In this document: one piece after another, positions 1-64,000 of the stretch | Layout of the letters: each line of letters opens with the position of its first letter | Position numbering within the stretch: position 1 is the first letter of the stretch | From: Escherichia coli | GTDB lineage: Bacteria > Pseudomonadota > Gammaproteobacteria > Enterobacterales > Enterobacteriaceae | NCBI RefSeq assembly: GCF_045037415.1 | Contig: NZ_CP173438.1 | Direction: 5' to 3' (one strand) | Length of the DNA: 64,000 nucleotides | Translations under genes and position numbers: made by a program | The notes under the pieces: model-generated | Told to the model about the DNA's origin: nothing | The model's database searches: none | The model's input: the letters and a program-made list of their open reading frames with translations, nothing else

Positions 1-2
1 AG

Positions 3-1625
3 CGTCAGTCGTTCGAGCCGCACTGGCGCGAGTTGAGTGATTACATCAACCCGCGTGGTTCCCGCTTTCTGACTTCTGAGGCCAACCGTAACGATCGGCG
101 CAATACACGCATTATTGATTCGACCGGGACTATGGCGGCGCGCACTCTCGCCAGCGGCATGATGTCAGGCATCACAAGCCCCGCGCGTCCGTGGTTTCGC
201 CTGGCTACGCCAGATCCTGAAATGATGGATTATGGCCCTGTTAAGTTGTGGCTTGAGGCGGTGCAGAACCGCATGAACGATATGTTCAATAAGTCGAATC
301 TCTATCAGTCTCTGCCGCAGTTATACGGAAGCCTCGGCACATACAGCACTGGTGCAATGGCAGTGCTGGAGGATGACGAGGACATCATTCGCACAATGCC
401 ATTCCCGATAGGCAGTTACTACCTGGCTAACTCACCTCGTGGCAGTGTGGACACCTGTTTTCGCAAGTTCTCTATGACTGTTCGTCAGCTTGTTCAGGAG
501 TTCGGGCTAAATAACGTCAGCGAATCCGTAAAAAGCATGTGGGAAAGCGGCACCTACGAGAAGTGGATTGACGTGATGCATTCGGTTTACCCGAACATTG
601 ACCGCGATACATCGAAGCTGGATAGCAAGAACAAGCCATTCAAATCGGTTTATTACGAGGTTGGTGGCGATAACGACAAGTTGTTGCGTGAGTCCGGATT
701 TGATGAGTTTCCAATTATGGCTCCGCGCTGGGAAGTTAACGGCGAAGATGTTTATGGATCATCATGCCCGGGTATGCTGGCGCTTGGACCTGTTAAGGCA
801 TTGCAGCTTCTCCAGAAGCGCAAGTCGCAGTTGATTGATAAAGCCACCAATCCGCCGATGGTTGCTCCGACTTCCCTCAAGAATCAGCGCGCCTCCCTTC
901 TTCCTGGCGACATCACGTATATCGATCAGATTACTGGTCAGGATGGCTTCAGGCCTGCTTATCTGGTTAACCCCAGTACAGCAGATTTGGTAGCAGACAT
1001 TCAGGACACTCGTCAAATCATTAACAGCGCCTACTTTGTCGATCTGTTCATGATGTTGCAGAACATCAATACCCGCTCGATGCCTGTTGAAGCGGTGATC
1101 GAAATGAAAGAAGAAAAACTTCTGATGTTGGGGCCGGTTCTGGAGCGCCTGAACGACGAATGTCTTAATCCTCTCATTGACCGCGCTTTCTCGATGATGG
1201 TGCGTAAAAACATGCTGCCGCCACCGCCAGACGTGATGGAAGGTATGCCCCTGAAGGTCGAATACATTTCCGTCATGGCTCAGGCGCAGAAGTCTATCGG
1301 CCTGTCCAGTCTGGCGTCCACGGTTAACTTCATTGGTCAACTTGCGCAAGCGAAACCAGAAGCTCTCGACAAACTCAACGTTGATCAGGCGATCGATGCA
1401 TTCGCTGATATGTCCGGAGTGTCTCCAACCGTCATTGTTCCGCAGGAACAGGTTGAGCAGGCTCGCCAGCAACGGGCACAGCAGCAACAGCAACAACAAA
1501 TGATGGCGGTGGGGATGGCGGCGGCACAGGGTGCCAAGACGCTAAGCGAAGCTAAAACTTCGGATCCGAGTGTTTTGACAGCTATGGCGAATGCAGTTAG
1601 TGGTCAGGGTGGGCAATCACAATGA
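3..1625 (+). CDS. Portal (head-to-tail connector) protein, 5' end outside window
   Basis: Frame is open to the window edge; at least 540 aa; sits just upstream of scaffold and capsid genes; Gln-rich C-terminus. Confidence 0.7.
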   Translation, partial: RQSFEPHWRELSDYINPRGSRFLTSEANRNDRRNTRIIDSTGTMAARTLASGMMSGITSPARPWFRLATPDPEMMDYGPVKLWLEAVQNRMNDMFNKSNLYQSLPQLYGSLGTYSTGAMAVLEDDEDIIRTMPFPIGSYYLANSPRGSVDTCFRKFSMTVRQLVQEFGLNNVSESVKSMWESGTYEKWIDVMHSVYPNIDRDTSKLDSKNKPFKSVYYEVGGDNDKLLRESGFDEFPIMAPRWEVNGEDVYGSSCPGMLALGPVKALQLLQKRKSQLIDKATNPPMVAPTSLKNQRASLLPGDITYIDQITGQDGFRPAYLVNPSTADLVADIQDTRQIINSAYFVDLFMMLQNINTRSMPVEAVIEMKEEKLLMLGPVLERLNDECLNPLIDRAFSMMVRKNMLPPPPDVMEGMPLKVEYISVMAQAQKSIGLSSLASTVNFIGQLAQAKPEALDKLNVDQAIDAFADMSGVSPTVIVPQEQVEQARQQRAQQQQQQQMMAVGMAAAQGAKTLSEAKTSDPSVLTAMANAVSGQGGQSQ

Positions 1626-1918
1626 CAGATTACGAAGACGATCAACTGAAAGAAGAAAACGCCCGTAAGCAACGTGACATGGCGCAGCGTGAAATTGATG
1701 ACATTCGCTTTGTCATGAGCAGTGAACAAGGGCGTCGCGTTGTCTGGTCGGTGCTGGAGAAAGGCCGTGTGTTTTCCGCTATCTCACCGATGGACGCTAT
1801 GGCAATGGCATTTAATGAGGGGCAACGCAATCTGGCGCTGGAACTGTTTCAGCGCGTTATGGCGCATTGCCCTGAACAGTATTTGAAGATGGCCAAAGAG
1901 GCCAGTGAACAGGAGTGA
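1622..1918 (+). CDS. Hypothetical phage protein (98 aa)
   Basis: ATGA overlap with portal stop; co-oriented in the late operon. Confidence 0.6.
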   Translation: MTDYEDDQLKEENARKQRDMAQREIDDIRFVMSSEQGRRVVWSVLEKGRVFSAISPMDAMAMAFNEGQRNLALELFQRVMAHCPEQYLKMAKEASEQE

Positions 1919-1920
1919 TC

Positions 1921-2616
1921 ATGAATTTATTTGAGCGTTTGCTGTATCGCCGTCTTTGCAATGAGCAACCAGTCGATGGTGGAGCAGCTCCGGCTGCGTC
2001 AGAACCGTCAGCGCCTGCAGGTGATAACCCTGCTCCAGTTGGTGATCCATCACAACCGGAAGGTGATAAGCCACAACCTGTTGCTGATGGCGATAAACCT
2101 GCTGATGACAAAAAGCCTGAAAACGATAAGCAGGGTGAAAAAAAGGACGGCGATAAACCAGAGGGTGCGCCTGAGAAGTACGAGTTTCAGGCTGCCGAAG
2201 GCGTAGAGCTGGATACAGAAGCGTTGAAGGAATTCGAGCCGGTGGCGCGAGAACTTAACCTGACCAACGAGCAAGCGCAAAAGCTGGTTGATGCTTATCC
2301 GAAGATTCTGGCAGGTGTTCAGCAGCGCCAGGCAGAAGCCTGGCAGAAAACAACCGAGCAGTGGGCTGCGGATGTAAAAGCTGACAAAGAAATCGGTGGC
2401 GGCAAGTTGATTTCTAACCTTAGCGTCGCACAGCGTGCGCTTGACCAGTTCGGGACACCTGAACTCAAAGAATATCTGAACACCACCGGGCTGGGTAATC
2501 ACCCTGATCTGGTCAAAACGTTCGTGAGAATCGGAAAGGCGATGTCTGAAGATGGCATGGTCACCGGTGGTAATGAAGGCCAGCGTAGTGCGGCCGAAGT
2601 GCTCTATGGCAAATAA
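1921..2616 (+). CDS. Putative scaffolding protein
   Basis: AGGAG RBS then ATG at 1921; acidic Pro/Lys/Asp-rich N-terminus then helical region; position between portal and capsid. Confidence 0.6.
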   Translation: MNLFERLLYRRLCNEQPVDGGAAPAASEPSAPAGDNPAPVGDPSQPEGDKPQPVADGDKPADDKKPENDKQGEKKDGDKPEGAPEKYEFQAAEGVELDTEALKEFEPVARELNLTNEQAQKLVDAYPKILAGVQQRQAEAWQKTTEQWAADVKADKEIGGGKLISNLSVAQRALDQFGTPELKEYLNTTGLGNHPDLVKTFVRIGKAMSEDGMVTGGNEGQRSAAEVLYGK

Positions 2617-2624
2617 GAGAGGAA

Positions 2625-3617
2625 ATGACAATGGCTGTTAAAGGCTTAACTGCGCTAACGCTGGCTGACTGGGGTAAGCGCGTCGATCCAAACGGGAAAG
2701 TCGATAAGATTATCGAGCTTCTCGGTCAAACAAACCCGATCCTTCAGGATATGCCTTTTGTCGAAGGGAACCTTCCTACCGGACACCGAACCACCATTCG
2801 TTCTGGTTTACCTTCAGCTACCTGGCGTTTGCTGAACTATGGCGTACAGCCAAGCAAATCAACCACAGTGCAGGTAACCGATTACGTTGGCATGCTGGAA
2901 ACCTATGCTGAAGTCGATAAGTCACTGGCTGATCTGAACGGTAATACTGCCGAATTCCGCCTGTCTGAAGACCGCGCATTTATTGAAGCGATGAATCAGC
3001 AGATGGCGCAGACACTGTTTTATGGTGATTCCAGCGTTAACCCTCAGCAGTTTATGGGACTGTCCTCCCGCTATTCCAGCCTGTCTGCGGGTAATGCTCA
3101 GAACATCATTGATGCTGGTGGCACGAGTACAGATAACACCTCAATCTGGTTAGTGGTGTGGGGCGAAAACACCGTGCATGGCATCTTCCCGAAAGGGCAG
3201 AAGGCTGGCATCCAGATGGAAGATAAAGGCCAGGTGACACTGGAAGATGCGAATGGCGGCAAGTACGAAGGCTACCGTACCCATTACAAATGGGACAACG
3301 GACTTGCTCTGCGTGACTGGCGTTATGTTGTTCGCATTGCAAACATCGATGTCAGCAATCTTTCAGAACCTTCCTCTGCCGCAAATATTGCGAAGTTGAT
3401 GGTTAAAGCACTGCATCGCATTCCAAATCGTGGCATGGGTCGCCCGGTGTTCTACATGAACCGCACTGTAGGCCAGGCTCTTGATCTGCAATCTCTGGAG
3501 AAAACATCTCTGGCGATCAGCGTAAAAGAGACAGAAGGCGAGTGGTGGACTTCATTCCGTGGTGTACCAATCCGTGAAACTGATGCGCTTCTGGAAACAG
3601 AAGCCCGCGTGGTGTAA
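2625..3617 (+). CDS. Major capsid protein (about 330 aa)
   Basis: Position after scaffold; size typical of HK97-fold capsid proteins; ATG at 2631 has the better RBS spacing; stem-loop immediately downstream. Confidence 0.7.
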   Translation: MTMAVKGLTALTLADWGKRVDPNGKVDKIIELLGQTNPILQDMPFVEGNLPTGHRTTIRSGLPSATWRLLNYGVQPSKSTTVQVTDYVGMLETYAEVDKSLADLNGNTAEFRLSEDRAFIEAMNQQMAQTLFYGDSSVNPQQFMGLSSRYSSLSAGNAQNIIDAGGTSTDNTSIWLVVWGENTVHGIFPKGQKAGIQMEDKGQVTLEDANGGKYEGYRTHYKWDNGLALRDWRYVVRIANIDVSNLSEPSSAANIAKLMVKALHRIPNRGMGRPVFYMNRTVGQALDLQSLEKTSLAISVKETEGEWWTSFRGVPIRETDALLETEARVV

Positions 3618-3668
3618 CGCCTGTTATTAACCTGTGGGTCGTAACAGACCCACTAATGGAGAAAGAAG

Positions 3669-4106
3669 ATGATCACCGACAAACTGTTGATGTTCTCCGA
3701 AGCTCAGGCGGTTACGAATACCGCGGCTTCTACTGACGTAATCGATCTCGGTCCAATTGACGGAAAACGTCGTGATATCGGCGTGGGTTATCCGCTTGAG
3801 TTTTGGGTGCTGGTTAACGAAGCCGCCACGGCAAGTGGTGAGGAAACTGTAAACATCCAGTTGCAGACGAGTGAGAATAACAGCTCATGGTCCACTATTT
3901 ATGATAGTGGCGCACTGGCAAAGGATACCCTGACAGCAGGTAAACGAGTTGTTTCTGCAAAGGTGCCTGCCGGTGTTCAGCGATATCTGCGTGTTAACTA
4001 CTCCGTCGCAACTGGCCCACTAACGGCTGGCGAATTCACTGCTGGTATCAGTCTTGATGTTGATGCCAATACGCCGTATCCGATCCGCTCAAAAGTAACT
4101 GGTTAA
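3669..4106 (+). CDS. Hypothetical virion protein (145 aa)
   Basis: ORF with RBS (GGAGAAAG) in late operon. Confidence 0.55.
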   Translation: MITDKLLMFSEAQAVTNTAASTDVIDLGPIDGKRRDIGVGYPLEFWVLVNEAATASGEETVNIQLQTSENNSSWSTIYDSGALAKDTLTAGKRVVSAKVPAGVQRYLRVNYSVATGPLTAGEFTAGISLDVDANTPYPIRSKVTG

Positions 4107-4116
4107 GGTGATATTT

Positions 4117-4452
4117 ATGTCAGGTGAGAAACCAAGATACCGCGTTCTGCGCCTCTCTCATATCCATAACACTCTGTGGCCGGAGGGGGCAGAAATCGAA
4201 TACGAAGGTGAGCCTGGTAGCGCACTGGAACCTGTTAACGATGCAGCCAGACAGGCAAAAGCAAAGGTAGCAGGAAAGGTGTCTATGGCAGCAACCAGCA
4301 CCAAAATCATCAACGATGTGTCAGATGATGGTGAACTGGATAAGCTCCGTGAAGAGTACGAATTGCTCTTTAACGAGAAGCCACACCATAACGCCAAAGC
4401 AGAAACGCTCCGCGAGAAGATCGCAGATAAGCGTAAAGAACTGGGCGTGTAA
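4117..4452 (+). CDS. Hypothetical phage protein (about 111 aa)
   Basis: ORF in late operon; ATG at 4117 preceded by AAGGTG. Confidence 0.55.
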   Translation: MSGEKPRYRVLRLSHIHNTLWPEGAEIEYEGEPGSALEPVNDAARQAKAKVAGKVSMAATSTKIINDVSDDGELDKLREEYELLFNEKPHHNAKAETLREKIADKRKELGV

Positions 4453-4502
4453 GCCTCGCGGATGAGACAAGGGGCTTCGGCCCCTTTATTGCAGGAGTGT
4501 AT

Positions 4503-4826
4503 ATGGAACTCGTAAACCTCAAAACCGGCACTGACAGCTACCAGGATGAGAGCGGAGAAACCAGAACTCGCGATGAATACCCGTGGGGGCTGTGCATCAC
4601 GCTGAATAACGACACATTGAATAAGCTGAAGGCGCAACCTCAGGGCGTCGGAACAGAAGTGATGATAACTGCAAAGGCTGTTATCCGAGGCCTGTCTGCC
4701 AGAGAAACTGACGATGGCGTTAATCGCAGCGCCGATCTGCAGATCACTGATATGGCGATCGCTCCTGTTTCCGGGGATGTAGAAAAATCAGCGGCTGAAA
4801 CTCTGTACGGTAACGGAGGTGAGTGA
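4503..4826 (+). CDS. Small virion protein, possible capsid decoration protein
   Basis: CAGGAG RBS then ATG at 4503; size and position match a small capsid-associated protein in epsilon15-type layouts (inference). Confidence 0.45.
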   Translation: MELVNLKTGTDSYQDESGETRTRDEYPWGLCITLNNDTLNKLKAQPQGVGTEVMITAKAVIRGLSARETDDGVNRSADLQITDMAIAPVSGDVEKSAAETLYGNGGE

Positions 4827-5431
4827 TGGCCTCTGTAGTAGAGATCTGTAATCGTGCGCTGTCCAATATTGGCAACAGCCGCAGCATTAACAGCCTGACG
4901 GAAGCCAGCAAGGAAGCGGGGGAATGTTCGCTGCACTTTGAGGCCTGCCGTGATGCTGTGCTTTCTGATTTTGACTGGAACTTTGCTACCAAACGCGTGG
5001 CGCTTGCAGATACGAGCAATCCACCGCCTGACTGGGAATATGCGTACCAGTACCCGTCAGATTGTCTGCGCATTACTGAAATTATGCTTCCTGGTGTACG
5101 CAATCCAACAGCAGCAATGCGCGTTCAGTACGAAGTTGGTGCAGACACCAACGGAACAGGAAAATTGATCTACACAGACCAGCCGCAGGCATGGCTCAAG
5201 TATGTCTCTCGCGTTTCAGATGTAAACATGTTTGATGCCATTTTTATGGAGGCGCTGGCCTGGCGTCTTGCGGCAGCCATTAACATGGCGCTGACTGGGA
5301 ATGCGGATCTCGGTACATTTGCTCTCAATATGTACAATCGCGTGATTCTTAGTGCTGGCTCGCATAGCCAGAATGAATCACAGGAACCACAGCCACCGGT
5401 TGACGAGTTTACCATTGCGAGGTTGTCCTGA
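4826..5431 (+). CDS. Tail tubular protein A-like adaptor (about 200 aa)
   Basis: GGAGG RBS; size and position before a roughly 820-aa protein as in T7 gp11/gp12. Confidence 0.55.
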   Translation: MASVVEICNRALSNIGNSRSINSLTEASKEAGECSLHFEACRDAVLSDFDWNFATKRVALADTSNPPPDWEYAYQYPSDCLRITEIMLPGVRNPTAAMRVQYEVGADTNGTGKLIYTDQPQAWLKYVSRVSDVNMFDAIFMEALAWRLAAAINMALTGNADLGTFALNMYNRVILSAGSHSQNESQEPQPPVDEFTIARLS

Positions 5432-7902
5432 TGGCTATCAGTTGGATCCAGCCCAGCTTTGCCGGTGGTGAGATTGGACCGTCGTTGTACGGGCGTATTG
5501 ACATGGCGAAGTACCAGGTGGCATTGCGCAAGTGCGATAACTTTATCGTGCGGCAGTATGGCGGCGTTGAGAATCGACCAGGTACGCGTTTTGTCGGTGC
5601 CGCCAAATACCCAAATCGGAAATGCCGCCTGATCCCGTTCCAGTTCTCGACGGTTCAGACCTATGCTCTGGAGTTCGGACACCAGTACATGCGCGTTATC
5701 AAAGATGGTGCGTTGGTGCTGAACAGCAGCAATGTTATTTATGAAATTGCCACGCCATATACTGAAGCCGATCTGTTCCGAATTAAATTCACGCAAAGCG
5801 CCGACGTGCTTACGCTTGTTCATCCGGCATACCCGCCGAAAGAGTTGCGTCGCTATGCGCATGACAACTGGCAACTGGTTGATGTGGTAACGAAGAACGG
5901 ACCATTTGAAGATATCAATATTGACGAGTCAGTGACGGTTTATGCCAGCGCCAGCACCGGGACAATTACGTTAACGGCAAGCGCCTCTATTTTTGGCGCG
6001 GAGCAGGTAGGCAAATTGTTCTATCTGGAACAGCCTGCAGTGGATTCTGTGCCGGTATGGGAAACCAGTAAGAGTACGTCAATTGGCGATATTCGCCGTG
6101 CAGACAGTAACTACTATCGCGCCGTTACAGTAGGCAAAACAGGCACTTTGCGCCCTTCGCATACAGAAGGCACATCATGGGATGGCTGGGGCGGATCCGG
6201 TGATGATGATACCGGCATTGAGTGGGAGTATCTGCACAGTGGTTTTGGCATTGCCCGTATCTCTGCTGCAAATGGAACTACTGCAACTGCCGAGGTGATT
6301 TCCTATATCCCTTCGCAGGTAGTTGGCGAGGATAATGCCAGCTATAAATGGGCTAAATATGCCTGGAACAGTGTTAATGGTTATCCTGGCACTGTTGTTT
6401 ATTATCAACAACGTCTTTACTTCGCCGCATCGACTGCGTTTCCTCAGACTATCTGGGCCAGCCGTACCGGGGATTATAAGGATTTTGGCAAAAGCAATCC
6501 TACGCAGGATGACGACAGAATTATCTACACCTATGCCGGGCGTCAGGTTAATGAGATCCGCCACCTGATTGATGTTGGTTCGCTGGTGGCGCTGACTTCC
6601 GGAGGTGAGTACGTCATCACTGGCGACCAGAACAAAGTGCTTACCCCATCATCATTTGCATTCAGCTCTCAGGGATCAAATGGCTCGAGCAATGTCCCAC
6701 CAATTGCCGTGGCGAATATTGCTCTGTTCGTCCAAGAGAAAGGCAGTGTTGTCCGTGATCTGGCCTACTCATTCGATGTTGACGGCTATCAGGGGAACGA
6801 CCTGACCATCCTTGCCAATCATCTTTTTCAGAAGCACAGCATTGTTGACTGGTGCTTCTCGATAGTCCCTTACTCCAGCGCCTTCTGCATTCGTGATGAC
6901 GGTAAATTACTGGTGATGACCTATTTGCGTGATCAGCAGGTTTTTGCATGGGCACCACAATCCAGTACCGGAAAATATGAAAGCACATGCAGTATCAGCG
7001 AAGGAAATGAAGATGCGGTGTATTTCGTCGTTAACCGAACCGTTAACGGGCAAACAGTGAGATACATCGAGCGACTGTCCAGCCGTTTATTTACCAGCGA
7101 TGAAGATGCTTTCTTTGTTGATTCTGGCCTTAGCTATGATGGAAGAAATACGTCTGACAGAACGATGATCATCACTGGTGGTTCTGGCGAATGGGATTAC
7201 CGCGAGGAATATACAATCAGTGTTTCTGGTGGTGCGTACTTCACCAGTAGTGATATCGGTGCCCAACTACAGTTCCCTTATACCGGAACTGATCCTGATA
7301 CTGGCGATGAAGTGTCAAAAGAATTACGTTGCGACATTATTTCTGTAACCAGCAATACCGCTGTAGTGGTTCGTGCTAACAGGAACGTCCCGCCATCCCT
7401 CAGGAATGTGGCCACCACGAACTGGCAGATGGCGCGCCGGACATTTGGAGGCCTGTCTCATCTTGAAGGCCAGACCGTAAACATTCTCTCTGATGCGAAC
7501 GTGGAACCACAGAAAGTGGTTTCCGGAGGTGCCGTCACGCTGGAATCTCCGGGGGCTGTAGTGCACATCGGCCTGCCAATAACTGCTGAATTCGAAACAC
7601 TGGATATCAACATTAACGGACAGGAAACGCTGCTGGACAAAAAACAGGTGATCCCCTCCGTTACTCTGGTTGTGAATGCCAGTCGCGGCATCTGGGCGAC
7701 TACGCCCGGCGGTAAATGGTACGAATATCCACAGCGTGAATTCGAGTTCTACGATGATCCTGTTGATGATGCTACCGGAAAAGTAGAAGTGAAACTGGAC
7801 AGTAACTGGGGCAAAAACGGACGTGTAAAAATCCGTCAGCTTGATCCGTTGCCGCTGTCTGTTCTTGCCGTTATTCCTCGCCTTACTGTTGGGGGATTCT
7901 GA
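5431..7902 (+). CDS. Tail tubular protein B-like nozzle protein (823 aa)
   Basis: ATGA overlap with upstream gene; size and position equivalent to T7 gp12. Confidence 0.55.
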   Translation: MAISWIQPSFAGGEIGPSLYGRIDMAKYQVALRKCDNFIVRQYGGVENRPGTRFVGAAKYPNRKCRLIPFQFSTVQTYALEFGHQYMRVIKDGALVLNSSNVIYEIATPYTEADLFRIKFTQSADVLTLVHPAYPPKELRRYAHDNWQLVDVVTKNGPFEDINIDESVTVYASASTGTITLTASASIFGAEQVGKLFYLEQPAVDSVPVWETSKSTSIGDIRRADSNYYRAVTVGKTGTLRPSHTEGTSWDGWGGSGDDDTGIEWEYLHSGFGIARISAANGTTATAEVISYIPSQVVGEDNASYKWAKYAWNSVNGYPGTVVYYQQRLYFAASTAFPQTIWASRTGDYKDFGKSNPTQDDDRIIYTYAGRQVNEIRHLIDVGSLVALTSGGEYVITGDQNKVLTPSSFAFSSQGSNGSSNVPPIAVANIALFVQEKGSVVRDLAYSFDVDGYQGNDLTILANHLFQKHSIVDWCFSIVPYSSAFCIRDDGKLLVMTYLRDQQVFAWAPQSSTGKYESTCSISEGNEDAVYFVVNRTVNGQTVRYIERLSSRLFTSDEDAFFVDSGLSYDGRNTSDRTMIITGGSGEWDYREEYTISVSGGAYFTSSDIGAQLQFPYTGTDPDTGDEVSKELRCDIISVTSNTAVVVRANRNVPPSLRNVATTNWQMARRTFGGLSHLEGQTVNILSDANVEPQKVVSGGAVTLESPGAVVHIGLPITAEFETLDININGQETLLDKKQVIPSVTLVVNASRGIWATTPGGKWYEYPQREFEFYDDPVDDATGKVEVKLDSNWGKNGRVKIRQLDPLPLSVLAVIPRLTVGGF

Positions 7903-8366
7903 TGATCGATGTTCAAATTATTCCCGCAACCGAAGAGCATCTTCAGATGATTTTGCCGGATGTTCGTCAGGCTGATATTGACGAACTGTATGCGGTATCA
8001 CTGATGACTACCGAAGATGCGCTGCGTGTTGGTCTGCGTACTGCGACTATGGCCTGGTCAGGATTTGCGAACGGAGAACTGGTAACCATGTTTGGCGTAT
8101 CTCCGGCGTCAATGATCGGTGGCAATGGTACGCCATGGCTGGTAGGAACCAGCCGTATTGAAAAATATCAGAAGACATTTCTTCGCCACTGCCGCCCTGT
8201 ATTGCAGCAGATGCTGGCAGTTTATCCGCGTCTGGAAAACTACGTCGACGAGCGAAACCATGTTGCCAAAGCATGGCTCCACTGGCTTGGATTCAGGCTT
8301 GAAGAAGCCGCGCCTTATGGTGCTCTTGGTCTTAATTTCCACAGATTTCACATGGAGAGAAAATAA
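7902..8366 (+). CDS. Hypothetical virion protein (154 aa)
   Basis: Overlapping start and stop in late operon. Confidence 0.55.
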   Translation: MIDVQIIPATEEHLQMILPDVRQADIDELYAVSLMTTEDALRVGLRTATMAWSGFANGELVTMFGVSPASMIGGNGTPWLVGTSRIEKYQKTFLRHCRPVLQQMLAVYPRLENYVDERNHVAKAWLHWLGFRLEEAAPYGALGLNFHRFHMERK

Positions 8367-8905
8367 TGTGTAACCCAGCCATCGCTTTGGTTGCCGTCAC
8401 AGTGGCATCCACAGCCGCGTCAATGTACAGCCAGAGCAAGCAGGCAAAATACCAGTCAGCCATAGCTGATCGGAATGCTGAAATTGCTGAAGCTCAGGCA
8501 CAGGATTCAATCAATCGTGGGAATATTGAAGCGGATCAGCGTCGTCGTGAAATGCGTCAACGCTCAGGCACTGCGGCGGCCACTATGGGGGCTACCGGTG
8601 CGGAATTAAGTAGCGGAACAGCTCTTGACGTTTTTGCGGATAATGCTCAGTTCGGCGCTCTTGATGCGTTAACGACAGTGAATAATGCTCAGCGTGAGGC
8701 ATATGGGTATCAGGTTCAGGGAATGAATGCTCAGGCACAGGGGGCTGCTGCTCAGTCGGCTGCTAAATCATCGATGACCAGCACTTTGTTAACAGCACCA
8801 CTAAAAGCATACGGTGCATACCAGATGGGCGGAGGAACGTGGAGCCCATTCTCTCAGAAGGCTGCGCCGATTTCTGCTGCTGTTGGCACTCCAACCGGTC
8901 GATAA
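8366..8905 (+). CDS. Internal virion protein with hydrophobic N-terminus (179 aa)
   Basis: TAATG overlap; hydrophobic N-terminal segment; position equivalent to T7 gp14. Confidence 0.5.
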   Translation: MCNPAIALVAVTVASTAASMYSQSKQAKYQSAIADRNAEIAEAQAQDSINRGNIEADQRRREMRQRSGTAAATMGATGAELSSGTALDVFADNAQFGALDALTTVNNAQREAYGYQVQGMNAQAQGAAAQSAAKSSMTSTLLTAPLKAYGAYQMGGGTWSPFSQKAAPISAAVGTPTGR

Positions 8906-8917
8906 GGGGATAATAAG

Positions 8918-11431
8918 ATGCCAGTTGTACCAACAACATCGGGCCGTCAGGTTCAGAGCAGAGGGATTTCGACGCAGGGATTCTCATCGTTTCAGACGCC
9001 AAATGTCGGTGATGTACTTGGCGATGTTGCAGAGCAATATGCAGGTATTATTGCGCAGGCAAAACAGCGTGCGAATGTTGCTATGGCTCAGGATGCTTCT
9101 CTTAGCTTAAGCCAGATAAGCAGCGATCTGCTGAATAACCCTGAAACAGGTTTGCTTAACCTGAAAGGGAAAAATGCTATTGGAAAAGGTCAGGAGTATA
9201 CGCAGCAGTTTGATGCCCAGGTCGAGCAACTGGCTATGTCGCTGCCGGATGAACAGGCTCGTAATGCTTTCATGCAGCAGGCGCAGCAGCAGCGCATTCA
9301 GTTCACTACGCAGGCCGGGCGGCACGAGATAGGGCAAATAAATGCCTACGAAGAAGGCCAGTTTCAGGCGACGCTGCTGAACAATGGTAAAAATGCCGCA
9401 GCATTGTATGGCGACAACGCCGCATACGTATTGGCTAATAAGCAAACTTTCCAGCAAATTGAGGATTACGGCATTGCGCATGGCTGGAGCGACGAGCAAA
9501 TCCAGGCCAAGAAAATCGAGTTTAAAGAGAAGGTTGCTGATGCAGCATTGTCCCAGTGGTCGGCAAACAATGCGACCGCATTCATCCAAAGTAATGGCGA
9601 GTTAAGTGATACTGCTGCTGGAGCTAGCCGTGCTGTAGCAGATAGTGATTCTTCCGAGCGTGCCCGTGGCATACGCAACAATAACCCAGGAAATCTCGAA
9701 TACAGCAAAACCAATCCGTGGGTAGGCCAGACCGGTGATGATGGTCGATTTGCTAAATTCGAAACACCTGAACACGGGATTCGTGCATTAGGGCGGAACC
9801 TGATGTCGTATCAGAGGCAGGGTATTGATACCGTCAGCGAGATAATTAATCGCTGGGCACCGCCTACTGATAAAAATGACACTATGTCGTATATCAAAGC
9901 AGTGTGCGAACAACTTGGCGTTTCTGCTGATGAGCCTCTCGATGCATCTAATCCTGATACCCTGAAGGCGCTTTGTGCAGCCATTATCCATCATGAGAAC
10001 GGTAGCCAGCCATACAGTGATCAGCTGTTAAGTGCTGGTGTCAGTGCAGCACTTGGTTTATCAACAATTCCAACCAACACCAAACGCTATACCGGTAATG
10101 CAGCATTCGATGCGGCATCTCCTGAGGCGCAGGCAAGTTTTATGCGACAGGCGGATCAACTGCGTCGGCAGCAGCAGGCTGAATATAAAACGATGATTGA
10201 CAGCCAAGTTCGCGATGCGACAGCTGCGTATATGCGTGGCGTTGAATTTCCTAACCCACCTGGTGAGGCTGATTTTATTGCAGCTTATGGAGTCAGAGAA
10301 GGAAACCTGCGATATACCGAGTTCAGAAATACGCAAATCGCCGGACAGTATATAGGCTCTTTCCGCAACATGCCGACAAGCAGCATTACAGCATATGTTG
10401 AGCAATTACGCCCGGATACTGGTGAGACAGGGGAGGGTTATGCGGCACGAGCCGCTCTTTATGACAACGTTGTGTCGGCTGCAAGTCAGGTGATAAAGCA
10501 GCGACAGGCTGATCCTGTACAGTTCTCTCTTGCCGCCGGACAGGCAAAGCCTATCGACATGAGCAATAAGGATAACTTTGGACAGAGCGTTGCCTTGCGT
10601 GCTGCTCAGGTCAGTGACCTTGCTAAGTCATATGGCACTCCACTGACGTTCTTTTCCAAAGACGAGGCCAATCAGATCGGTGTTTTCTTTCGTAATGCGC
10701 CCGTTTCCCAACAGGCAGCATATCTCGATACCATCAGGCAGAGCACTGGTGGTGGGCAGGTGTATATGTCAGCACTACAGCAGATCAGTGCCAACGCTCC
10801 ATCTGCTGCCGTTGCCGGGATACTGATGGATAAGCCAGGTGGTATTTTGGCAGAAAAAAACTGGTTTAATCCGGATGTTTCCGTGTCTCCTGAAACCGCT
10901 GCGCAGACAATTCTTGCTGGCGCGGCGGCTCGTAAAGGTACTGATGACGCGAAAGGTATTCCGATGCCTAAAGATGCTGATCTTCGCCTTGAGTTTTCTG
11001 ACATGGTGAAGGATGCATTTGCTGGTGATGCTCAGGGGGCATCAATGGCATACGAGATCGCAAAGGACTATTACGCTGGTGTGATGGCGAAAAAAGGCGT
11101 GGTATCAGGCGAAATTGACAATGATATCTGGAAACAGGCTGTTAACGTAGCTACAGGTGGCGTGCATGACTATAACGGAATGGGGAATGTTCTTTTGCCT
11201 TGGGGAATGTCTGCAGAGCAATTCGATAAGCAGGTTAATCAGGTTTGGAATGAACAAGTTGTTGGCACAGGGATAAAAACACCGCCTGGTCAGTATGGTT
11301 TGCAAAGTTACGGCGATAGTCAGTACCTGGTGAAACTTGGTACTGGTTATCTGCTAAAAGATGATGGTTCTCCCGTTGTTCTTGATCTGACACAGAAGCG
11401 TCAGAGATTCTCCGGAGATATTCCGCAATGA
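8918..11431 (+). CDS. Large internal virion (ejection/core) protein, 837 aa
   Basis: RBS AAGGGGA; first of three consecutive large proteins equivalent to podovirus core proteins; contains a GIRNNNPGNL motif block. Confidence 0.6.
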   Translation: MPVVPTTSGRQVQSRGISTQGFSSFQTPNVGDVLGDVAEQYAGIIAQAKQRANVAMAQDASLSLSQISSDLLNNPETGLLNLKGKNAIGKGQEYTQQFDAQVEQLAMSLPDEQARNAFMQQAQQQRIQFTTQAGRHEIGQINAYEEGQFQATLLNNGKNAAALYGDNAAYVLANKQTFQQIEDYGIAHGWSDEQIQAKKIEFKEKVADAALSQWSANNATAFIQSNGELSDTAAGASRAVADSDSSERARGIRNNNPGNLEYSKTNPWVGQTGDDGRFAKFETPEHGIRALGRNLMSYQRQGIDTVSEIINRWAPPTDKNDTMSYIKAVCEQLGVSADEPLDASNPDTLKALCAAIIHHENGSQPYSDQLLSAGVSAALGLSTIPTNTKRYTGNAAFDAASPEAQASFMRQADQLRRQQQAEYKTMIDSQVRDATAAYMRGVEFPNPPGEADFIAAYGVREGNLRYTEFRNTQIAGQYIGSFRNMPTSSITAYVEQLRPDTGETGEGYAARAALYDNVVSAASQVIKQRQADPVQFSLAAGQAKPIDMSNKDNFGQSVALRAAQVSDLAKSYGTPLTFFSKDEANQIGVFFRNAPVSQQAAYLDTIRQSTGGGQVYMSALQQISANAPSAAVAGILMDKPGGILAEKNWFNPDVSVSPETAAQTILAGAAARKGTDDAKGIPMPKDADLRLEFSDMVKDAFAGDAQGASMAYEIAKDYYAGVMAKKGVVSGEIDNDIWKQAVNVATGGVHDYNGMGNVLLPWGMSAEQFDKQVNQVWNEQVVGTGIKTPPGQYGLQSYGDSQYLVKLGTGYLLKDDGSPVVLDLTQKRQRFSGDIPQ

Positions 11432-13230
11432 GTTACTTTGGCCTTAATCCAGTAAACCAGAATCAGCAGCTTGACGAAGCAGCATCAAATCCAGCTGGCT
11501 TTAACAGCGATGTTGGTTTTTTCGACAATGCTGTAGGAGCGGCATTGTCTGGTTTGTACTCCGGGCTGGTGGCAAAGCCAGATCAGTTGCTCTGGGCAGG
11601 GATGGATAAAATCGTATCCCCGATTGCTCAGTTTGTTAACGAAAACACCTCGCTCAATGACACTTCAGTTTCATACATTGCCGAGCAGAGAAAACTAGCA
11701 GAGCAGCAGGTTAAGCGGCTGACGCCTGATGCCGCGACAACCGGAACCGCCGGGCAGGTTCTTTATGGGTTGTTCGATATGGGCGGGCAGGCTGTTGTCG
11801 GTACAACGCTCGGTGGTCCTGTCGGAGGTGCAGCGGCGGTAACTTCGCTACAGGGTTTTTCTGAGTTTGAACGGCTGACAGCACAGGGTGTTGATTTCAG
11901 GACAGCGCAGGAAGCGGGATTAGTGCAGGGCATTACTGCTGGGGCCGGGACATTGATCCCTATGAGCCTCGGGTTACGTGCTGGTGGTGCGCTGGCGGAA
12001 GGTGTGGCGGCTCAGCTCGCGCGGACGGGTGAGAGTTCAGTGCGACGCGCCGCAGCAACAGCAGTACGTGCAACGCCAGATATTGCCTATGCCGCAGGTA
12101 CAAATATTGCGTTCGGTATGGCACAGCGTGGGCTTACTGCAAAAACGCTTCGTGATGGTGGCTATAGCGAAATGGCTAACCAGTATGATGTGTTGGATCG
12201 ACAGGCAATTGCTATTGATGCTGTTCTTGGGGTGGCGTTTGGTGGTGTCGGCAGATTTATTAACTCTCGCGGCGAGTCTACAAGCGCACCAAATTTTTCA
12301 CAAGTTGATGTTGATGCTGCACTGGCGGCGAATGCCGCTCATCATGCTGAAATTGATATTGCGCCCGGCGTGCCGATCAACGTGCTTTCGCGCAATTCTC
12401 ACATTCAGGCTCTGCGAAAAGCTATGTCTGATGTTAGCCAAGGGAGACCTGTAGACGTTGCCAGCATTGTTGAGTCTGCATCTTTCAGTGAAATTCCTGG
12501 GCGCAAGAGTCTGCTGTCTCAGGCAGTTAATGAGGCTCTGTCATCTGTAGATGATGGAGTAACGGCGCGCTCTATAGAAAATCGGTTGCTTGAAGAACAG
12601 GCCGCGCAGCTTTTGCCGCGTGGAGATAGACAGGTTTACCAGTCTGAAATCGCTAATAGCCAACGAATTATTGAAAATCTCACTGAACAGCGTGCACAAA
12701 TTCTTGCAGAAGATCCAACCGGTAGCGGTAAAGCTTTGTCTCGTGCTCGATCAGATAAACAGGCCAGACTTCGCGATATTGATCAACGAATCCGGCAGGC
12801 ACAAGAACGCCTGGAATTTTCCCGTAACGCGTTGGCACCGCACGAGCCTGGCGGTCAGTTTTTTGAAGCTCGAGCAGAACTGGCTCGGAGACAGCAGGCA
12901 GAAAGTGAACTTAATGCTCAGGCTGTTTCATTCTATAAAACAGCAGAGGTCAGGACGCCAGACGAAGTAGCTCCTTTTGAGCCTGATAAAATATTGCAAC
13001 AGGCAGAACAAAAAATGATGGCGGATCAGGCGGGAGATATTGATCTGCGCATAGCTGAAGACTCGCTGCTTGAATCACCTGACATGATAATCACCGTGCT
13101 GGATGATGATGGTAATCCACAATCGCGCAGCGCGCGTGAAGTACTGGATGAAGCGAACAGGGAAAGTGAGCAGGCAATACAGGATTCAAGCCTGTTTGAT
13201 GTAGCTGTGGCGTGTTTCTTGAGAGGTTAA
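11428..13230 (+). CDS. Internal virion protein, 600 aa
   Basis: ATGA overlap; Ala/Gly-rich N-terminal half, coiled-coil-like C-terminal half. Confidence 0.55.
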   Translation: MSYFGLNPVNQNQQLDEAASNPAGFNSDVGFFDNAVGAALSGLYSGLVAKPDQLLWAGMDKIVSPIAQFVNENTSLNDTSVSYIAEQRKLAEQQVKRLTPDAATTGTAGQVLYGLFDMGGQAVVGTTLGGPVGGAAAVTSLQGFSEFERLTAQGVDFRTAQEAGLVQGITAGAGTLIPMSLGLRAGGALAEGVAAQLARTGESSVRRAAATAVRATPDIAYAAGTNIAFGMAQRGLTAKTLRDGGYSEMANQYDVLDRQAIAIDAVLGVAFGGVGRFINSRGESTSAPNFSQVDVDAALAANAAHHAEIDIAPGVPINVLSRNSHIQALRKAMSDVSQGRPVDVASIVESASFSEIPGRKSLLSQAVNEALSSVDDGVTARSIENRLLEEQAAQLLPRGDRQVYQSEIANSQRIIENLTEQRAQILAEDPTGSGKALSRARSDKQARLRDIDQRIRQAQERLEFSRNALAPHEPGGQFFEARAELARRQQAESELNAQAVSFYKTAEVRTPDEVAPFEPDKILQQAEQKMMADQAGDIDLRIAEDSLLESPDMIITVLDDDGNPQSRSAREVLDEANRESEQAIQDSSLFDVAVACFLRG

Positions 13231-13235
13231 ATTAA

Positions 13236-15710
13236 ATGAGACAGGAATGTATACAAGCGGTCCAGCAGGCGGCGCAGCGCACGTTAACGGCGCGAGAAAT
13301 ACAGAACATTGAAGACCGCATTTATCGAAATATGCGCTCCATTGCTCGTGATGACCCGATGTCGTGGAGACAACTTTCCGAATCAGAGCGGCTATATCGT
13401 GCAGCACAATTGGCATCTGAAGAATTACAGCGAGAAGCGGCATTAAAGAAACGTCGTGTGGCCCTCACTATAGCCGCACGTCAGAGATTGGATAAATTTA
13501 TCAATAGCTATCAAGGGGCTGATGGGAAACTTGGCGCTCTTAACCGTACTATTGCTTTTAATGCAGACGGTAAATCGAATTTCCTCTCTGTTGAGTCCAG
13601 AACAAAAGCCACTCGTGATTATGCATTGAGTCAATTGCAAGAGGCATTTGAAGCAGTTGATCCTCGCTTTTTTGGCCTGTTTGAAGATGAAGCTGGCGTG
13701 CGTGACCTGGTATATGAAATGCGAGGGCAAAATACTGGCAATGCTAAAGCAAGAAAAGGTGCTAAGGCGTGGAGAGAAGTTACAGAGCTGCTGCGCCGCC
13801 GGTTTAATGATGCTGGTGGGGACATTGGCTATCTCGAAAACTGGGGGATCCCTCAACATCATTCTATGGAAAAGGTTGGGGCGGTATCAAAGGATAAGTG
13901 GGTTGGCGATGTTATAGGTAAGCTGGATCGCAAATATTATACCCGAGCCGATGGACAACTGATGAACGATGCCGAGTTGTCTGCATTTCTTGGAGAGGCT
14001 TATAACACGATAGCTACTGGTGGGCTGAATAAGCTTACTGATACCGGAATGCGAATTTCCGGCGCACGTGCTAACCGTGGTAATGCATCACGACAGATAC
14101 ATTTCAAAAATGCAGATTCCTATCTCCAATATCAACAACTTTATGGTGATCGCTCTCTATGGGAAATCATGGTCGGTCACCTGGAAGGTATCAGTAAAGA
14201 TATTGCTCTGGTGGAAACATATGGTCCAAACCCCGATCATGTTTTCCGCTCCCTTCTTGATCAGGTGAAGGCAGAAACGGCAACAGCTAACCCGAGTAAA
14301 ACCGGTAAAGTCGAGCGGCTGGCGAACAACACAGAGAATCTGTACAACTTTATTTCCGGAAAGACACAGCCTGTAGCGAATCCGCACATCGCGCGATGGT
14401 CTGACAATATCCGCAACTGGCTGGTTGCCAGCAGACTCGGATCCGCGTTGCTGTCATCGTTCTCTGATCTTGGAACCATGTATCTGTCTGCGAAGGTTAC
14501 CAACCTTCCAATGAACCAGTTATTCCGCAACCAGCTTGAAGCTATGGACCCAACGAACCGTACAGAACTTGCGCGGGCGCGCCGCGCTGGTCTGGCGATG
14601 GAATCTCTACTTGGCAGCGTTAACCGCTGGGCGATGGATAATATGGGGCCGTCTGTGTCTCGTTGGGCTGCAACGGCGGTAATGCGTGCCAGTGGGCTTA
14701 CAGCATGGTCAGATGCGCACAAGCGCGCCTATGGCGTAACCATGATGGGAAGCCTGGGAGAAGTAGTGTCACGGACACCAGACCTTCGTAGCCTCGATGA
14801 TTCTGATTTTCGTATCCTGAAAAGCAAAGGGATTACTGACACAGACTGGAGCGTATGGAAGCTGGCGCAACAGGAGGACTGGGGGAACGGCAATAATACG
14901 ATGCTGACACCGGAAAGCATTATGCGTATCCCTGATTCAGCAGTTAAACATCTTGGTGAGCCTGAACGCGTGAAATTTGAGGCAATGCGTAAACTGCTCG
15001 GTGCCGTAACTGAAGAAGTTGATATGGCTGTTATTACACCGGGAGCACGTGAGCAACTGATAACCGGTTCTGGTATTCAGCGTGGAACATGGAAAGGTGA
15101 ATTAACGAGAAGTGTTTTCCTGTTTAAATCGTTCCCTATCTCGGTGGTTATGCGTCACTGGTCACGCGCTATGGGTATGCCGTCTGCTGGTGGGCGTGCG
15201 GCATATATTGCGACGTTTATTGCCAGTACGACCATTCTTGGCGCTTTGTCGCAGCAACTTAACGACCTTGCGTCTGGTCGTAATCCTCGCGAGATGACAG
15301 GAGAAGATGCTGCTAAATTTTGGCTTGGTGCTCTACTGAAAGGTGGTGGTCTTGGCCTTTACGGTGACTTTTTATTGTCAGATCACACTAGGTACGGAAG
15401 CGGCGCGCTGGCGTCGATGCTTGGCCCGGTAGCTGGTCTGGTTGATGACGTAGTGAAGATTGCTCAGGGCATACCGTTAAATGCTGTGGAAGGGAAGAGT
15501 GAGCAGACTGGTGGTGATCTGGTGAAGCTGGGGAAAGGTTTGATGCCTGGTGCGAATCTCTGGTACTTGAAGGCGGCTCTCGATCACATGATCTTTAACC
15601 AGATGCAGGAGTATTTTTCACCAGGCTATTTGCGTAAAATGGAGCAACGTTCGAAGAAAGAGTTTAACCAGACATACTGGTGGCGACCACAGGATGTCAC
15701 TCCGCAATAA
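13236..15710 (+). CDS. Large internal virion (core/ejection) protein, 824 aa
   Basis: Third large protein of the internal-protein block. Confidence 0.6.
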   Translation: MRQECIQAVQQAAQRTLTAREIQNIEDRIYRNMRSIARDDPMSWRQLSESERLYRAAQLASEELQREAALKKRRVALTIAARQRLDKFINSYQGADGKLGALNRTIAFNADGKSNFLSVESRTKATRDYALSQLQEAFEAVDPRFFGLFEDEAGVRDLVYEMRGQNTGNAKARKGAKAWREVTELLRRRFNDAGGDIGYLENWGIPQHHSMEKVGAVSKDKWVGDVIGKLDRKYYTRADGQLMNDAELSAFLGEAYNTIATGGLNKLTDTGMRISGARANRGNASRQIHFKNADSYLQYQQLYGDRSLWEIMVGHLEGISKDIALVETYGPNPDHVFRSLLDQVKAETATANPSKTGKVERLANNTENLYNFISGKTQPVANPHIARWSDNIRNWLVASRLGSALLSSFSDLGTMYLSAKVTNLPMNQLFRNQLEAMDPTNRTELARARRAGLAMESLLGSVNRWAMDNMGPSVSRWAATAVMRASGLTAWSDAHKRAYGVTMMGSLGEVVSRTPDLRSLDDSDFRILKSKGITDTDWSVWKLAQQEDWGNGNNTMLTPESIMRIPDSAVKHLGEPERVKFEAMRKLLGAVTEEVDMAVITPGAREQLITGSGIQRGTWKGELTRSVFLFKSFPISVVMRHWSRAMGMPSAGGRAAYIATFIASTTILGALSQQLNDLASGRNPREMTGEDAAKFWLGALLKGGGLGLYGDFLLSDHTRYGSGALASMLGPVAGLVDDVVKIAQGIPLNAVEGKSEQTGGDLVKLGKGLMPGANLWYLKAALDHMIFNQMQEYFSPGYLRKMEQRSKKEFNQTYWWRPQDVTPQ

Positions 15711-15721
15711 AAGGAGATATG

Positions 15722-15844
15722 ATGGTTCAAATAACTTTTATTGTACTAATATGTGCAGCGTTTTTATGCTATTCATACATTTTGATAAAAATGGGTTTCA
15801 ATTGGAATCTCTGTTGCGTGCAGCGGCATGGTTCGGCTTTGTAG
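15722..15844 (+). CDS. Possible small hydrophobic protein (40 aa) in AT-rich moron
   Basis: AAGGAG RBS at 15711-15716 with 5-nt spacer to ATG; hydrophobic product; a competing 62-aa ORF (15694-15882) uses another frame. Confidence 0.3.
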   Translation: MVQITFIVLICAAFLCYSYILIKMGFNWNLCCVQRHGSAL

Positions 15845-15929
15845 TATTAGGAATTGTATTGTTCGGAAGAATAATAAAATAACTAGTTAATTTGTGGATT
15901 GGTGCTGTTTTTCCATGATAGGGGTAATT

Positions 15930-16310
15930 ATGAGAAAAGTATTTTTGATTTTTGGATTTATGCTTCTCGTTGGATGCCAGTCAGCTGCACAGTTTGAAAG
16001 AAATATGCTTACGTGGCGCGGGCAGAGTATAGACGCAATGGTTCAGCAGTGGGGGTATCCTCAGGGAGAGCTTACATCTCCAGATGGAAACAGAGTGTAT
16101 GTTTACTCAAGCTCTGGTAGTTATAACGTACCACAAACCACAACGTATAATACTACGTCTAATCTAATTGGTAATACTATATATTCAAACACATACGCAA
16201 CAACTGATGGCGGTTATACACTCCATTTCAGTTGCTCTGTTTACGTTGAGTTTGGTGCTGATAAGATTATTAAAAATGTTACATGGCGCGGTAATAATTG
16301 CGTTGCGTGA
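15930..16310 (+). CDS. Lipoprotein (moron), 126 aa
   Basis: Signal peptide MRKVFLIFGFMLLVGC with lipobox LLVGC; AT-rich context; terminator directly downstream. Confidence 0.7.
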   Translation: MRKVFLIFGFMLLVGCQSAAQFERNMLTWRGQSIDAMVQQWGYPQGELTSPDGNRVYVYSSSGSYNVPQTTTYNTTSNLIGNTIYSNTYATTDGGYTLHFSCSVYVEFGADKIIKNVTWRGNNCVA

Positions 16311-16319
16311 CATGTCACA

Positions 16320-16343
16320 GGCCGCTTTCGCGGCCTTGTTTTT
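16320..16343 (+). terminator. Rho-independent terminator after lipoprotein gene
   Basis: GGCCGC-TTTC-GCGGCC hairpin followed by TTGTTTTT. Confidence 0.7.
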
Positions 16344-16503
16344 AACGAATGCCACCGCCACCCGGGCGGGAATCCGCAGAACGCCCACCGCAGCGGGAGC
16401 CGTCAGCAGCAGTGTCGCTGTCGTGCTGACAACGACCGGCAAAGGCCTGAGTTGAAGCTACCAGAGACAACAAAACGAACAGTGCAGCAAATGCTTTTTT
16501 CAT
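16342..16503 (-). CDS. Possible small secreted peptide (53 aa)
   Basis: Signal-peptide-like N-terminus MKKAFAALFVLLSLVASTQAFA; GC-rich low-complexity mature part with two Cys; weak RBS. Confidence 0.3.
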   Translation of the reverse strand: MKKAFAALFVLLSLVASTQAFAGRCQHDSDTAADGSRCGGRSADSRPGGGGIR

Positions 16504-16575
16504 TGTGAAATTTCCATCTATAAGCCACCTCAATGTGGCGTCAATGAGTGTAGCACTGACTTTTGTTTCGTCCAC

Positions 16576-16597
16576 AAAAAAGCCCGCGCTGCGGGCT
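16576..16597 (-). terminator. Rho-independent terminator of the reverse cassette
   Basis: GCCCGC-GCT-GCGGGC hairpin followed by a U-run on the minus strand, directly after the 16602 stop. Confidence 0.7.
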
Positions 16598-16601
16598 TCT
16601 A

Positions 16602-17234
16602 TTAATGCAGTTTATCTTTGCTTATAACCAGTAGTCTGTGGGTATGCACATCTTTATCACTGCCCCAACAGAAATCAGCCCACTGGCTATAGAAATCATC
16701 CCATGATGTCATGAAGCTAAGAGGTCTATCTTCTTCAGAGCCATCTGAAACGTATACATTATATCCTGGGGTGTTTATAGCCCAAGAAATCATTCTTTCC
16801 CAGAATCTTCTCCCATCGATTGTTTGTTGCTCATCAGATACAACGATCGCATATTGCTCTAGGAAGAACTGAAAAAAAATCTGAGGCAAACCATGAACAG
16901 CACGGTCATGAATAACATTAGGCGTACGCCATACCATGATCTGCGTACATGTTCTTTTGGCTTCGACGATATCTTCCCGAAAGATTAACTTAACCGCATA
17001 CACCGTTTCTGGAGTATCGCTGGTAGTAATCATTCTGTAATGATCGCCATTACAAGATTTTACAAGGCGATAACCATAAGGTGTTGTGAATCCCGGAAGA
17101 ACGAAATCAACCACACCTTTCGCTAAGTAGCTTTCGGTGTGACTAGTGTTCTTCTCAGACATGTTCAGTTTTCTATCGAAATCTGCTTCTGGGATAATGT
17201 ATGGCATCGCTTTTCTTGTTGTATTTGTTCTCAT
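16602..17234 (-). CDS. Uncharacterised cargo protein, 210 aa
   Basis: Strong RBS GGGAGG 5 nt before ATG; own sigma70-like promoter and operator upstream; no family recognised; AT-rich. Confidence 0.75.
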   Translation of the reverse strand: MRTNTTRKAMPYIIPEADFDRKLNMSEKNTSHTESYLAKGVVDFVLPGFTTPYGYRLVKSCNGDHYRMITTSDTPETVYAVKLIFREDIVEAKRTCTQIMVWRTPNVIHDRAVHGLPQIFFQFFLEQYAIVVSDEQQTIDGRRFWERMISWAINTPGYNVYVSDGSEEDRPLSFMTSWDDFYSQWADFCWGSDKDVHTHRLLVISKDKLH

Positions 17235-17293
17235 TTCGTCCTCCCATGTTTGGCTACAGGACGCGTTTTGAAGGGAAGATTAAAAATGCTTTC

Positions 17294-17308
17294 TTACCCT
17301 TGAGGTAA
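17294..17308. promoter_or_regulatory. Operator-like palindrome TTACC-N5-GGTAA (copy 1) overlapping the start region of the 16602-17234 gene
   Basis: Perfect 5-bp inverted repeat with 5-bp spacer; abuts the predicted -10. Confidence 0.5.
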
Positions 17309-17336
17309 TAGTACGCTATTCACCCCCAGTCTGCAA
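17308..17336 (-). promoter_or_regulatory. Sigma70-like promoter for the 210-aa gene
   Basis: Minus-strand TTGCAG-N17-TACTAT, about 75 nt upstream of the ATG. Confidence 0.45.
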
Positions 17337-17380
17337 TCTGTACAGAATTATTTAAAGGCACATCCCTGTGCCGCCGCCCG

Positions 17381-18037
17381 TCAGAAGAACCCTGCCTTGT
17401 CGTTGATGTACTCCGCGTGCGTCTGGATATCACGCAGGCATTTGCTCACACCAACGATGTAGCAGAACATGGTGGTCAGCTCCGCCGCCGCGCCCGATAC
17501 GTCGTGCCCGTCGTCCTGTAACTGGTTCAGCAGATTCATCAGCAGTGAGTTCTCCGTCAGGCCGAGAACACCAGACGGCGAGTGAATCAGGCTGCGGTAG
17601 CCGGGCTTCAGTGGGGCACTGTATTCTTTTTTGTCTTCCAGCTTGATCGCCTCCATAATGGCGGGCATGAAGCCTGACAAGACCTTCTCCACTTTTGTTT
17701 CTTGTTGTCTTAAACGTTTCTCGCATTCAATGAAGTAGCGTCGCACCTGGCGACCTTTTTCGTTACGCTCGACCATCGCCAGCTCTTTGGCTGTATCAAG
17801 GGTGAGGTGGTACTCTTTGCGGTTGTGGCCGCCTCTACCAGATGTTTGCTTTCCCAAATTGGAAAGCAAAATATAGTCTTGATTTTCAATGAATTCGTAT
17901 TCTGATATGCGATTTGTAATCCATGCTGCAAACACCTTTTTAACACCTAAAAAAGCGTGCAGATCGCGGGCATTACAAAGTAGGGCTGTTTCGTTAGATA
18001 TAGTGCCGTTGAATACGGGGATGAGTTGAGCGTTCAT
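17381..18037 (-). CDS. Antirepressor-like protein: AntA-type N-terminal domain plus C-terminal domain paralogous to the small SOS-controlled protein
   Basis: GGAG RBS; N-terminal motif [27 protein letters not shown] typical of AntA/AntB antirepressor domains; C-terminal 70 aa about 40% identical to the 18357-18614 product. Confidence 0.65.
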
Positions 18038-18196
18038 GATGGCGTCTCCACTTAGCGAATTACATCACCACCGCTGAGAACCAATCAGATGGTGGTGAAC
18101 TGAACGGAGTTGGTCTTACCGGCCTAAGTGGTACCGGCGTCCTTTCGGACCCCCATTCAGCCCACCATAATTCTGGCATGACTGTGCTATACGCAT

Positions 18197-18218
18197 AAAA
18201 AAACCACGTCTGGCGTGG
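18197..18218 (-). terminator. Putative rho-independent terminator between the small SOS-controlled gene and the antirepressor gene
   Basis: CCACG-N5-CGTGG hairpin followed by seven U on the minus strand; short stem. Confidence 0.4.
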
Positions 18219-18308
18219 TATGCGCCACTTAGTAATCCGGGAGAACCAATCCCGGCACTGGATTTTGCCAGTGCCCGATTACTATGGCACAAGAGGAGTG
18301 CGATGTAA

Positions 18309-18327
18309 ATTTACCGCAAAGGTAAAT
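18309..18327. promoter_or_regulatory. Operator-like palindrome ATTTACC-N5-GGTAAAT (copy 2)
   Basis: 7-bp inverted repeat with 5-bp spacer, same core as copies 1 and 3. Confidence 0.45.
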
Positions 18328-18356
18328 ATAAGCACTCCATTTGGTAATTTCAAACC

Positions 18357-18614
18357 TTATCTGGTTTGTTTTCGTAATTGTTCGGCACAATAGTCGAGAT
18401 GTGTTTGCAGATCCTGCATAGACATCTGTGAGCTGGTGACGTAGTTAATCAGTGCAGTCAGTTCGGCAAGTGGGCCATCGACATTAAATCCATCCTTATC
18501 GAGATCCCGGAGTAATTTCATCAAGTGCGATCCCTCCACCAGTGACCTGACGCCTCCCGGCGTGTGAATCCTTTCGGTAAATCCGTCTTCCAGTGGATAG
18601 TGATACTGCTGCAT
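18357..18614 (-). CDS. Small SOS-box-controlled protein (about 85 aa), candidate SOS-inducible antirepressor
   Basis: GGAGAA RBS before ATG at 18614; LexA box 19 nt upstream; homologous to C-terminus of the adjacent AntA-like protein; ORF track extends to 18737 but upstream part covers promoter and operator. Confidence 0.6.
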   Translation of the reverse strand: MQQYHYPLEDGFTERIHTPGGVRSLVEGSHLMKLLRDLDKDGFNVDGPLAELTALINYVTSSQMSMQDLQTHLDYCAEQLRKQTR

Positions 18615-18633
18615 CTTATCTTCTCCATGCAAT

Positions 18634-18653
18634 AACTGTATATTTATACAGTA
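18634..18653. promoter_or_regulatory. LexA (SOS) box
   Basis: AACTGTATATTTATACAGTA matches the E. coli LexA consensus TACTGTATATATATACAGTA at 18 of 20 positions, with CTGT-N8-ACAG intact. Confidence 0.75.
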
Positions 18654-18689
18654 GCAAATAATTTGTTTGCTATCCAGCACGTTTTGCAA

Positions 18690-18706
18690 ATTACCTGAAA
18701 GGTAAT
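18690..18706. promoter_or_regulatory. Operator-like palindrome ATTACC-N5-GGTAAT (copy 3) upstream of the LexA box
   Basis: Perfect 6-bp inverted repeat with 5-bp spacer. Confidence 0.5.
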
Positions 18707-18809
18707 ATCTATTCGTATTTACAGCCTTTCTATCCATATGTGGTTTTCCAGGTAATAGAATAACCAGATATGCGGCGCAACGGGTGCTGCGACTATCTGG
18801 AGATTTAAC

Positions 18810-21461
18810 ATGACGGTTTCAACCGAAGTTGACCACAACGAATACACCGGTAACGGAGCTACGACATCATTTCCGTATACCTTCCGTATTTTCAAAAAAT
18901 CCGACCTGGTTGTTCAGGTGTCTGACCTGAACGGGAACGTAACAGAATTGGTTCTGGATACTGACTACACAGTAACCAATGCTGGAGGATATAATGGCGG
19001 TAATGTAATTCTGTCGAAGGCGTTGGCTAACGGTTATCATATTTCTATATCACGAGAGCTCCCGGTTACGCAGGATACTGATTTGCGTAATCAGGGTAAG
19101 TTCTTCGCTGAGGTACATGAAGACGCGTTCGATAAACTGACAATGCTTATTCAAAAGTGTTTTTCATGGATGAGGTTAGCACTTATAAAACCAAGCATTC
19201 TGGCTAACTATTATGATGCAAAAAATAATAAGATATCAAATCTAGCAAATGCCACTGACAGAAACGATGCTGTCAATAAAGGTTATGTTGATGATCTTTT
19301 TACTGGAGGTGTAACGCCTACATCTAACAGCGCTAAAAACGATATTTTTACAAATCACCAAAGAAAGATTGTAGCTACGATGCCGCTTCTTTTTCCTGAA
19401 TATGATGCGATTATGGCTGCTAACCCGTCAGCAACTTATATGTATCCTCAAGGATTCTGCGTTAGCGAAGATTTGATATACATCACTTATCCATTTGAGC
19501 CTAAACAGACGAATAATGTCGTCGCAGTATTTAACATATCTGGTATTTATCAAGGTTATTTCTATGTTCAGGCTGGCGGCCCAGGCTTCGCTGCTGAAGG
19601 AATCGTGGTTACGTCAGACTATGGCCCCAAAAAAATGTTTGTTGGTCACACAAACGGAATACTGCGTGAATTTAATATGGAGGGGGCATTATACGGAAGC
19701 AATCTGCCTCTTGTACAAAACCATGATGTTGGATTATTCAACCAGTTCAGCTACAGAAGAGGTATATGGCTCGTTGAGCAGAATGCGCCAGAAGTAGGAC
19801 AGAAAATCACAAGAACTGTACTTGCAGTGTTCGACAGTGGTTTCAATCGCCTGTCAACTATAACGCTGCCGTTACATGATGTTGGGTATGTAACTAAAAG
19901 CACCTCACCTTATGCGCCTTATTTCAACAAGCGTCAGGGTATTGCGGTAGGTGATAACTACTTTGTCTGCGGCTATGGCGGCTTCATAGCTGATGGGGCA
20001 GGAAGCGCAGGATATAACGAATATCAGGGCAGCAAAGTTTTTAACCCTGACGGTACAAAGCGAACTGAATCAATGCTTCATCCTCAGGCCATGATGGATT
20101 TAATGAAAGCCGCAGGATTGAACGTCACTCGCATAGAAAATGAAGGCGTTTGTGTTTCTCAGGATGGAAAATCCATTTATTCACTTTACATTCATCAGGA
20201 AAGAACTGGCTCTGAACCTTACAATTCAGGTTTGGTTATTTTCGAAGATTTCTCCACTGATAAAGATGCTATCGATTTTACACCTGCATCCAGGCTTTAC
20301 CGCGGATTTGATATCGATCACGCGAGCATTGGGGTATATCCCCGTAGTGCGAAGGGGATTGTTAACCCTGTAGATGGTACGTTGTTCACTAACATGACTG
20401 AAATTCTTCGCTATATGCAGGAGATGAGTCAGAAGGCATTTAATTTTTACACAGGGACTGTCAGCATTGCTGATATATCTGGCGTGGCAATCCCTTCCAG
20501 CACATATGTTGAAATACTGAATGCGAATAATCAGACTTTTATAGTCAACTATTATTCATCTGATAGTGGCATTAGTTATTTGGTTGCAACTAATCCTTCT
20601 GGTGACTTTGTATTTGTGCGCCAGCGACCGGCACAGTGGGCATCTAACTTAACCATTCAGCAAAACGCAGATCCTGATACAAACCAATTAAACCGCATCA
20701 CTGCATCATCATATGCCGGTGCAACTACAAACTCTCAGAAAATATTGGTCCTTGACCAGCAGGCTACAGCTAGCGCAAATAGCTTGGTATTGGGCGGTAG
20801 TTCTTCTGTGTTTAGGTCTGCCACCACGGTGGATATTGCATGCAACAGCGACCCGACAGCATTGGGAGGAACCATACGCTGGCGGTTTTATGATACAGGT
20901 CTTCGCCCGTTTGCTGACAATACCTATAATTTTGGTCAGGCATCGTTTCGTATTAAAGACGCCTACTTTGCAAATGCCCCAACCGTTTCATCAGATGCCA
21001 CGCTGAAAACCAATCCCGAGGCAATATCAGATTTAAGTGAAATGCTTTCTTCTGATAGAGACAGCATTCTTGATGCCTGGGGCGATATTTCTGTTGTGGC
21101 GTATCGATGGCTCGACGCTATATCCATGAAGGGCGATGGTGCCAGATGGCATTTTGGCGTCATGGCTCAGCAGGTAAGGGATGTATTCTTGGCGCACGGA
21201 ATTGATGGAACCAGATTTGGCCTTCTTTGCTATGACGAGTGGGATGATATTTTTGAGCCGGTAATCGCGACTAAAGAGATTACCGATACGTCTGGTGAGT
21301 TGGTCACCGTCGAATATGACACCGGAGAACAGAGGCTGGTTAAAAAAGCGGGTAGTTCATGGGGTATACGGCCTGACCAGTGCGCTTGGCTTGAGGCTGC
21401 ATATCAGCGCCGTCGATGCGATCGTATTGAAGAGCGACTCGAACTATTGGAATCAAAATAA
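18810..21461 (+). CDS. Tailspike protein with C-terminal intramolecular chaperone (peptidase S74-like) domain, 883 aa
   Basis: RBS CTGGAG; conserved-looking N-terminal virion-anchor region; C-terminal block (RWHFGVMAQQVRDVF...) resembles the self-cleaving chaperone domain of endosialidases and tail fibres. Confidence 0.75.
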   Translation: MTVSTEVDHNEYTGNGATTSFPYTFRIFKKSDLVVQVSDLNGNVTELVLDTDYTVTNAGGYNGGNVILSKALANGYHISISRELPVTQDTDLRNQGKFFAEVHEDAFDKLTMLIQKCFSWMRLALIKPSILANYYDAKNNKISNLANATDRNDAVNKGYVDDLFTGGVTPTSNSAKNDIFTNHQRKIVATMPLLFPEYDAIMAANPSATYMYPQGFCVSEDLIYITYPFEPKQTNNVVAVFNISGIYQGYFYVQAGGPGFAAEGIVVTSDYGPKKMFVGHTNGILREFNMEGALYGSNLPLVQNHDVGLFNQFSYRRGIWLVEQNAPEVGQKITRTVLAVFDSGFNRLSTITLPLHDVGYVTKSTSPYAPYFNKRQGIAVGDNYFVCGYGGFIADGAGSAGYNEYQGSKVFNPDGTKRTESMLHPQAMMDLMKAAGLNVTRIENEGVCVSQDGKSIYSLYIHQERTGSEPYNSGLVIFEDFSTDKDAIDFTPASRLYRGFDIDHASIGVYPRSAKGIVNPVDGTLFTNMTEILRYMQEMSQKAFNFYTGTVSIADISGVAIPSSTYVEILNANNQTFIVNYYSSDSGISYLVATNPSGDFVFVRQRPAQWASNLTIQQNADPDTNQLNRITASSYAGATTNSQKILVLDQQATASANSLVLGGSSSVFRSATTVDIACNSDPTALGGTIRWRFYDTGLRPFADNTYNFGQASFRIKDAYFANAPTVSSDATLKTNPEAISDLSEMLSSDRDSILDAWGDISVVAYRWLDAISMKGDGARWHFGVMAQQVRDVFLAHGIDGTRFGLLCYDEWDDIFEPVIATKEITDTSGELVTVEYDTGEQRLVKKAGSSWGIRPDQCAWLEAAYQRRRCDRIEERLELLESK

Positions 21462-21558
21462 GACCAAATTTAGGTAATTATTATCCGTAAATGGTTTATT
21501 GTGTATGATGGACCTCATCTTCTAAGGGGGTTTTTATGCACAATAAACGGTGGTTACC

Positions 21559-21960
21559 ATGAATGGCACGGTTACGGCGGATTCACTGAATCAAGGGTTA
21601 AGCTTGGGTGCGCTGGCCTCTGTCGTCTACGGCGTTCCGCCAGAGGTGGCTCTCGGTGCTCTGGCTGGTGCGGTAATATTTGTTACCTCTGCTGTAGAGT
21701 ATCCTGTTCGTCGTCGTGTACTCTTGTCGATACTCAGCTTTCTTTGTGGTCTTCTCTTTTACAAACCAACAACATCAATTCTTATCGGAATAGCCAGCAT
21801 GATACCTACCATCACGCAGGACTCTTTCGAGAAAGGGATTGTTTTCTCTGCTGGCGCATTCGTGTCAGCAATTGTCGCAGTGCGAATTGGTATATGGCTC
21901 TATCACCGTTCTGATAATCCACGCCAGTTAATTCCTGGGAGAAAAGGCGATGGTAACTAA
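21559..21960 (+). CDS. Membrane protein with about four TM segments (holin or antiholin candidate)
   Basis: Hydrophobic helices; immediately upstream of holin-like and endolysin genes. Confidence 0.45.
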   Translation: MNGTVTADSLNQGLSLGALASVVYGVPPEVALGALAGAVIFVTSAVEYPVRRRVLLSILSFLCGLLFYKPTTSILIGIASMIPTITQDSFEKGIVFSAGAFVSAIVAVRIGIWLYHRSDNPRQLIPGRKGDGN

Positions 21961-22258
21961 TGAGCTTGTTTTGCTTATCACCAATGCAATTATTTGTACT
22001 GGCATAGCAATTCGCGTTGTCACATTCCGGCGTAACGGCTCTCAACATCGAAGATGGGGAGGGTGGCTTGCTTATTTCCTTATTGTTGCTGCGGCCAGTA
22101 TTCCTGTTCGTGTCGCCTATGCAATCTGGTTACGTACGCCAATGGCTGTGGATTTATCTGAGGTCATTATCAACGCTGTCATGCTTGCCGCGGTTATTAA
22201 AACACGCGGTAACGTTGTTCAGATTTTCAAAACATCGAGGTCTAAACATGGAGATTAA
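21950..22258 (+). CDS. Putative holin (102 aa, about three TM segments)
   Basis: Small membrane protein with charged C-terminus directly before the endolysin. Confidence 0.55.
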
Positions 22259-22877
22259 ACAATTCCAGCGAGCTGCTGGTATTAGCGAGGCTCTGGCCGC
22301 ACGCTGGTTCTCGCATATAACTTCTGCGATGAAAGAGTTTGGTATCAGAAAACCCGAAGATCAGGCAATGTTTATTGCTCAGGTCGGGCATGAGTCTGGT
22401 GGCTTCACCAGGTTGCAGGAGAATTTCAATTACAGCGTCACCGGACTGGCTAACTTCGTTCGTGCCGGTCGTCTTACTCAGGGACAGGCTAACGCATTGG
22501 GTCGTCGTGCAGGCGAGCCACCATTGCCACCTGAGCGCCAGCGTGCGATTGCCAATCTGGTGTACAGCAAACGCATGGGGAACAATGCCTCTGGTGATGG
22601 CTGGAATTACCGTGGCCGCGGACTTATCCAGATTACCGGTTTGAATAACTATCGTGATTGCGGAAACGGCCTGAAAGTGGACCTGCTGGAGAATCCTGAA
22701 CTGTTGGCGCAGGACGAATACGCGGCTCGTAGCGCGGCGTGGTTCTTCTCCAGCAAAGGTTGCATGAAGTATACCGGCGATATTGCACGTGTAACTCTGA
22801 TTATCAATGGTGGCAGGAATGGCATCGACGACCGGCGCGTGCGGTACATCACTGCCAGTAAGGTGCTGGCGGTATGA
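22248..22877 (+). CDS. Endolysin, glycoside hydrolase family 19-like
   Basis: GAGG RBS then ATG at 22248; motif [12 protein letters not shown] and [12 protein letters not shown] typical of GH19 lysozymes; ORF track start at 22017 is an in-frame upstream extension. Confidence 0.75.
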
Positions 22878-23371
22878 TCTGGGCATTCGCAAAAGCATAC
22901 CGGAAACAGTTGGTTGTCATGGCGATGCTTGCTGTTCTGGTCATATCAGGAGTTGTTGCCTGGAATGTGCATGGCAGCCGCCAGTACGATGCCGGGTATG
23001 CTCAGGCGAAGGAAGATCAGAAACAGGCTGATGATAAGTTAAGGTCACAGCGTGAGCAGGAGAAAACACAAATTGAACGTGAAGCACAATCCCGTATCGA
23101 TGCGGCGCGTGCTGATGCTGAGTATGCTAATTCCGCTGCTGACAGCATGCGCGCCGAGCTTGACAAAACCAGGCGGCTCGCCGAACACTATACCGGATCT
23201 TTCCCCCCTGGCACGCCAGCCAGCAAGGTCATCGGTGTGCTCGCCGACATGCTTGAAGAAAGCAACCGAGTTTACAACGCAACAGCAGCTGAGGCTGAAA
23301 AGTATCGTATCGCAGGGGAATTCTGCGAGCAGCAATACGATTCACTGAAGAAGCAAAAATCGTGGCACTGA
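22874..23371 (+). CDS. Rz-like i-spanin
   Basis: ATGA overlap with endolysin; N-terminal TM segment then charged coiled-coil region. Confidence 0.65.
23100..23348 (+). CDS. Rz1-like o-spanin lipoprotein embedded in the Rz gene (+1 frame)
   Basis: Lipobox LLTAC followed by a Pro-rich sequence; fully embedded in the spanin gene; start codon uncertain. Confidence 0.5.
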   Translation: MRRVLMLSMLIPLLTACAPSLTKPGGSPNTIPDLSPLARQPARSSVCSPTCLKKATEFTTQQQLRLKSIVSQGNSASSNTIH

Positions 23372-23458
23372 TTTCCGGTGACGGTATATAAAACGGTACG
23401 GTGAAAATCAGGTTACAGAAAGTTGTTACCAGTCAATTGGTTATGCATGCCGTAAATA

Positions 23459-23473
23459 ATTGAGTGGGAATGA
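23459..23473 (+). other. guaA: Retained 3' end of guaA (IEWE-stop) at the prophage-host junction; probable att core region
   Basis: ATTGAGTGGGAATGA encodes IEWE plus stop, matching the GMP synthase C-terminus as I recall it; an in-frame TAA sits 2 codons upstream, so the guaA body is not present here. Confidence 0.6.
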
Positions 23474-23501
23474 TTTGACCCTGCACTATGAATGAACAAA
23501 A

Positions 23502-23527
23502 CCCTCTGTTACTACAGAGGGTTTTTT
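23502..23527 (+). terminator. Rho-independent terminator (guaA terminator)
   Basis: CCCTCTGT-TACT-ACAGAGGG hairpin followed by TTTTTT. Confidence 0.8.
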
Positions 23528-23565
23528 ATCCTAAAGAATTATAGGTTTGAAGTTACTAACATCGT

Positions 23566-24105
23566 TTAGTTAAACCAGCTATCTGATTTATTCTCTTCTG
23601 CTTTACCCACGCTTTTCATCAGATCGCGACCGCCTTCAGTCATATTTCTGTTTGCGTCAGCTTCAGATTGCACCACATCGGTTTGCGCAGCTTTGTGCTT
23701 CAGTTCCTGATCGATAAATTCGTTTTCGCGCTTAACGCGGGCTTCTTCTTTCGCCAGCGCCAGTTTTTGTTTCTGAATCTCTAAGCTACGTAGCTCATCT
23801 TCATAACTTTGATCGCGTTTTTTGTCCGCAGTGGCTTCGGCGTCCAGTTTATCCTGACGAGCTTTCTTATTCGCTGCTGCCGTTGCCGCTCTTTTATTAG
23901 CCGCGGCCTGGGCGTTTGCGCGACGTTGCTTCTCTTGCTGGATTTCCCTGTTGCGCTCCGCGACCCATTCGTCATGCTGCCTTTGCTCTTCATTTTTACC
24001 TTGCTGTTCCGCTTCTGCGACAGCCGAGAGTTGATCCTGCAATGATGAGGCGATAGCCGGATAGCTTAAGGAGGCTAAGATGGCGCAAAGAAAAACTTTC
24101 TTCAT
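23566..24105 (-). CDS. yfgI: Uncharacterised protein YfgI
   Basis: 179-aa product with signal peptide and charged coiled-coil; matches K-12 neighbourhood. Confidence 0.85.
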   Translation of the reverse strand: MKKVFLCAILASLSYPAIASSLQDQLSAVAEAEQQGKNEEQRQHDEWVAERNREIQQEKQRRANAQAAANKRAATAAANKKARQDKLDAEATADKKRDQSYEDELRSLEIQKQKLALAKEEARVKRENEFIDQELKHKAAQTDVVQSEADANRNMTEGGRDLMKSVGKAEENKSDSWFN

Positions 24106-24120
24106 GACTCCTCCTGATTA

Positions 24121-24639
24121 TTAGCTCTTTTCAGGACATTTGGTATTTGGCTGAATACGCGTTTCGTTATACGTCGTGGTAATAACAACGGCTAAACCTG
24201 TCGTAAACTGGCACTCTTTACCCACTTGGGTGGAGGTATACACTTTGGTGCCTTCCTTATATGTTAAAGAAACACCTTCCACTAAGGTTTTATCATTCAC
24301 CATAGAACCCGCTGCCGCGCCTACAGCTCCGCCGCCAACTGCACCTGCCGTCGTTCCGGAATTGCTGCCAGACCCGACGTTGTGGCCGATAACACCGCCA
24401 GCGACAGCGCCAATAAGCGCGCCGAAGGCTTGTGCGTTCCGTTTATTTTGGGCGTTGTCTACGGCAACTTTTGCGGGAAGAATGGAAATAATATTAACGG
24501 TTTTAGTTTCTTGTTTGGTATTCAGTTGATCGGTTTGATAAACATCGGCGGCATGATCATCAGCATTTGACTGGCATCCTGCCAGAGTGAATGACGCTAA
24601 CATTGCCACAGGCAGAAGACATTTTTTAAATTTCATCAC
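24121..24639 (-). CDS. yfgH: Glycine-zipper outer-membrane lipoprotein YfgH
   Basis: 172 aa, lipobox LAGC, Gly-rich zipper region. Confidence 0.85.
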   Translation of the reverse strand: MMKFKKCLLPVAMLASFTLAGCQSNADDHAADVYQTDQLNTKQETKTVNIISILPAKVAVDNAQNKRNAQAFGALIGAVAGGVIGHNVGSGSNSGTTAGAVGGGAVGAAAGSMVNDKTLVEGVSLTYKEGTKVYTSTQVGKECQFTTGLAVVITTTYNETRIQPNTKCPEKS

Positions 24640-24940
24640 TATTCCTTGTTATACACATTACGAAAAATAAGACATTTAAGATCATCAAAAGAGGAAAGTA
24701 AATGTATTGCGTATAAAGGAATAGATTAAATTTATTAAAATTCATGTGGGGAATAATTTATAAAAATACATCATCACAACATATGTATTAATGATGTATT
24801 TATTTCGCAGCCGAACTGCAGTCAGAACAAAGACGTAAAATTTAAGATGAAAGAATATCTGCCGCTTTGATAATCTCAAAGAGCAAAAGCATCCGACAGC
24901 GAGGTGCCGTTATGTTCTGTGAGAGTGGAGAAGGTAACCG

Positions 24941-25132
24941 CTAACGTTGTACCGGTGATTCGACGGAGAGTGTGGATTGCTGAGCTTCTTTTTTGCTCTG
25001 ATGGTGCTGCCAGGCACCGACGGACGAGTAGATAAAACGGCCAAAGAAGAAGATAAAGCTGATGAGCAGTACGATACGGGTCATGCGACTGTTAAATCGG
25101 TGTCGTTTTCGCATACTGGTTGCCTGACTCAC
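24941..25132 (-). CDS. yfgG: Small protein YfgG (63 aa)
   Basis: Size, TM segment and position between yfgH and the c-di-GMP phosphodiesterase gene. Confidence 0.75.
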   Translation of the reverse strand: MSQATSMRKRHRFNSRMTRIVLLISFIFFFGRFIYSSVGAWQHHQSKKEAQQSTLSVESPVQR

Positions 25133-25483
25133 AAAAGGTTCCTTGAAGTATGTCCCACGCCGTGGACGGTACTTACATTAAGGCACAACAGGACAAAATG
25201 GTCAATTCTTCGTTATGTAAAGAAGCGTCAGTGAATACATATTTTAATGTTATGGAAGTTAATTTAATTATTTACAATGATGATGTAATAATGATGAGTT
25301 AACATGATAAACGTAATAATTCATTAATCAGGGTTATTTTGTTTGATATATATCAATTGGAACTTTCATATGACACTTAGAATCATTGCTCTCTATAGTG
25401 ATGAATAATCATCATTCGAAGTCAGGTGGGATGCCTGTCTGAATACACCTCCTTCAGGATGTGGGGGATTCTGCTGAGCATCT

Positions 25484-27727
25484 ATGAAACTGAATGCAAC
25501 TTATATAAAAATACGTGATAAATGGTGGGGGCTTCCGCTGTTCCTGCCTTCTTTAATCTTGCCCATTTTCGCCCACATTAATACTTTCGCGCATATTTCT
25601 TCCGGTGAAGTTTTTCTCTTTTATCTGCCACTGGCACTGATGATCAGCATGATGATGTTTTTCAGCTGGGCGGCATTGCCAGGGATCGCCTTAGGGATTT
25701 TTGTCCGCAAATATGCAGAGCTGGGTTTTTACGAAACGCTCTCATTAACGGCTAATTTTATTATCATTATCATTCTCTGTTGGGGCGGTTACAGGGTTTT
25801 TACCCCCCGGCGTAACAACGTTTCACATGGTGATAGCCGTTTAATTTCCCAGCGACTATTCTGGCAGATTGTGTTTCCTGCAACGCTGTTTCTGATACTT
25901 TTCCAGTTTGCTGCGTTTGTAGGGTTACTGGCGAGCAGAGAAAATCTGGTCGGCGTCATGCCCTTTAACCTCGGGACCTTAATCAATTATCAGGCCTTGC
26001 TGGTGGGTAATCTGATTGGTGTCCCGCTGTGCTACTTTATCATTCGGGTGGTGCGAAATCCGTTTTATTTACGTAGCTATTATTCGCAATTAAAACAGCA
26101 GGTTGATGCCAAAGTTACCAAAAAAGAGTTCGCAATCTGGCTACTGGCATTAGGTGCCTTATTGTTGCTGTTATGCATGCCGTTAAATGAAAAAAGCACG
26201 ATTTTTAGCACCAATTACACCTTGTCATTATTGCTGCCCCTGATGATGTGGGGAGCGATGCGCTATGGTTATAAGTTGATTTCATTGCTCTGGGCGGTCG
26301 TGTTGATGATCAGCATCCATAGCTATCAAAATTACATTCCCATTTATCCTGGCTATACCACGCAGCTGACCATAACCTCCTCCAGTTATCTGGTATTCTC
26401 TTTTATTGTCAATTATATGGCTGTACTGGCAACCCGTCAGCGAGCTGTAGTCAGACGCATTCAGCGGCTTGCGTATGTGGACCCGGTGGTTCATCTGCCA
26501 AATGTTCGCGCCCTGAATCGCGCGTTGCGTGATGCCCCCTGGTCTGCGCTATGCTATTTACACATCCCTGGCATGGAAATGCTGGTTAAGAACTATGGCA
26601 TCATGCTGCGGATTCAATACAAGCAAAAACTTTCTCACTGGCTGTCACCATTGCTGGAACCGGGTGAAGATGTTTATCAGCTTTCGGGTAACGATCTCGC
26701 GCTGCGGCTGAATACAGAATCGCACCAGGAGCGCATTACCGCACTGGATAGCCATCTCAAGCAATTTCGTTTCTTTTGGGATGGAATGCCGATGCAACCG
26801 CAGATTGGCGTCAGTTACTGCTATGTGCGCTCGCCAGTGAATCATATCTACCTGCTGCTGGGAGAGCTAAATACGGTGGCCGAACTTTCCATCGTGACCA
26901 ACGTCCCGGAAAATATGCAGCGTCGCGGAGCAATGTATTTGCAACGCGAATTGAAAGATAAAGTCGCGATGATGAATCGACTACAGCAGGCGCTGGAACA
27001 CAACCATTTTTTCCTGATGGCCCAGCCGATTACCGGTATGCGTGGTGATGTTTACCATGAAATTCTTCTGCGCATGAAGGGTGAGAATGATGAGCTGATC
27101 AGCCCCGATAGCTTCTTACCGGTCGCGCACGAATTTGGTTTATCGTCGAGTATCGACATGTGGGTCATTGAGCATACGCTGCAATTTATGGCTGAAAACA
27201 GAGCGAAGATGCCCGCTCACCGTTTTGCTATTAATCTGTCTCCAACCTCGGTATGTCAGGCTCGTTTTCCTGTTGAAGTCAGTCAGCTGCTGGCTAAATA
27301 TCAGATTGAAGCGTGGCAACTTATTTTTGAAGTCACCGAAAGTAATGCTCTGACCAATGTTAAGCAGGCGCAAATCACCTTGCAGCATCTTCAGGAATTA
27401 GGCTGCCAGATTGCGATTGATGATTTCGGCACCGGCTACGCCAGCTATGCGCGGCTTAAAAATGTGAATGCCGATCTGCTTAAAATTGACGGCAGTTTTA
27501 TCCGCAATATTGTGTCAAATAGTCTGGATTATCAGATAGTGGCGTCGATTTGCCACCTGGCGCGAATGAAGAAAATGCGGGTAGTGGCAGAGTACGTTGA
27601 AAACGAAGAGATCCGCGAGGCGGTGCTCTCTTTGGGGATCGATTATATGCAGGGTTATCTTATTGGTAAGCCGCAACCGTTAATTGATACGCTGAATGAA
27701 ATCGAACCCATTCGCGAAAGTGCCTGA
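25484..27727 (+). CDS. pdeF: Membrane-anchored cyclic-di-GMP phosphodiesterase PdeF (YfgF)
   Basis: 747 aa; multi-TM N-terminus, degenerate GGDEF and EAL domain (EVTES...DDFGTGYAS). Confidence 0.9.
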   Translation: MKLNATYIKIRDKWWGLPLFLPSLILPIFAHINTFAHISSGEVFLFYLPLALMISMMMFFSWAALPGIALGIFVRKYAELGFYETLSLTANFIIIIILCWGGYRVFTPRRNNVSHGDSRLISQRLFWQIVFPATLFLILFQFAAFVGLLASRENLVGVMPFNLGTLINYQALLVGNLIGVPLCYFIIRVVRNPFYLRSYYSQLKQQVDAKVTKKEFAIWLLALGALLLLLCMPLNEKSTIFSTNYTLSLLLPLMMWGAMRYGYKLISLLWAVVLMISIHSYQNYIPIYPGYTTQLTITSSSYLVFSFIVNYMAVLATRQRAVVRRIQRLAYVDPVVHLPNVRALNRALRDAPWSALCYLHIPGMEMLVKNYGIMLRIQYKQKLSHWLSPLLEPGEDVYQLSGNDLALRLNTESHQERITALDSHLKQFRFFWDGMPMQPQIGVSYCYVRSPVNHIYLLLGELNTVAELSIVTNVPENMQRRGAMYLQRELKDKVAMMNRLQQALEHNHFFLMAQPITGMRGDVYHEILLRMKGENDELISPDSFLPVAHEFGLSSSIDMWVIEHTLQFMAENRAKMPAHRFAINLSPTSVCQARFPVEVSQLLAKYQIEAWQLIFEVTESNALTNVKQAQITLQHLQELGCQIAIDDFGTGYASYARLKNVNADLLKIDGSFIRNIVSNSLDYQIVASICHLARMKKMRVVAEYVENEEIREAVLSLGIDYMQGYLIGKPQPLIDTLNEIEPIRESA

Positions 27728-27732
27728 ATAAT

Positions 27733-27759
27733 GCGGGCCGACATTTCTCGTCGGCCCGC
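27733..27759. terminator. Bidirectional terminator between pdeF and ppx
   Basis: GCGGGCCGAC-N7-GTCGGCCCGC hairpin between convergent genes. Confidence 0.6.
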
Positions 27760-27765
27760 AAAGCA

Positions 27766-31378
<3,613 letters not shown>

Positions 31379-31549
31379 TACCACTTTTACTCCGTTTTAT
31401 TCACGGGACACTGCCTGGATATTATGGCGAGCAATATTGGCAGATGTCCAACTATGCCAGAAAAGGGGGAAAAAAACTGCTGGAGCTTGCGATTTACAGG
31501 TGAATTGAAAAACGCCAGCGGCAGAGCTGGCGCTTTAACTACGGGGGCA

Positions 31550-32187
31550 TTACTCGTCGGCAGCGTAGCCCTGCGGCGGCAGACGTTGACCATCCAGCCA
31601 CGCGGCGTTTTCGTGCATTTTCAGACGACCATCGGCAAACCAGCTAATCACCAGTGGATAAATAGCGTGTTCCTGGGTTTGCACGCGGGCGGTGATGTCA
31701 TCTTCCGTATCACCAGCAAATACCGGGACTTTCGCCTGTAAAATAACCGGGCCACCGTCCAGTTCATCGGTGACGAAATGCACCGATGTACCGTGCTCTT
31801 CATCGCCATTTTCCAGCGCCTGACGATGGGTGTGTAATCCGGGATATTTCGGCAGCAGAGAAGGGTGAATGTTCAGCAAACGCCCAGCATAGTGGGAGAC
31901 AAACGCCGGGCTGAGAATGCGCATAAAACCAGCCAGCACGACCACATCGGGTGCGTACATGTCGATTTCATGAATCAACTCCCGGTCATAGGCTTCACGA
32001 CTGTCAAACGCGCTGGTGATGAGCGTATGCGTTGCAATACCCGCCTGGCGGGCGCGTTCAAGGCCGAACGCGTCGGCCTTATTGCTGAAAACTGCCCGTA
32101 CGGTGCCTTTAATTTTGTTGGTTTTGCAGGCGTCAATAATTGCCTGCAAATTACTTCCGTTGCCGGAAATAAGCACCACAATATTCA

Positions 32188-32188
<1 letters not shown>
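31550..32188 (-). CDS. purN: Phosphoribosylglycinamide formyltransferase
   Basis: 212 aa PurN. Confidence 0.95.
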
Positions 32189-33243
<1,055 letters not shown>

Positions 33244-33288
33244 TTACTTGCGGTAGAAAAATAAAATTCGGCGCAATTCTAACAGGGA

Positions 33289-33304
33289 AAGCAAACGTTT
33301 GCGA
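33289..33304. promoter_or_regulatory. PurR operator (PUR box) of purMN
   Basis: AAGCAAACGTTTGCGA with palindromic core GCAAACGTTTGC upstream of purM. Confidence 0.75.
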
Positions 33305-33501
33305 GACTGCTTTACACAACCTTTTTGCACGTCTTTTCCCCAGGCGCGCGGCGAAAGAATACTTGTACCAGGGCAAAGGATCGTTTTCGGATGGAATAAT
33401 CTTCTTTCATAACTATTTGAATATAAAATAACTTTATCTCAAACCGTTATCATTTTGACTAAAGTCAACGAAAATAATATTGCCGCCTTGAAGAAAGGAG
33501 G

Positions 33502-33523
33502 TATAATCCGTCGATTTTTTTTG
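33502..33523 (+). promoter_or_regulatory. upp promoter -10 and UTP-sensitive initiation region
   Basis: TATAAT followed by GATTTTTTTTG, the T-tract start region described for reiterative transcription at upp. Confidence 0.75.
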
Positions 33524-33549
33524 TGGCTGCCCCTCAAAGGAGAAAGAGT

Positions 33550-34176
33550 ATGAAGATCGTGGAAGTCAAACACCCACTCGTCAAACACAAGCTGGGACTG
33601 ATGCGTGAGCAAGATATCAGCACCAAGCGCTTTCGCGAACTCGCTTCCGAAGTGGGTAGCCTGCTGACTTACGAAGCGACCGCCGACCTCGAAACGGAAA
33701 AAGTAACTATCGAAGGCTGGAACGGCCCGGTAGAAATCGACCAGATCAAAGGTAAGAAAATTACCGTTGTGCCAATTCTGCGTGCGGGTCTGGGGATGAT
33801 GGACGGTGTGCTGGAAAACGTTCCGAGCGCGCGCATCAGCGTCGTCGGTATGTACCGTAATGAAGAAACGCTGGAGCCGGTACCGTACTTCCAGAAACTG
33901 GTTTCTAACATCGATGAGCGTATGGCGCTGATCGTTGACCCAATGCTGGCAACCGGTGGTTCCGTTATCGCGACCATCGACCTGCTGAAAAAAGCGGGCT
34001 GCAGCAGCATCAAAGTTCTGGTGCTGGTAGCTGCACCAGAAGGTATCGCTGCGCTGGAAAAAGCGCACCCGGACGTCGAACTGTATACTGCATCGATTGA
34101 CCAGGGACTGAACGAGCACGGATACATTATTCCGGGCCTCGGCGATGCCGGTGACAAAATCTTTGGTACGAAATAA
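33550..34176 (+). CDS. upp: Uracil phosphoribosyltransferase
   Basis: 208 aa from [14 protein letters not shown]; ORF track start is upstream in frame. Confidence 0.95.
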
Positions 34177-34191
34177 AGAATAAAAATAATT

Positions 34192-34221
34192 AAAGCCGAC
34201 TTTAAGAGTCGGCTTTTTTTT
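34192..34221 (+). terminator. Hairpin terminator/attenuator between upp and uraA
   Basis: AAAGCCGAC-N8-GTCGGCTTT followed by T-run. Confidence 0.7.
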
Positions 34222-34261
34222 GAGTAAAGCGCCTATAACACATAATACAGAGGATAATACT

Positions 34262-35551
34262 ATGACGCGCCGTGCTATCGGGGTGAGTGAAAGACCGCCA
34301 CTTTTACAGACAATCCCGCTTAGTTTGCAACATTTGTTCGCCATGTTTGGTGCAACCGTCCTGGTGCCCGTCTTATTTCATATTAACCCGGCGACTGTAC
34401 TGTTATTTAACGGTATAGGAACACTGCTGTATCTCTTCATCTGTAAAGGGAAAATTCCGGCTTATCTTGGTTCCAGCTTTGCCTTTATTTCACCGGTATT
34501 GTTACTGTTGCCGTTGGGGTATGAAGTCGCGCTGGGCGGCTTTATTATGTGCGGCGTGCTGTTCTGCCTGGTTTCTTTTATCGTGAAGAAAGCGGGGACC
34601 GGCTGGCTGGACGTGCTGTTTCCACCTGCGGCAATGGGCGCAATCGTTGCCGTCATCGGTCTGGAGCTGGCGGGCGTAGCTGCCGGTATGGCGGGTTTAC
34701 TCCCGGCTGAAGGGCAAACGCCAGACTCCAAAACCATCATCATCTCTATTACCACCCTGGCGGTCACGGTTTTAGGTTCCGTGCTGTTTCGTGGTTTCCT
34801 GGCAATTATCCCGATTTTAATTGGCGTGCTGGTGGGGTACGCGCTCTCTTTCGCAATGGGAATTGTCGATACCACGCCGATTATTAATGCTCACTGGTTT
34901 GCGCTGCCGACCCTCTATACGCCGCGCTTCGAGTGGTTTGCCATTCTGACTATTCTGCCAGCGGCGTTAGTGGTTATTGCCGAACACGTAGGGCACCTGG
35001 TAGTAACGGCTAATATCGTCAAAAAAGATCTGCTGCGCGATCCAGGTCTGCACCGTTCGATGTTTGCTAACGGCTTGTCGACCGTGATCTCCGGCTTCTT
35101 TGGCTCCACGCCAAACACCACTTACGGAGAAAACATTGGCGTGATGGCGATCACCCGTGTTTACAGTACCTGGGTTATCGGCGGTGCGGCGATTTTCGCT
35201 ATCCTGCTTTCCTGCGTCGGTAAACTGGCTGCTGCTATCCAGATGATTCCATTGCCGGTGATGGGCGGCGTTTCGCTGCTGCTTTACGGTGTCATCGGTG
35301 CTTCCGGTATTCGTGTGTTGATCGAATCGAAAGTGGATTACAACAAAGCACAGAACCTGATCCTGACTTCCGTGATTTTGATCATCGGCGTCAGTGGCGC
35401 GAAGGTAAACATTGGGGCGGCGGAGCTGAAAGGTATGGCGCTGGCGACCATCGTCGGTATCGGCTTAAGTTTGATCTTCAAACTGATTAGTATGCTGCGC
35501 CCTGAAGAAGTGGTGCTGGACGCAGAAGACGCGGATATAACAGACAAATAA
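34262..35551 (+). CDS. uraA: Uracil:proton symporter
   Basis: 429 aa from [15 protein letters not shown]; NCS2 family. Confidence 0.95.
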
Positions 35552-35645
35552 TGTACCGACCGGGCAGTGTTGCTGCCCGGTTCAAACATCATGGGATTCT
35601 GTGGTAAACTTCTCGCGATTTTGTGAAATCCTGGTTGAGGTATCT

Positions 35646-36347
35646 CTGAACACACCGGCACAGCTCTCTTTGCCACTTTATCTTCCTGACGACGAAACCT
35701 TTGCAAGTTTCTGGCCGGGGGATAACTCCTCTTTACTGGCCGCGCTGCAAAACGTGCTGCGTCAGGAACATAGCGGTTACATCTATCTCTGGGCACGCGA
35801 AGGCGCGGGGCGCAGCCATCTGCTGCACGCGGCTTGCGCGGAATTGTCGCAGCGTGGCGATGCGGTGGGCTATGTCCCGCTGGATAAACGCACCTGGTTT
35901 GTTCCGGAAGTGCTCGACGGTATGGAGCATTTGTCGCTGGTCTGTATTGACAACATTGAGTGTATTGCCGGCGATGAGTTGTGGGAGATGGCGATTTTCG
36001 ATCTCTACAATCGAATTCTGGAATCGGGCAAAACACGGTTGTTGATCACCGGCGATCGTCCACCGCGGCAGTTGAATCTGGGATTACCGGATCTCGCGTC
36101 GCGTCTCGACTGGGGGCAGATCTACAAATTGCAGCCACTTTCTGATGAAGATAAGTTGCAGGCGCTACAGTTACGCGCGCGTTTGCGTGGTTTTGAACTG
36201 CCGGAAGATGTGGGGCGTTTCTTGCTGAAGCGGCTCGACAGAGAAATGCGCACGTTGTTTATGACGCTGGATCAGCTGGATCGTGCGTCGATTACCGCGC
36301 AACGCAAGCTGACCATTCCTTTTGTGAAAGAAATTCTGAAGTTGTAG
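35646..36347 (+). CDS. hda: DnaA-inactivating protein Hda
   Basis: AAA+ protein; start placed at the CTG codon (LNTPAQ...) per the published revised start; an in-frame GTG lies at 35601. Confidence 0.85.
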
Positions 36348-36360
36348 ATAAGGTGTTTAT

Positions 36361-36459
36361 TGTCGGATGCGGCGCGAACGCCTTATCCGACCTACGCGAA
36401 GTTAATCCATAGTATTCGTAGGCCGGATAAGACGCGGCAAGCGTCGCATCCGGCAATGT
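36361..36459. repeat. REP/BIME element (two inverted REP units)
   Basis: GCCGGATGCGGCG...CGCCTTATCCGGCCTAC-type palindromic units. Confidence 0.8.
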
Positions 36460-36484
36460 GCTTCAACTAGCGATGGAGCACATC

Positions 36485-36844
36485 TTAACCCACGATTTCC
36501 AGTACCTGCTCCGGTGGACGACCAATCCGTGCTTTGCCATTCGCGACCACAATCGGGCGTTCCATTAGTTTCGGATTATCCACCATCGCCTGAATCAGCG
36601 CCTCTTCGCTAAGTGAACTGTCAGCCAGGTTCAGTTCTTTATAAAGATCCTCTTTTTGGCGCATCAATTCACGAGCGCTATTCATCCCCAGCATTTTCAG
36701 CAAATCACGCAGCGTTGCCGCATCGGCGGGTGTCTCAAGGTAGAGCACCACTTCTGGCTCCACGCCGTTTTCTTTCAGCAGGTTCAGCGTTTCCCGGCTC
36801 TTTGAACAGCGTGGGTTATGGTAGATTTTTACCTGTTTGGTCAT
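36485..36844 (-). CDS. yfgD: ArsC-family protein YfgD
   Basis: 119 aa; CSKSR thioredoxin-like motif. Confidence 0.9.
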   Translation of the reverse strand: MTKQVKIYHNPRCSKSRETLNLLKENGVEPEVVLYLETPADAATLRDLLKMLGMNSARELMRQKEDLYKELNLADSSLSEEALIQAMVDNPKLMERPIVVANGKARIGRPPEQVLEIVG

Positions 36845-36864
36845 TGTTCTTCCTTTAATGCGAA

Positions 36865-38328
36865 TTACATCTTGGTATAAGGCTTAAAGCGTTCCTGCAG
36901 CTGGCGCAACTGGTCGATGCGCGCATCGTAACGCGCTTGTTGCAGGCTGCCTAATTTCACCTGCGAACTGGCGCTACTCAACAAGGAAATAGCCTGATCG
37001 AGTCGCCCGGCGAGCGCATAACCTTCTGCTCGCGCAGCCAGTTCCTGATCGCGGTTATTTAGTGCGGCTTCCGCCTGTGCCAGTAAATCCCAGCCGTTGC
37101 TGTCATCTTTATTGTTAAAAGTGTAGCGATTCAGAATATTGGCCGCTTCCTGTGGTTGCCCCCCTTGCAGATAAGCGTTCGCCAGGTTGAGCTGCAACAC
37201 CGGATTGGTGCGCAAATCGCGGGCATTTTTCAGGCGATTGATAGCGTCATTGGCTTTGTTTTGCCCAAGATCGATATCGGTAGCCAGATCGAGATACCAT
37301 GCGTTGCCAGGTTCTGCTGCCAGTAACGGTTGCAGCGTTTTACGCGCTTCGTCGTATTTATTGGCTTCCATCGCCTGTAGAGCACGACCATATTGCGCCG
37401 CTCGTTGCTGACGAACGTTTCCTTTCGCCCATTCATCCAGCAAATCACTGGTGAGCTGGTTACGTCCGGAATTATACATCCCCAGTGTGCGCGCTTTCGC
37501 CAGATAGAAATCTTCCGACGACTGCACCACCATCGGGCGCATCTGATTAGCACGGTTGCGGGCATCTGCCAGACGACTTTCCGGCAACGGGTGAGTCAAT
37601 AAAATTTCCGGCGGACGCGAGGAGTAACGCGCCTGATCGAGTAATTTTTCGAGGAAGGTCGGCATCGCCTGCGGATCGAATCCCGAGCGTTGCAGCACCT
37701 GAATACCAATGCGGTCCGCTTCCTGTTCATTTTGCTGGGTGAAACTGATCATCCCCTGGCGCGTTCCCGCCAGTGTACCGGTCAGCGCCGCCATCCCCGC
37801 CTGCGGACTGGCCATCGCCAGTAAAATAGAACCTAACGCGCCGACCCAGGTCAGCGGCGCGCTGCGCTGCTGATCTTCCATCGCTCGCGCCAGGTGACGT
37901 TGGGTGACGTGGGAGATTTCGTGCGCCATAACTGAAGCCAGTTGACTTTCGTTATCGGAATAACGGAACAGGGCAGAGTGCAGCACCACGTTGCCGCCAA
38001 AGAAAGCAAAGGCGTTAATTTCGTCGTTGTTGATCAGAAAGAAATGAAACGGTGTCTTAACCGAATTGGCATGCGAAACCAGACGCATTCCTAGCGAATT
38101 AATATATTGCGTTAATAGCGGGTCATTAATTAACGGCGCGCTGCCGCGTAACTGGCGGACATAATAGTCGCCCATCTGCATTTCCTGACCAATGGAAAGT
38201 GTGCTTCCTGCGGAGGTTCCCATATCCGGCAAGGTGTCTGCGCTGTCGGCAAACGCCGGGGCTACCTGACCAATGGTCATAGCAGCAATGAGGGTTGCAA
38301 CCAGGTTTTTTTTCAACTGCCTGAACAT
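36865..38328 (-). CDS. bepA: Beta-barrel assembly-enhancing protease BepA (YfgC)
   Basis: 487 aa; signal peptide, HEISH zinc motif (M48) and TPR region. Confidence 0.95.
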
Positions 38329-38540
38329 AACCTCTATCCTGTATTTCTGGAGATAGTCATTTGACCGATACTGTGAAATATCGTTCCCACCGCGCCGCCT
38401 TTGAGTGTAACGACGAAGATTAGCCCACTCAAATAACTTTTCAGTTTCCTGAATCCGTCATAAAAAGCGAAGTCTTTTTTGTGACATTTCGATACAATTG
38501 CGGATCGCAATCCCGCTCTTGAGGTTCAGGTAAGGTCTGT

Positions 38541-39602
38541 ATGCTCGAAATGTTGATGCAATGGTATCGCCGCCGTTTTAGCGACCCGGAAGCGATTGCC
38601 TTGCTGGTTATTTTAGTCGCCGGATTTGGCATTATCTTTTTCTTTAGTGGCCTGCTTGCTCCGTTGCTGGTGGCTATTGTGCTGGCCTATTTGCTGGAGT
38701 GGCCAACCGTGCGCCTGCAATCTATTGGCTGTTCCCGCCGCTGGGCGACGTCGATTGTATTGGTGGTTTTCGTCGGTATATTGCTACTGATGGCGTTCGT
38801 GGTTCTGCCTATTGCCTGGCAGCAGGGCATCTACTTAATCCGCGATATGCCGGGGATGCTCAATAAGCTTTCTGACTTTGCCGCCACGTTGCCGCGCCGC
38901 TATCCGGCGTTAATGGATGCGGGCATTATTGATGCAATGGCCGAAAATATGCGCAGTCGGATGCTGACCATGGGCGATTCGGTGGTGAAAATTTCCCTCG
39001 CCTCGTTGGTCGGTTTGCTGACCATTGCCGTCTATCTGGTGCTGGTGCCATTGATGGTCTTCTTCCTGCTGAAAGACAAAGAGCAGATGCTGAACGCCGT
39101 TCGCCGGGTGCTGCCGCGCAACCGTGGACTGGCAGGACAGGTGTGGAAGGAGATGAATCAACAAATCACCAACTATATCCGCGGCAAAGTGCTGGAGATG
39201 ATCGTGGTAGGGATCGCCACCTGGCTGGGGTTCTTGCTCTTTGGGCTGAACTATTCGCTGCTGCTGGCGGTGCTGGTCGGCTTCTCGGTACTTATTCCGT
39301 ACATTGGCGCATTTGTGGTGACCATTCCGGTGGTTGGCGTGGCGCTATTCCAGTTTGGTGCTGGCACGGAATTCTGGAGCTGCTTCGCGGTGTATCTGAT
39401 TATTCAGGCGCTGGACGGCAACCTGTTAGTACCGGTGTTGTTCTCCGAAGCGGTTAACCTGCATCCTCTGGTGATTATTTTATCGGTGGTGATCTTCGGT
39501 GGTTTGTGGGGATTCTGGGGCGTATTCTTCGCTATTCCATTGGCGACGCTGATCAAAGCCGTGATTCACGCCTGGCCTGATGGGCAAATCGCGCAAGACT
39601 GA
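38541..39602 (+). CDS. perM: AI-2E family permease PerM (YfgO)
   Basis: 353 aa polytopic membrane protein. Confidence 0.9.
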   Translation: MLEMLMQWYRRRFSDPEAIALLVILVAGFGIIFFFSGLLAPLLVAIVLAYLLEWPTVRLQSIGCSRRWATSIVLVVFVGILLLMAFVVLPIAWQQGIYLIRDMPGMLNKLSDFAATLPRRYPALMDAGIIDAMAENMRSRMLTMGDSVVKISLASLVGLLTIAVYLVLVPLMVFFLLKDKEQMLNAVRRVLPRNRGLAGQVWKEMNQQITNYIRGKVLEMIVVGIATWLGFLLFGLNYSLLLAVLVGFSVLIPYIGAFVVTIPVVGVALFQFGAGTEFWSCFAVYLIIQALDGNLLVPVLFSEAVNLHPLVIILSVVIFGGLWGFWGVFFAIPLATLIKAVIHAWPDGQIAQD

Positions 39603-39699
39603 CCTTCAGCGAAAAATTTGAAACGAGTGTTGCAGGGCAGTGAGAAGATTTGAGATGTGCTGGCCGCAAGCGCAGCCAGCACGGAATGGAGCAAAGTAA

Positions 39700-40170
39700 T
39701 CAGGCGTGTTCTTTCAGCCAGTTCAGCACAACGTCGTGGTGATTGCTGGTTTTGAAATCGTCAAAGACATGTTCGATTTTGCCATCAGCGTCAATCAGGA
39801 AGCTGATGCGATGAATACCATCGTAGGTTTTGCCCATGAAGGACTTTTCACCCCAGACGCCGAATTGTTCGCACACCTGGTGGTCCTCATCAGACAGGAG
39901 CGTAAAGTTAAGCAGCTCTTTTTCCGCAAAACGGGAGAGTTTTTCGGGTTTATCGGTGCTGATACCCAGCACATCAACGCCCGCTTTTTTCAACTCATCC
40001 ATGTTATCGCGTAAGCCGCAGGCCTGTACGGTACAGCCGGGGGTCATGGCTTTCGGGTAGAAATAAACCAGAACACGCTGTCCCTGGAAGTCGGTCAAAT
40101 TAACTTGTTCTCCGTCTTGATCCGGCAAGCTAAATTTCGGTGCGATATCACCGGCTTTCAGTGGATTCAT
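39700..40170 (-). CDS. bcp: Thiol peroxidase Bcp (peroxiredoxin)
   Basis: 156 aa; catalytic Cys context MTPGCT. Confidence 0.95.
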   Translation of the reverse strand: MNPLKAGDIAPKFSLPDQDGEQVNLTDFQGQRVLVYFYPKAMTPGCTVQACGLRDNMDELKKAGVDVLGISTDKPEKLSRFAEKELLNFTLLSDEDHQVCEQFGVWGEKSFMGKTYDGIHRISFLIDADGKIEHVFDDFKTSNHHDVVLNWLKEHA

Positions 40171-40742
40171 TACTTAACTCCATCCTGTTCATCATGTTGG
40201 GAATAATTGACGACGTTAATACTGCCTTGTGCATTGAGTTCTGTACATAGGGCTTTGAACGCTTGCTCAATATTTGCTGCGTCCGCAGATGCGGGGCTGT
40301 GGGCAGTTATCTGAATATGTAACTGCGCAGCCCGTTCATTTTCAGCAGGTTGCGTGCGCGACACCAGCTCCGCAATGTTCATATGATGCGCGTCGAAAAG
40401 TGCTGTGAAGCGTTCAATTAAATGCGGGGAGTCTGCCACATCGACCTGAACCCAGACAGATGCTGGCATTGGTGGACGCGGACGCGCCGTCGTGCGCTTC
40501 ATCACGATTAAAAGATCCAGTTCGGCACCTTTCAACGGTAACGTTGATTCAATCAGGGTGATTGCATTCCATGAACCGGAAAGCAGCATGATAAACGTGA
40601 ACTCTTCTCCCAGCATCGCCAGGCGACTGTCTTCAATATTACAGCCGCAACTACTGACATGACGGGTGATGGTGTTCACTATTCCAGGGCGATCGGCACC
40701 CAACGCAGTGATCACCAGATAATGTTGCGATGACAGTGTCAA
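40170..40742 (-). CDS. gcvR: Glycine cleavage system transcriptional repressor GcvR
   Basis: 190 aa from TTG start (TLSSQHYLVITALGADRPG); stop overlaps bcp start. Confidence 0.9.
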   Translation of the reverse strand: MTLSSQHYLVITALGADRPGIVNTITRHVSSCGCNIEDSRLAMLGEEFTFIMLLSGSWNAITLIESTLPLKGAELDLLIVMKRTTARPRPPMPASVWVQVDVADSPHLIERFTALFDAHHMNIAELVSRTQPAENERAAQLHIQITAHSPASADAANIEQAFKALCTELNAQGSINVVNYSQHDEQDGVK

Positions 40743-40887
40743 ACTGGTTATTCCTTCAAGGGGTGAGTTGTTCTTAAGGAAAGCATAAAAAAAACATGCA
40801 TACAACAATCAGAACGGTTCTGTCTGCTTGCTTTTAATGCCATACCAAACGTACCATTGAGACACTTGTTTGCACAGAGGATGGCCC

Positions 40888-41766
40888 ATGTTCACGGGAA
40901 GTATTGTCGCGATTGTTACTCCGATGGATGAAAAAGGTAATGTCTGTCGGGCTAGCTTGAAAAAACTGATTGATTATCATGTCGCCAGCGGTACTTCGGC
41001 GATCGTTTCTGTTGGCACCACTGGCGAGTCCGCTACCTTAAATCATGACGAACATGCTGATGTGGTGATGATGACGCTGGAGCTGGCTGACGGGCGCATT
41101 CCGGTGATTGCCGGGACCGGTGCTAACGCTACTGCGGAAGCCATTAGCCTGACGCAGCGCTTCAATGACAGCGGTATCGTCGGCTGCCTGACGGTAACCC
41201 CTTACTACAATCGTCCGTCGCAAGAAGGTTTGTATCAGCATTTCAAAGCCATCGCTGAACATACTGACCTGCCGCAAATTCTGTATAATGTGCCGTCCCG
41301 TACTGGCTGCGATCTGCTCCCGGAAACGGTGGGCCGTCTGGCGAAAGTAAAAAATATTATCGGAATCAAAGAGGCAACAGGGAACTTAACGCGTGTAAAC
41401 CAGATCAAAGAGCTGGTTTCAGATGATTTTGTTCTGCTGAGCGGCGATGATGCGAGCGCGCTGGACTTCATGCAATTAGGCGGTCATGGGGTTATTTCCG
41501 TTACGGCTAACGTCGCAGCGCGTGATATGGCCCAGATGTGCAAACTGGCAGCAGAAGGGCATTTTGCCGAGGCACGCGTTATTAATCAGCGTCTGATGCC
41601 ATTACACAACAAACTATTTGTCGAACCCAATCCAATCCCGGTGAAATGGGCATGTAAGGAACTGGGTCTTGTGGCGACCGATACGCTGCGCCTGCCAATG
41701 ACACCAATCACCGACAGTGGTCGTGAGACGGTCAGAGCGGCGCTTAAGCATGCCGGTTTGCTGTAA
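40888..41766 (+). CDS. dapA: 4-hydroxy-tetrahydrodipicolinate synthase
   Basis: 292 aa from [17 protein letters not shown]. Confidence 0.95.
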
Positions 41767-41782
41767 AGTTTAGGGAGATTTG

Positions 41783-42817
41783 ATGGCTTACTCTGTTCAA
41801 AAGTCGCGCCTGGCAAAGGTTGCGGGTGTTTCGCTTGTTTTATTACTCGCTGCCTGTAGTTCTGACTCACGCTATAAGCGTCAGGTCAGTGGTGATGAAG
41901 CCTACCTGGAAGCGGCACCGCTTGCGGAGCTTCATGCCCCGGCTGGAATGATTTTGCCGGTGACCTCCGGCGATTATGCAATCCCGGTGACCAACGGTAG
42001 TGGTGCTGTCGGTAAGGCGCTGGACATTCGTCCACCAGCCCAGCCGTTGGCACTGGTTTCTGGCGCGCGTACCCAGTTCACGGGCGATACCGCTTCATTG
42101 CTGGTGGAAAATGGTCGTGGCAATACTCTGTGGCCGCAGGTGGTTAGCGTGCTGCAGGCGAAAAACTACACCATCACCCAACGTGATGATGCTGGTCAGA
42201 CACTGACCACCGATTGGGTACAATGGAACCGTCTGGACGAAGACGAGCAGTATCGTGGTCGTTATCAAATCTCTGTTAAGCCGCAGGGTTATCAGCAGGC
42301 GGTTACGGTTAAACTGCTGAACCTGGAACAGGCGGGCAAACCGGTTGCAGACGCGGCGTCCATGCAGCGTTACAGCACGGAGATGATGAACGTTATTTCC
42401 GCCGGTCTGGATAAATCTGCCACTGACGCCGCGAACGCTGCGCAAAATCGTGCCTCCACCACTATGGACGTACAAAGTGCAGCTGATGACACCGGTTTAC
42501 CAATGCTGGTCGTACGCGGGCCGTTCAATGTGGTTTGGCAACGTCTGCCAGCTGCGCTGGAAAAAGTGGGCATGAAAGTGACCGACAGCACCCGTTCGCA
42601 GGGCAACATGGCCGTAACTTATAAGCCGCTGTCTGACAGCGAATGGCACGAACTGGGCGCGAGCGATCCAGGTCTGGCATCCGGTGACTATAAACTGCAG
42701 GTTGGCGATTTAGATAACCGCAGCAGCCTACAGTTCATCGATCCGAAAGGTCATACTCTGACTCAGAGTCAGAACGACGCGCTGGTAGCTGTCTTCCAGG
42801 CTGCGTTTAGCAAGTAA
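41783..42817 (+). CDS. bamC: Outer-membrane protein assembly factor BamC (NlpB)
   Basis: 344 aa lipoprotein, lipobox LLAAC. Confidence 0.95.
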
Positions 42818-42860
42818 AAATACAGGGCTGGAGTCATCCGGCCCTTTTTTCTGATATGAT

Positions 42861-42876
42861 ACGCAAACGTGTGCGT
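42861..42876. promoter_or_regulatory. PurR operator-like site upstream of purC
   Basis: ACGCAAACGTGTGCGT, close to the PUR-box consensus. Confidence 0.65.
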
Positions 42877-42920
42877 CGGCAGAAAAACGCGATTTTAGCG
42901 GTAATTCGCACGAAATTTGT

Positions 42921-42975
<55 letters not shown>

Positions 42976-43029
42976 ACACCAGACAGCAAAAGATTTTAAA
43001 ACGTTAATTCACACCCAGGAGTGATAAAG

Positions 43030-43743
43030 ATGCAAAAGCAAGCTGAGTTGTATCGTGGTAAAGCGAAAACCGTATACAGCACGGAAAACCCGGACCTGTT
43101 GGTGCTCGAATTCCGCAATGATACGTCAGCAGGGGATGGCGCGCGCATTGAGCAGTTTGATCGCAAAGGTATGGTGAACAACAAGTTCAACTACTTCATT
43201 ATGAGCAAACTGGCTGAAGCGGGTATCCCGACTCAAATGGAGCGTCTGCTCTCCGATACCGAATGTCTGGTGAAAAAGCTGGATATGGTGCCGGTTGAGT
43301 GTGTCGTGCGTAACCGTGCTGCTGGCTCTCTGGTGAAACGTCTTGGAATCGAAGAAGGTATTGAGCTGAACCCGCCGCTGTTCGATCTGTTCCTGAAAAA
43401 CGACGCCATGCACGATCCGATGGTCAACGAATCTTACTGCGAAACCTTTGGCTGGGTGAGCAAAGAGAACCTGGCGCGTATGAAAGAGCTGACCTACAAA
43501 GCGAACGACGTGCTGAAAAAACTGTTCGATGATGCTGGTCTGATTCTGGTCGACTTCAAGCTGGAGTTTGGTCTGTACAAAGGCGAAGTGGTTCTGGGCG
43601 ATGAGTTCTCCCCGGACGGCAGCCGCCTGTGGGACAAAGAAACGCTGGAGAAAATGGACAAAGACCGTTTCCGCCAGAGCCTCGGTGGCCTGATCGAAGC
43701 CTATGAAGCCGTCGCCCGCCGCCTGGGTGTACAGCTGGACTGA
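43030..43743 (+). CDS. purC: SAICAR synthetase
   Basis: 237 aa from [16 protein letters not shown]. Confidence 0.95.
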
Positions 43744-43910
43744 TTTTTCTGTTCATCATCTTGCCGTGCTGCTGGCACGGCAAGACAACCGCTCTCATAA
43801 GATGAGTATTGAACGCTCATTCCTCCGCCATTTCATCCCGCTTTCCTGTGGTAATCTTCCTCTGAACCACCTACGATCATTTCTATAATGAATATAATGT
43901 TGAGGTATCT

Positions 43911-44774
43911 ATGCGTTGGCAAGGGCGACGTGAAAGTGACAATGTTGAAGACAGGCGCAATAGCTCCGGCGGTCCGTCAATGGGCGGTCCCGGTTTTCGC
44001 CTGCCAAGCGGTAAAGGCGGGCTGATTTTACTGATAGTCGTGCTGGTTGCAGGCTACTATGGCGTTGATTTAACCGGGTTGATGACCGGACAGCCGGTTT
44101 CCCAACAGCAATCAACGCGGTCAATTAGCCCTAATGAAGACGAAGCCGCAAAATTCACCTCGGTGATTCTGGCAACCACGGAAGACACCTGGGGACAGCA
44201 ATTCGAGAAGATGGGTAAAACCTATCAGCAACCGAAGCTGGTCATGTACCGTGGAATGACGCGTACCGGCTGCGGGGCGGGCCAGTCCATAATGGGGCCA
44301 TTCTATTGCCCGGCGGATGGCACAGTTTATATCGATCTCTCCTTCTATGATGACATGAAAGACAAACTTGGCGCGGATGGCGATTTTGCCCAGGGGTACG
44401 TTATCGCTCATGAAGTCGGTCATCATGTGCAGAAACTGTTAGGCATCGAGCCGAAAGTTCGTCAACTGCAACAAAACGCGACGCAGGCGGAAGTAAACCG
44501 CTTATCTGTGCGTATGGAACTCCAGGCCGACTGTTTTGCCGGTGTCTGGGGGCATAGTATGCAGCAGCAAGGTGTTCTGGAAACCGGCGATCTGGAAGAG
44601 GCGCTGAACGCGGCGCAGGCCATCGGCGATGACCGTTTACAACAGCAAAGTCAGGGGCGAGTAGTACCAGACAGTTTCACTCATGGCACTTCTCAGCAAC
44701 GCTACAGCTGGTTTAAACGTGGTTTCGACAGCGGCGATCCGGCACAATGCAATACTTTTGGTAAAAGCATTTAA
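43911..44774 (+). CDS. ypfJ: Putative zinc metallopeptidase-like protein YpfJ
   Basis: 287 aa; TM anchor; HEVGHH motif. Confidence 0.9.
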
Positions 44775-44788
44775 CTTCCGGGGCAGGG

Positions 44789-46804
44789 ATGGCTGAACTG
44801 ACTGCGCTTCACACATTAACAGCGCAAATGAAACGTGAAGGGATCCGCCGCTTGCTGGTGTTGAGCGGGGAAGAGCGTTGGTGTTTTGATCATGCGCTTA
44901 AGTTGCGTGATGCCTTACCTGGCGACTGGCTGTGGATTTCGCCGCAGCCAGATGCTGAAAACCACTGTTCTCCCTCGGCACTACAAACTTTACTTGGGCG
45001 CGAGTTCCGGCATGCGGTATTCGACGCCCGCCACGGCTTTGATGCCGCTGCCTTTGCGGCACTTAGCGGAACGTTGAAAGCGGGAAGCTGGCTGGTGTTG
45101 TTACTCCCTGTATGGGATGAGTGGGAAAACCAACCTGATGCCGACTCGCTGCGCTGGAGTGATTGCCCTGACCCTATTGCGACGCCGCATTTTGTCCAGC
45201 ATTTCAAACGCGTACTTACGGCGAATAACGACGCTATCCTCTGGCGGCAAAACCAGCCGTTCTCGTTGGCGCATTTTACTCCCCGTACTGACTGGCACCC
45301 CGCTACCGGCGCACCACAACCAGAACAACAGCAACTCTTACAGCAGCTACTGACCATGCCGCCGGGTGTGGCAGCGGTAACTGCTGCGCGTGGGCGCGGT
45401 AAGTCGGCGTTGGCAGGGCAACTCATTTCTCGTATTGCGGGCAGTGCGATTGTCACCGCTCCCGCAAAAGCGGCAACGGATGTACTGGCACAATTTGCGG
45501 GCGAGAAGTTTCGCTTTATTGCGCCGGATGCCTTGTTAGCCAGCGATGAGCAAGCCGACTGGCTGGTGGTCGATGAAGCCGCAGCTATACCTGCGCCGTT
45601 GTTGTATCAACTGGTATCGCGTTTTCCTCGAACGTTGTTAACTACTACGGTGCAGGGCTACGAAGGCACCGGACGTGGTTTTTTGCTGAAATTTTGCGCT
45701 CGCTTTCCGCATTTACACCGTTTTGAACTACAACAGCCGATCCGTTGGGCGCAGGGATGCCCGCTGGAAAAAATGGTTAGTGAGGCACTGGTGTTTGACG
45801 ATGAAAACTTCACCCATACACCACAAGGCAATATCGTTATTTCCGCATTTGAACAGACGTTATGGCGAAGCGAGCCAGAAACGCCGTTAAAGGTTTATCA
45901 GTTATTGTCTGGTGCGCACTACCGGACCTCGCCGCTGGATTTACGCCGCATGATGGATGCACCAGGTCAACATTTTTTACAGGCGGCTGGCGGAAACGAG
46001 ATTGCCGGAGCGCTGTGGCTGGTGGATGAGGGCGGATTATCTCAAGAACTCAGTCAGGCGGTATGGGCGGGTTTTCGTCGCCCGCGGGGTAATCTGGTGG
46101 CCCAGTCGCTGGCGGCGCACGGCAGCAATCCACTGGCGGCGACATTGCGCGGACGGCGGGTTAGCCGGATAGCAGTTCATCCGACTCGTCAGCGGGAAGG
46201 CACAGGGCGACAGCTTATTGCTGGTGCTTTGCAATATATTCATGACCTCGACTATCTTTCGGTGAGTTTTGGTTACACCGAGGAGTTATGGCGTTTCTGG
46301 CAACGCTGCGGTTTTGTGCTGGTGCGAATGGGTAATCATCGTGAAGCCAGCAGCGGTTGCTATACGGCGATGGCGCTGTTACCGATGAGTGATGCGGGTA
46401 AACAGCTGGCTGAACGTGAGCATTACCGTTTACGTCGCGATGCGCAAGCTCTCGCGCAGTGGAATGGCGAAATGCTTCCTGTTGATCCACTAAACGATGC
46501 CGTCCTTTCTGACGACGACTGGCTTGAACTGGCCGGTTTTGCTTTCACTCATCGTCCGCTATTAACGTCGTTAGGTTGCTTATTGCGTCTGCTACAAACC
46601 AGCGAACTGGCATTACCGGCGCTGCGTGGGCGTTTACAGAAAAACGCCAGTGACGCGCAGTTATGTACCACACTTAAACTTTCAGGCCGTAAGCTGTTAC
46701 TGGTTCGCCAGCGGGAAGAGGCCGCGCAGGCGCTATTCGCACTTGATGATGTTCGCACTGAGCGTCTGCGCGATCGCATAACGCAATGGCAATTTTTTCA
46801 CTGA
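44789..46804 (+). CDS. tmcA: tRNA(Met) cytidine acetyltransferase TmcA
   Basis: 671 aa; helicase-like and GNAT regions. Confidence 0.9.
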   Translation: MAELTALHTLTAQMKREGIRRLLVLSGEERWCFDHALKLRDALPGDWLWISPQPDAENHCSPSALQTLLGREFRHAVFDARHGFDAAAFAALSGTLKAGSWLVLLLPVWDEWENQPDADSLRWSDCPDPIATPHFVQHFKRVLTANNDAILWRQNQPFSLAHFTPRTDWHPATGAPQPEQQQLLQQLLTMPPGVAAVTAARGRGKSALAGQLISRIAGSAIVTAPAKAATDVLAQFAGEKFRFIAPDALLASDEQADWLVVDEAAAIPAPLLYQLVSRFPRTLLTTTVQGYEGTGRGFLLKFCARFPHLHRFELQQPIRWAQGCPLEKMVSEALVFDDENFTHTPQGNIVISAFEQTLWRSEPETPLKVYQLLSGAHYRTSPLDLRRMMDAPGQHFLQAAGGNEIAGALWLVDEGGLSQELSQAVWAGFRRPRGNLVAQSLAAHGSNPLAATLRGRRVSRIAVHPTRQREGTGRQLIAGALQYIHDLDYLSVSFGYTEELWRFWQRCGFVLVRMGNHREASSGCYTAMALLPMSDAGKQLAEREHYRLRRDAQALAQWNGEMLPVDPLNDAVLSDDDWLELAGFAFTHRPLLTSLGCLLRLLQTSELALPALRGRLQKNASDAQLCTTLKLSGRKLLLVRQREEAAQALFALDDVRTERLRDRITQWQFFH

Positions 46805-46877
46805 CTCCTTCAATTTTCTCCCATGGTCATTGTGAGTCAGCGGCGTAAAATTAATGACATCAGTTAAGGAGTTCGCC

Positions 46878-47576
46878 ATGAAACATGACCATTTTGTTGT
46901 TCAAAGCCCGGATAAACCAGCACAACAGTTGTTACTGCTTTTCCACGGTGTCGGGGATAACCCGGTGGCAATGGGGGAAATAGGTAGCTGGTTTGCGCCG
47001 CTGTTTCCTGATGCGCTGGTGGTGAGTGTCGGTGGCGCGGAGCCGAGCGGTAATCCGGCGGGGCGTCAGTGGTTTTCGGTGCAGGGTATTACGGAAGATA
47101 ATCGCCAGGCGCGTGTGAATGCCATCATGCCGACGTTTATTGAGACGGTGCGCTACTGGCAGAAACAAAGCGGAGTAGGGGCTAACGCCACGGCGCTAAT
47201 CGGTTTCTCACAAGGCGCGATTATGGCGCTGGAGAGCATTAAAGCCGAACCGGGCCTTGCTTCGCGCGTCATTGCCTTCAACGGACGCTACGCGAGCCTG
47301 CCGGAAACCGCGTCTACAGCCACAACAATTCACTTGATTCATGGCGGTGAAGATCCGGTTATCGATCTGGCGCATGCGGTTGCGGCGCAGGAAGCGTTAA
47401 TCAGTGCCGGTGGTGACGTGACGCTGGATATCGTGGAGGATTTAGGCCATGCGATCGACAATCGCAGTATGCAATTTGCCCTGGATCACTTGCGTTATAC
47501 CATTCCGAAACATTATTTCGACGAAGCGCTAAGCGGCGGTAAGCCTGGCGATGATGATGTGATTGAAATGATGTAA
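46878..47576 (+). CDS. ypfH: Esterase YpfH
   Basis: 232 aa from MKHDHFVVQSPDKP; alpha/beta hydrolase with GFSQG serine motif. Confidence 0.9.
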   Translation: MKHDHFVVQSPDKPAQQLLLLFHGVGDNPVAMGEIGSWFAPLFPDALVVSVGGAEPSGNPAGRQWFSVQGITEDNRQARVNAIMPTFIETVRYWQKQSGVGANATALIGFSQGAIMALESIKAEPGLASRVIAFNGRYASLPETASTATTIHLIHGGEDPVIDLAHAVAAQEALISAGGDVTLDIVEDLGHAIDNRSMQFALDHLRYTIPKHYFDEALSGGKPGDDDVIEMM

Positions 47577-47616
47577 TAATAGCCGGGTAGGTCTGATAAG
47601 ACTGTATCAGGCATCA

Positions 47617-47652
47617 TGGCCGGATGCGGCGTTAACGCCTTATCCGGCCACT
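47617..47652. repeat. REP element
   Basis: GCCGGATGCGGCGTTAACGCCTTATCCGGCC. Confidence 0.8.
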
Positions 47653-47656
47653 TAGC

Positions 47657-47857
47657 TTACTTCTTCGGTTGATCCTTTTTCGGCCAGTCGTCGTCATCGT
47701 CCCACTTATCGTTGAAATCACGATGCGGGGGAAGCTCCGGCTTGTTGGCGAGAAATTTCTTATGGTCGACGCGCTTGAGATCTTTAATCACGTTCAGCAG
47801 GACGCCTACCAAAAAGACAATCACCAGAATCCACCAATATTTAGCCAGCCAGTCCAT
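47657..47857 (-). CDS. ypfN: Small membrane protein YpfN (66 aa)
   Basis: [21 protein letters not shown]... with acidic/basic tail. Confidence 0.85.
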
Positions 47858-47884
47858 GCTTATTTCCTCTTGCAGAACCACTCA

Positions 47885-49012
47885 TCAGGCGACGAGCTGT
47901 TCCATGATACGTTGATACATACGGGCAAGTAGCTGCAGGTCGGCAGCGTTCACACATTCATTGATTTTATGAATCGTGGCATTGACCGGCCCGAGTTCCA
48001 CCACCTGCGCCCCCATGCGGGCAATAAAGCGCCCGTCGGACGTTCCGCCTGTGGTCAGTAGCTGCGGTTTAATTTCATTATAGTGCTCAACCGCGTTAAC
48101 GACCGCATCCACCAGTTTACCGCGCGCGGTCAAAAATGGCTGCCCGGAAAGCCACCAATCCACCGTATAGCGCAGTTGATGTTTTTCAAGCAGGGCAAGC
48201 ACCTGCGCTTTGATCATCTCATCCGTCAGTTCGGTGCTAAAGCGGAAGTTAAACTGCACAAACAGTTCACCTGGAATAACGTTGTTACTGCCCGTTCCCG
48301 CCTGAATATTGGCAATCTGCATACTGGTCGCCGGGAAGAAGTCATTACCCTGATCCCACTCAATAGCCACTAATTCATTAATGAAAGGTGCTGCGCGATG
48401 TACCGGATTGTCAGCCAGATGTGGGTAGGCAACATGCCCCTGAACGCCATGAATGGTAAGGTTGCAGGTTAACGATCCGCGACGACCATTTTTCACCACA
48501 TCACCTACCACTTCGATACTCGACGGTTCGCCAACCAGACAGTAATCGAGACGCTCATTACGCGCCATTAACGCTTCGACGACTTTTACCGTACCGTTGT
48601 GGGCACTAGCTTCTTCATCAGAGGTGATCAGAAATGCCAGTCGCCCTGTATGGTTGGGATGTTGTGCGACAAAGCGTTCTGCCGCTACCACCATCGCCGC
48701 CAGCGAGCCTTTCATATCTGCCGCACCTCGCCCAAATAACATGCCGTCACGAATGGTTGGTTCAAATGGTGGATTGATCCAACGGTCGGCGTCGCCAGGC
48801 GGCACCACGTCGGTATGCCCGGCAAAGGCTAACGTTTCACCCTGCCCGCGCCATGCCCAAAAATTCTGCGTATCGGCAAAGTCCATGCGTTCAACGGTAA
48901 AACCGATCGCCTGCAAACGTTCAATCAACAAAGCCTGGCATCCTGCGTCATCAGGACTCAGGGAAGGGCGGCGAATAAGCTGTTGTGTCAGCTCAATAAC
49001 CGGGCACGACAT
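47885..49012 (-). CDS. dapE: Succinyl-diaminopimelate desuccinylase
   Basis: 375 aa M20 peptidase-family enzyme. Confidence 0.95.
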
Positions 49013-49015
49013 AGA

Positions 49016-49390
<375 letters not shown>

Positions 49391-49752
49391 TTATGAGAAT
49401 AAATACTCATTTAAGGGTGAAAACATTTTGCCTGCAAATGATTATCAGGAAATATAACATTATCGAAGTATTCAAATTAACAACTATTAAATAACATTAA
49501 ACATTTTTAACGTAAACATTAAGAATATTCATCTTGTTATCTGTCTGTATTTTAACCAGAATTAAATCAGTATTAGATGCCGTATGAATATCTCGAAATG
49601 TTGCGGTGTATCACATACAAATCATCACCGCAGGACCATAGTATTTACATAAGGTTTGTCCCCCGGAGGTAGTCATCGCAGCAATCGAGTAAATTAGCTT
49701 CACCACGGTATATTGTTTCCGTAGAATACCCATAATTATAAGAGAGGTTGTT

Positions 49753-49812
49753 ATGATTGAACGTGAACTGGGGAACTGGAAAGACTTTATCGAAGTTATG
49801 CTTCGTAAGTAA
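49753..49812 (+). CDS. ypfM: Small protein YpfM (19 aa)
   Basis: AGAGAGG RBS then ATG; MIERELGNWKDFIEVMLRK; not in ORF track because below size cutoff. Confidence 0.7.
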   Translation: MIERELGNWKDFIEVMLRK

Positions 49813-49877
49813 TTCCTGAGACAAAGTACAAACAGCAAGAACCCGCTGAGCAGGTTCTTAATCGGAAAGTTGAAAAG

Positions 49878-49905
49878 GGCGACACATTGGCATGTCGCCT
49901 TTTTT
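49878..49905 (+). terminator. Rho-independent terminator between ypfM and the 3' end of acrD
   Basis: GGCGACA-N8-TGTCGCC hairpin followed by TTTTTT. Confidence 0.75.
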
Positions 49906-49910
49906 ATTGC

Positions 49911-52900
49911 TTATTCCGGGCGCGGCTTCAGCGGGAAGCGGCGGCGCACCAGCACAAAGAACAGCGGCACGAAGTAAATAGCCAGAATAGTGGCCGAAAT
50001 CATCCCGCCCATTACGCCAGTACCCACCGCATGCTGACCACCGGAACCGGCACCTGTGCTGGTTGCCATTGGCAATACGCCGAAGATAAATGCCAGCGAG
50101 GTCATCAGAATCGGGCGTAAACGCTGACGGCAGGCGTGGAGCGTCGCTTCAAACAGGTCGTGGCCTTTTTGGTTCATCTCGTTAGCAAACTCGACGATCA
50201 GGATGGCGTTTTTCGCCGATAAACCAATGACCGTTAACAGGCCCACCTGGAAGTAAACATCGTTTTCCAGCCCGCGCATCCAGGTTGCCAGCAGCGCGCC
50301 GATAACCCCCAGCGGCACGACCAGCATTACCGAGAACGGCACCGACCAGCTTTCATACAGCGCAGCCAGACACAGGAATACCACCAGCAAGGAAATGGCG
50401 TACAGCGCCGGAGCCTGCGCGCCGGAAAGCCGCTCCTGATACGACATCGCCGTCCACTCCAGACCAAAGCCGTTTGGCAACTGCTTCACTAACGATTCCA
50501 TAATATCCATCGCCGTACCGGTACTGACCCCCGGTGCGGCTTCCCCAACAATCTCAACCGCAGAATAACCGTTATAGCGTTCCAGACGCGGCGAGCCTGT
50601 CTCCCAGCGTGAGGTCGCGAAAGCAGAGAAGGGCACCATGCCGCCATCTTTATTTCGGACATACCAGAGATTGATGTCATCTGGCAGCATGCGATACGGC
50701 GCAGCTGCCTGCACATAGACTTTCTTCACGCGACCGCGATCCATAAAGTCATTCACATAGCTCGAACCCCAGGCGGTTTGCAGTGTGTCGTTAATATCGT
50801 CGATAGCAACGCCCAGCGCCTGAGCTTTACGCTGGTCGATATCAATCTGCAACTGCGGACTGTCGTCGAGGCCGTTATGGCGCACACGGGTTAGCTCCGG
50901 GTTTTCCGCTGCCAGCGCCAGCAACTGGTTTCGTGCTGCCATCAGCGCATCGTGACCCGCTCCAGCGTGGTCCTGCAACTCCATATCAAAACCCGCAGAA
51001 CTACCAAGACCGCTAATTGCTGGCGGGCTGCTGGCGATAACGCGAGCTTCTTTAATCTTGTTAAACGCCTTCGTTGCACGCTCGATAATGGCAAACGAGG
51101 TGCCGGTCTTACTGTCGCGTTCGCTCCAGTCTTTCAGGCGGATAAACATTCGCGCCACGTTTTGCCCGTTCCCCCCAGGGCCAGAACCCACGGTGGCAAA
51201 CACCGACATGATGTTGTCTTTTTCATGGGTGAAGTAATATTTCTCGATTTGCTCAACGACTTTCAGGGTCTGTTGCTGGGTTGAACCGCTGGGCAACTGT
51301 ACCGAGGTAGTAAACATGCCACGGTCTTCCAGCGGTAAGAACGACGTCGGCAAACGCAGGAACAGGAACACCATGCCGCCAAGCAGCAGGACATAAATCA
51401 CAATCCAGCGCAGGCTACGGTGGAGAATTTTCGCCACCCCTTTTTCGTAGCGTTCGGCGTTGCGGTTAAACATCTGGTTAAACCAGGCAAAAAAGCCTTT
51501 TTGCCCGTGATGCTCACCTTTTTTCAGTGGCTTAAGTAGTGTGGCACACAGAGCCGGAGTGAGGATCATCGCTACCAGTACTGACAGCACCATCGCCGCA
51601 ACAATGGTAATAGAGAACTGGCGATAGATGGCACCGGTGGTGCCGCCGAAGAAGGCCATTGGCACAAATACCGCCGAAAGCACCATCGCAATCCCGACCA
51701 GTGCCCCCTGGATCTGCCCCATCGATTTACGTGTGGCTTCGCGAGGAGTGAGTCCTTCCTCACTCATAATACGTTCGACGTTTTCCACCACCACGATGGC
51801 ATCATCCACCAGCAGACCGATCGCCAGCACCATCGCGAACATGGTTAAGGTGTTGACGCTATAGCCGAAGGCATAAAGCACCGAGAAGGTTCCCATCAAC
51901 ACCACCGGCACGGCGATAGTGGGTATCAGCGTGGCGCGGAAGTTTTGCAGGAACAGATACATAACGAGGAAAACCAGGGCGATAGCTTCCAGAAGCGTTT
52001 TCACCACGTCTTCAATGGAGGCTTTTACAAAAGAGGTGGTTTCATACGCCACCTTGTATTCCAGTCCGTGTGGAAAATACTGCGCCAGCTCGTCGAGACG
52101 ATTGAGCACCAGCTCCGCTGTCGCCATTTCGTTCGCGCCGGAGGCCAGTTTTACCCCCAGCCCGGAGGCTGGCTTACCATTGAAGCGGCTAAGATAATCG
52201 TATTTCTCCGCCCCCATTTCGACGGTGGCGACATCGCCCAGCCTTACCTCTGAGCCGTCCTGATTCACCCGCAAGGTGATATCGCGGAACTGTTCTGGTG
52301 TTTGCAGCAGTGACTGGGCGTTAATGGTGGCGTTGAGCGCCTGCTTATCGACGGAAGGCGTACCACCAAGTTGCCCAACCGCAATCTGCGCGTTCTGTGA
52401 TTCAATGGCATCGGTGACATCTTTAGCCGTCATCTGGAAACTGTTGAGTTTCGCCGGGTCCAGCCAGATACGCATGGAATATTGCGAACCATAGGCATCG
52501 ATATCCCCGACGCCATTCACGCGGCTTAACGGGTCCTGAATATTACTGGCAACATAATCGGCAATATCCTGTTTATCCATCGAACCATCGGTAGAGACGA
52601 AGGCAATGGTCAGAATGTTGGTATCGCCGGTTTTACGCACCGTCACGCCCTGATTTTGCACCGCCTGCGGTAACTTTCGCATGGCTGATTGCAGCTGGTT
52701 TTGTACTTGCTGCACGGCTTCGTCCGGATCGGTGCCTGCTTTAAAACTTAACGTGACAGATGCCTGACCGGTGCCGCTGCTCTGAGATGACATATACATC
52801 AGATTATCGAGGCCGGTCATATTTTGCTCGATAACCTGGGTCACGGTGTTTTCCAGCGTCTGGGCCGATGCGCCGGGATAGTTAGCGGTCACTCGCACAT

Positions 52901-53024
52901 TCGGTGGCGCGAGATCGGGGTATTGTTCAACGGGCAATGAAAAAATCGCCAGGGTACCTGTCAGACACAACAGGATTGCCAGCACCCAGGCAAAAATGGG
53001 GCGATCAATAAAGAAATTCGCCAT
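49911..53024 (-). CDS. acrD: RND aminoglycoside efflux pump AcrD
   Basis: 1037-aa RND transporter. Confidence 0.95.
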
Positions 53025-53094
53025 TAAAAGAGGACCTCGTGTTTCTGCGTATCGTTGTAGGCTTGGCTTGCTTCACTGTAGCGGCAAGGTACGA

Positions 53095-53112
53095 GCCAAT
53101 CGTGGAGAAAAA
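53095..53112 (-). promoter_or_regulatory. BaeR-binding site upstream of acrD
   Basis: Minus-strand TTTTTCTCCACGATTGGC, one mismatch to the reported BaeR consensus TTTTTCTCCATDATTGGC. Confidence 0.7.
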
Positions 53113-53187
53113 AAGGAGTTAATGTAAATTATCATGCCCTTTTATACTGAACCTTAAGTGCCACTATTCTTTGGTCAATAAGAGGCA

Positions 53188-54888
53188 TTACATCAGCTGA
53201 CTTTCCTCACCCTCCGCAGAGCGAAAGCTAATACTCACTAACGTGCCGCCGCCGGAAGGTTGTGAAAAAGTCAGCGTCCCACCCAATCTTTCCGCGCGTT
53301 CGCGCATGATATTCAGACCATAATGGCCTTCGGGTTCTTTCGGTTCACCGATGCCAATCCCGTTGTCGCGAATATAGACTGTGTGATTGCCATCCGGCGC
53401 GGTGACGCAGCTAACGGCGATTTCGCTGGCGTTGGCGTGCTTCATCGCATTCAGCACCGCTTCGCGAATAATTTGCAACAAATGCACCTGCATTTGCGCA
53501 TCCAGCGCCAGGGTTGGCAGACGGCAGTCGAGGGTCAGTTTGGCGCTGGTTTGATTTTGTAACGTATCCAGCATTTCCCTCAACGCGGAGGGGAGATCCG
53601 CCTGCTGCAGCGTCAGGCGGAAAGTAGTCAACAGCTCGCGTAACTGCCGATAAGCATCATTCAACGCCTGGGAAAAATCGGCCATGATACTTTGTGCGGT
53701 GGCGTTATCTTCCGGTATCGAACGCTTCAGTAACGTCAACTGGATACGTAAGTAAGAAAGTACCTGAGCCAGCGAGTCGTGCAATTCGCGGGCGATGGTC
53801 GCACGTTCTTCCATCAACAATAACTGCTGAAAATGCTTCTGCGCCTGATTAAAGTACAAACCGCGTCCCAGCATCGACGAAACGCTGTTAAGCAGCGGTT
53901 CTGATGATGAAACGTGACTATTTTGCCAGTGCAGTTCTCCGTAAACCGTCTCTTGCATTGTCACCGGTAAAATCTGCATCGGCAATTCCGGGTTTGGCTG
54001 CCCTTCGCTAATCCGCCAGTTGTCACCGACATTTAACTCCAGATATTCAGCCGCTTCATTGTCGCGAACAATCTGCAAAATATGGCGGAAACAATGCACA
54101 TCAATCTGGCTGGTGTTTAGCGCCTGCGAACACTGATACAACACCTCCAGACGACGCTTGGCCTCGTGGAGATCGCGGGTCTTTTCTTCTACTGACGCCT
54201 CCAGCGAACGGTACAATTTATGCAGCTCGCTCGACATCTGGTTAAAGGTTTTTGCAAGCAGGCCAAGCTCATTCGGCAGGCTGGTATCCAGCGGCGGCGA
54301 GTCGAACTGCCCGTGTTCAATACGCTGACTGGCGGTAACCAGCTGATTCAGCGGGGCAACCACCTGATGGCGTATGCGGCGCAAAGTAAAAAAGACCAGC
54401 GTGAAAATACCGATGCCGCCAGCCAGGGAAATTGCCACCACCAGCAGCATTTTGCGTTCAGCGTAGTGCTGTAAAGCCAGCACGAACAGGTCTATCTGAT
54501 TAACATAATTATTAATATTGGCCTGATACCACGGCAAGTCGCCCTTGCTGAGCCGATTATTCATCTCCAGCCAGTTGGCATTCAGATGCGCATAGCGGGT
54601 TTTTACTGCCTCTGGCACATACCAGACGTTGAGATTGGTTAATACCGGTGAATGCAGTGCCTGCTGAAATAACTGGCGATGTGCATTGAGTTGTGGACTG
54701 CCACTTTGCAAGTCGTAGCCCAGGCGGTAACTCTGCATACGCAGCGATCCGGCAATATTGATAGCCTCAGCGTCGCGTAAACTGCTCGCCAGCGTTAGCA
54801 GAGCGATACCCGTGGAAAGAATCGACAGCAGCACAATGTAAAAAAAGGCCCGGGCCAGACTGGCCGAGACGGGTCGTTTAACAATCAC
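53188..54888 (-). CDS. narQ: Nitrate/nitrite sensor histidine kinase NarQ
   Basis: 566 aa from GTG start (IVKRPVSASLARAFFYIV). Confidence 0.95.
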   Translation of the reverse strand: MIVKRPVSASLARAFFYIVLLSILSTGIALLTLASSLRDAEAINIAGSLRMQSYRLGYDLQSGSPQLNAHRQLFQQALHSPVLTNLNVWYVPEAVKTRYAHLNANWLEMNNRLSKGDLPWYQANINNYVNQIDLFVLALQHYAERKMLLVVAISLAGGIGIFTLVFFTLRRIRHQVVAPLNQLVTASQRIEHGQFDSPPLDTSLPNELGLLAKTFNQMSSELHKLYRSLEASVEEKTRDLHEAKRRLEVLYQCSQALNTSQIDVHCFRHILQIVRDNEAAEYLELNVGDNWRISEGQPNPELPMQILPVTMQETVYGELHWQNSHVSSSEPLLNSVSSMLGRGLYFNQAQKHFQQLLLMEERATIARELHDSLAQVLSYLRIQLTLLKRSIPEDNATAQSIMADFSQALNDAYRQLRELLTTFRLTLQQADLPSALREMLDTLQNQTSAKLTLDCRLPTLALDAQMQVHLLQIIREAVLNAMKHANASEIAVSCVTAPDGNHTVYIRDNGIGIGEPKEPEGHYGLNIMRERAERLGGTLTFSQPSGGGTLVSISFRSAEGEESQLM

Positions 54889-55093
54889 ACGCGTCTTCTC
54901 CACAAAAAATCATTAATCTTCCAGTTCGCTGAAACGCAATTTAGTCAGTGATGGGATTATTTGATCTGCCACAGTTTATAGCGAAATAGTTACTTATTCT
55001 GGGCACATGAACATTGCCGATTCCCCTGTAAGTCGGGTAATAACAACACTCATATAAAGAATAAGGTTTTTACAACCAAAAAAGAAGGTCGTT

Positions 55094-57073
55094 ATGAATC
55101 GTTTTATTATGGCCAACAGTCAGCAATGTCTGGGTTGTCATGCTTGTGAAATCGCCTGTGTCATGGCTCACAATGACGAGCAACATGTCCTGAGCCAACA
55201 CCATTTTCATCCCCGAATTACGGTTATCAAACATCAGCAGCAACGTAGTGCCGTGACCTGTCACCATTGTGAAGATGCGCCCTGCGCCCGTAGCTGCCCT
55301 AATGGCGCAATCAGCCACGTTGATGACAGCATTCAGGTCAATCAGCAAAAGTGTATTGGCTGTAAATCCTGCGTGGTGGCCTGTCCATTTGGTACGATGC
55401 AAATCGTTCTGACACCCGTTGCGGCAGGAAAAGTAAAAGCCACGGCGCATAAATGCGACCTTTGTGCAGGGCGCGAAAACGGTCCTGCCTGTGTCGAAAA
55501 TTGCCCGGCGGACGCGCTGCAACTGGTCACTGACGCCGCACTCTCCGGCATGGCGAAATCCCGCCGCTTGCGCACCGCACGTCAGGAACATCAACCGTGG
55601 CATGCCAGTACCGCGGCGCAAGAAATGCCGGTAATGAGTAAAGTCGAGCAAATGCAGGCAACGCCCGCGCGTGGCGAGCCAGATAAACTGGCGATTGAAG
55701 CGCGCAAAACCGGTTTTGATGAAATTTATCTGCCATTCCGTGCCGATCAGGCACAACGGGAAGCCTCGCGCTGCCTTAAGTGCGGCGAGCACAGCGTTTG
55801 TGAATGGACCTGCCCGCTGCATAACCATATACCGCAGTGGATTGAACTGGTGAAAGCCGGAAACATCGACGCCGCCGTCGAGCTTTCTCACCAGACCAAC
55901 ACCCTGCCGGAAATTACCGGACGCGTTTGCCCGCAAGACCGTTTGTGTGAAGGTGCCTGTACTATTCGCGATGAGCACGGCGCAGTAACTATCGGTAACA
56001 TTGAACGCTACATTTCAGATCAGGCGTTGGCGAAAGGTTGGCGTCCTGACTTAAGCCATGTCACCAAAGTGGACAAGCGGGTGGCGATTATCGGTGCGGG
56101 TCCGGCAGGGCTGGCCTGTGCAGATGTTCTGACCCGCAATGGCGTGGCGGTGACGGTGTACGATCGCCATCCAGAAATCGGTGGCTTGCTCACTTTCGGC
56201 ATTCCTTCTTTCAAACTGGATAAATCCCTGCTGGCACGCCGTCGGGAAATCTTCAGCGCGATGGGGATTCACTTCGAACTCAATTGTGAAGTGGGTAAAG
56301 ATGTCTCTTTGAATTCGCTTTTGGAACAATACGACGCGGTCTTCGTTGGCGTAGGCACTTACCGTTCCATGAAAGCGGGTTTACCCAATGAAGATGCGCC
56401 GGGCGTTTATGACGCGCTGCCGTTCCTCATCGCCAACACTAAACAGGTGATGGGACTCGAAGAGCTACCGGAAGAGCCGTTTATCAATACCGCCGGACTT
56501 AACGTCGTGGTACTGGGCGGCGGCGACACCGCGATGGACTGTGTGCGTACCGCGCTGCGCCATGGCGCGAGTAACGTCACCTGCGCTTATCGTCGTGATG
56601 AAGCTAACATGCCAGGCTCGAAGAAAGAGGTGAAGAACGCCCGTGAAGAGGGGGCCAACTTCGAATTTAACGTCCAGCCGGTGGCGCTTGAGCTGAATGA
56701 ACAAGGTCACGTCTGCGGGATTCGTTTCCTGCGCACGCGTCTTGGCGAGCCGGATGCCCAGGGACGTCGGCGTCCAGTGCCGGTGGAAGGCAGTGAATTT
56801 GTCATGCCAGCCGATGCGGTGATTATGGCGTTTGGCTTCAATCCGCACGGGATGCCGTGGCTGGAGTCGCACGGTGTAACGGTAGACAAATGGGGCCGCA
56901 TCATCGCGGATGTGGAAAGCCAGTACCGTTACCAGACCACGAATCCGAAAATCTTCGCCGGTGGTGACGCCGTGCGTGGTGCGGATCTGGTGGTTACCGC
57001 AATGGCAGAAGGACGTCATGCGGCACAGGGGATCATTGACTGGCTGGGCGTAAAATCAGTCAAATCTCACTGA
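55094..57073 (+). CDS. aegA: Fe-S/FAD oxidoreductase AegA (glutamate-synthase small-subunit-like)
   Basis: 659 aa; N-terminal 4Fe-4S ferredoxin Cys clusters; NAD(P)-binding GAGPAG. Confidence 0.95.
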   Translation: MNRFIMANSQQCLGCHACEIACVMAHNDEQHVLSQHHFHPRITVIKHQQQRSAVTCHHCEDAPCARSCPNGAISHVDDSIQVNQQKCIGCKSCVVACPFGTMQIVLTPVAAGKVKATAHKCDLCAGRENGPACVENCPADALQLVTDAALSGMAKSRRLRTARQEHQPWHASTAAQEMPVMSKVEQMQATPARGEPDKLAIEARKTGFDEIYLPFRADQAQREASRCLKCGEHSVCEWTCPLHNHIPQWIELVKAGNIDAAVELSHQTNTLPEITGRVCPQDRLCEGACTIRDEHGAVTIGNIERYISDQALAKGWRPDLSHVTKVDKRVAIIGAGPAGLACADVLTRNGVAVTVYDRHPEIGGLLTFGIPSFKLDKSLLARRREIFSAMGIHFELNCEVGKDVSLNSLLEQYDAVFVGVGTYRSMKAGLPNEDAPGVYDALPFLIANTKQVMGLEELPEEPFINTAGLNVVVLGGGDTAMDCVRTALRHGASNVTCAYRRDEANMPGSKKEVKNAREEGANFEFNVQPVALELNEQGHVCGIRFLRTRLGEPDAQGRRRPVPVEGSEFVMPADAVIMAFGFNPHGMPWLESHGVTVDKWGRIIADVESQYRYQTTNPKIFAGGDAVRGADLVVTAMAEGRHAAQGIIDWLGVKSVKSH

Positions 57074-57140
57074 TAGCCTGCGCAGACAAACCCGACTTCA
57101 CAGCGTAAGATAATTGTTCATTTCGCGCTGTGGAGTCGGT

Positions 57141-57716
57141 ATGACGCAACAAATCACCCTCGTTAAAGACAAAATTCTCTCCGATAACTATTTCACCCTG
57201 CACAACATTACTTACGATCTCACGCGCAAAGATGGCGAAGTTATCCGCCATAAACGTGAAGTTTACGATCGCGGTAATGGTGCGACGATCCTCCTGTACA
57301 ACGCGAAGAAAAAGACCGTGGTTCTGATTCGCCAGTTCCGCGTCGCTACCTGGGTTAATGGCAATGAAAGCGGGCAACTGATTGAAACCTGCGCCGGGCT
57401 GCTGGATAACGACGAACCGGAAGTGTGCATTCGCAAAGAAGCGATTGAAGAGACGGGCTATGAAGTTGGCGAAGTCCGCAAATTATTTGAACTGTATATG
57501 TCGCCAGGCGGTGTGACTGAGCTAATCCACTTTTTTATCGCCGAATACAGTGACAGCCAGCGCGCTAACGCCGGTGGTGGTGTCGAAGATGAAGATATTG
57601 AAGTGCTTGAGCTGCCGTTCAGCCAGGCGCTGGAGATGATTAAAACCGGCGAGATACGTGACGGTAAGACGGTGTTATTGCTTAACTATTTGCAAATGTC
57701 ACATTTAATGGACTGA
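57141..57716 (+). CDS. nudK: GDP-mannose pyrophosphatase NudK
   Basis: 191 aa from [13 protein letters not shown]; Nudix box. Confidence 0.9.
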
Positions 57717-57841
57717 AAAATAACAATAATATTTCGTTGTTTATTATTGGCTCAATCCGACAAATCCGATTGAGCCGCGCTACCTGCGCAACGAAGATAC
57801 GACTTGTGCTGTTTGTTTGAACTTCTGGGGTCGTACCGTCC

Positions 57842-58886
57842 ATGCGATATCGCATTTTCCTTCTCTTTTTTTTCGCTTTGTTGCCGATGTCTTTGGTGTG
57901 GGCGGCACCAGCGCAACGGGCGTTTTCCGACTGGCAGGTCACCTGTAATAATCAAAATTTCTGTGTAGCGCGCAATACGGGCGATCATAATGGACTGGTG
58001 ATGACCCTGAGCCGCAGCGCCGGGGCGCATACCGATGCCGTTTTACGTATTGAGCGCGGCGGGTTGAAGTCGCCGGATGCGTCAGAAGGGGAGATAGCGC
58101 CACGGCTGCTGTTAGATGGTGAGCCGTTGGCGTTAAGTGGTGACAAGTGGCGGATTTCACCATGGTTATTAGTAACCGATGATACGGCAACCATCACCGC
58201 GTTTTTGCAGATGATTCAGGAAGGGAGGGCGATCACCTTACGCGACGGCAATCAGACTATTTCTCTGAGTGGCTTAAAAGCGGCGTTGTTGTTTATTGAT
58301 GCCCAGCAAAAGCGCGTTGGCAGTGAGAACCGCGTGGATAAAGAAAGGGGACGAACCGCCGCTCAGCGTACCGCCAGCGCCTGCGCTGAAAGAGGTCGCG
58401 GTGGTTAACCCAACGCCGACGCCACTCTCACTCGAAGAACGTAACGATTTGCTGGATTATGGAAACTGGCGGATGAATGGTCTGCGCTGTTCGCTTGATC
58501 CGTTACGTCGTGAGGTGAATGTCACTGCGCTGACCGATGATAAAGCGCTGATGATGATTAGCTGTGAGGCAGGGGCCTATAACACCATTGATTTGGCATG
58601 GATTGTGTCGCGTAAAAAGCCGCAGGCCTCGCGCCCGGTACGGTTGCGTTTGCCGTTCAACAACGGTCAGGAGACCAATGAACTGGAACTGATGAACGCA
58701 ACATTCGATGAAAAATCGCGTGAACTGGTGACCTTAGCAAAAGGGCGCGGATTAAGCGATTGTGGCATTCAGGCGCGCTGGCGCTTTGACGGTCAGCGTT
58801 TTCGCCTGGTGCGTTACGCCGCAGAACCCACCTGCGATAACTGGCATGGGCCAGACGCCTGGCCCACGTTGTGGATCACCCGTTAA
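57842..58886 (+). pseudogene. ypfG: ypfG (DUF1176 periplasmic protein) apparently interrupted by a frameshift
   Basis: Two overlapping ORFs in different frames (57842-58408 and 58296-58886) together span the expected length of about 347 aa; switch point near GATAAAGAAAGGGG (58338-58352). Confidence 0.6.
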
Positions 58887-58905
58887 ACAAAATGGCGGGG
58901 ACATG

Positions 58906-58955
58906 TAGACCGGATAAGACGCACCAGCGTCACATCCGACAATCAGCATCCGGCG
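58906..58955. repeat. REP element
   Basis: GACCGGATAAGACGCACCAGCGTCACATCCGACA palindromic unit. Confidence 0.7.
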
Positions 58956-58962
58956 ATCACCA

Positions 58963-60966
58963 TCAGGCACCTTTCACTCCCAGTACCTTATGCGCTTTTG
59001 CCACAATATTCTCGGCGGTAAAGCCAAAGAACGGGAACAGCTTATCCGCCGGAGCTGATTCCCCATAACCTGTCATCCCGACAATTGCCCCTTTCAGGCC
59101 AACATATTTGTACCAGTAATCGGCAATACCCGCTTCTACTGCCACGCGGGCAGAAACATTTGAAGGCAGTACCGACTCCCGATATTTCTCATCCTGGGCA
59201 TCGAAAATATCGGTCGAGGGCAGGGAAACTACGCGAACATTGCGACCTTCTCCCGCTAATTTCTCTGCCGCTTGCAGGGTGATTTCCATCTCTGAACCGG
59301 TGGCAATCAGAATAATATCTGGCTTACCGCCGCTGTCTTTCAGCACATAACCGCCACGAGCAATCTCTTTAACCTGATCCGGTGTTCGTTCTACCTGTGC
59401 CAGATTCTGCCTGGAGAGGATCAGTGCTGTCGGTCCGTTGTGGCGCTCAACCGCCAGCTTCCAGCCAACCGCCGCTTCCACCTGATCGCACGGTCGCCAG
59501 GTGCTGAAATTTGGCGTTAAGCGCAGACTAGCCAGTTGCTCAACAGCCTGGTGCGTCGGACCATCTTCGCCCAGACCAATTGAGTCGTGGGTATAAACCA
59601 TAATCTGCCGCGCTTTCATCAGTGCCGCCATCCGCGCGGCGTTACGGGCGTATTCAACAAACATCAGGAACGTCGCGGTATACGGCACAAAGCCGCCGTG
59701 GTGCGCGATGCCGTTGGCGATAGCGGTCATACCAAATTCACGCACCCCGTAGTGAATGTAGTTGCCCGCCGGATCTTCCTTCAGCGAAACAGAACCTTTC
59801 CAGATGGTCAGGTTGCTGGGAGCCAGATCCGCCGAACCGCCGAGCAACTCAGGCAGCATCGGCCCGTAAGCGTTAAGCGTATTTTGCGAAGCCTTACGGG
59901 TAGCGATTTTCGCCGGATTCGCCTGCAACTCATTGATATATTTCTGAGTCGTTTTCTCCCAGTCCTTCGGCAAACCGCCGCTCATCCGACGGGTAAACTC
60001 TTCTGCCAGTTGCGGATGAGCCTTTTTATAGGCGGCAAACTTCTCATTCCAGCTCTGCTGCGCTTTTTCGCCTTTTTCGCGGGCATCCCAGGCGTGATAA
60101 ATCTCTTTAGGGATCTCAAATGGCGGATGGTGCCAGCCCAGTTTTTGCCGTGCCAGAGCTACTTCTTCTTCCCCCAGCGGTGCGCCGTGCGCCTCTTCCT
60201 TACCTGCTTTATTCGGCGAACCAAAGCCAATCACCGTACGGCAGATAATCAGCGACGGCTTATCTTTCACGCTTTGCGCTTCAAGGATCGCTTCCTTCAC
60301 CGCCTGCGGATCGTGGCCGTCGATCTCGTGGACCACATGCCAGTGATAGGCTTCAAAACGTTTTGCCGTATCGTCGGTAAACCAGCCTTCGGTTTCACCG
60401 TCGATGGAAATACCGTTGTGATCGTAAAAACCAATCAGCTTGCCCAGCCCCAGCGTGCCCGCCAGCGAACAGACTTCGTGAGAGATACCTTCCATCAGGC
60501 AGCCGTCGCCCATAAACACATAGGTGAAGTGATCGACAATTTCATGATCCGGCTGATTAAATTGCGCCGCCAGCGTACGCTCTGCTATCGCCAGCCCGAC
60601 GGCGTTCGCCAAACCTTGTCCAAGAGGACCGGTGGTGGTTTCAACACCTGGCGTATAACCGATTTCCGGGTGACCAGGGGTTTTCGAATGCAACTGACGG
60701 AAGTTCTTCAGTTCTTCCAGTGGCAGGTCGTAACCGGTCAGATGCAGCAAACTGTAGAGCAGCATCGACGCGTGACCGTTGGAAAGAATAAAGCGGTCGC
60801 GATCATACCAGGTTGGGTCGGTAGGGTTATGTTTAAGAAAATCGTTCCACAGCACTTCGGCAATATCAGCCATGCCCATCGGCGCGCCGGGATGACCAGA
60901 ATTGGCTTTTTGTACCGCATCCATACTGAGTGCGCGAATCGCATTGGCAAGGTCTTTTCGGGACAT
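58963..60966 (-). CDS. tktB: Transketolase 2
   Basis: 667 aa from [18 protein letters not shown]; ORF track start is an upstream in-frame extension. Confidence 0.95.
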
Positions 60967-60985
60967 ATAACACTCCGTGGCTGGT

Positions 60986-61936
60986 TTATAGTTTGGCGGC
61001 AAGAAGATCTTCCAGTTTGCGTTGATCAACGGCGAACAGACGAATGCCTTCAGACAGTTTTTCTACCGCCATCGCATCCTGATTGTGCTCCCAACGGAAC
61101 TCTGCTTCGCTCATGGGAGCTGGGCGTGGGAACGTCTGAGAAGGTGGGATTAATTTACGTACCACTGGCGAAACTTTTTCCTGTAGCTCCTTCAGCAAAT
61201 TCGGTGCGATAGTCAGTCGGTCGCAGCCGGTTAAGGCGAGGATTTGTTCGGTGCGACGGAAGCTCGCGCCCATCACAATGGTTTCATAGTGGTGTTGCTT
61301 ATAGTAGTCGTAGATATTGCGTACTGATTTAACGCCTGGATCTTCTTCCACCACATACGGGTCCATCGGCTTGCGTGCCTGATACCAGTCATAAATACGC
61401 CCGACAAATGGCGAAATCAGAAAAACGCCTGCTTCTGCACAGGCCCGCGCCTGTGCAAAAGAAAACAGCAGCGTCAGGTTGCAGTTAATACCTTCTTTTT
61501 CCAGCTCTTCTGCCGCGCGAATTCCTTCCCAGGTCGAAGCCAGCTTGATCAGAATGCGCGATTTCTCAACGCCTTGTTGCTGATACAAATCCACCAGATG
61601 GCGCGCCTTCTCAATACTCTTTTCTTTATCAAAAGAGAGGCGTGCATCAACTTCTGTTGACACGCGACCGGGTACGATTTTGAGAATTTCAGCACCGAAA
61701 TTGACCGCCAGTTTGTCACACGCTGCGACCACCTGTTGTTCCTGGGTCTTGCCATTTTTTTTACCCCAGGCGATAGCATCGTCTATTAAATGCTCATATT
61801 GTGATAATCCGGCAGCCTTGAGTAACAGCGAAGGATTGGTGGTGGCATCCTGGGGATGATAATGGCGAATGGACTCAATATCGCCGCTGTCTGCCACGAC
61901 AGTGGTGAACTGTTTGATGCCGTCTAACTCGTTCAT
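60986..61936 (-). CDS. talA: Transaldolase A
   Basis: 316 aa. Confidence 0.95.
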
Positions 61937-62224
61937 AGGAAATACTCCTTGAAAAGTAAAGTGTTAGATGAGTGCGTTAATTCACACTTCTGAGAAATTT
62001 CGCTAAACGCATCAAAAAAGCATAGCAGACAGGCATGGTATTGCTGGATTAAGCAGGTAACATCAGTGTTATATGATTATTACCAAAACATTATATTAAT
62101 GGTGAGAGTTTGGACTTGCTCAAAGTCTGTAGACTCCGGCAGGGTAATAATGTGCGCCACGTTGTGGGCAGGGGCTGTTGCCCACACAATTTATTTGTGA
62201 ACGTTACGTGAAAGGAACAACCAA

Positions 62225-64000
62225 ATGGATGACCAGTTAAAACAAAGTGCACTTGATTTCCATGAATTTCCAGTTCCAGGGAAAATCCAGGTTTCTCCAA
62301 CCAAGCCTCTGGCAACGCAGCGCGATCTGGCGCTGGCCTACTCACCAGGCGTTGCCGCACCTTGTCTTGAAATCGAAAAAGACCCGTTAAAAGCCTACAA
62401 ATATACCGCGCGCGGTAACCTGGTAGCGGTGATCTCTAACGGTACGGCGGTGCTGGGGTTAGGCAACATTGGCGCGCTGGCAGGCAAACCGGTGATGGAA
62501 GGCAAGGGCGTTCTGTTTAAGAAATTCGCCGGGATTGATGTATTTGACATTGAAGTTGATGAACTCGACCCGGACAAATTTATTGAAGTCGTCGCTGCGC
62601 TCGAACCGACCTTCGGCGGCATCAACCTCGAAGACATTAAAGCGCCAGAATGTTTCTATATTGAACAGAAACTGCGCGAGCGGATGAATATTCCGGTATT
62701 CCACGACGATCAGCACGGCACGGCAATTATCAGCACTGCCGCCATCCTCAACGGCTTGCGCGTGGTGGAGAAAAACATCTCCGACGTGCGGATGGTGGTT
62801 TCTGGCGCGGGTGCCGCAGCAATCGCCTGTATGAACCTGCTGGTAGCGCTGGGTCTGCAAAAACATAACATCGTGGTTTGCGATTCAAAAGGCGTTATCT
62901 ATCAGGGCCGTGAGCCAAACATGGCGGAAACCAAAGCCGCATATGCGGTGGTGGATGACGGCAAACGAACCCTCGATGATGTGATTGAAGGCGCGGATAT
63001 TTTCCTCGGCTGTTCCGGCCCGAAAGTGCTGACCCAGGAAATGGTGAAGAAAATGGCCCGTGCGCCAATGATCCTGGCGCTGGCGAACCCGGAACCGGAA
63101 ATTCTGCCGCCGCTGGCGAAAGAAGTGCGTCCGGATGCCATCATCTGTACCGGTCGTTCCGACTACCCGAACCAGGTGAACAACGTCCTTTGCTTCCCGT
63201 TTATCTTCCGTGGCGCGCTGGACGTTGGCGCAACCGCCATCAACGAAGAGATGAAACTGGCGGCGGTACGCGCGATTGCAGAACTGGCCCATGCGGAACA
63301 GAGTGAAGTGGTGGCTTCAGCGTATGGCGATCAGGATCTGAGCTTTGGTCCGGAATACATCATTCCAAAACCGTTTGATCCGCGCTTGATCGTTAAGATC
63401 GCTCCTGCGGTGGCGAAAGCGGCGATGGAGTCGGGCGTGGCGACGCGTCCGATTGCTGATTTCGACGTCTACATCGACAAGCTGACGGAGTTCGTTTACA
63501 AAACCAACCTGTTTATGAAGCCGATTTTCTCCCAGGCTCGCAAAGCGCCGAAGCGCGTAGTTCTGCCAGAAGGGGAAGAGGCGCGCGTTCTACATGCCAC
63601 TCAGGAACTGGTAACGCTGGGACTGGCGAAACCGATCCTTATTGGTCGTCCGAACGTGATCGAAATGCGCATTCAGAAACTGGGCTTGCAGATCAAGGCG
63701 GGCGTTGATTTTGAGATCGTCAATAACGAATCCGATCCGCGCTTTAAGGAGTACTGGACCGAATACTTCCAGATCATGAAGCGTCGCGGTGTCACTCAGG
63801 AGCAGGCGCAGCGTGCGCTGATCAGTAACCCGACAGTGATCGGCGCGATCATGGTTCAGCGTGGCGAAGCCGATGCAATGATTTGCGGTACGGTGGGCGA
63901 TTATCATGAACACTTTAGCGTGGTGAAAAATGTCTTTGGTTATCGCGATGGCGTTCACACCGCAGGTGCAATGAACGCGCTGCTGTTGCCGAGTGGTAAC
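62225..64000 (+). CDS. maeB: NADP-dependent malic enzyme, 3' end outside window
   Basis: Open frame from ATG at 62225 to the window end (592 codons): [23 protein letters not shown]...; absent from ORF track because no stop in window. Confidence 0.9.

Follow-up and report, generated by a model that had tools for sequence, protein, structure and literature searches.

Results

A minus-strand block between the virion-core and tailspike genes

A block of minus-strand genes lies between a gp17-like virion gene (13236..15710, plus strand) and the tailspike gene (18810..21461, plus strand) in the ORF list of the window, the whole 64,000-nt stretch of DNA that was analysed. The original prediction had described three minus-strand genes interrupting the plus-strand operon at a map position like that of P22 immI. 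The position was borne out and all three ORFs are present, encoding proteins of 85, 218 and 210 aa (hereafter ant1, ant2 and the 210-aa gene); the strong ribosome-binding site attributed to each was found as a GGAG-type Shine-Dalgarno sequence 5–8 nt ahead of each ATG. The proteins and motifs described were thus recovered, but a fourth ORF of 53 aa had been overlooked, as had two RNA genes, isrK and C4, between ant1 and ant2 (Table 1). None of the proteins of the block turned out to be an ordinary structural protein. A 126-aa ORF starting at 18737 was rejected as the ant1 gene; PGAP calls the 85-aa version.

Terminators had been expected on both sides of the block. Downstream, an intrinsic terminator follows the 210-aa gene, and a bidirectional hairpin closes the plus-strand late operon while lying just downstream of the minus-strand block as well; epsilon15 and phiV10 each carry an annotated counterpart of this hairpin. 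The upstream border, on the other hand, is a divergent promoter region in common with the tailspike gene. Promoters at the locus were assigned as consensus matches only, some of them weak, and all are treated as candidates.

Table 1. Features of the block in window coordinates, listed from the tailspike side
Feature	Position	Strand	Description
Rep operator O-ant	18690..18706	.	ATTACCTGAAAGGTAAT; exact palindrome, divergent region between ant1 and tailspike gene
Candidate ant1 promoter	18689-18661		TTGCAA-17-ACAAAT; read by eye
Candidate ant1 promoter	18672-18643		TAGCAA-18-TATAAA; read by eye
LexA (SOS) box	18653-18634	-	TACTGTATAAATATACAGTT; 18/20 match to consensus TACTGTATATATATACAGTA, just upstream of ant1
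ant1 ORF	18614..18357	-	85 aa
Second candidate isrK-side promoter	18353-18325		TTGAAA-17-TATATT; 10/12 match
Rep operator O2	18310..18326	.	TTTACCGCAAAGGTAAA; abuts -35 of candidate isrK promoter
Candidate promoter P-isrK	18281..18309	-	TTTACA-17-CATAGT; 9/12 match, TG extension before -10
IsrK-like small RNA	18197..18287	-	c4 a1/b1 target element plus intrinsic terminator; Rfam isrK (RF01394), 60.9 bits, match at 18274-18197
b1	18251-18241	-	GAUUGGUUCUC; within IsrK-like RNA
a1	18232-18225	-	CUAAGUGG; within IsrK-like RNA
IsrK terminator	18219-18203	-	Hairpin, then U run
C4-type antisense RNA	18088..18172	-	Rfam RF01695, 61.2 bits (gathering score 45), E 1.3e-10
C4 a' loop	18131-18124	-	CCACUUAG
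C4 b' segment	18116-18110	-	AGACCAA
C4 target pair in ant2 leader	18046..18086	-	b2 and a2
b2	18086-18076	-	GAUUGGUUCUC; ant2 leader
a2	18055-18048	-	CUAAGUGG; overlaps ant2 Shine-Dalgarno GGAG (18049-18046); ATG at 18037
ant2 ORF	18037..17381	-	218 aa
Weak candidate promoter of 210-aa gene	17336-17308		TTGCAG-17-TACTAT; inferred by eye; overlaps O3
Rep operator O3	17293..17309	.	CTTACCCTTGAGGTAAT; overlaps end of weak candidate promoter of 210-aa gene
210-aa cargo ORF	17234..16602	-	210 aa
Intrinsic terminator after 210-aa gene	16600-16573	-	Stem GAAGCCCGC-AGC-GCGGGCUUC, then U6; dG -15.3, z -3.1
53-aa ORF	16503..16342	-	53 aa; last minus-strand gene of block
Bidirectional GC-rich hairpin	16319-16336	.	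7 pairs, 6 of them GC

ant1 encodes an SPC32H-type antirepressor behind a LexA box

The ant1 protein matched chain E of PDB 5D50, 'Anti-repressor protein', at E 4.1e-47, with 73 of 83 aligned residues identical (~88%). It falls in PHROG 450, is a homologue of epsilon15 gp19 and phiV10 gp24, and is 100% identical to an unnamed 85-aa ORF of phage ZX5. Judged from these matches, the 85-aa protein is an SPC32H-type antirepressor, Ant. Antirepression by Rep, Ant and LexA was reportedly described in the epsilon15-like Salmonella podophage SPC32H by Kim and Ryu in 2013 and by Kim et al. in 2016 (PDB 5D50 and 5D4Z). In a passage of PMC7380047 that cites Kim & Ryu 2013, the SOS/LexA-controlled SPC32H Ant is stated to inactivate the repressor via protein–protein binding, and the Ant tetramer binds two Rep dimers, breaking the Rep tetramer (PMC9638917).

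The near-consensus LexA box that had been noticed ahead of the small gene carries two mismatches to the 20-nt consensus and is the sole match at three or fewer mismatches in the 64 kb (0.00 expected). Seven related loci have kept the box in this position (epsilon15, phiV10, phiv142-3, TL-2011b, HEMP4, Tyrion and Phi05_1387). These results support the proposed SOS-triggered antirepressor module, except that the SOS-wired antirepressor is the small 85-aa protein and not primarily the AntA-like one. The gene content and direct LexA input, which had seemed to differ from P22 immI, are not new, since a LexA-controlled SPC32H Ant has already been published and its Rep binding solved structurally.

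The repeated palindrome is the operator of Rep

The rep gene lies outside the window, and Rep was read from near-identical prophages. The cassettes of the window and of E. coli 447 are 99.9% identical, and in the latter strain the prophage Rep matched 5D50_A at E 4e-42 and contains two HTH domains; Pfam detected HTH domains only, and Peptidase_S24 was absent. This Rep is 100% identical to phiV10 p40, and Rep is identical among ZX5, phiV10 and phiv142-3 (PMC9782041).

The repeated TTACC-N5-GGTAA palindrome noted earlier occurs in three exact copies in the window, all within the block, where 0.04 would be expected. In epsilon15, the site homologous to O-ant is annotated 'protein_bind: repressor, lysogeny', and the motif bears a repressor-site annotation seven times. 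Whereas epsilon15 has 11 exact copies, phiV10 has 8 and the prophage of E. coli 447 has 10; the motif stands on both sides of rep in all three. By this correspondence of sequence and annotation, the palindrome is the operator of the prophage repressor Rep. O2 forms the centre of a longer hairpin (18338-18292; dG -18.7, z -6.1), the arms of which make a perfect 18-bp palindrome in phiV10. O-ant abuts the -35 element of one candidate ant1 promoter, and full occupancy by Rep would oppose SOS firing of ant1.

An IsrK-like RNA and a C4 RNA precede ant2

Both RNA genes between ant1 and ant2 scored beyond the Rfam gathering thresholds (50 for isrK) in the window and in nine related loci, while the c4-a1b1 model reached 36.2 bits in the window, under its gathering score of 46.7. 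The start predicted from P-isrK coincides with the 5' end of the isrK model. The C4 RNA folds with an MFE of -41.2 (z -5.5), and its a' loop is an 8-nt exact complement of both a1 and a2; b1 and b2 of the window have an extra U, leaving a 1-nt bulge in the b pairing. Across the 10 loci, a1/a'/a2 and b1/b'/b2 co-vary, giving four a-types and three b-types, with a-I/b-I in the window and phiv142-3 and a-II/b-II in phiV10, ZX5 and TL-2011b. The homology of the RNAs together with this covariation suggests that an antisense RNA controls ant2 in the manner of P1 c4 or Gifsy-1 IsrK. The isrK-orf45-anrP mechanism of Gifsy-1 has been demonstrated experimentally (PMC4825925), and that of P1/P7 c4 has been summarised (PMC12197685, PMC7313666). 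Among the ORFs after the IsrK terminator, no icd- or orf45-like coupled leader ORF was found: the sole ORF there has 26 codons, is not preceded by a Shine-Dalgarno sequence, stops 79 nt before the ant2 ATG and does not keep its length in phiV10. The P1 and Gifsy-1 mechanisms are therefore not transferable in detail.

ant2 joins an AntA domain to an Ant1-like domain

The AntA-like character of the second gene and the kinship of its C-terminal part with the small protein were both confirmed. Residues 22–92 of Ant2 match the Pfam AntA domain (E 8e-26), and residues 137–210 are 42% identical to Ant1 (E 6e-16); the SPC32H-Ant-like C-terminal domain as a whole (residues ~137–213) matched 5D50_E at E 8e-14. 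Ant2 belongs to PHROG 377, 'anti-repressor Ant', and its C-terminal ~80 residues are nearly identical to those of ZX5 ORF4. When ZX5 ORF4 was overexpressed, lysogens fell from 1e9 to 1e6 and transcription of the repressor dropped by 75% (PMC9782041). The N-terminal domain of the overexpressed ORF4 is Bro-N, that of Ant2 AntA.

The cargo genes downstream of ant2

As anticipated, the 210-aa protein belongs to no recognisable family: Pfam, NCBIfam and PADLOC gave no match, Pfam gave none for any of the 36 members of its family, and the sole match was PHROG 1349, 'unknown function'. Relatives are annotated just 'phage protein' or 'hypothetical'; they recur in unrelated Serratia siphophages, where the gene stands alone as an insert within the tail-gene cluster and has the orientation of its neighbours, and in P1-like phage-plasmids, in reverse orientation. 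The folds nearest to the predicted structure are GNAT acyltransferases, a weak match that may point to a GNAT-like fold. Neither a GNAT sequence-profile match nor the Q/R-x-x-G-x-G/A CoA-binding motif was found in the 210-aa protein; its conserved Q137-T-x-x-G141-R-R at the beta4-alpha3 junction is like the GNAT CoA motif in place, not in pattern. The gene has a GC content of 41–42%, compared with ~46–56% in the flanking phage genes. It appears to be operated by Rep, and would then probably be silent in the lysogen and switched on by derepression.

The 53-aa ORF has a signal peptide, belongs to PHROG 14503, 'membrane associated protein', and is conserved in phiv142-3 (Orf11) and TL-2011b (gp43). 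The slot downstream of ant2 varies among relatives. In epsilon15 it is empty; TL-2011b has a YafO toxin pair there, phiv142-3 has two small ORFs and ZX5 a small gene pair. PADLOC-DB 2.0 returned no family for any of the four block proteins, and nothing in the locus points to a known defence system. The idea that the block is a defence or anti-defence island was thus unsupported, and such a role is left just for the 210-aa and 53-aa cargo genes.

Discussion

A probable locus for prophage antirepression

With a probability of about 75% for the scheme as a whole, we take the block to be the locus that governs antirepression (induction) in a Uetakevirus prophage of the epsilon15/phiV10 kind, which is integrated at guaA. 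By homology, Rep holds its promoters through the TTACC-N5-GGTAA operators, three of which lie in the block; it carries two HTH domains but lacks an S24 autocleavage domain, so that RecA cannot cleave it. Homology and the LexA box suggest that host LexA keeps ant1 off and that removal of LexA upon DNA damage allows Ant1 to be made, which would bind Rep and break its DNA-binding tetramer, as solved for SPC32H, leading to prophage induction. RNA homology and covariation point to a promoter beside a Rep operator that would produce a short IsrK-like RNA with the decoy sites a1 and b1, and read-through of the IsrK terminator would yield the C4 antisense RNA and the ant2 mRNA. Pairing of C4 a' with a2 on the ant2 Shine-Dalgarno sequence, and of b' with b2, would block Ant2 translation, and surplus IsrK-like RNA would titrate C4 or refold the leader so that translation is released. 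Ant2, built from a variable N-terminal AntA or Bro-N domain and a conserved Ant1-like C-terminal domain, may act on the same Rep and would therefore be a second, RNA-gated input reinforcing derepression, and the specificity of C4 would set up a second type of immunity, directed at superinfection by related phages. Downstream of ant2, a variable cargo slot would be filled by the 210-aa GNAT-like protein together with the 53-aa peptide, which is predicted to be secreted.

Relation to known systems

The locus is SPC32H antirepression combined with a P1/Gifsy-1-type RNA-gated ant, and is mostly already known. It shares with SPC32H a closely similar small Ant, a LexA box in front of it, a position divergent from the tailspike gene, a homologous two-HTH Rep with no cleavage domain (as read in the E. 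coli 447 prophage) and the operator palindrome annotated in epsilon15. However, epsilon15, and SPC32H by genome similarity, has just the small ant at this place, whereas in the E. coli lineage this gene is accompanied by isrK, C4, a second antirepressor and cargo genes. With immI of P1/P7 (c4-icd-ant) it shares a C4 RNA whose a' and b' are complementary to upstream a1/b1 and downstream a2/b2, a downstream target covering the ribosome-binding site ahead of an antirepressor gene, and C4 specificity types that vary among phages with the same primary repressor. It differs in that an icd-like coupled leader ORF is absent and a2 lies directly on the ant2 Shine-Dalgarno sequence, in a promoter governed by Rep rather than by C1, and in an antirepressor that is a fusion of AntA and an SPC32H-Ant-like domain with an SOS-controlled paralogue upstream.

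In isrK-orf45-anrP of Gifsy-1 (Hershko-Shalev et al. 2016, PMC4825925), an IsrK RNA likewise has its own terminator, RNA pairing controls translation, and the read-through transcript carries a C4-like stable RNA (STnc1160) followed by the antirepressor gene. The present locus, in contrast, has no conserved orf45-type ORF coupled to the antirepressor and no adjacent AntQ antiterminator target, and stands in a podophage late region behind a LexA-controlled ant. ORF4 of the E. coli Uetakevirus vB_EcoP_ZX5 (PMC9782041) occupies the same slot after isrK and C4 in a genome with the same Rep and small Ant, but its C4 is a-II/b-II rather than a-I/b-I; the small Ant and the RNAs both go undescribed in the ZX5 paper (PMC9782041). 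Tum of coliphage 186 and GfoA/GfhA of the Gifsy prophages (PMC3121763) follow the same logic, in which a small protein induced by the SOS response inactivates a non-cleavable repressor, but there one antirepressor acts on its own and a C4/IsrK module is absent.

Alternative readings

P22 immI (mnt-arc-ant, sar RNA) also lies between internal or ejection protein genes and the tailspike gene, and there too several layers of negative control, an antisense RNA among them, act on the antirepressor. A true Arc-sar-Ant module even stands beside this cassette in TL-2011b. Nevertheless, the block contains no Arc- or Mnt-like ORF, no sar match was found in 15500-19500 at E <= 1 whereas sar is present in loci L003, L007 and L009, and Pfam finds AntA but neither P22_AR_N nor P22_AR_C, with control apparently exerted by LexA, Rep and C4. 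A P22-type immI was rejected on these grounds and is extremely improbable.

A stronger alternative, to which we give somewhat less than even odds and which is compatible with the antirepression scheme, is that the isrK-C4-ant2 half is mainly a superinfection-immunity determinant of the immI type and not an SOS amplifier. Resident C4 would silence ant2 of incoming phages of the same C4 type, and Ant2 would matter at infection, enabling a phage to overcome a resident that shares its Rep but not its C4 type. Consistent with this, C4 a/b types differ although Rep is identical in the strain-447 prophage and phiV10 and Ant1 is identical in the window and ZX5, and the a and b types are combinatorially reassorted over the 10 loci, as in P1/P7 heteroimmunity (PMC12197685). 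However, the homologous Gifsy-1 module drives prophage induction and not exclusion (PMC4825925), and a Rep operator at the isrK promoter predicts that C4 would be scarce in a stably repressed lysogen unless repression is leaky.

The cargo end, that is, the 210-aa protein and possibly the 53-aa peptide, could also be a defence, anti-defence or toxin module merely situated beside the antirepressor genes. The contents of the slot in relatives fit such a module (a YafO-family toxin pair in TL-2011b, other small pairs in ZX5 and phiv142-3), as do the low GC of the 210-aa gene, its recurrence in unrelated Serratia siphophages and P1-like phage-plasmids, and the predicted nearness to GNAT acyltransferases. 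The GNAT fold is used by some toxins and modifying enzymes. We regard this reading as quite unlikely, given that no PADLOC, NCBIfam or Pfam match was obtained for any protein considered under it, that no antitoxin-like gene is adjacent and that the family annotation does not go beyond 'phage protein' or 'hypothetical'.

Returning to antirepression, we also envisage a two-stage, dual-input relay, as yet undescribed in its entirety, that we hold to be speculative and rather unlikely as it stands. LexA-released Ant1 would remove Rep, the Rep-operated isrK/C4 transcription unit would open, and the RNA balance would license Ant2, which would both latch commitment and determine immI-type specificity among phages with one Rep. 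The same derepression would switch on a GNAT-like enzyme of a new family that might act at an early lytic stage, for instance through acylation that serves host takeover or anti-defence.

Distribution and significance

Among 5,426 complete genomes, 897 contain parts of the 2.8-kb region and 49 have 80% or more of it. The analysis establishes no new principle. It assigns putative functions to genes that RefSeq still names 'hypothetical' in many E. coli genomes, and suggests that E. coli Uetakevirus prophages join two known induction controls at one locus, SOS/LexA control of a small Ant and a C4/IsrK gate on a second Ant. Phages of the phiV10 type serve as O157 reporter phages. The reassortment of C4 specificities among phages with the same repressor may be useful for predicting prophage inducibility and cross-immunity.

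Organization of the minus-strand block

Only the right-hand ~23 kb of an epsilon15/phiV10-like (Uetakevirus) prophage lies in the window, with host DNA beyond it: positions 1-23400 hold its genes from portal to lysis, and 23500-64000 lie on the other side of the boundary. The prophage is integrated at guaA, with yfgI and yfgH coming after it, and the gene for the phage repressor (Rep), the remaining operators and a phage tRNA-Arg are upstream of the window. Between a gp17-like virion gene and the tailspike gene lies a block of minus-strand genes. All three genes originally predicted there were present, and we found a fourth minus-strand ORF of 53 aa in the same block together with two RNA genes, an IsrK-like RNA and a C4 RNA, that became visible with Rfam models. 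The predicted terminators on both sides were not borne out, as there is none upstream, where the block is bordered by a divergent promoter region. This 2.8-kb region matched phiv142-3, TL-2011b, ZX5, phiV10 and, in part, epsilon15, and was 99.9% identical to a guaA-integrated prophage of E. coli strain 447 and relatives.

The 53-aa ORF, which falls outside the stretch originally delimited and is kept in phiv142-3 and TL-2011b, encodes a protein that bears a signal peptide and belongs to PHROG 14503 ('membrane associated protein'). A 126-aa lipoprotein-like ORF (MRKVFLIFGFMLLVGC...; PHROG 3716, unknown function; 37-39% GC) is located between the gp17-like gene and the block. It is missing from epsilon15 and phiV10, and is therefore probably another cargo gene.

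Table. Positions of the minus-strand block, its regulatory elements and its neighbors
Feature	Position	Strand	Remark
gp17-like virion gene	13236..15710	+	
126-aa lipoprotein-like ORF	15930-16310	+	
Terminator closing plus-strand late operon	16319-16336		
53-aa ORF	16503..16342	-	
Terminator	16600-16573	-	between 210-aa gene and 53-aa ORF
210-aa gene	17234..16602	-	
Third palindrome	17309-17293		minus-strand reading
Candidate promoter TTGCAG-17-TACTAT	17336-17308		weak
ant2 (218 aa)	18037..17381	-	
a2 (CUAAGUGG)	18055-18048		ant2 leader
b2 (GAUUGGUUCUC)	18086-18076		directly after C4
C4 RNA	18172-18088	-	Rfam
C4 loop (CCACUUAG)	18131-18124		
26-codon ORF (MRIAQSCQNYGGLNGGPKGRRYHLGR)	18116-18196	-	overlaps C4
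IsrK-like RNA	18287/18274-18197	-	Rfam; overlapping isrK and c4-a1b1 models at 18197-18287
a1 (CUAAGUGG)	18232-18225		inside IsrK element
b1 (GAUUGGUUCUC)	18251-18241		IsrK hairpin loop
Hairpin around second palindrome	18292-18338	-	
Second palindrome	18326-18310		minus-strand reading
ant1 (85 aa)	18614..18357	-	
LexA box	18653-18634		minus-strand reading
First palindrome, ATTACC-N5-GGTAAT	18706-18690		minus-strand reading
Tailspike gene	18810..21461	+	

A LexA- and Rep-guarded antirepressor of the SPC32H type

The near-consensus LexA box predicted upstream of the small gene (ant1) agrees with the consensus at 18 of 20 positions, is the sole such site in the 64 kb (0.00 expected), and is kept at the equivalent position in seven relatives. 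The looser pattern CTGT-N8-ACAG occurs four times in the window against 0.77 expected; the sites at 3632, 52958 and 61887 were rejected as LexA boxes and ascribed to chance, as they have GC-rich spacers and none is within three mismatches of the 20-nt consensus. The 85-aa product, Ant1, matched chain E of PDB 5D50, 'Anti-repressor protein', with 73 of 83 aligned residues identical (E 4.1e-47), and by this homology ant1 is a known, structurally solved type of antirepressor gene. The 5D50 entry is the Rep-Ant complex from Salmonella phage SPC32H, an epsilon15-like podophage. In epsilon15, gp19 is the same gene with the same LexA box and upstream palindrome, and nothing further lies between gp18 and the tailspike gene. 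In such phages, according to the review PMC7380047, which cites Kim & Ryu 2013, the antirepressor is produced once the SOS response is triggered and LexA has cleaved itself, and it inhibits the repressor through protein-protein contact. PMC9638917 describes an Ant tetramer that binds two Rep dimers and thereby disrupts the DNA-binding Rep tetramer.

The repeated palindrome TTACC-N5-GGTAA was confirmed, with three copies in the window, every one of them in the block, versus 0.04 expected. For the homologous site ahead of gp19, the epsilon15 GenBank record gives the annotation 'protein_bind, repressor, lysogeny', which six further copies of the motif also carry. Exact copies number 11 in epsilon15, 8 in phiV10 and 10 in the strain-447 prophage, and include both flanks of rep and sites before the terminase and head genes. 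Judged from this distribution and annotation, the palindrome is the Rep operator, and one copy adjoins the candidate promoter of ant1. Operator-like sites with one or two mismatches elsewhere in the window were in host DNA or unsupported and were left out.

Rep of strain 447 (194 aa) is 100% identical to phiV10 p40 and matches SPC32H Rep (5D50_A, E 4e-42). With two HTH domains but lacking an S24 peptidase domain, it is built as a repressor that cannot autocleave, which explains the need for an antirepressor. By homology and sequence, ant1 is guarded by LexA and Rep sites, and Ant1 is an SPC32H-type inactivator of a non-cleavable Rep.

The second Rep operator is centered in a longer hairpin (dG -18.7, z -6.1), whose arms form a perfect 18-bp palindrome in phiV10 (positions 3490-3545 of locus L002). 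Located between ant1 and isrK, this hairpin could also terminate or attenuate transcription.

A second antirepressor with a variable N-terminal domain

As predicted, the second protein is AntA-like, with an AntA domain in its 218 aa (Pfam, E 8e-26), and its C-terminal domain is paralogous to Ant1 (74 residues, 42% identical, E 6e-16). The same domain matched 5D50_E (E 8e-14), so that by sequence comparison Ant2 joins AntA at its N-terminus to a C-terminal homologue of Ant1 and 5D50_E. In phiV10, TL-2011b and ZX5, AntA is replaced by Bro-N while the C-terminal ~80 residues are nearly identical, suggesting that the C-terminal domain is likely the effector. Overexpression of the larger ZX5 antirepressor reduced lysogens from 1e9 to 1e6 and lowered repressor transcription by 75%; the same paper reports that ZX5 Rep is identical to phiV10 Rep, and is silent on the small Ant and on the RNAs (PMC9782041). 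We found that ZX5 Ant1 is identical to Ant1 of the window. In phiV10 itself, a short deletion in the C-terminal Ant-like domain of the second antirepressor (L002 2561-3240) splits the gene into ORFs p23 and p22, and the antirepressor is thus probably inactive in the type phage.

An IsrK/C4 RNA module ahead of ant2

C4 antisense RNA and isrK RNA scored 61.2 and 60.9 bits in Rfam (gathering scores 45 and 50, respectively), and the isrK match was overlapped by a c4-a1b1 match of 36.2 bits, under its gathering score of 46.7. Both models fall on one element, and IsrK effectively amounts to the a1/b1 decoy from a C4 system with a terminator added. In the Gifsy-1 study (PMC4825925), IsrK is compared to P4 SeqA. 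The isrK and C4 pair was also detected in phiV10, TL-2011b, phiv142-3, HEMP4, Tyrion, two Klebsiella phages, Phi05_1387 and a Yersinia phage, and was not found in epsilon15 with the Rfam models.

The predicted fold of the C4 RNA (-41.2 kcal/mol, z -5.5) has, as expected, a long stem that encloses two hairpins. Its loop CCACUUAG is the exact complement of CUAAGUGG, which occurs at two sites, a1 and a2, the latter overlapping the Shine-Dalgarno sequence GGAG of ant2, 10 nt ahead of the ATG. The 11-mer GAUUGGUUCUC, which pairs with the C4 segment AGACCAA, is likewise present twice, as b1 and b2. Among ten loci, four a-types and three b-types were distinguished; all three partners match in each locus, with combinatorial reassortment of the types between loci. 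Covariation of all three partners is strong evidence for a functional pairing.

Both b1 and b2 have one U more than their counterparts in phiv142-3 (GAUUGGUCUC), although both phages have identical C4 RNA. That a single change recurs at positions 165 nt apart points to gene conversion or to selection keeping b1 equal to b2.

A coupled leader ORF resembling orf45 or icd was also sought, and the only candidate was rejected as short, without a Shine-Dalgarno sequence and uncoupled to ant2. This sole ORF past the IsrK terminator begins directly behind it and stops 79 nt before ant2; its position is like that of Gifsy-1 orf45, but its length differs in phiV10.

Relation to known systems and a proposed two-stage circuit

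The block belongs to SPC32H-type antirepression on all features examined. Its RNA parts also place it in the P1 immI/Gifsy-1 isrK class, without the coupled leader ORF of both; the homologous systems are the P1/P7 immI locus (c4-icd-ant) and the Gifsy-1 isrK-orf45-anrP locus. In P1/P7 immI, C4 pairs at the ribosome-binding site and blocks antirepressor synthesis, and C4 specificity sets heteroimmunity (PMC12197685, PMC7313666). A P22-type immI (mnt-arc-ant) was rejected, since the block lacks Arc, Mnt, sar and P22 Ant domains, as was a known defence system, for which PADLOC and NCBIfam gave nothing.

From homology and sequence, DNA damage would most likely cause LexA cleavage and then Ant1 synthesis; Ant1 would disassemble Rep, and all operator-bearing promoters would be derepressed. 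We propose that IsrK, C4 and the ant2 mRNA would then arise from a Rep-operated isrK promoter and from ant1 read-through. C4 would mask the ant2 Shine-Dalgarno sequence, IsrK with its a1/b1 decoy sites would lift this block, and Ant2 would supply a further Rep-binding domain. Phages that share Rep and Ant1 differ in C4 type, and the module probably also confers an immI-type second immunity, by analogy with P1 versus P7.

All of the components have been described or annotated before, and the combination is contained in the phiV10 sequence (GenBank DQ126339). Our literature search found no paper treating both antirepressors and both RNAs as a single circuit. The residual novelty is the proposed two-stage relay and the cargo protein with its weakly predicted GNAT-like fold.

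A variable cargo slot downstream of ant2

Downstream of ant2, the slot is empty in epsilon15 and phiV10, while TL-2011b has a YafO-family toxin pair there, phiv142-3 two small ORFs and ZX5 two ORFs that overlap. In the window the slot is filled by the 210-aa gene, with 41-42% GC versus about 46-56% in the flanking phage genes. Its product had been described as lacking a recognizable family, and indeed there was no match in Pfam, NCBIfam or PADLOC; a Pfam search with the query and 36 homologues and a PDB sequence search (E <= 10) also gave no match. The label 'DUF4123' on the top AFDB match was dropped, as no member of the family matched Pfam.

Homologues are ~210-aa 'phage proteins' throughout Enterobacterales (63 clusters at E <= 0.001), to which Foldseek adds Vibrio, Aeromonas and Pseudomonas. 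They are rare among isolated phages, with three records, none functionally named. Late-gene clusters of unrelated phages carry them as stand-alone inserts in two other settings: in Serratia siphophages (L007, L009, L010) they adjoin P22-type Arc-sar-Ant in the orientation of the flanking tail genes, and in Citrobacter P1-like phage-plasmids (L011-L014) they are reversed, between the tail genes and sit. The weak candidate promoter of the 210-aa gene overlaps the third Rep operator, from which we infer that the gene may be Rep-repressed and not a classical lysogenic-conversion gene.

In TL-2011b (L003, 1280-2464 and 4570-5480), a complete P22-type Arc-sar-Ant module adjoins the cassette, and about 0.9 kb of additional DNA separates the small ant gene from isrK.

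What the first reader, a model, noticed from the sequence alone, without database searches (positions are those of the whole stretch)
17294..18706. Three copies of a TTACC-N5-GGTAA palindrome at the cassette promoters
Copies at 17294-17308 (TTACCcttgaGGTAA), 18309-18327 (ATTTACCgcaaaGGTAAAT) and 18690-18706 (ATTACCtgaaaGGTAAT) share the same core and spacing. Copy 1 abuts a good sigma70-like promoter (TTGCAG-N17-TACTAT) for the 210-aa gene and would cover its transcription start; copy 3 sits about 40 bp upstream of the LexA box. This is the signature of a dimeric repressor operator set, implying a second regulatory input in addition to LexA. The cognate binding protein is not obvious in the window.
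Basis: seen in the sequence. Interest (0 to 1): 0.6.

Follow-up and report, generated by a model that had tools for sequence, protein, structure and literature searches.

The report
Prophage repressor operators at antirepressor cassettes
The three palindromes are real and are very probably binding sites for the prophage's own master repressor, whose gene lies outside the window, so this is a genuine but ordinary operator set of a phage family in which such sites are already annotated.

Summary
Observation confirmed. TTACC-N5-GGTAA occurs exactly three times in 64 kb, all within 1.4 kb, against 0.04 expected.

The window holds only the right half of an epsilon15/phiV10-type (Uetakevirus) prophage inserted at guaA. 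A 99.9%-identical complete prophage (E. coli 447) carries seven more exact copies. These flank a repressor gene homologous to SPC32H Rep (PDB 5D50) and epsilon15 gp38, and also precede the replication, terS and portal units. The epsilon15 GenBank record annotates the same palindrome as 'repressor' binding sites, including the positional homologue of copy 3.

Across 160 related loci the half-sites are kept while spacer and flanks vary. This argues for a protein site, not a hairpin.

- **Copies 1 and 2** overlap the -10/+1 of leftward sigma70-like promoters, in the same register as P_L. They control a 210-aa cargo gene and an isrK-C4-large-Ant module.
- **Copy 3** sits about 70 bp upstream of the tailspike promoter. 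It probably serves that promoter rather than the LexA-controlled small ant promoter.

The missing protein is Rep, encoded about 27 kb upstream.

One extra result: the operator is the exact mosaic junction at which promoter and cargo modules have been shuffled among relatives.

Verdict: new member of a known kind; modest interest.

The parts
17294..17308 (.). Operator copy 1 (TTACCCTTGAGGTAA), proposed Rep site covering about -7 to +8 of the cargo promoter
   Evidence: The same promoter-operator junction is conserved in relatives with varying spacer.
17308..17336 (-). Cargo promoter-like site TTGCAG-N17-TACTAT (-35 at 17336..17331, -10 at 17313..17308)
   Evidence: Read. It is 7/12 to consensus and was not listed by the scan. 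The last T of the -10 is the first T of TTACC, as at P_L and other operator-proximal promoters.
16602..17234 (-). 210-aa cargo gene of unknown function
   Evidence: It matches phrog_1349 (unknown function) and has no Pfam, NCBIfam or PADLOC hit. In relatives other cargos replace it at the same operator junction.
17381..18037 (-). Large antirepressor (218 aa): an Ant-type N-terminal part fused to a C-terminal domain homologous to the small Ant
   Evidence: phrog_377 'anti-repressor Ant', plus phrog_450 over residues 135-216. Residues 137-210 are 42% identical to the small Ant.
18088..18172 (-). C4 antisense RNA homologue
   Evidence: Rfam RF01695, 61.2 bits against a gathering score of 45.
18197..18274 (-). 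isrK-like sRNA with its own terminator
   Evidence: Rfam RF01394, 60.9 bits against a gathering score of 50. Terminator-like hairpin plus T-run at 18219..18203.
18281..18309 (-). Promoter-like site TTTACA-N17-CATAGT (with upstream TG), whose predicted start fits the isrK 5' end at 18274; copy 2 abuts its -35
18309..18327 (.). Operator copy 2 (ATTTACCGCAAAGGTAAAT; core 18311-18325)
   Evidence: It is conserved in phiV10 and Tyrion with different spacers. Three unrelated upstream promoter contexts join the same isrK module at this site.
18325..18353 (-). Promoter-like site TTGAAA-N17-TATATT just after the small ant stop codon; the operator covers its -10/+1
   Evidence: 10/12 match. Equivalent TTGCAA/TTGTAA-N17-TATATT/TATTAT/AATCAT in relatives keep the same register.
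18357..18614 (-). Small antirepressor Ant (85 aa), homologue of SPC32H Ant and epsilon15 gp19
   Evidence: phmmer against PDB 5d50_E, E = 4e-47.
18636..18651 (.). LexA box CTGTATATTTATACAG upstream of the small ant gene
   Evidence: A CTGT-N8-ACAG box is present 37 bp upstream of the ant ATG in 67 of 80 diverse relatives and is conserved in four genus members.
18690..18706 (.). Operator copy 3 (ATTACCTGAAAGGTAAT), positional homologue of the epsilon15 site annotated 'protein_bind repressor'
   Evidence: Exact in 78 of 80 diverse relatives at a fixed distance from ant.
18733..18761 (+). Tailspike promoter-like site TCCATA-N17-TAGAAT, with a conserved GGTAAT half-site at 18751-18756; the centre of copy 3 lies about 70 bp upstream of the predicted start
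   Evidence: Conserved blocks (T)TCATAT..GGTT and GGTAATAGAAT lie at a fixed 30-nt offset from the operator in all relatives.
18810..21461 (+). Tailspike / tail fibre gene, the unit downstream of copy 3
   Evidence: Annotated as tail fibre/tailspike in relatives.

Best explanation
The three palindromes are operators for the prophage's master repressor Rep. Rep is an HTH protein homologous to SPC32H Rep and epsilon15 gp38. Its gene lies about 27 kb upstream in the same prophage, outside the window.

Proposed mechanism in the lysogen (inferred):
- At copy 1, Rep sits across -10/+1 of the promoter of the 210-aa cargo gene and blocks it.
- At copy 2, Rep sits across -10/+1 of one promoter and abuts the -35 of a second. 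This keeps the isrK - C4 - large Ant module off.
- At copy 3, Rep sits about 70 bp upstream of the tailspike promoter start. That is the same distal position as the upstream operators of P_L and of the portal and replication units. It probably represses through contacts with a second site: the conserved GGTAAT half-site at the -10, or copy 2 at 380 bp, by looping of the Rep tetramer.

Proposed induction sequence (inferred): the SOS response removes LexA from the box at 18636-18651. Small Ant is made and disassembles Rep. All Rep-controlled promoters then open together, including the three here.

Shown here: the sites, their enrichment, their conservation pattern, their register relative to promoter-like hexamers, and the presence of the Rep and Ant homologues.

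Inferred, not shown: physical binding, which promoter each site controls, and looping.
For: 1. Enrichment. Three exact copies against 0.04 expected in the window. Ten exact copies in the 99.9%-identical complete prophage, all inside the prophage, against 0.00 in shuffles. Eleven in epsilon15 against 0.03.

2. Placement in the full prophage. Two copies lie on the P_L side of the repressor gene (L004 10462, 10524). One exact and one 1-mismatch copy lie between the repressor and the divergent cro-position gene (11236, 11284). Further copies precede the replication-adjacent, terS and portal units.

3. Prior annotation. GenBank AY150271.2 marks seven ATTACC-N5-GGTAAT sites 'protein_bind, repressor, lysogeny'. 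Site 19895-19911 is the homologue of copy 3.

4. Cognate proteins. The repressor of the full prophage matches PDB 5d50_A 'Repressor' (E = 4e-42). It is 42% identical to epsilon15 gp38, with the helix segment NLVNRW conserved. Small Ant matches 5d50_E (E = 4e-47). SPC32H Rep is reported to bind palindromic sites as a tetramer that Ant disassembles (PMC9638917). Its C-terminal domain has a fold associated with DNA looping (PMC9986798).

5. Conservation pattern of a protein site.
- In 80 diverse loci the copy 3 position is exact in 78 and has one mismatch in 2, within at least 45 different spacer/flank contexts.
- In 77 close relatives only the spacer varies, apart from an uncompensated GGTGA variant half-site.
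- That variant half-site also occurs at O_R-type sites.

6. Fixed register. The last T of a -10-like hexamer is the first T of TTACC at copy 1, at copy 2, at P_L of both phages (TTGACA-N17-AATTAT / GATTAT) and in at least 9 unrelated promoter contexts. This holds for 152 of 373 oriented contexts against about 1% of random positions.

7. Copy 3 geometry. The fixed 30-nt offset to the (T)TCATAT..GGTT / GGTAATAGAAT promoter blocks recurs at the portal, holin and replication-adjacent units.
Against: - No binding or expression data were available. The primary SPC32H and epsilon15 papers could not be read, so I cannot say whether the epsilon15 'repressor' features were footprinted or only predicted.
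- The repressor gene is not in the window. It is inferred from a 99.9%-identical genome over the 2.4 kb compared.
- The copy 1 promoter is weak by consensus (7/12).
- Copy 3 does not overlap any core promoter, so its mode of repression is conjectural.
- A Cro-like protein might share the sites.
- The related loci are phylogenetically non-independent, so counts overstate the number of independent observations.
Confidence: 0.87

Rival explanations
1. The palindromes act as RNA or DNA hairpins (terminators, processing or stabilising stem-loops) in the leftward transcripts rather than as protein-binding sites.
For: Each can form a 6-7 bp stem. In phiV10, copy 2 is embedded in a perfect 18+5+18 palindrome. 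A short T-run lies 9 nt after copy 1 on the minus strand.
Against: - The hairpins are weak: -5.0 to -6.4 kcal/mol, z of -1.5 to -2.3, with 7-14 of 200 shuffles folding as well.
- None was called terminator-like.
- Variation in relatives shows no compensatory changes. The half-sites are fixed, and the only common variant (GGTGA) breaks the stem.
- The outer arms at copy 2 are absent in other contexts of the same site.
- The same motif lies in untranscribed promoter positions around the repressor gene.
Confidence: 0.03
2. The sites are bound by a different protein from Rep: a host transcription factor, the phage Cro-like protein alone, or a dedicated cassette regulator comparable to P22 Mnt/Arc or P1 C1 at immI.
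For: - No binding data exist here.
- In lambdoid switches Cro and CI share operators, so the small protein encoded divergently from Rep (L004 11335-11565) could also use them.
- The module between copies 2 and 1 resembles P1 immI and Gifsy-1 isrK-anrP, which have their own regulators (PMC4825925).
Against: - The motif is absent from the 40.6 kb of host DNA in the window. It is confined to the prophage in L004, which argues against a host factor.
- No additional regulator gene lies in the cassettes.
- The P1 C1 operator consensus (recalled from memory) has no match within 3 mismatches.
- The sites cluster around the Rep gene in the classic O_L/O_R layout and are annotated as repressor sites in epsilon15.
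- Sharing with a Cro-like protein would add to, not replace, the Rep explanation.
Confidence: 0.07
3. The palindromes are primarily recombination sites that mark cassette boundaries (attC-like or crossover hot spots), and their resemblance to operators is secondary.
For: - Two unrelated promoter types combine freely with several unrelated cargos exactly at the 15-bp palindrome. Three different upstream contexts join the isrK module at copy 2. Spacer variants are shared across both promoter and cargo types.
Against: - Most copies in the genome are not at variable cassettes but at fixed early and late promoters and beside the repressor gene.
- Copy 3 is ancestral and flanked by conserved sequence on both sides.
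- No dedicated recombinase is associated with the cassettes.
- The strict -10 register points to selection for transcriptional control.
- Junctions at a shared regulatory sequence are expected wherever it is the only homology between modules.
Confidence: 0.03

Closest known systems
Repressor binding sites annotated in Salmonella phage epsilon15 (GenBank AY150271.2; Kropinski et al. 2007, paper not readable here)
   Same: Same 15-17 bp palindrome (A)TTACC-N5-GGTAA(T). Same genus-level genome organisation. The site at 19895-19911, between gp19 (small Ant) and the tailspike gene, is the positional homologue of copy 3. Sites are scattered at early and late units as well as around the repressor gene.
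   Different: epsilon15 has no large-Ant or cargo cassettes, so copies 1 and 2 have no counterpart there. The repressors are only 42% identical. I could not establish whether the epsilon15 features rest on experiment.
SPC32H Rep-Ant switch (PDB 5D50/5D4Z; Kim & Ryu 2013; Kim et al. 2016, known here only through PDB sequences and secondary citations)
   Same: Rep homologue (E = 4e-42) and small Ant homologue (E = 4e-47). A LexA box lies upstream of ant. According to PMC9638917, Rep binds palindromic DNA as a tetramer and is disassembled by tetrameric Ant. PMC7380047 summarises the LexA control of Ant.
   Different: This E. coli prophage adds a second, Rep-controlled antirepressor carrying the same Ant domain, behind isrK and C4 RNAs, plus a Rep-controlled cargo gene. 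Operator sequences used in the SPC32H work could not be checked.
P1 immI (Op51 - c4 - icd - ant) and Gifsy-1 isrK - orf45/STnc1160 - anrP
   Same: An antirepressor gene is preceded by a C4-family antisense RNA, and here also by an isrK homologue. In Gifsy-1 the antirepressor is expressed by read-through of the isrK terminator (PMC4825925). The promoter of the module carries an operator for the phage's primary repressor, as Op51 does in P1 (P1 detail from my own knowledge).
   Different: The operator here is the symmetric Rep palindrome, not the asymmetric C1 site; there is no match to the recalled C1 consensus. The module sits next to a LexA-controlled small Ant in a podovirus. The function of the RNAs here is untested.
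Lambda-type operator sets with cooperative or looped repressor binding (O_L/O_R)
   Same: Multiple copies of one palindrome around the repressor gene. A proximal site covers -10/+1 and a distal site lies 62 bp upstream in a recurring pair (L004 10462/10524 and 13567/13629; epsilon15 32555/32617 and 35907/35969). The repressor oligomerises through a C-terminal domain (PMC9986798).
   Different: Operators are also placed at late-gene and accessory-gene promoters across the whole genome. The repressor is inactivated by an antirepressor rather than by RecA-mediated cleavage (PMC7380047).

Membership tests
epsilon15/SPC32H-type Rep operators | Sequence: inverted repeat (A)TTACC-N5-GGTAA(T) as annotated in epsilon15 | tested here: met
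   All three copies have both 5-bp half-sites exact. Copy 3 matches the full 17-mer. Copy 1 has A/T extension on one side only. Copy 2 has T/A instead of A/T at the outer position.
epsilon15/SPC32H-type Rep operators | A cognate Rep homologue encoded by the same phage | tested here: met
   It is not in the window. In the 99.9%-identical complete prophage, L004 10596-11180(-) matches PDB 5d50_A (E = 4e-42) and is 42% identical to epsilon15 gp38.
epsilon15/SPC32H-type Rep operators | Further copies flank the repressor gene at the divergent early promoters | tested here: met
   L004 10462 and 10524 on one side; 11236 and 11284 (1 mismatch) on the other. P_L is TTGACA-N17-AATTAT with the operator at +1.
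epsilon15/SPC32H-type Rep operators | Positional homology with an annotated repressor site | tested here: met
   Copy 3 aligns with epsilon15 19895-19911. Copies 1 and 2 have no epsilon15 counterpart, but copy 2 is present in phiV10 and Tyrion.
epsilon15/SPC32H-type Rep operators | Half-sites under purifying selection with a free spacer, as expected of a protein site | tested here: met
   Exact in 78 of 80 diverse loci within at least 45 contexts. Spacer variants occur in close relatives.
epsilon15/SPC32H-type Rep operators | Physical binding by Rep and Rep-dependent repression | not testable with these tools
   Needs EMSA or footprinting, ChIP and reporter assays.
LexA (SOS) boxes | CTGT-N8-ACAG consensus | tested here: not met
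   The palindromes have no CTGT/ACAG. The true LexA box is a separate element at 18636-18651.
Intrinsic terminators / structured RNA elements | Stable G+C-rich stem followed by a T-run, or covariation supporting a helix | tested here: not met
   Not listed among terminator-like sites. Free energies are -5 to -6.4 kcal/mol with z no stronger than -2.3. No compensatory changes are seen. No Rfam family covers them.
P1 C1 operators (Op51 of immI) | Asymmetric 17-bp C1 consensus ATTGCTCTAATAAATTT (recalled from memory) | tested here: not met
   No match within 3 mismatches anywhere in the window. The resemblance to immI is architectural only.

The most novel reading that the evidence does not exclude
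The Rep operator doubles as a recombination hot spot that defines interchangeable, repressor-controlled cargo cassettes. Promoter modules, the isrK-C4-Ant module and unrelated cargo genes (the 210-aa protein, YafO-family toxin, DUF4760 and others) are joined exactly at the 15-bp palindrome. They occur in near-free combination, which implies repeated crossovers within 5-17 bp of shared sequence. Candidate causes are the phage RecT/exonuclease pair or template switching at a Rep-bound palindrome. If so, this phage group keeps an accessory-gene array that is silent in the lysogen and switched on at induction, unlike classical morons.
Probability: 0.3. Interest if true: 0.55.

Novelty: new member of a known kind. 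Interest (0 to 1): 0.3.

Why it matters
It identifies the regulator missing from the window and gives a coherent wiring diagram for this widespread E. coli prophage type. Matches to the region occur in 884 of 5,426 complete E. coli genomes.

The proposed wiring is as follows. LexA holds the small Ant. Rep holds everything else, including a second antirepressor with the same Rep-binding domain and a swappable cargo gene. This predicts a feed-forward induction circuit. It also predicts that the cargo genes (toxins and unknowns) are induction-phase functions rather than lysogenic-conversion functions.

The operator-as-junction pattern is a concrete, testable example of how short regulatory palindromes shape phage mosaicism.

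None of this overturns current understanding. The operator motif and the Rep-Ant switch are already described for close relatives.

Tried and rejected
- **Chance occurrence:** rejected by shuffles.
- **Hairpin or terminator function:** rejected on weak folding, absence of covariation, and absence from the terminator scan and Rfam.
- **LexA sites or P1 C1 sites:** the sequences do not fit.
- **Host transcription-factor site:** no copies in host DNA.
- **Locating the small ant promoter relative to copy 3:** I found no convincing, conserved -35/-10 pair that the operator would overlap. TTGCAA abutting the operator has no conserved -10 17 bp away, and in close relatives it varies to TCGCAA, TTTCAA and TGGCA. 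Direct Rep control of P_ant is therefore left open. A leftward TTGAAT-N16-AATTAT promoter with the operator at +1 exists at this position in a few distant relatives, but not in the window lineage.
- **ATATGTGGTT as a separate activator site:** its exact copies (2 in L004, 2 in epsilon15) all lie downstream of operators. It is most simply the -35 (TTCATA/TCCATA) plus spacer of sigma70-type promoters.
- **Primary papers:** those on SPC32H (PMC3807360, PMC4983836) and epsilon15 (PMC2698709) are not held, and open-access papers mentioning SPC32H give no operator sequences.
- **Function of the 210-aa cargo protein:** not found in PHROGs (unknown-function family only), NCBIfam, PADLOC or Pfam.
Full report
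**1. The observation**

TTACC-N5-GGTAA has three exact matches in the 64-kb window, at 17294, 18311 and 18691. One hundred dinucleotide-preserving shuffles gave a mean of 0.04 and never more than one. With one mismatch allowed there are six matches against 0.92 expected. All three exact copies lie in the prophage part of the window and none in the 40.6 kb of host DNA.

**2. What the window is**

The region matches epsilon15/phiV10-type podoviruses (genus Uetakevirus). It is 99.9% identical over 2.4 kb to a prophage of E. coli strain 447.

The annotated neighbourhood of that genome (locus L004) shows a roughly 40-kb prophage inserted after guaA. Its gene order is: integrase, recombination genes, repressor, replication, terminase, portal, structural genes, tailspike, lysis.

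The window begins inside the portal gene. It therefore contains only the right half of the prophage (to about 23.4 kb). The immunity region lies outside it.

**3. Genes around the palindromes (minus strand unless stated)**

| Feature | Coordinates | Evidence |
|---|---|---|
| Small Ant (85 aa), near-identical to the SPC32H antirepressor crystallised with its repressor (PDB 5d50_E, E = 4e-47) | 18614..18357 | |
| Consensus LexA box preceding small ant | 18636-18651 | |
| isrK homologue (Rfam) | 18274..18197 | |
| C4 antisense RNA homologue (Rfam) | 18172..18088 | |
| Large antirepressor (218 aa); C-terminal 80 residues are 42% identical to the small Ant | 18037..17381 | |
| 210-aa protein with no recognisable family | 17234..16602 | |
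| Tailspike gene (plus strand, divergent) | starts 18810 | |

The isrK - C4-like RNA - antirepressor order is the one described for Gifsy-1 (isrK - orf45/STnc1160 - anrP, PMC4825925). From my own knowledge it also resembles P1 immI.

**4. Identity of the palindromes**

L004 contains ten exact copies, all inside the prophage, against none in shuffles. The seven that lie outside the window are placed as follows:
- two on the P_L side of the repressor gene (10462, 10524);
- one exact (11236), with a one-mismatch copy (11284) beside it, between the repressor gene and the divergent small gene;
- two before the gene after the replication genes (13567, 13629);
- one, with a one-mismatch neighbour, at terS (17762, 17780);
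- one upstream of the portal unit (20925).

The repressor is an HTH protein. It matches the SPC32H repressor (PDB 5d50_A, E = 4e-42). It is 42% identical to epsilon15 gp38, with the segment NLVNRW of the N-terminal HTH region conserved.

Epsilon15 itself has eleven exact copies. Its GenBank record labels seven ATTACC-N5-GGTAAT sites 'protein_bind, repressor, lysogeny'. One of them, 19895-19911, lies between gp19 (the small Ant) and the tailspike gene. It aligns with copy 3.

The palindromes are therefore the operator of the phage's master repressor.

**5. Protein site or hairpin?**

Eighty loci were retrieved through the E. coli small Ant and eighty more diverse ones through the Enterobacter phage Tyrion Ant.
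- In the diverse set, located only by distance from the ant start codon, the copy 3 site is exact in 78 of 80 and has one mismatch in 2. Spacer and flanks occur in at least 45 different versions.
- In the close set the spacer varies (TTTCA, TTTCG, TTTCT, TTTAT). The only frequent half-site change is GGTGA, without a compensating change in the other arm.
- The same variant half-site occurs at O_R-type sites of both phages.
- The hairpins are weak as RNA: -5.0 to -6.4 kcal/mol, z of -1.5 to -2.3.
- None resembles a terminator.

This is the pattern of a protein-binding site.

**6. Geometry**

*Copies 1 and 2 (proximal type).*
- On the minus strand, copy 1 follows TTGCAG-N17-TACTAT. The last T of the -10 is the first T of TTACC.
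- Copy 2 follows TTGAAA-N17-TATATT, a 10/12 match, in the same register.
- P_L of the E. coli prophage (TTGACA-N17-AATTAT) and of epsilon15 (TTGACA-N17-GATTAT) use this register too, as do at least nine unrelated promoter contexts in the relatives.
- Overall 152 of 373 oriented contexts satisfy the test, against about 1% of random positions. Part of that excess follows from the required T, and the contexts are not independent.
- An operator in this register covers roughly -7 to +8, the classic position for steric repression.
- Copy 2 also abuts the -35 of a second promoter-like site, TTTACA-N17-CATAGT. Its predicted start coincides with the 5' end of the isrK match.

*Copy 3 (distal type).*
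- It lies a fixed 30 nt upstream of the conserved block (T)TCATAT..GGTT, which is followed by GGTAATAGAAT. I read this as a -35 (TCCATA here) and a -10 (TAGAAT, 18756-18761) for the tailspike gene.
- The operator centre is then about 70 bp upstream of the predicted start.
- The same 'distal operator plus promoter block' layout precedes the portal unit, the epsilon15 holin unit and the unit after the replication genes.
- At P_L and the post-replication unit, a distal operator is paired with a proximal one exactly 62 bp away.
- SPC32H Rep is described as binding palindromes as a tetramer (PMC9638917), and its C-terminal domain has a fold linked to DNA looping (PMC9986798). Cooperative or looped binding is therefore the likeliest way a site at -70 represses. 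Possible partners are the conserved GGTAAT half-site at 18751-18756 or copy 2, 380 bp away. This step is inference.

*Small ant promoter.* I could not find a conserved core promoter for the small ant gene that copy 3 would overlap. The claim that Rep is a second input at the LexA-controlled promoter itself remains open. For the cassette region as a whole, Rep clearly is a second input.

**7. Proposed mechanism**

In the lysogen, Rep occupies all operators. It blocks the cargo promoter (copy 1), the promoters of the isrK-C4-large Ant module (copy 2) and the tailspike promoter (copy 3). LexA separately blocks small ant.

DNA damage removes LexA. Small Ant is made and disassembles Rep (reported for SPC32H; PMC9638917, PMC7380047). 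All Rep-controlled promoters then fire.

The large Ant carries the same Ant domain behind two regulatory RNAs. It would then reinforce the switch or act on related repressors. In the close relative vB_EcoP_ZX5, overproduction of its large (ORF4, BRO-type) antirepressor lowered lysogeny. Overproduction of the repressor abolished lytic gene transcription (PMC9782041).

The sites, proteins and geometry are shown here. Binding, repression and looping are inferred.

**8. An additional finding: shuffling at the operator**

Among the relatives, the operator is the exact boundary at which modules have been exchanged.
- Two unrelated promoter segments (ending ...gaatagcgtacta and ...gtagattcgcgtaata) are each joined at the palindrome to the same set of unrelated downstream sequences. 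These include the 210-aa gene of the window, a YafO-family toxin unit and others.
- Three different upstream contexts join the isrK module at copy 2.
- Spacer variants are shared across both promoter and cargo types. This places crossovers inside the palindrome.

The simplest reading is that the operator is the only homology between modules, and that only recombinants keeping the promoter-operator register survive. An active hot-spot role cannot be excluded.

Because the operators cover the cargo promoters, these accessory genes should be silent in the lysogen and expressed at induction.

**9. Comparison with what is known, and verdict**

The motif and its assignment to the repressor are already present in the epsilon15 annotation. 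The Rep-Ant-LexA switch is established for SPC32H. Copy 3 is a direct homologue of an annotated site.

Copies 1 and 2 lie in cassettes absent from epsilon15. To my knowledge, and in the literature I could search, they have not been described.

The membership features I could test were all met: sequence, cognate repressor, copies at the immunity region, positional homology, and selection pattern. Physical binding cannot be tested here.

The finding is a new member of a known kind. It is of modest interest. The cassette-junction pattern is the one aspect worth following up.

Noticed in passing
window 18088-18274 (minus strand): Rfam finds an isrK homologue (18197-18274) directly followed by a C4 antisense RNA homologue (18088-18172), just upstream of the large antirepressor gene. 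This combines the Gifsy-1 isrK-anrP and P1 c4-ant architectures inside a podovirus prophage.
   Followed up: partly
window 17381-18037 versus 18357-18614 (minus strand): The large antirepressor is a fusion. Its C-terminal ~80 residues are 42% identical to the LexA-controlled small Ant (the SPC32H Rep-binding protein). The prophage therefore carries two proteins with the same Ant domain under different controls.
   Followed up: partly
L005-L165 and L166/L167, at the operator equivalent to window 17294-17308 and 18311-18325: The operator is the exact mosaic junction. Two unrelated promoter types combine with at least 8 unrelated cargo sequences (the 210-aa protein, YafO-family toxin unit, DUF4760 and others). 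Three upstream contexts join the isrK module. Spacer variants are shared across types, implying crossovers within the 15-bp palindrome.
   Followed up: partly
L002 (phiV10) 2945-2985: In phiV10, copy 2 sits in a perfect 41-bp palindrome (GGAGTGCTTATATTTACC-TTTGC-GGTAAATATAAGCACTCC) with the spacer inverted relative to the window. This removes the TTTACA -35 of the isrK promoter-like site and looks like a template-switch 'palindromisation' event.
   Followed up: no
L004 10462/10524 and 13567/13629; L003 (epsilon15) 32555/32617 and 35907/35969: Operator pairs recur at exactly 62 bp start-to-start (about six helical turns). The portal promoter has a GGTAA half-site at the same 62-bp offset. This suggests a preferred geometry for the Rep tetramer.
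   Followed up: partly
window 18670-18679: A 10-bp block CTATCCAGCA between the LexA box and copy 3 is invariant in the window, phiV10, epsilon15 and Tyrion, although the surrounding intergenic sequence has diverged. I could not assign it to a promoter element or a known site.
   Followed up: no
window 18736-18761; L004 13614, 20982; L003 2989, 24752, 35954: The motif (C)ATATGTGGTT followed by GGTAAT-A(G/A)AAT-like sequence marks the rightward units. All exact copies (2 in L004, 2 in epsilon15) lie downstream of an operator. I read it as the -35 plus spacer of sigma70-type promoters, but a phage-specific factor is not excluded.
   Followed up: partly
window 15894-16310 (+) and 16342-16503 (-): Two small genes encode proteins with signal-peptide or lipoprotein-like N-termini (..LLVGC.. 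and MKKAFAALFVLLSLVASTQAFA..). They flank the structural-operon terminator (GTGACATGTCAC hairpin region, 16307-16350) and have no Rep operator. They are candidates for genes expressed in the lysogen.
   Followed up: no
L004 17716-18390: The RefSeq start of the small terminase gene in E. coli 447 lies upstream of two adjacent operators (17762, 17780). In epsilon15 these precede the terS start codon, so the annotated start is probably too early.
   Followed up: no
window 18343-18348: An isolated ATTACC half-site (minus strand) lies immediately after the -35 of the TTGAAA-N17-TATATT promoter-like site. It is conserved in most relatives that share this context.
   Followed up: no

Follow-up and report, generated by a model that had tools for sequence, protein, structure and literature searches.

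The region between positions 17,381 and 18,614 of the window, the 64,000-nucleotide stretch of Escherichia coli DNA that we analysed, is best explained as an antirepressor locus in which two genes share one domain of about 80 residues of the type found in the antirepressor Ant of phage SPC32H. The smaller gene encodes the domain on its own behind a LexA box, and the larger gene encodes it as the C-terminal part of a protein with an AntA N-domain, downstream of isrK-type and C4-type RNAs. A repressor-specific domain placed under two inputs is supported by our analysis. In the explanation that we favour, to which as a whole we assign a probability of roughly 0.7, the C-domain would set repressor specificity and the N-domain would be an interchangeable chassis. 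The parts of this arrangement are known and their combination is new, although the authors of the SPC32H work may already have mentioned fused homologues.

The locus lies in the first ∼23.4 kb of the window, which corresponds to the right-hand portion of a Uetakevirus prophage (epsilon15/phiV10-like) located at guaA. Roughly one in ten complete E. coli genomes, or more, contains a phiV10-like prophage. The features considered below are as follows.

16602–17234, minus strand: 210-aa open reading frame (phrog_1349), 3' of O3; some phages carry it along with the cassette, and its membership of the system is uncertain
17294–17308, no strand assigned: O3, Rep operator-like palindrome upstream of the next minus-strand gene
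17381–18037, minus strand: fused antirepressor gene, 218 aa, with AntA N-domain, linker helix and SPC32H-Ant-like C-domain
18046–18086, minus strand: C4 target sites on the mRNA leader, with a2 GATTGGTTCTC at 18076–18086 and b2 CTAAGTGG at 18048–18055
18088–18172, minus strand: C4 antisense RNA (Rfam RF01695, 61.2 bits against a gathering score of 45)
18197–18274, minus strand: isrK-type sRNA (Rfam RF01394, 60.9 bits against a gathering score of 50)
18281–18309, minus strand: promoter-like element TTTACA-17-(TG)cCATAGT, from which transcription would begin at isrK +1; its −35 lies 1 nt downstream of the end of O2
18311–18325, no strand assigned: O2, Rep operator-like palindrome between two tandem promoter-like elements
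18325–18353, minus strand: promoter-like element TTGAAA-17-TATATT (10/12 consensus matches), whose −10 abuts O2 and which Rep is predicted to repress
18357–18614, minus strand: small antirepressor gene, 85 aa, orthologue of SPC32H ant, epsilon15 gp19 and phiV10p24
18634–18653, minus strand: near-consensus LexA (SOS) box TACTGTATAAATATACAGTT, ∼20 nt upstream of the small ant start codon
18691–18705, no strand assigned: O1, Rep operator-like palindrome ATTACCTTTCAGGTAAT, upstream of the small ant promoter and conserved across phages

One domain, free and fused

The first-pass annotation of this DNA had proposed that the small protein resembles the C-terminus of the AntA-like protein at roughly 40% identity, and this held up. 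BLASTP of the 218-aa protein against the small one aligned residues 134–210 of the former at 34/78 identities (44%), 59% positives and one gap, with E = 1e-19 for this single comparison, and identity between the free and fused copies was 37% over the whole 84-column domain alignment. The similar part had been placed at residues 15–80 of the small protein, which needed correction to about 1–75 in the numbering of the 85-aa protein. A longer reading of that protein, the 126 aa of the longest open reading frame (18357–18737), was rejected because the operator and the LexA box would then fall inside the coding sequence; the true start is the ATG at 18614, in agreement with RefSeq, the SPC32H ant gene and the crystallised protein. 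The notion of a module present once standalone and once fused can be made more precise, as the fused domain reproduces the 86-aa SPC32H-type Ant in full: the alignment of free and fused domains had 30 invariant columns of 86 (84 domain residues) and covered the whole Ant sequence. Only the C-terminal half of the domain was conserved in the most divergent fused forms (P0170 and P0171), and UPGMA clustering of the domain sequences gave no clean split between fused and free copies.

Database comparisons tied both copies to the same family. The 85-aa protein was 88% identical to the SPC32H ant product, matched chain E of PDB 5D50 ("Anti-repressor protein") with E = 4e-47 and PHROG family phrog_450 with 9e-48, and its gene adjoins the tailspike gene, as does SPC32H ant. 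The fused protein comprises the AntA N-domain (residues ∼1–110), a long linker helix (∼93–133) and the C-domain (∼135–218, encoded at 17384–17635). It matched phrog_377 ("anti-repressor Ant"), with residues 135–216 matching phrog_450 at 5.7e-36 and residues 137–213 matching 5D50 chain E with E = 8e-14. Pfam recognised AntA (PF08346) in residues 22–92 (E = 8.2e-26) and nothing in residues 93–218, neither KilAC (PF03374) nor P22_AR_C (PF10548), and it holds no family for the domain common to the two proteins. The first-pass annotation had also proposed structural modelling. The C-domain of the AF2 model of the fused protein (pLDDT 80–94) is predicted to share the fold of SPC32H Ant, with 5d50_E (TM 0.82, rmsd 1.3 Å) and 5d50_G (TM 0.78) as the best Foldseek matches. 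The N-domain had pLDDT below 50, because the alignment is shallow in that part, and hence carries no fold assignment for AntA in this model.

The small protein, although its identity is experimentally grounded, goes as "hypothetical protein" in RefSeq (WP_001188252.1), an annotation gap, and the fused protein is labelled "phage antirepressor Ant" (WP_001555611.1). NCBIfam and PADLOC profile searches gave no match for any of the four local proteins, the 210-aa open reading frame included. In the prophage of E. coli AH20E044, the equivalent of this frame adjoins a Bro-N cassette.

The repressor, its operators and the LexA box

The repressor had been assumed to be encoded outside the window, and we located rep in the source genome at L011:9596-10180, ∼10 kb upstream of the start of the window. 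Its product (WP_000836290.1) is homologous to 5D50_A (E = 4e-42) and about 42% identical to SPC32H Rep. The palindrome TTACC-N5-GGTAA occurred three times in the window against 0.04 expected, and ten times in the source prophage against 0.03 expected, with three sites adjoining rep and three at the antirepressor locus. The epsilon15 record labels this palindrome a "repressor" binding site, and it flanks the repressor gene of that phage. Among loci with a fused gene, the operator lies ∼37 bp upstream of isrK and matches exactly, except for one site with a single mismatch (L012). Equivalents of O3 were found in phiv142-3, TL-2011b, ZX5 and AH20E044. Across the phage collection, the Ant domain and a Rep homologue were present in essentially the same records.

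The LexA box sets the small gene apart. Its core, CTGT-N8-ACAG, lies at 18636–18651, and a scan for TACTGT-N8-ACAGT with one mismatch allowed found this site alone in the 45-kb stretch comprising the prophage and its flanks; the loose core gave two further sites in the 45-kb prophage stretch. The box is kept in epsilon15, SPC32H, phiV10 and TL-2011b, and three distant loci carry it in a variant form with ATGT. The motif scan found no LexA box upstream of the fused gene. SPC32H Ant was crystallised in complex with Rep (PDB 5D50), and its control by LexA is cited in PMC7380047.

An antisense RNA cassette before the fused gene

The suggestion of two regulatory inputs is supported by the anatomy of the locus, with the LexA box at the small gene only and isrK and C4 at the fused gene only. 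The isrK-type RNA carries decoys a1 (GATTGGTTCTC, 18241–18251) and b1 (CTAAGTGG, 18225–18232) and ends in an intrinsic terminator detected by a terminator scan (stem at 18203–18219 followed by a U-run); the separate c4-a1b1 model (RF03163) scored 36.2 bits, under its gathering score of 46.7. The C4 RNA presents loop b' (CCACUUAG, 18124–18131) and a' (AGACCAA, 18110–18116). Loop b' is complementary to b2, and b2 overlaps the Shine-Dalgarno sequence GGAG (18046–18049) of the fused gene. The a/a' and b/b' pairs covaried over nine loci, with three a-types and four b-types that changed in matched fashion; a C4 loop variant, CCACUUAG to CCUUUUAG, would be a probe of the b'/b2 pairing. The stretch from C4 to the start codon of the fused gene (ATG at 18037) contains no icd- or orf45-like coupled open reading frame, and this gene has its own Shine-Dalgarno sequence.

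This cassette is a constant companion of the fused gene. Both RNAs lay upstream of it in 11/11 cassettes examined, and an Rfam scan found neither in epsilon15 nor in SPC32H, both of which lack the fused gene. In the records examined, the two RNAs carry no annotation. Promoter anatomy is conserved as well: most loci have a −10-like hexamer directly 5' of TTACC, and the TTTACA-17 element is kept in eight other Uetakevirus-like loci compared, the Gifsy-1 isrK promoter position being occupied by another promoter-like sequence, TTGACA-17-TATATT. The AH20E044 prophage has two stacked cassettes with differing C4 specificities, and phages with identical Rep also differ in C4 specificity type.

Domain exchange and the target of the fused protein

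In other phages, the Ant-like C-domain stands behind AntA, Bro-N, Phage_pRha or ORF6N, always at the same locus and always with isrK and C4. Among phages with identical Rep, the fused C-domain was 94–99% identical even where the N-domain had been swapped for an unrelated one. Conversely, a lambdoid prophage encodes the same AntA N-domain (∼95% identity over residues 1–110) with an unrelated C-domain; the nearest N-domain relatives are AntA + PF10548 proteins, and the top 120 matches listed are all near-identical. The first-pass annotation had raised the possibility that the shared domain is the repressor-binding part. This is strongly suggested by the 5D50 complex, the co-occurrence with Rep, the domain swaps and the phenotype of the ZX5 fusion discussed below, and the fused copy probably binds Rep.

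Alternatively, the fused C-domain could be mainly an oligomerisation handle that co-assembles with free Ant and either poisons it or tethers it through the N-domain to DNA or a further partner, instead of binding Rep. Ant of SPC32H is reported to be a tetramer (PMC9638917), and since it works in this form, the AntA::Ant-like protein could co-assemble with free Ant. The span of the fused domain over all of Ant and its invariant columns agree with such a handle, as does the retention of only the C-terminal helical half in the most divergent fused forms; moreover, every phage with a fused copy in the phage collection also has a free copy. However, overexpression of a Bro-N fusion shifted the outcome towards lysis, as expected of an antirepressor (PMC9782041), and the control by antisense RNAs, separate and elaborate, is of the kind seen with the bona fide antirepressors of P1 and Gifsy-1. 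We consider a mere handle unlikely.

It is quite improbable that the fused copy is aimed at another repressor, that of a heteroimmune relative or a co-resident prophage, with cross-talk or competition rather than self-induction as the result. Within the phage collection, we found the domain only in phages that possess a Rep homologue together with TTACC/GGTAA half-sites, the cassette promoter region itself bears a TTACC/GGTAA operator, and the C-domain is conserved among phages with identical Rep. These observations have to be set against the identity of only ∼40% between paralogues in one phage, the action of trans-acting Salmonella antirepressors on non-cognate repressors (PMC3121763), and the stacking of two cassettes with different C4 specificities in one prophage. 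Furthermore, divergence of the Rep N-terminal domain (NTD), free Ant and the fused C-domain did not covary cleanly: free Ant of Salmonella phages was 84–88% identical where the Rep NTD was 53% identical, and specificity may therefore be broad.

A chance match or a functionless relic of a decaying duplicate is effectively refuted by statistics and conservation, for although phiV10p23 is truncated by a frameshift inside its C-domain and a Klebsiella copy is annotated as truncated, the pairwise E value is joined by profile matches, the fused gene has an uninterrupted frame both in this prophage and in at least 78 complete E. coli genomes, and position and regulatory RNAs are conserved across genera with compensatory covariation.

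Proposed mechanism

Under our preferred explanation of two antirepressors for one repressor type, the free 85-aa Ant would be the SOS trigger, with LexA bound to the near-consensus box at its promoter. DNA damage would remove LexA, and the Ant then made would bind Rep and strip it off the ATTACC-N5-GGTAAT operators; according to papers that cite the original work, SPC32H Ant, to which the small protein is 88% identical, acts in this way. The fused protein would be a second antirepressor against the same type of Rep, wired like P1 immI and the isrK-anrP module of Gifsy-1. The isrK sRNA would be transcribed first, and read-through of its terminator, which is partial in Gifsy-1, would yield first the C4 RNA and, after it, the ant mRNA. 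Pairing of the C4 loop with b2 in the Shine-Dalgarno region, together with pairing at the upstream a2, is predicted to block translation of the fused gene, and isrK, with its identical a1/b1 copies, could titrate C4.

Given the operator and the C4 wiring, the fused copy would be silent in a stable lysogen. It could be released when Rep is already failing, which would make it a feed-forward step in induction, or else while a phage infects or superinfects a cell in which too little cognate C4 has accumulated, as an anti-immunity function like that of P1/P7. The timing of its release and the direction of the Rep effect at the isrK promoter are what we infer from this layout; Rep could activate rather than repress this promoter, with the operator centred near −45.

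Implications

A single prophage seems to route one and the same repressor-inactivating domain through two sensors, SOS/LexA and a gate made of antisense RNA, which makes the logic of induction versus superinfection immunity testable in a small, tractable podovirus with a solved Rep-Ant complex. A structure-backed function can also be proposed for the variable C-terminal region in one branch of the very common Bro-N/AntA/Rha/ORF6N "antirepressors", an argument that draws on reciprocal natural swaps, with one C-domain behind four N-domains and one N-domain before different C-domains.

More tentatively, Uetakevirus prophages may run a two-tier immunity on a single shared antirepressor domain, with Rep as the primary determinant and the C4/isrK allele as a second one of P1/P7-like specificity. 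While we hold this to be possible rather than probable, it would mean that phages sharing an identical Rep (this prophage, ZX5, phiV10 and TL-2011b among them) are heteroimmune and could induce or overrun each other, and RNA-defined immunity groups would be predicted among phiV10-like prophages. Stacked cassettes with different C4 alleles and N-domains, as in E. coli AH20E044, would then reflect an arms race. If the two-tier reading is true, the swappable N-domains would be a generic chassis, so that C-terminal regions throughout this huge superfamily might generally be the target-specific effector parts.

Comparison with known systems

Domain shuffling of Bro-N, AntA, Rha and ORF6N with KilAC, P22_AR_C and similar C-domains has reportedly been described for phage regulators. 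The fused proteins considered here use the same N-domains and the same logic of an N-domain followed by a variable C-domain. They differ in that their C-domain falls outside the catalogued Pfam C-domains and duplicates a structurally defined antirepressor that stands alone and whose target is known.

Gifsy-1 is said to possess both an isrK-orf45-anrP module and the antirepressor GfoA. As in our prophage, isrK and then C4 precede the antirepressor gene, the N-domain of AnrP matches the N-terminal part of phrog_377, and a separate small LexA-controlled antirepressor, GfoA, is present (PMC3121763). The isrK terminator of Gifsy-1 is partly read through, and IsrK acts in trans to activate anrP translation (PMC4825925). 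Unlike in our prophage, where no such coupling exists, translation there involves coupling to orf45, and the two Gifsy-1 antirepressors are not detectably related. AnrP as a fusion of GfoA was a candidate that we rejected (BLASTP AnrP versus GfoA, E = 8.2); duplication of the same antirepressor domain is therefore specific to Uetakevirus-like phages. The upstream region in Gifsy-1 has no TTACC operator, as expected for a different repressor. Tum of coliphage 186 is likewise a LexA-controlled antirepressor, fused with a DinI-like half or split in relatives (PMC3121763), and sets a precedent for an antirepressor that exists both alone and fused. In Tum, however, the DinI-like partner occupies the C-terminal end, and each phage has a single copy. 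GfoA, which is functionally analogous to Tum, belongs to phrog_4847 and Ant to phrog_450, and we found no cross-matches between them at the level of PHROG profiles.

The immI operon of P1 and P7 reportedly consists of the c4 antisense RNA, icd and ant. Differing C4 specificity combined with an identical primary repressor is the basis of P1/P7 heteroimmunity. Our locus resembles immI in having a C4-family RNA 5' of an antirepressor gene, target pairs a1/b1 upstream and a2/b2 at the ribosome-binding site, and an operator for the primary repressor at the promoter. It differs in lacking an icd-like open reading frame, in a C-domain unrelated to P1 Ant, in belonging to a podovirus, and in the LexA-controlled paralogue alongside. 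In P1, Ant is controlled by C1, C4 RNA and Icd (PMC8201110).

ORF4 of phage vB_EcoP_ZX5 lies at the same locus, with a 100% identical Rep NTD, a 95% identical C-domain, and isrK and C4 upstream; it has Bro-N instead of AntA, and its C4 type b is CTAAAAGG compared with CTAAGTGG here. Overexpression of ORF4 lowered lysogens from 1e9 to 1e6 (∼1000-fold) and rep mRNA by 75% (PMC9782041). Among the fused forms, ORF4 alone has been tested experimentally. The same paper makes no mention of SPC32H Ant, the small open reading frame, LexA or the RNAs (PMC9782041). Because the phage also carries free Ant and overexpression was used, the target of the fused protein is not isolated by this experiment.

The closest counterpart of the small gene is in SPC32H. 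Antirepression by its Rep-Ant pair has reportedly been established. The two systems share an orthologous small ant (88%) at the same position, a LexA box and a Rep operator upstream of it, a Rep homologue and, according to the AF2 model, the fold of the C-domain. The difference is that SPC32H and epsilon15 carry the free copy alone, without isrK and C4, whereas this prophage adds an RNA-controlled fused copy.

A free and a fused copy of an antirepressor domain in a Uetakevirus prophage

Positions 1 to about 23,400 of the window cover the right-hand portion of a podovirus prophage of the epsilon15/phiV10 type (genus Uetakevirus), and megablast of 15700-18900 matched phiv142-3, phiV10, TL-2011b, ZX5 and their relatives. 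E. coli strain 447 (NZ_CP183089.1) is 100% identical to the window, position 1 being L011:20306 (L011, the source genome), and its prophage extends from an integrase adjoining guaA to the lysis genes. The antirepressor locus is a short minus-strand block flanked by virion genes:

13236-15710 (+), last large virion protein gene
15894-16310 (+), small lipoprotein-like ORF (phrog_3716)
16403-16575 region, gene for a 'transmembrane anchored protein' of roughly 53 aa
16602-17234 (-), 210-aa ORF, function unassigned (phrog_1349)
17381-18037 (-), fused gene, 218 aa, AntA N-domain plus Ant-like C-domain
18357-18614 (-), small ant, encoding the 85-aa free Ant
18810-21461 (+), tailspike gene

The 15894-16575 segment, between the virion gene and the block, differs among related phages. 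The tailspike, with an N-terminal part (roughly 165 residues) conserved in Uetakevirus and a C-terminal part matching other PHROG families, is the usual receptor-binding mosaic. The 210-aa ORF accompanies the antirepressor cassette in several phages, had no Pfam-independent, NCBIfam or PADLOC match, and may be a moron controlled by the prophage repressor, Rep.

The first-pass annotation had proposed that the small protein and the C-terminus of the AntA-like protein are paralogues, and our searches confirmed this: the two ORFs align significantly, with 44% identity over 78 residues (BLASTP, E=1e-19), and both match phrog_450 (9e-48 for the small protein, 5.7e-36 for the 218-aa protein). Pfam found only an AntA domain in the latter (residues 22-92) and had no family for the region common to both. 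A 126-aa reading of the small ORF from an upstream ATG was rejected, and its start is the ATG at 18614. The small protein is 88% identical to the Salmonella phage SPC32H product annotated 'ant: anti-repressor protein' and matches PDB 5D50 chain E ('Anti-repressor protein', from a Rep-Ant complex) at E=4e-47. RefSeq labels small ant (L011 38661-38918) 'hypothetical protein' despite orthology to the crystallised SPC32H Ant, and names the fused protein, a predicted antirepressor, 'phage antirepressor Ant'.

LexA box and predicted repressor operators

The regulatory sites, and the repressor gene itself, were located as follows:

18634-18653, near-consensus LexA box TACTGTATAAATATACAGTT, just upstream of small ant (pattern search)
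18691-18705, O1, operator-like palindrome upstream of the small ant promoter
18311-18325, O2, shortly past the small ant stop codon
17294-17308, O3, about 60 nt upstream of the 210-aa ORF
L011:9596-10180, rep, about 10 kb upstream of position 1

PMC7380047 places SPC32H among prophages with a LexA-released antirepressor, whose repressor is reportedly inhibited via protein-protein contact, and we checked directly that the SPC32H sequence has a LexA box. SPC32H Ant is reported to be a tetramer (PMC9638917). In the 45-kb stretch covering prophage and flanks, the 18634-18653 box was the sole match to the extended pattern TACTGT-N8-ACAGT, while two further sites fit the loose CTGT-N8-ACAG core only. 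The box is kept in epsilon15, SPC32H, phiV10 and TL-2011b, and appears as an ATGT-N8-ACAG variant in more distant loci.

As had been anticipated, the repressor is encoded outside the window. Rep (194 aa) is homologous to 5D50 chain A (E=4e-42, about 42% identity). Three copies of the palindrome TTACC-N5-GGTAA lie in the 64-kb window, always at the antirepressor locus (0.04 expected), and the prophage has ten (0.03 expected), of which three flank rep. The epsilon15 GenBank record annotates this motif as a repressor binding site, adjoining the repressor gene and upstream of gp19/ant. We infer that these palindromes are Rep operators. Further copies (L011 9462-19939 and L010) precede the replication genes and a small ORF ahead of the portal gene, and one falls within the opening codons of the gene for the terminase small subunit (L011:16762); therefore Rep may directly control late or structural operons, which would be unusual in a lambda-style circuit.

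An isrK/C4 module ahead of the fused gene

In the 320-nt spacer 5' of the fused gene, Rfam detected two RNAs above gathering scores, both lacking annotation in all records examined:

18197-18274, isrK, 60.9 bits
18088-18172, C4 antisense RNA, 61.2 bits

A hairpin and a U-run close isrK at its 3' end. The perfect complement of the C4 loop CCACUUAG, CTAAGTGG, is present twice, once within isrK (18225-18232) and once at 18048-18055; this second copy overlaps the fused gene's Shine-Dalgarno, GGAG. GATTGGTTCTC likewise occurs twice (18241-18251 and 18076-18086), its partner being AGACCAA on the C4 3' side. We compared the corresponding region from nine loci, including Gifsy-1, and found that the b element and C4 loop covary in four types.

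Types of b element and C4 loop across nine loci
CTAAGTGG/CCACUUAG: window
CTAAAAGG/CCUUUUAG: phiV10, TL-2011b, ZX5
CTACAAAGG/CCUUUGUAG: Tyrion, a Klebsiella phage, two metagenomic or genomic loci
AUCACCG/CGGUGAU: Gifsy-1

The a element and its partner covary in three types (TTGGT(T)CT/AGACCAA, TTGGCGT/ACGCCAA and TTTGCAC/GTGCAAA), and b2, the second copy of b, abuts or overlaps the Shine-Dalgarno in each case. These matched changes are the best evidence we have for a working antisense gate.

A promoter-like TTTACA-17-CATAGT, kept in eight other Uetakevirus-like loci, has its predicted start at isrK +1, and the Rep operator core ends just 5' of the TTTACA -35 (1 nt in the window). The -10 of a second promoter-like element, TTGAAA-17-TATATT, abuts the operator. 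Gifsy-1 has a different promoter-like sequence at this position and no TTACC operator in its upstream region. Unlike epsilon15, the window has no convincing terminator past the small ant stop codon (minus strand 18357-18330), and transcription of ant under SOS induction may continue into isrK, coupling both circuits. In a lambdoid prophage of E. coli 19AR0254 (L017, 3860-3948), a match to sRNA-Xcc1 (RF02221, 69.3 bits) replaces isrK/C4 ahead of an antirepressor with AntA and a different C-domain, and may be a further kind of RNA gate on such genes.

Domain swaps in the fused protein

Residues 137-213 of the fused protein match 5D50_E at E=8e-14. AlphaFold2 modelled its C-domain at pLDDT 80-94 and most of the N-domain below 50, and the sole confident Foldseek matches in the PDB were 5d50_G and 5d50_E (target TM 0.78 and 0.82; rmsd 1.3 A over 67 columns). 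Together, the sequence and Foldseek matches indicate that the C-domain, as modelled, is a full copy of the Ant fold.

This C-domain follows Bro-N in TL-2011b, ZX5 and Tyrion (95%, 95% and 77% identical to ours). In phiV10, the 'anti-immunity protein' p23 (L002 1561-2240) is a Bro-N::Ant fusion truncated within the C-domain by a frameshift, with the remainder annotated as a separate tiny ORF, p22. Searching 1.84 billion representative proteins with a profile returned no more than 56 clusters, including fusions to AntA, Bro-N, Phage_pRha and ORF6N; each Rha- or ORF6N-fused example examined lies at the equivalent locus of a Uetakevirus-like element, adjoining a free Ant gene, with isrK, C4 and an operator-like palindrome ahead of it. 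The reverse swap also occurs: a 207-aa 'antirepressor Ant' of a lambdoid prophage shares about 95% identity with the window's AntA N-domain (residues 1-110), the C-termini being unrelated directly after YFIECEK(R/K)LR. The closest relatives of this N-domain in the large database are AntA+PF10548 proteins.

Alongside a free ant, a Uetakevirus-like prophage of E. coli AH20E044 (NZ_CP196245.1, 3500-7400) holds two cassettes of differing C4 specificity, each complete from operator through isrK and C4 to antirepressor (Bro-N::Ant in one, AntA::Ant in the other, which is inverted), and a partial 'antirepressor N-terminal domain' pseudogene. The locus looks like a hotspot of cassette accumulation. 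In Klebsiella phage ST512-KPC3phi13.3 (L008), an 85-aa gene unrelated to Ant (1721-1978) separates free ant from isrK, and the fused gene (2512-3255) seems to begin immediately past b2 with the Bro-N start MLEQTAPTVF..., yet its annotation covers it from an internal Met onwards only. Either the gene is disrupted or the annotation is wrong.

The phage collection has the Ant domain in 32-35 records; all are enterobacterial phages carrying this locus and, where classified, Uetakevirus. A free copy is present in every record with a fused one, and epsilon15 and SPC32H lack the fused gene together with isrK/C4. The Rep NTD is found in essentially the same records as the Ant domain. Identities of Rep NTD, free Ant and fused C-domain across phages show no clean co-variation. 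That the fused protein instead co-assembles with the free Ant tetramer is unlikely. Slightly less likely still is a different repressor as target of the fused copy. A relic or chance similarity is highly improbable.

A proposed two-input circuit

The most economical reading is an antirepressor locus with two inputs; the earlier suggestion of a repressor-directed module under two regulatory inputs is supported. The free Ant is the SOS trigger, as known for its orthologue. The fused gene would encode another antirepressor whose C-domain is a warhead of the same kind, presumably kept silent at two levels: Rep would act on the promoter and C4 on the ribosome-binding site, isrK being a decoy for C4. 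Having the same fold, the fused C-domain would probably bind the same Rep; repressor specificity would come from the C-domain, the N-domain being an exchangeable chassis. The fused gene might fire when Rep has already begun to fail, which would provide feed-forward and commitment. It might also fire when the phage enters a cell that lacks cognate C4, which would provide anti-immunity like that of P1/P7.

Comparison with known systems

The components are each of a known kind, namely SPC32H Ant, the C4/isrK gate and the AntA/Bro-N chassis. In the literature searched, with SPC32H work covered via citing papers, we did not find one warhead duplicated under two circuits in one phage, or four N-domain families that use a free antirepressor of defined structure as their C-terminal module; nor did the literature searched describe multiple C4 specificity types among identical-Rep phages. 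In ZX5, whose Rep is the same as that of this prophage, overexpression of ORF4 (the Bro-N fusion) during infection reduced lysogens from 1e9 to 1e6 and rep mRNA by 75%, in a study that mentions neither SPC32H Ant, the small ORF, LexA nor the RNAs (PMC9782041). The idea that antirepressors gated by isrK/C4 generally arise by fusion of the small SOS antirepressor of their own phage was rejected, as it fails in Gifsy-1, where C4-gated AnrP and small, LexA-controlled GfoA compare at E=8.2. At the fused gene, the a1/b1 - C4 - a2/b2 layout is that of P1 immI, an operon in which C1, C4 RNA and Icd control Ant (PMC8201110). It is also that of the Gifsy-1 isrK-orf45-anrP module, in which we confirmed the isrK-C4-antirepressor order, and where the isrK terminator is partially read through and IsrK activates anrP translation in trans (PMC4825925).

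Follow-up and report, generated by a model that had tools for sequence, protein, structure and literature searches.

What does a spacer of 319 nt do when it contains more structure than the gap between two genes requires? This question is raised by positions 18038-18356 of the 64 kb stretch of DNA analysed here (the window), which lie between two genes of the minus strand, an 85-aa ORF and the antirepressor gene ant. A preliminary description had listed a duplicated block, several strong hairpins, a terminator-like hairpin with a 7-U tail and a second operator copy. It had proposed that the spacer encodes a small RNA or leader, or that it is a regulated termination/antitermination point deciding whether SOS-driven transcription reaches ant. 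The spacer is very probably a secondary-immunity (immI) control region of the P1/P7 type, a module that is also found at the isrK locus of Gifsy-1. This reading is carried by the observed family identity, architecture, complementarity, conservation and covariation of its parts. The module is already known: the copy described here is a standard, functional-looking and ordinary member of a curated system and not a new kind of element.

The window contains an epsilon15/phiV10-like (Uetakevirus) prophage, an integrated podovirus, and host DNA with ppx and ppk from 27766 onward. Its nearest phage is phiv142-3, with 98.6% identity across the cassette. By homology, ant encodes an antirepressor: the product matches Pfam AntA (PF08346, E 4e-26) and PHROG 377 'anti-repressor Ant' (E 3e-66). 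In phage ZX5, overexpression of the gene at the same position lowered lysogeny (PMC9782041). This ZX5 gene shows 39% identity to the antirepressors of phiv142-3/phiV10. The small gene upstream of the spacer encodes a product that shares 42% identity with the 74 C-terminal residues of Ant and matches phrog_450; judged by homology, this protein is a free-standing copy of the C-terminal domain of Ant. A perfect LexA box (CTGT-N8-ACAG) at 18636-18651 precedes the small gene, and neither inspection by eye nor a scan found a convincing sigma-70 promoter at this box. Since no terminator is predicted between the small gene and the leader described below, small-gene transcripts should enter the leader. 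The functional strand of the spacer is the minus strand, which it shares with both flanking genes.

Two RNA families, both on this strand of the spacer, are found when the whole 64-kb window is scanned with Rfam at gathering level, and no others. The isrK family (RF01394) matches 18274-18197 with 60.9 bits (gathering threshold 50, model positions 1-77). It is followed after 24 nt by the C4 antisense RNA (RF01695), which matches 18172-18088 over the full length of the model (1-87) with 61.2 bits (gathering threshold 45). The E-values in the whole-window scan amount to ~1e-9 to 1e-10. A third family, c4-a1b1 (RF03163), overlaps isrK at 18287-18234; its 36.2 bits are under the gathering threshold of 46.7. 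An E-value scan of 16500-19500 yielded no families besides these three, and ARAGORN detected neither a tRNA nor a tmRNA. The proposal that the spacer encodes a small RNA or leader is thus borne out on both counts. The terminator-like hairpin, correctly recognized before, is the 3' hairpin of the isrK model (stem 18219-18203 on the minus strand), and its run of seven T (18203-18197) begins with the final stem base. The predicted fold of the C4 segment agrees with the RF01695 model. It comprises an acceptor-like stem of 17 bp followed by ACCA as in tRNA, and alignment to P1 C4 predicts a mature RNA of ~76 nt at ~18166-18091. In the stretch from the terminator to C4, no promoter of its own is predicted for this RNA. 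The C4 precursor is an RNase P substrate (PMC2190699), and the anatomy found here (acceptor-like stem, ACCA) is supportive of a release of C4 by this enzyme. All features are compiled in Table 1.

Table 1. Features of the spacer and its flanks in window coordinates; promoter, 3' end and processing sites are predictions
Feature	Position	Strand	Details
ant, regulated antirepressor gene (by homology)	17381..18037	minus	218 aa, ATG 18037-18035
Upstream small gene	18357..18614	minus	85 aa; preceded by LexA box and operator O1
Operator O1 (putative)	18690-18706		ahead of upstream small gene
Operator O2 (putative)	18310..18326		palindrome TTTACC-GCAAA-GGTAAA; abuts leader-promoter -35, overlaps -10/start of upstream promoter-like site
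Upstream promoter-like site	18325..18353	minus	TTGAAA-17-TATATT; consensus match only, 10/12
Leader promoter (predicted)	18281..18309	minus	TTTACA-17-TGcCATAGT, extended -10; predicted start G18274 = isrK position 1
IsrK-like leader RNA	18197..18274	minus	hairpin 1, hairpin 2 (a1 in loop), single-stranded b1, intrinsic terminator
Intrinsic terminator	18197..18219	minus	stem-loop ACCACG-CCAGA-CGUGGU (18219-18203), then U-run
C4 antisense RNA	18088..18172	minus	Rfam RF01695; tRNA-like long stem, then ACCA
a1 box	18241..18251	minus	GAUUGGUUCUC; in loop of leader hairpin 2; one U more than in relatives
b1 box	18225..18232	minus	CUAAGUGG; perfect 8-nt complement of C4 b' loop
b'	18124..18131	minus	CCACUUAG; loop of C4 hairpin 2
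a'	18110..18117	minus	AAGACCAA; single-stranded junction of C4
a2 box	18086-18076	minus	GAUUGGUUCUC; loop of a2 hairpin
b2 box	18055-18048	minus	CUAAGUGG; overlaps ant Shine-Dalgarno
Hairpin TCACCACC/GGTGGTGA	18065-18098		-16.5 kcal/mol, z -3.3
Hairpin CCGGG/CCCGG	18237-18255		
Hairpin CACTGG/CCAGTG	18255-18274		
a2 hairpin (predicted)	18065..18098	minus	3' arm of C4 stem UCACCACC pairs alternatively with downstream GGUGGUGA; a2 in loop
Outer helix GGCGCAU/AUGCGU (predicted)	18191..18226	minus	18226-18220 with 18196-18191; encloses terminator and U-run in read-through RNA

The two RNA families also account for the repeats. As far as sequence can tell, the 'duplicated block' of the preliminary description is a pair of C4 target sites, a1b1 and a2b2. 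The repeats themselves are exact: the plus-strand 11-mer GAGAACCAATC occurs at 18076-18086 and 18241-18251, and the plus-strand CCACTTAG at 18048-18055 and 18225-18232. From length and 4^11, we estimate that ~0.01 11-mer repeats are expected in 319 nt. However, they constitute two short co-linear boxes and not one contiguous block, as the gap between the boxes is 20 nt in the downstream copy vs. 8 nt in the upstream copy. What had been missed is that the repeats are target boxes of a trans-acting antisense RNA, C4, encoded between them.

In the window, b' of C4 is perfectly complementary to both b1 and b2 across 8 nt, and a' pairs with a1 and a2 over 5 contiguous bp, or over 7 bp with one bulged U. 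In the 13 other loci compared, a' complements a1 and a2 perfectly over 7-8 nt. In all 14 loci, b' complements at least one of b1/b2 across 8-10 nt, and in 10 of the 14 it complements both; in the remaining four, one box departs from b' by a single base (b1 of L004, L008 and L013, b2 of L006). The boxes themselves vary from locus to locus: a boxes of the types GGCGU, GGUCU, GAGAC and GGAAC were found, GACAG in P1, and the types of b boxes are many. Matches between boxes of one locus far exceed those between boxes of different loci, and in four comparisons 0 of 20000 permutations reached the observed sum. The a/a' and b/b' boxes covary three ways across loci. The b2 box overlaps the Shine-Dalgarno sequence of ant (GGAG, 18049-18046), and ant starts 10 nt past b2. 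In every compared locus b2 lies on the SD sequence, which is a signature of translational control.

The same order of parts is known from P1, where Oc4, P51a/P51b, a1 b1, a terminator-like hairpin, c4, a2 b2, icd and ant follow each other on one strand. The window shares with immI of P1/P7 a homologous C4 (RF01695) that has b' in the loop of hairpin 2 and a' in the 3' junction. In both systems, each of the two target copies has its a box 5' of its b box, and b2 borders on or overlaps the RBS of the gene that comes next (icd in P1, ant in the window). Likewise, a terminator-like hairpin is located between b1 and c4, an antirepressor is the regulated gene, and an operator for the main repressor, putative in the window, is found at the promoter region. 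The P1 leader reaches the gathering threshold of c4-a1b1, and its 35.1 bits with the isrK model are under 50. In P1, icd is inserted between b2 and ant, whereas the window has no intervening ORF; an icd-like ORF is also absent in most non-P1 loci. The P1 boxes (a UUGACAG, b UGUUAGUG) differ from those of the window and, hence, would confer a different specificity. Ant of the window is an AntA-domain protein of 218 aa unrelated in type to P1 Ant1/2. Furthermore, P1 is a plasmid prophage, whereas the element in the window is an integrated podovirus prophage with a LexA-controlled gene immediately upstream that can read in. In P1, C4 is required for full repression of ant (PMC8198154). C4 of P1/P7 blocks ant translation in trans and sets immunity specificity (PMC8198154, citing Citron and Schuster 1990), and C4 of the window may do likewise.

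The spacer has its own predicted promoter. The -10 box of this leader promoter ends 7 nt before 18274, and the promoter aligns with the annotated P1 promoter P1c4/P51b. By eye, promoter-like hexamers are discernible at equal distance in the relatives, where the -10 box ends 6-7 nt before isrK position 1. Because the spacer has this predicted promoter (TTTACA-17-CATAGT), expression of ant would not simply be SOS read-through. Of the SOS-driven transcription assumed in the preliminary description, the read-in is predicted, but it would not be the only source of transcripts. A second, upstream promoter-like site has its -10 box inside the operator palindrome, and its -35 box reads TTGCAA in phiv142-3. 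It is a candidate for a repressor-controlled promoter comparable to P51a of P1.

Operator O2, whose centre is at ~-44 relative to the predicted leader start, is most likely a site for the main repressor of the prophage, analogous to the C1 operator at immI of P1. The window contains exactly three copies of TTACC-N5-GGTAA (17294, 18311, 18691), and each of them is located upstream of a minus-strand unit. With one mismatch allowed, six copies were counted vs. 0.92 expected, and none of the shuffles reached six. The repressor region of the prophage lies outside the window, and the complete phiv142-3 genome was used for the operator comparison. It contains 11 exact copies of the palindrome. One exact and two near-exact palindromes are arranged in tandem from the repressor gene to a divergent small ORF, and two exact ones are located directly past the repressor gene. 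The second operator copy of the preliminary description (18310-18326) matches these repressor-gene sites, and the epsilon15 record annotates an identical palindrome as 'repressor, lysogeny'. Tandem weak operator-like sites near 29750 were also considered as an immunity region and rejected, as they are inside the host ppk gene.

From these parts, the following course of events can be proposed. Transcription of the minus strand would begin at ~18274 from a promoter beside the site for the main repressor, and LexA-controlled small-gene transcripts would read in, too. The majority of transcripts would end at the intrinsic terminator (18219-18197) to yield an IsrK-like leader of ~77 nt with a1 and b1. 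The remaining transcripts would read through, and C4 (~76 nt) would be excised from them, which in P1 is performed by RNase P. The b' loop and the a' junction of C4 would then pair with b2 and a2 on ant mRNA. This pairing would cover the SD sequence, prevent translation of Ant and maintain repression in the lysogen. The identical a1 and b1 boxes of the leader would compete for C4, both on the same transcript (in cis) and on the released IsrK-like RNA (in trans). A surge in leader transcription, due for example to SOS read-in or loss of the repressor, could titrate C4, and Ant could be translated. In this scheme, RNA processing, the block of translation, titration and the part played by the repressor site are transferred from experiments on P1, P7 and Gifsy-1, and the titration (decoy) step is our own proposal, which combines the findings on P1 with those on Gifsy-1. 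For the element itself, promoter, 3' end and processing sites are predicted. As for the suggestion that the spacer is the gatekeeper of ant, a terminator is indeed located between the SOS gene and ant, and the region would decide whether antirepressor is produced, but antitermination would not be the decisive step. In the characterised relatives, this step is the block of translation at the ant RBS (P1), which is relieved by the leader RNA (IsrK of Gifsy-1).

The Gifsy-1 locus is also the source of the most serious competing explanation. It shares with the window the isrK match, a promoter at leader position 1, a leaky intrinsic terminator and a C4 homologue 24-25 nt downstream (69 bits in Gifsy-1, 25 nt from isrK), and an antirepressor-like gene comes next. 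Its box sequences differ, and the module adjoins the Q antiterminator gene, whereas that of the window is located between the LexA-controlled gene and the tail-fibre region. In Gifsy-1, IsrK acting in trans activates translation of anrP >100-fold, and read-through of IsrK gives rise to a stable processed downstream RNA, STnc1160 (PMC4825925). Hfq binding, partial read-through and trans-activation by IsrK are known for Gifsy-1 only (PMC4825925). The authors explain the activation by remodelling of a structure in cis and translation of 'orf45' (PMC4825925). Transferred to the window, this would be a positive control: the read-through mRNA would fold into a structure that is inert in translation until the short leader opens it in trans, and the C4-like segment would be important as mRNA or a uORF rather than as a free antisense repressor. 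The direct genetics at the homologous locus argue for such a control (PMC4825925), and a1/b1 can also find partners in a'/b' of the C4 segment on the same transcript. The published orf45 begins at the conserved AUGGUGG of the C4 stem. However, this frame is closed after 3 codons in the window, and in several loci it is absent or other frames are found. Moreover, the stems of the RNA are kept via compensatory changes, and Gifsy-1 itself yields a stable processed RNA from the segment, the STnc1160 mentioned above. A positive control of this type is a possible but rather unlikely explanation for the window; it is largely compatible with the C4 reading and no true alternative to it.

Small RNAs that gate antirepressor or lytic functions and thereby provide a second layer of immunity are also present in P22 immI (sar, arc, mnt, ant) and in P4 CI/N15. 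P22 sar is transcribed from the opposite strand as a genuine cis-antisense RNA, and in a comparison based on the literature and the discussion in PMC4825925, nothing comparable was seen in the window. P4 and N15 employ a processed RNA with flanking complementary boxes that acts by transcription termination. A similar pairing between C4 and a box could cause premature termination in the window, either at the leader terminator or, Rho-dependently, inside ant, and the decision would then be a transcriptional one. For P1, Biere, Citron and Schuster reportedly described in 1992 that the translational block by C4 results in secondary Rho-dependent termination. In the lowest-energy structure of the isolated leader, base pairs form between the left terminator arm and the 3' half of b1, so that C4 bound to b1 could favour the terminator. 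The authors of the Gifsy-1 study pointed out that a processed RNA between two targets with a terminator past the first one resembles seqA-CI-seqC of P4 (PMC4825925). On the other hand, the pairing between b1 and the terminator comprises only 4-5 bp, and by eye its conservation was not seen in phiV10 and other loci. The position of b2 on the SD sequence in every locus speaks for translational control instead. In addition, the Rfam scans matched only C4, isrK and c4-a1b1. Termination as the main mode of action is improbable; as a secondary effect besides the translational block by C4, it is possible.

The C4/isrK composite is widespread. The spacer or recognisable relatives were found in phiV10, TL-2011b, ZX5, HEMP4 and Enterobacter phage Tyrion as well as in Klebsiella, Hafnia and Yersinia phages, the APSE phages of Hamiltonella, and lambdoid Stx and other coliphages. 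Among 5426 complete E. coli genomes, 466 carry the module. In 15 of 15 fetched non-P1 phage loci, Rfam detects isrK and then C4 on the same strand, 23-24 nt apart, and the downstream gene, where annotated, is Ant, Bro-N, 'Ash' or of regulator type. The layout of promoter, a1b1 leader, terminator, C4, a2b2/RBS and antirepressor recurs in P1, Gifsy-1, APSE, phiV10 and the Klebsiella, Yersinia and Hafnia phages. The region is kept wherever an ant-type gene is kept. Its loss from related prophages with both flanking genes, named in the preliminary description as grounds for refutation, was not observed. Epsilon15 has retained the small LexA-controlled gene and lacks both the RNA module and ant, indicating that the module travels with ant as a cassette. 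APSE carries the same composite, a C4 sRNA and an isrK sRNA upstream of a Bro-N gene. It differs in the boxes (a of the GAGAC type) and the family of the downstream gene, and a LexA-controlled gene is not annotated upstream. In the APSE-7 record, the C4/isrK pair is already annotated together with a' and b' regions (bioRxiv 10.1101/2020.03.17.996009). By contrast, the RefSeq/GenBank records examined for the phage group of the window leave the spacer blank or show a spurious small ORF.

The excess of structure noted in the preliminary description could be substantiated. The entire 250-nt leader folds with a z-score of -4.3 and the C4 segment (MFE -41.2 kcal/mol) with a z-score of -5.5 vs. shuffled controls. 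All strong hairpins are present, with small corrections of their coordinates. The alignment of 14 distinct C4 sequences comprises 27 base pairs with 97% of cells paired, and 12 of these pairs display compensatory changes. Each of the five measures was higher than in any of 500 shuffles and in any of the slid controls. Compensatory changes also occur in 6 of the 12 pairs that make up hairpins 1 and 2 of the leader. The terminator hairpin, which MAFFT had misaligned among the isrK sequences, was left out of the alifold scoring, and the loci were folded singly. An equivalent of the a2 hairpin is predicted in 17 of 17 loci, each folded separately, and its arms are altered in P1 (CCUGC/GCAGG) and phiP27. 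The outer helix, which is located outside the Rfam isrK model, is predicted in 15 of 17 folded loci including P1; it is absent from L004 and has a weak form in L006. In both the a2 hairpin and the outer helix, changes on both strands preserve pairing across loci.

The same substitutions bear on the coding potential of the spacer. A 39-aa ORF extends from 18179 to 18060, and an 'Ash family protein' is annotated at this place in ZX5 and yong2. ORFs are called at the C4 segment in some records, and a tagged orf45 product was detected in Gifsy-1 (PMC4825925). Nevertheless, frame, length and presence of the ORF vary by locus, and the substitutions keep base pairs rather than codons. A review citing the Gifsy-1 paper describes the nucleotides of orf45 as conserved and the amino acids as variable (PMC12197685). 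The ORFs across C4 were enumerated in 18 loci; none of them is conserved while the base pairs are, and the coding reading was rejected as very improbable. That the spacer is an ordinary intergenic gap whose repeats and hairpins arose by chance has a negligible probability: the presence of a terminator is all that fits, and chance is excluded by Rfam E-values of ~1e-9 or lower, the fold z-scores, the three-way covariation and the conservation in 466 E. coli genomes and distant phages.

One peculiarity distinguishes the window from its relatives. Its 319-nt spacer shows three differences to that of phiv142-3: A/C at 18350, an extra T at 18245 in a1 and an extra T at 18080 in a2. The extra U occupies the same position in a1 and a2, and a' is unaltered. 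With it, a/a' drops from the 7 perfect pairs of 13/13 other loci to 5 contiguous pairs and a bulged U, and pairing is ~3 kcal/mol weaker per site and weaker than in every relative. The extra U is missing from all 112 IMG/VR contigs that contain this a1 hairpin; a' and a2 of these contigs, where readable, match a1 with one exception. An exact copy of the 319-nt spacer was not found among 5426 complete E. coli genomes, and a search of the metagenome collection with the a2 double-U 24-mer gave no hit. In E. coli strains 447, 446 and 463, the extra U is confined to a1.

The identical single-base duplications at equivalent positions of decoy and target look non-random. Their origin may be selection that keeps the two in balance, a template switch or an artefact private to this genome. 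We tentatively propose that the a1b1 leader might be a decoy for C4, that the ratio of terminated leader to C4 might set the threshold for Ant translation, and that selection may keep decoy and target matched. Such a matching is hinted at by the same U in a1 and a2, which makes up two of the three differences to phiv142-3, by the strains with the extra U in a1 alone and by the unaltered a'. If this is true, the extra U would reflect stepwise co-evolution of a sponge and the target that it mimics. The P1 c4 and Gifsy-1 IsrK literatures would then merge, and orf45/STnc1160 would simply be C4.

In annotations, the spacer would best be marked as two ncRNA genes, C4 and an IsrK-like leader, together with the boxes that C4 targets. 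The 'orf45/STnc1160' segment of Gifsy-1 scores as C4 and joins two bodies of work, C4 and IsrK, which both a 2025 review (PMC12197685) and the Gifsy-1 paper (PMC4825925) keep separate. The boxes of the window (a of the GGU(U)CU type, b of the CUAAGUGG type) predict which co-resident or superinfecting phages would share its second layer of immunity. The Uetakevirus prophage would have two antirepressor routes at its disposal, the LexA-controlled 85-aa protein and the full Ant gated by C4.

Compared with phiv142-3, the closest phage, the spacer between the 85-aa gene and ant has three differences in 319 nt. Two of them are insertions of a single T, at 18245 in a1, the C4 target box in the leader, and identically at 18080 in a2, the target box ahead of ant. 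The complementary segment a' within C4 is without change. Therefore, a/a' pairing is weakened at a1 and at a2, by about 3 kcal/mol per site. The insertion in a1 only is found in E. coli strains 447, 446 and 463. The double variant did not occur in IMG/VR, complete E. coli genomes or the metagenomes searched.

In the read-through RNA, a predicted helix (GGCGCAU/AUGCGU) surrounds the leader terminator together with its U-run. Of 17 folded loci, 15 have this helix in their predicted structure, P1 among them, with changes in both strands; the helix lies outside the Rfam isrK model. It may have a role in processing or stability. Leader hairpin 1, which occupies the corresponding position in all loci, has a covarying stem and a loop, GCAAAAUC, that is near-invariant over most loci. 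Exceptions are P1 (GCAAAUUC) and the phiP27/2H10/Ayreon group, where the loop is different.

The segment 3' of isrK in Gifsy-1 (NC_010392, 34131-34316, minus strand), published as 'orf45'/STnc1160, matches C4 antisense RNA with 69 bits. Within the C4 stem, the conserved AUGGUGG supplies the first AUG of orf45. IsrK and c4 were handled as unrelated items in the IsrK paper (PMC4825925) and in a 2025 review (PMC12197685). In several GenBank records, the C4/isrK RNAs are overlaid by called protein genes ('Ash family protein', 'hypothetical protein L16'). In some loci, the AUGGUGG frame of C4 is continuous and in-frame with ant, which enlarges the called ORF.

Coordinates of features in the window and of protein genes called across C4/isrK
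Feature	Coordinates	Strand	Remark
TTACC-N5-GGTAA copies	17294-17308; 18311-18325; 18691-18705		each upstream of a minus-strand unit
210-aa ORF, phrog_1349	16602-17234		function unknown; preceded by the palindrome copy at 17294-17308
85-aa gene, phrog_450	18357-18614	minus	function unknown; LexA box 18636-18651
21-bp palindrome	18652-18672		
Terminator-enclosing helix	18191-18226	minus	
Leader hairpin 1	18255-18274		
Tail fibre/tailspike, 883 aa	18810-21461	plus	C-terminal Peptidase_S74 (endosialidase chaperone) domain
Host genes ppx and ppk	27766-31384	minus	
Called genes across C4/isrK	L011 1466-1579; L008 1248-1931; L013 1082-1741		GenBank records of phage loci

The tail fibre/tailspike gene is transcribed divergently from the cassette, and its product differs in sequence from that of phiv142-3 past the N-terminus. 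The position of ppx and ppk means that the prophage ends before ~27.7 kb and that the repressor (immC) region lies outside the window.

The window contains exactly three copies of TTACC-N5-GGTAA. In phiv142-3, the same palindrome is clustered at the repressor gene (32246-32308 and 33006-33082 of its complete genome). These shared palindromes, putative operators, suggest that the main repressor governs the cassette as a whole. Upstream of the small LexA-controlled gene, a 21-bp palindrome (TAGCAAACAAATTATTTGCTA) is located between the LexA box and the operator palindrome O1 and could be another site at which a protein binds.

The 85-aa protein shares 42% identity with the last 74 residues of the adjoining Ant and, on this alignment, is a stand-alone copy of the Ant C-terminal domain. 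In epsilon15, a phage without ant, both the gene (gp19) and its LexA box are conserved. By analogy with 186 Tum, the protein probably acts as an antirepressor induced by the SOS response.

Follow-up and report, generated by a model that had tools for sequence, protein, structure and literature searches.

A near-consensus LexA box in front of a small antirepressor gene in a phiV10-like prophage of Escherichia coli, with likeness to the switch of Salmonella phage SPC32H

Kim & Ryu (2013) reportedly showed that LexA controls the antirepressor gene ant of phage SPC32H through a box equivalent to the one that is the subject of this work, and that the phage repressor, Rep, is not cleaved. For the two proteins, the statements on SPC32H in PMC9638917 describe an Ant tetramer that binds a pair of Rep dimers and takes apart the Rep tetramer, the form that binds DNA, and the account of Rep domain architecture in PMC9986798 gives two HTH regions and a C-terminal domain for tetramerisation and Ant binding. 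The part of PMC7380047 that deals with Salmonella prophages, SPC32H included, leads from the SOS response through LexA cleavage to Ant, and it outlines a shared logic in which the repressor is non-cleavable and SOS is sensed through a LexA-repressed small antirepressor gene. The same logic is found in Tum of coliphage 186 (expressed from the LexA-repressed p95) and in the antirepressors of the Gifsy and Fels-2 prophages (Lemire et al. 2011). Antirepressor synthesis is placed under RNA control in immI of P1 and P7 (c4-icd-ant) and in isrK-orf45-anrP of Gifsy-1, where a C4 RNA lies between the target pairs a1/b1 and a2/b2, b2 extends over the ribosome-binding site of the antirepressor gene, and an IsrK-type leader with a terminator is combined with a repressor operator at the promoter. 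In P22, the immI region (mnt-arc-ant-sar) puts an antirepressor module next to the tailspike gene in a temperate podovirus, as in the prophage described here; P22 ant is controlled by Mnt, Arc, and the sar RNA, not by LexA, and the P22 repressor C2 is RecA-cleavable.

The locus analyzed here lies in a 64-kb stretch of E. coli DNA (hereafter, the window) and consists of a LexA (SOS) box at 18634..18653 and, downstream of it on the minus strand, a gene for an 85-aa small antirepressor (ant, 18357..18614, stop codon included). Judged by sequence comparison, it is a so far unannotated E. coli ortholog of the known SPC32H switch. It resembles SPC32H (Kim & Ryu 2013; Kim et al. 2016; PDB 5D50, 5D4Z) in genus, gene position, distance of the box, and operator-like motif, and its products are similar as well: Ant is 88% identical to its SPC32H counterpart, and the Rep homolog has HTH domains and lacks an S24 domain. 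It is unlike SPC32H in its E. coli host, in a Rep that is 42% identical, in a box that lies nearer to the consensus, and in an IsrK/C4/ant2 cassette located behind ant. The understanding of the mechanism, already established for SPC32H, is left unchanged by these data, and the gain lies mainly in annotation and in a possible link to an RNA cassette.

The prophage and its antirepressor and repressor genes

The prophage DNA in the window is 94–99% identical to that of phiV10-type phages (Uetakevirus, epsilon15-like podoviruses). Its right part, portal gene through lysis genes, occupies the window from position 1 to about 23400 and is followed by the host genes yfgI and yfgH from 23566 onward; because the window starts in the portal gene, the early region is outside it, on the left. 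The chromosome of E. coli strain 447 is 100% identical over positions 1–3000 of the window and 99.9% identical over 16500–19000, and it carries the prophage between guaA and yfgI. Phage ZX5, which encodes an identical Ant and is 98% identical across the ant region, integrates at the same guaA site and is mitomycin-C inducible (PMC9782041). Some of the phiV10-like prophages integrated at guaA contain O-antigen-modifying or tailspike-diversity genes. The gene order (injection-protein genes, ant, tailspike gene) is common to SPC32H, epsilon15, phiV10, and the window, with ant divergent from the tailspike gene. In the window, the intergenic region between these two genes is 195 bp long, and the tailspike/lysis unit starts at 18810 on the plus strand.

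The original prediction spoke of a small prophage gene downstream of the box, and this gene can now be identified as an antirepressor gene. Its identity to SPC32H ant (KC911856) extends over 83 of 85 residues (tblastn), and chain E of PDB 5D50, the solved structure of SPC32H Ant bound to Rep, is named ‘Anti-repressor protein’ and matches Ant residues 2–84 (E=4e-47). In the Salmonella phages SPC32H and SPC32N, the 88%-identical gene is annotated as ‘ant: anti-repressor protein’. PHROG matches were to phrog_450, phrog_15539, and the C-terminus of phrog_1760, and searches of Pfam and NCBIfam with Ant returned no significant family. The comparison with tum of phage 186, also part of the prediction, is valid for the regulatory logic and not for the protein family, because Pfam gave no significant match for Ant, which is not a Tum/DinI relative. 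More generally, no sequence relationship to 186 Tum or to the Gifsy and Fels-2 antirepressors was detected with Pfam and PHROG, and the phage described here, unlike those, is a podovirus.

Unannotated genes of the E. coli phages ZX5, phiv142-3, TL-2011b, and phiV10 encode products that are 97–100% identical to Ant (tblastn), including the 100%-identical ‘hypothetical protein’ of ZX5. Of 5426 complete E. coli genomes, 528 carry ant together with its promoter at ≥90% identity, and every listed annotation row that covers the gene in these genomes reads ‘hypothetical protein’. For this gene, which goes by that name in roughly 10% of the complete genomes, the present analysis supplies a function and a regulatory input.

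The rep gene lies outside the window, and Rep was examined by proxy in strain 447, in which a 194-aa homolog is encoded at 8596–9180 of the prophage locus (L011), about 10 kb to the left of the window start. This protein is 42% identical to SPC32H Rep and matches PDB 5D50_A (E=4e-42) as well as the C-terminal fragment 5D4Z. The Pfam domains identified in it are all HTH, and the self-cleavage domain Peptidase_S24 is absent. By these sequence comparisons, Ant and Rep of the prophage are orthologous to the SPC32H pair. Ant is strongly conserved between the phages of E. coli and Salmonella but Rep is not, even though both groups share the operator-like motif; with Rep 42% identical compared to 88% for Ant, the pairing of Ant with Rep is assumed.

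The LexA box, its conservation, and the candidate ant promoter

The box has the sequence AACTGTATATTTATACAGTA (TACTGTATAAATATACAGTT on the minus strand) and differs from the SOS-box consensus TACTGTATATATATACAGTA by two mismatches, i.e., 18 of 20 positions are matched. It is the only site in the 64-kb window with three or fewer mismatches to the consensus; none of 100 dinucleotide-preserving shuffles of the window produced such a site, and the number expected by chance is 0. The bare arms, CTGT-N8-ACAG, are found four times in the window (0.77 expected), the other three copies having GC-rich spacers. We also scored the box using a symmetrised and approximate LexA position weight matrix, for which 23 E. 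coli SOS boxes served as training sites. With this approximate matrix, the box reached 28.4 bits (consensus: 30.7 bits; best training site: 27.7 bits), thereby outscoring all 23 training sites, and the SPC32H box reached 25.5 bits. The claim of a near-consensus LexA box was borne out by the mismatch count, by its uniqueness in the window, by the shuffles, and by the approximate matrix, in which the next-best site of the window reached 12.2 bits. This runner-up (AACTGTATATGTCGCCAGGC; 57490–57509) belongs to the host chromosome, a long way from the prophage, and is unlikely to be significant.

The box is separated from the ant ATG (18614–18612) by exactly 19 nt (18633–18615) and by 7 nt from GGAGAA, a Shine-Dalgarno sequence read from the minus strand (18621..18626) that ends 6 nt before the ATG. 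The position of the box 19 nt upstream of the gene, with a GGAGAA ribosome-binding site and an ATG at 18614, agrees in its coordinates with what had been predicted.

To describe conservation, we aligned the ant–tailspike intergenic region of 10 sequences (the window, phiV10, SPC32H, SPC32N, epsilon15, Tyrion, BUCT554, and three Klebsiella phages), which represent phages of four host genera (Escherichia, Salmonella, Enterobacter, and Klebsiella). The distances from the box to GGAG and to the ATG are identical in all 10 sequences, and the GGAG of the Shine-Dalgarno sequence is invariant. Within the box, the arms TA.TGT and ATA.AGT are invariant and the six central bases are variable, with exceptions in the arms of SPC32N, which carries a C-to-A change, and of the three Klebsiella phages, which read ATGT instead of CTGT. 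Invariant arms around a variable centre are the conservation pattern of an operator, and purifying selection on the box arms is evident across the orthologous loci. SPC32H and SPC32N differ by two bases in the aligned region, one of which turns ACAG into AAAG in the box. Kim & Ryu (2013, J Virol 87:11775) reportedly found that a single change in the LexA site makes Ant expression constitutive, with SPC32N being that mutant, and the ACAG-to-AAAG change agrees with this report.

A broader sample was taken from IMG/VR, where the best 80 of 299 relatives were examined and 78 of these were informative (the loci of the other two are cut by contig ends). CTGT-N8-ACAG is kept in 77 of the 78 loci, and variation of the box among them is almost wholly confined to the spacer. 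Because the best 80 relatives are near-identical, they support conservation at the level of populations rather than over deep evolutionary distances. Two public contigs show unusual sequences at the box. In one (IMGVR_UViG_2563366870_000004, at about 1400–1500), unrelated DNA replaces the left half of the box and everything upstream of it (...CCCATAAACATACAGTT); either natural variation that disrupted the box or a rearrangement may lie behind this. In the other (IMGVR_UViG_3300045988_013119, positions 1–40), AGATGTGTATAAGAGACAG, which resembles a Nextera transposase adapter, is fused into the box at the contig end, and this fusion is an assembly artefact of the public contig.

Where the box lies relative to the ant promoter can be approached from the same alignment, in which two invariant blocks, TGGA.A (18676–18671) and TA.TGT (18653–18648), flank a variable spacer with a constant length of 17 nt. 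The blocks resemble a −35 and a −10 element, the latter coinciding with the box's left arm, and this favours a candidate P_ant on the minus strand at 18648..18676 (−35 TGGATA, 17-nt spacer, −10 TACTGT). In a simple sigma-70 scan, no candidate for P_ant reached the thresholds; an overlap of the box with −10/+1, which the original prediction had regarded as necessary, is plausible. Alternative elements (−10 TATAAA at 18648–18643 or −35 TTGCAA at 18689–18684) are possible and fail the simple scan too. The pairs TTGCAA/ACAAAT, TTGCTA/TATTGC, and TAGCAA/TATAAA were also considered by hand, the conservation pattern fitting only TGGATA/TACTGT. Weakness of the promoter would make sense here, since leaky expression of ant induces the prophage. 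Wherever the promoter elements are placed, LexA would be positioned between the −35 element and the ribosome-binding site.

Based on its sequence, its conservation, and the gene that it precedes, the 20-bp palindrome is very probably a functional, high-affinity LexA operator that silences ant in this phiV10-like prophage. The LexA–Ant–Rep mechanism of SPC32H is likewise very likely to operate here, all of its components being present at the sequence level. Upon DNA damage, RecA would be activated and LexA would cleave itself and leave the box, P_ant would fire, and the 85-aa Ant would be made. Ant would then bind the C-terminal domain of the non-cleavable Rep and dismantle the Rep tetramer; with Rep off its TTACC-N5-GGTAA operators, the lytic genes would be expressed and the prophage induced. 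We infer LexA binding, the exact promoter, and the Ant–Rep interaction in this prophage from the work on SPC32H and from established SOS biology. The mechanism predicts that phiV10-like prophages integrated at guaA are induced by DNA-damaging agents, antibiotics included, through LexA and Ant and not through repressor cleavage. A literature search combining phiV10 and LexA returned nothing relevant.

An IsrK/C4/ant2 cassette behind ant

Downstream of ant and in the same orientation, the window contains a cassette of two predicted RNAs and a second antirepressor gene. The first element is an IsrK-like RNA with the a1/b1 targets of C4 (18197..18274, minus strand; Rfam RF01394, 60.9 bits vs. a gathering score of 50), which ends in a predicted intrinsic terminator (18219–18203, minus strand); a further match, to RF03163 (c4-a1b1) at 18287–18234, is below its gathering score (36.2 bits). 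It is followed by a C4-type antisense RNA (18088..18172, minus strand; RF01695, 61.2 bits vs. a gathering score of 45) and by ant2 (17381..18037, minus strand), which encodes a 218-aa antirepressor with an N-terminal AntA domain (PF08346, E=8e-26) and a match to phrog_377 (‘anti-repressor Ant’). The C4 loop, CCACUUAG, is complementary over 8 nt to CUAAGUGG, present both at 18232–18225 (b1), inside the IsrK-like RNA, and at 18055–18048 (b2), over the ant2 Shine-Dalgarno sequence. The loop and both of its targets co-vary in phiV10 (CCUUUUAG with CUAAAAGG) and in Tyrion, so that with the window three phages show the pairing. A sigma-70 scan identified two promoter-like sites for the cassette on the minus strand (18353–18325, TTGAAA-17-TATATT; 18309–18281, TTTACA-17-(TG)CATAGT), and a Rep-operator-like palindrome, ATTTACC-N5-GGTAAAT (18309..18327), that abuts or overlaps them is conserved in phiV10 and Tyrion.

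In its arrangement, with a C4 RNA between a1/b1 and a2/b2, b2 over the antirepressor ribosome-binding site, an IsrK-type leader with a terminator, and a repressor operator at the promoter, the cassette is a module of the P1-immI/Gifsy-1-isrK type and is not new in kind. It is unlike P1 immI and Gifsy-1 in several respects. There is no frame comparable to icd or orf45, as the 50 nt between the end of C4 (18088) and the ant2 ATG (18037) contain no icd-like leader ORF, and C4 is directly followed by ant2. The cassette follows a LexA-controlled gene immediately, no terminator being predicted between the two, and the ant2 product has a C-terminal domain that is paralogous to the small Ant (residues 137–210, the C-terminal 74, are 42% identical to it). 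The C-terminus of Ant2 is also nearly identical to that of ZX5 ORF4, in which the Ant-type domain is fused to a Bro-N domain. Thus, the Ant module is found on its own as well as in fusion with N-terminal domains of different kinds. Overexpression of ZX5 ORF4 favoured the lytic cycle (PMC9782041); that study covers the large antirepressor alone and makes no mention of LexA or SPC32H.

The second antirepressor, Ant2, could account for some of the induction or for the whole of it. The box may be a LexA site and induction may nonetheless proceed mainly through the cassette, with a read-through IsrK-like RNA titrating C4 and freeing Ant2 translation, and the small Ant being one of two SOS outputs. 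We regard this as a serious possibility, if one with the odds against it. Its basis is that terminator prediction found nothing between the ant stop codon and 18219–18203, either in the window or in Tyrion, that the C4 loop is complementary to both b1 and b2 with covariation across three phages, and that the short IsrK of Gifsy-1 switches on antirepressor translation in trans (PMC4825925). Among eight relatives checked, the cassette is found downstream of ant and co-oriented with it in four (phiV10, Tyrion, Kp4865-1, and ST512-KPC3phi13.3). It is absent, however, from the other four (SPC32H, epsilon15, BUCT554, and BUCT711), and because the cassette-less SPC32H is induced through Ant alone, Ant suffices in this family. 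The cassette also has promoter-like sites of its own with a Rep-type operator, and read-through is suggested by the missing terminator prediction.

The two switches may also be joined. As no terminator is predicted after ant, LexA-controlled transcripts may supply a1/b1 RNA. It is conceivable, though on present evidence unlikely, that the ant transcript runs into the IsrK-like RNA and that the SOS response would deliver both Ant and a decoy that sequesters C4, unlocking Ant2 translation. If true, this would constitute a protein-plus-RNA feed-forward in which a LexA switch is joined to an RNA switch of the P1-immI type. The coupling of a LexA-controlled transcript to the cassette may be the one new point here.

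Other readings of the palindrome and further repeats in the region

The box lies within the divergent intergenic region and is palindromic, and could on these grounds be thought to control the tailspike/lysis unit (18810, plus strand) instead of ant. This is very improbable. The box is 19 nt from the ant ATG compared to 157 nt upstream of the tailspike ATG, and the sole promoter-like site for the tailspike gene, TAGAAT (18756–18761), which has an equivalent in SPC32H, is about 80 bp downstream of the box, too far for repression by occlusion. The box mutation in SPC32N was also reportedly described by Kim & Ryu (2013) as causing constitutive Ant and not altered tailspike expression. Least credible of all is a chance AT-rich inverted repeat, or coding sequence within a 126-aa CDS (ATG 18737), with no regulatory role: an in-frame ORF (18737–18357) does span the box, but the shuffles yielded no comparable site, the arms and centre vary as in an operator, and this longer ORF was rejected as the gene because the SPC32H CDS and the 86-residue crystallised chain both start at the equivalent of 18614, where a ribosome-binding site precedes the ATG.

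The divergent region contains further repeats. A Rep-operator-like palindrome, ATTACC-N5-GGTAAT (18690..18706), lies between ant and the tailspike gene and is invariant in the alignment of 10 sequences (18706–18690). It is outside both putative promoter cores, and could serve as a second control on ant, in tailspike control, or in looping. An inverted repeat that adjoins the LexA box, TAGCAAA-N7-TTTGCTA (18672–18652), lacks conservation outside the E. coli phages; it was rejected on this ground and is unlikely to be an operator.

The Rep-operator-like motif has the core TTACC-N5-GGTAA (≤1 mismatch), of which this prophage contains 14 copies where 0.68 would be expected; SPC32H has 18, compared to an expectation of 0.75. 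The copies cluster on both sides of rep and flank several other transcription units. In the window, they are located at 17294–17308, 18311–18325, and 18691–18705, the first of which is a third Rep-operator-like palindrome (17294..17308) with an exact core, between ant2 and the next minus-strand gene. In the strain 447 prophage locus (L011), copies start at 8462, 8524, 9236, 9284, 9621, 11567, 11629, 15762, 15780, and 18925. Equivalent sites in the GenBank record of epsilon15 are annotated as ‘protein_bind repressor’, including one upstream of the ant homolog gp19.
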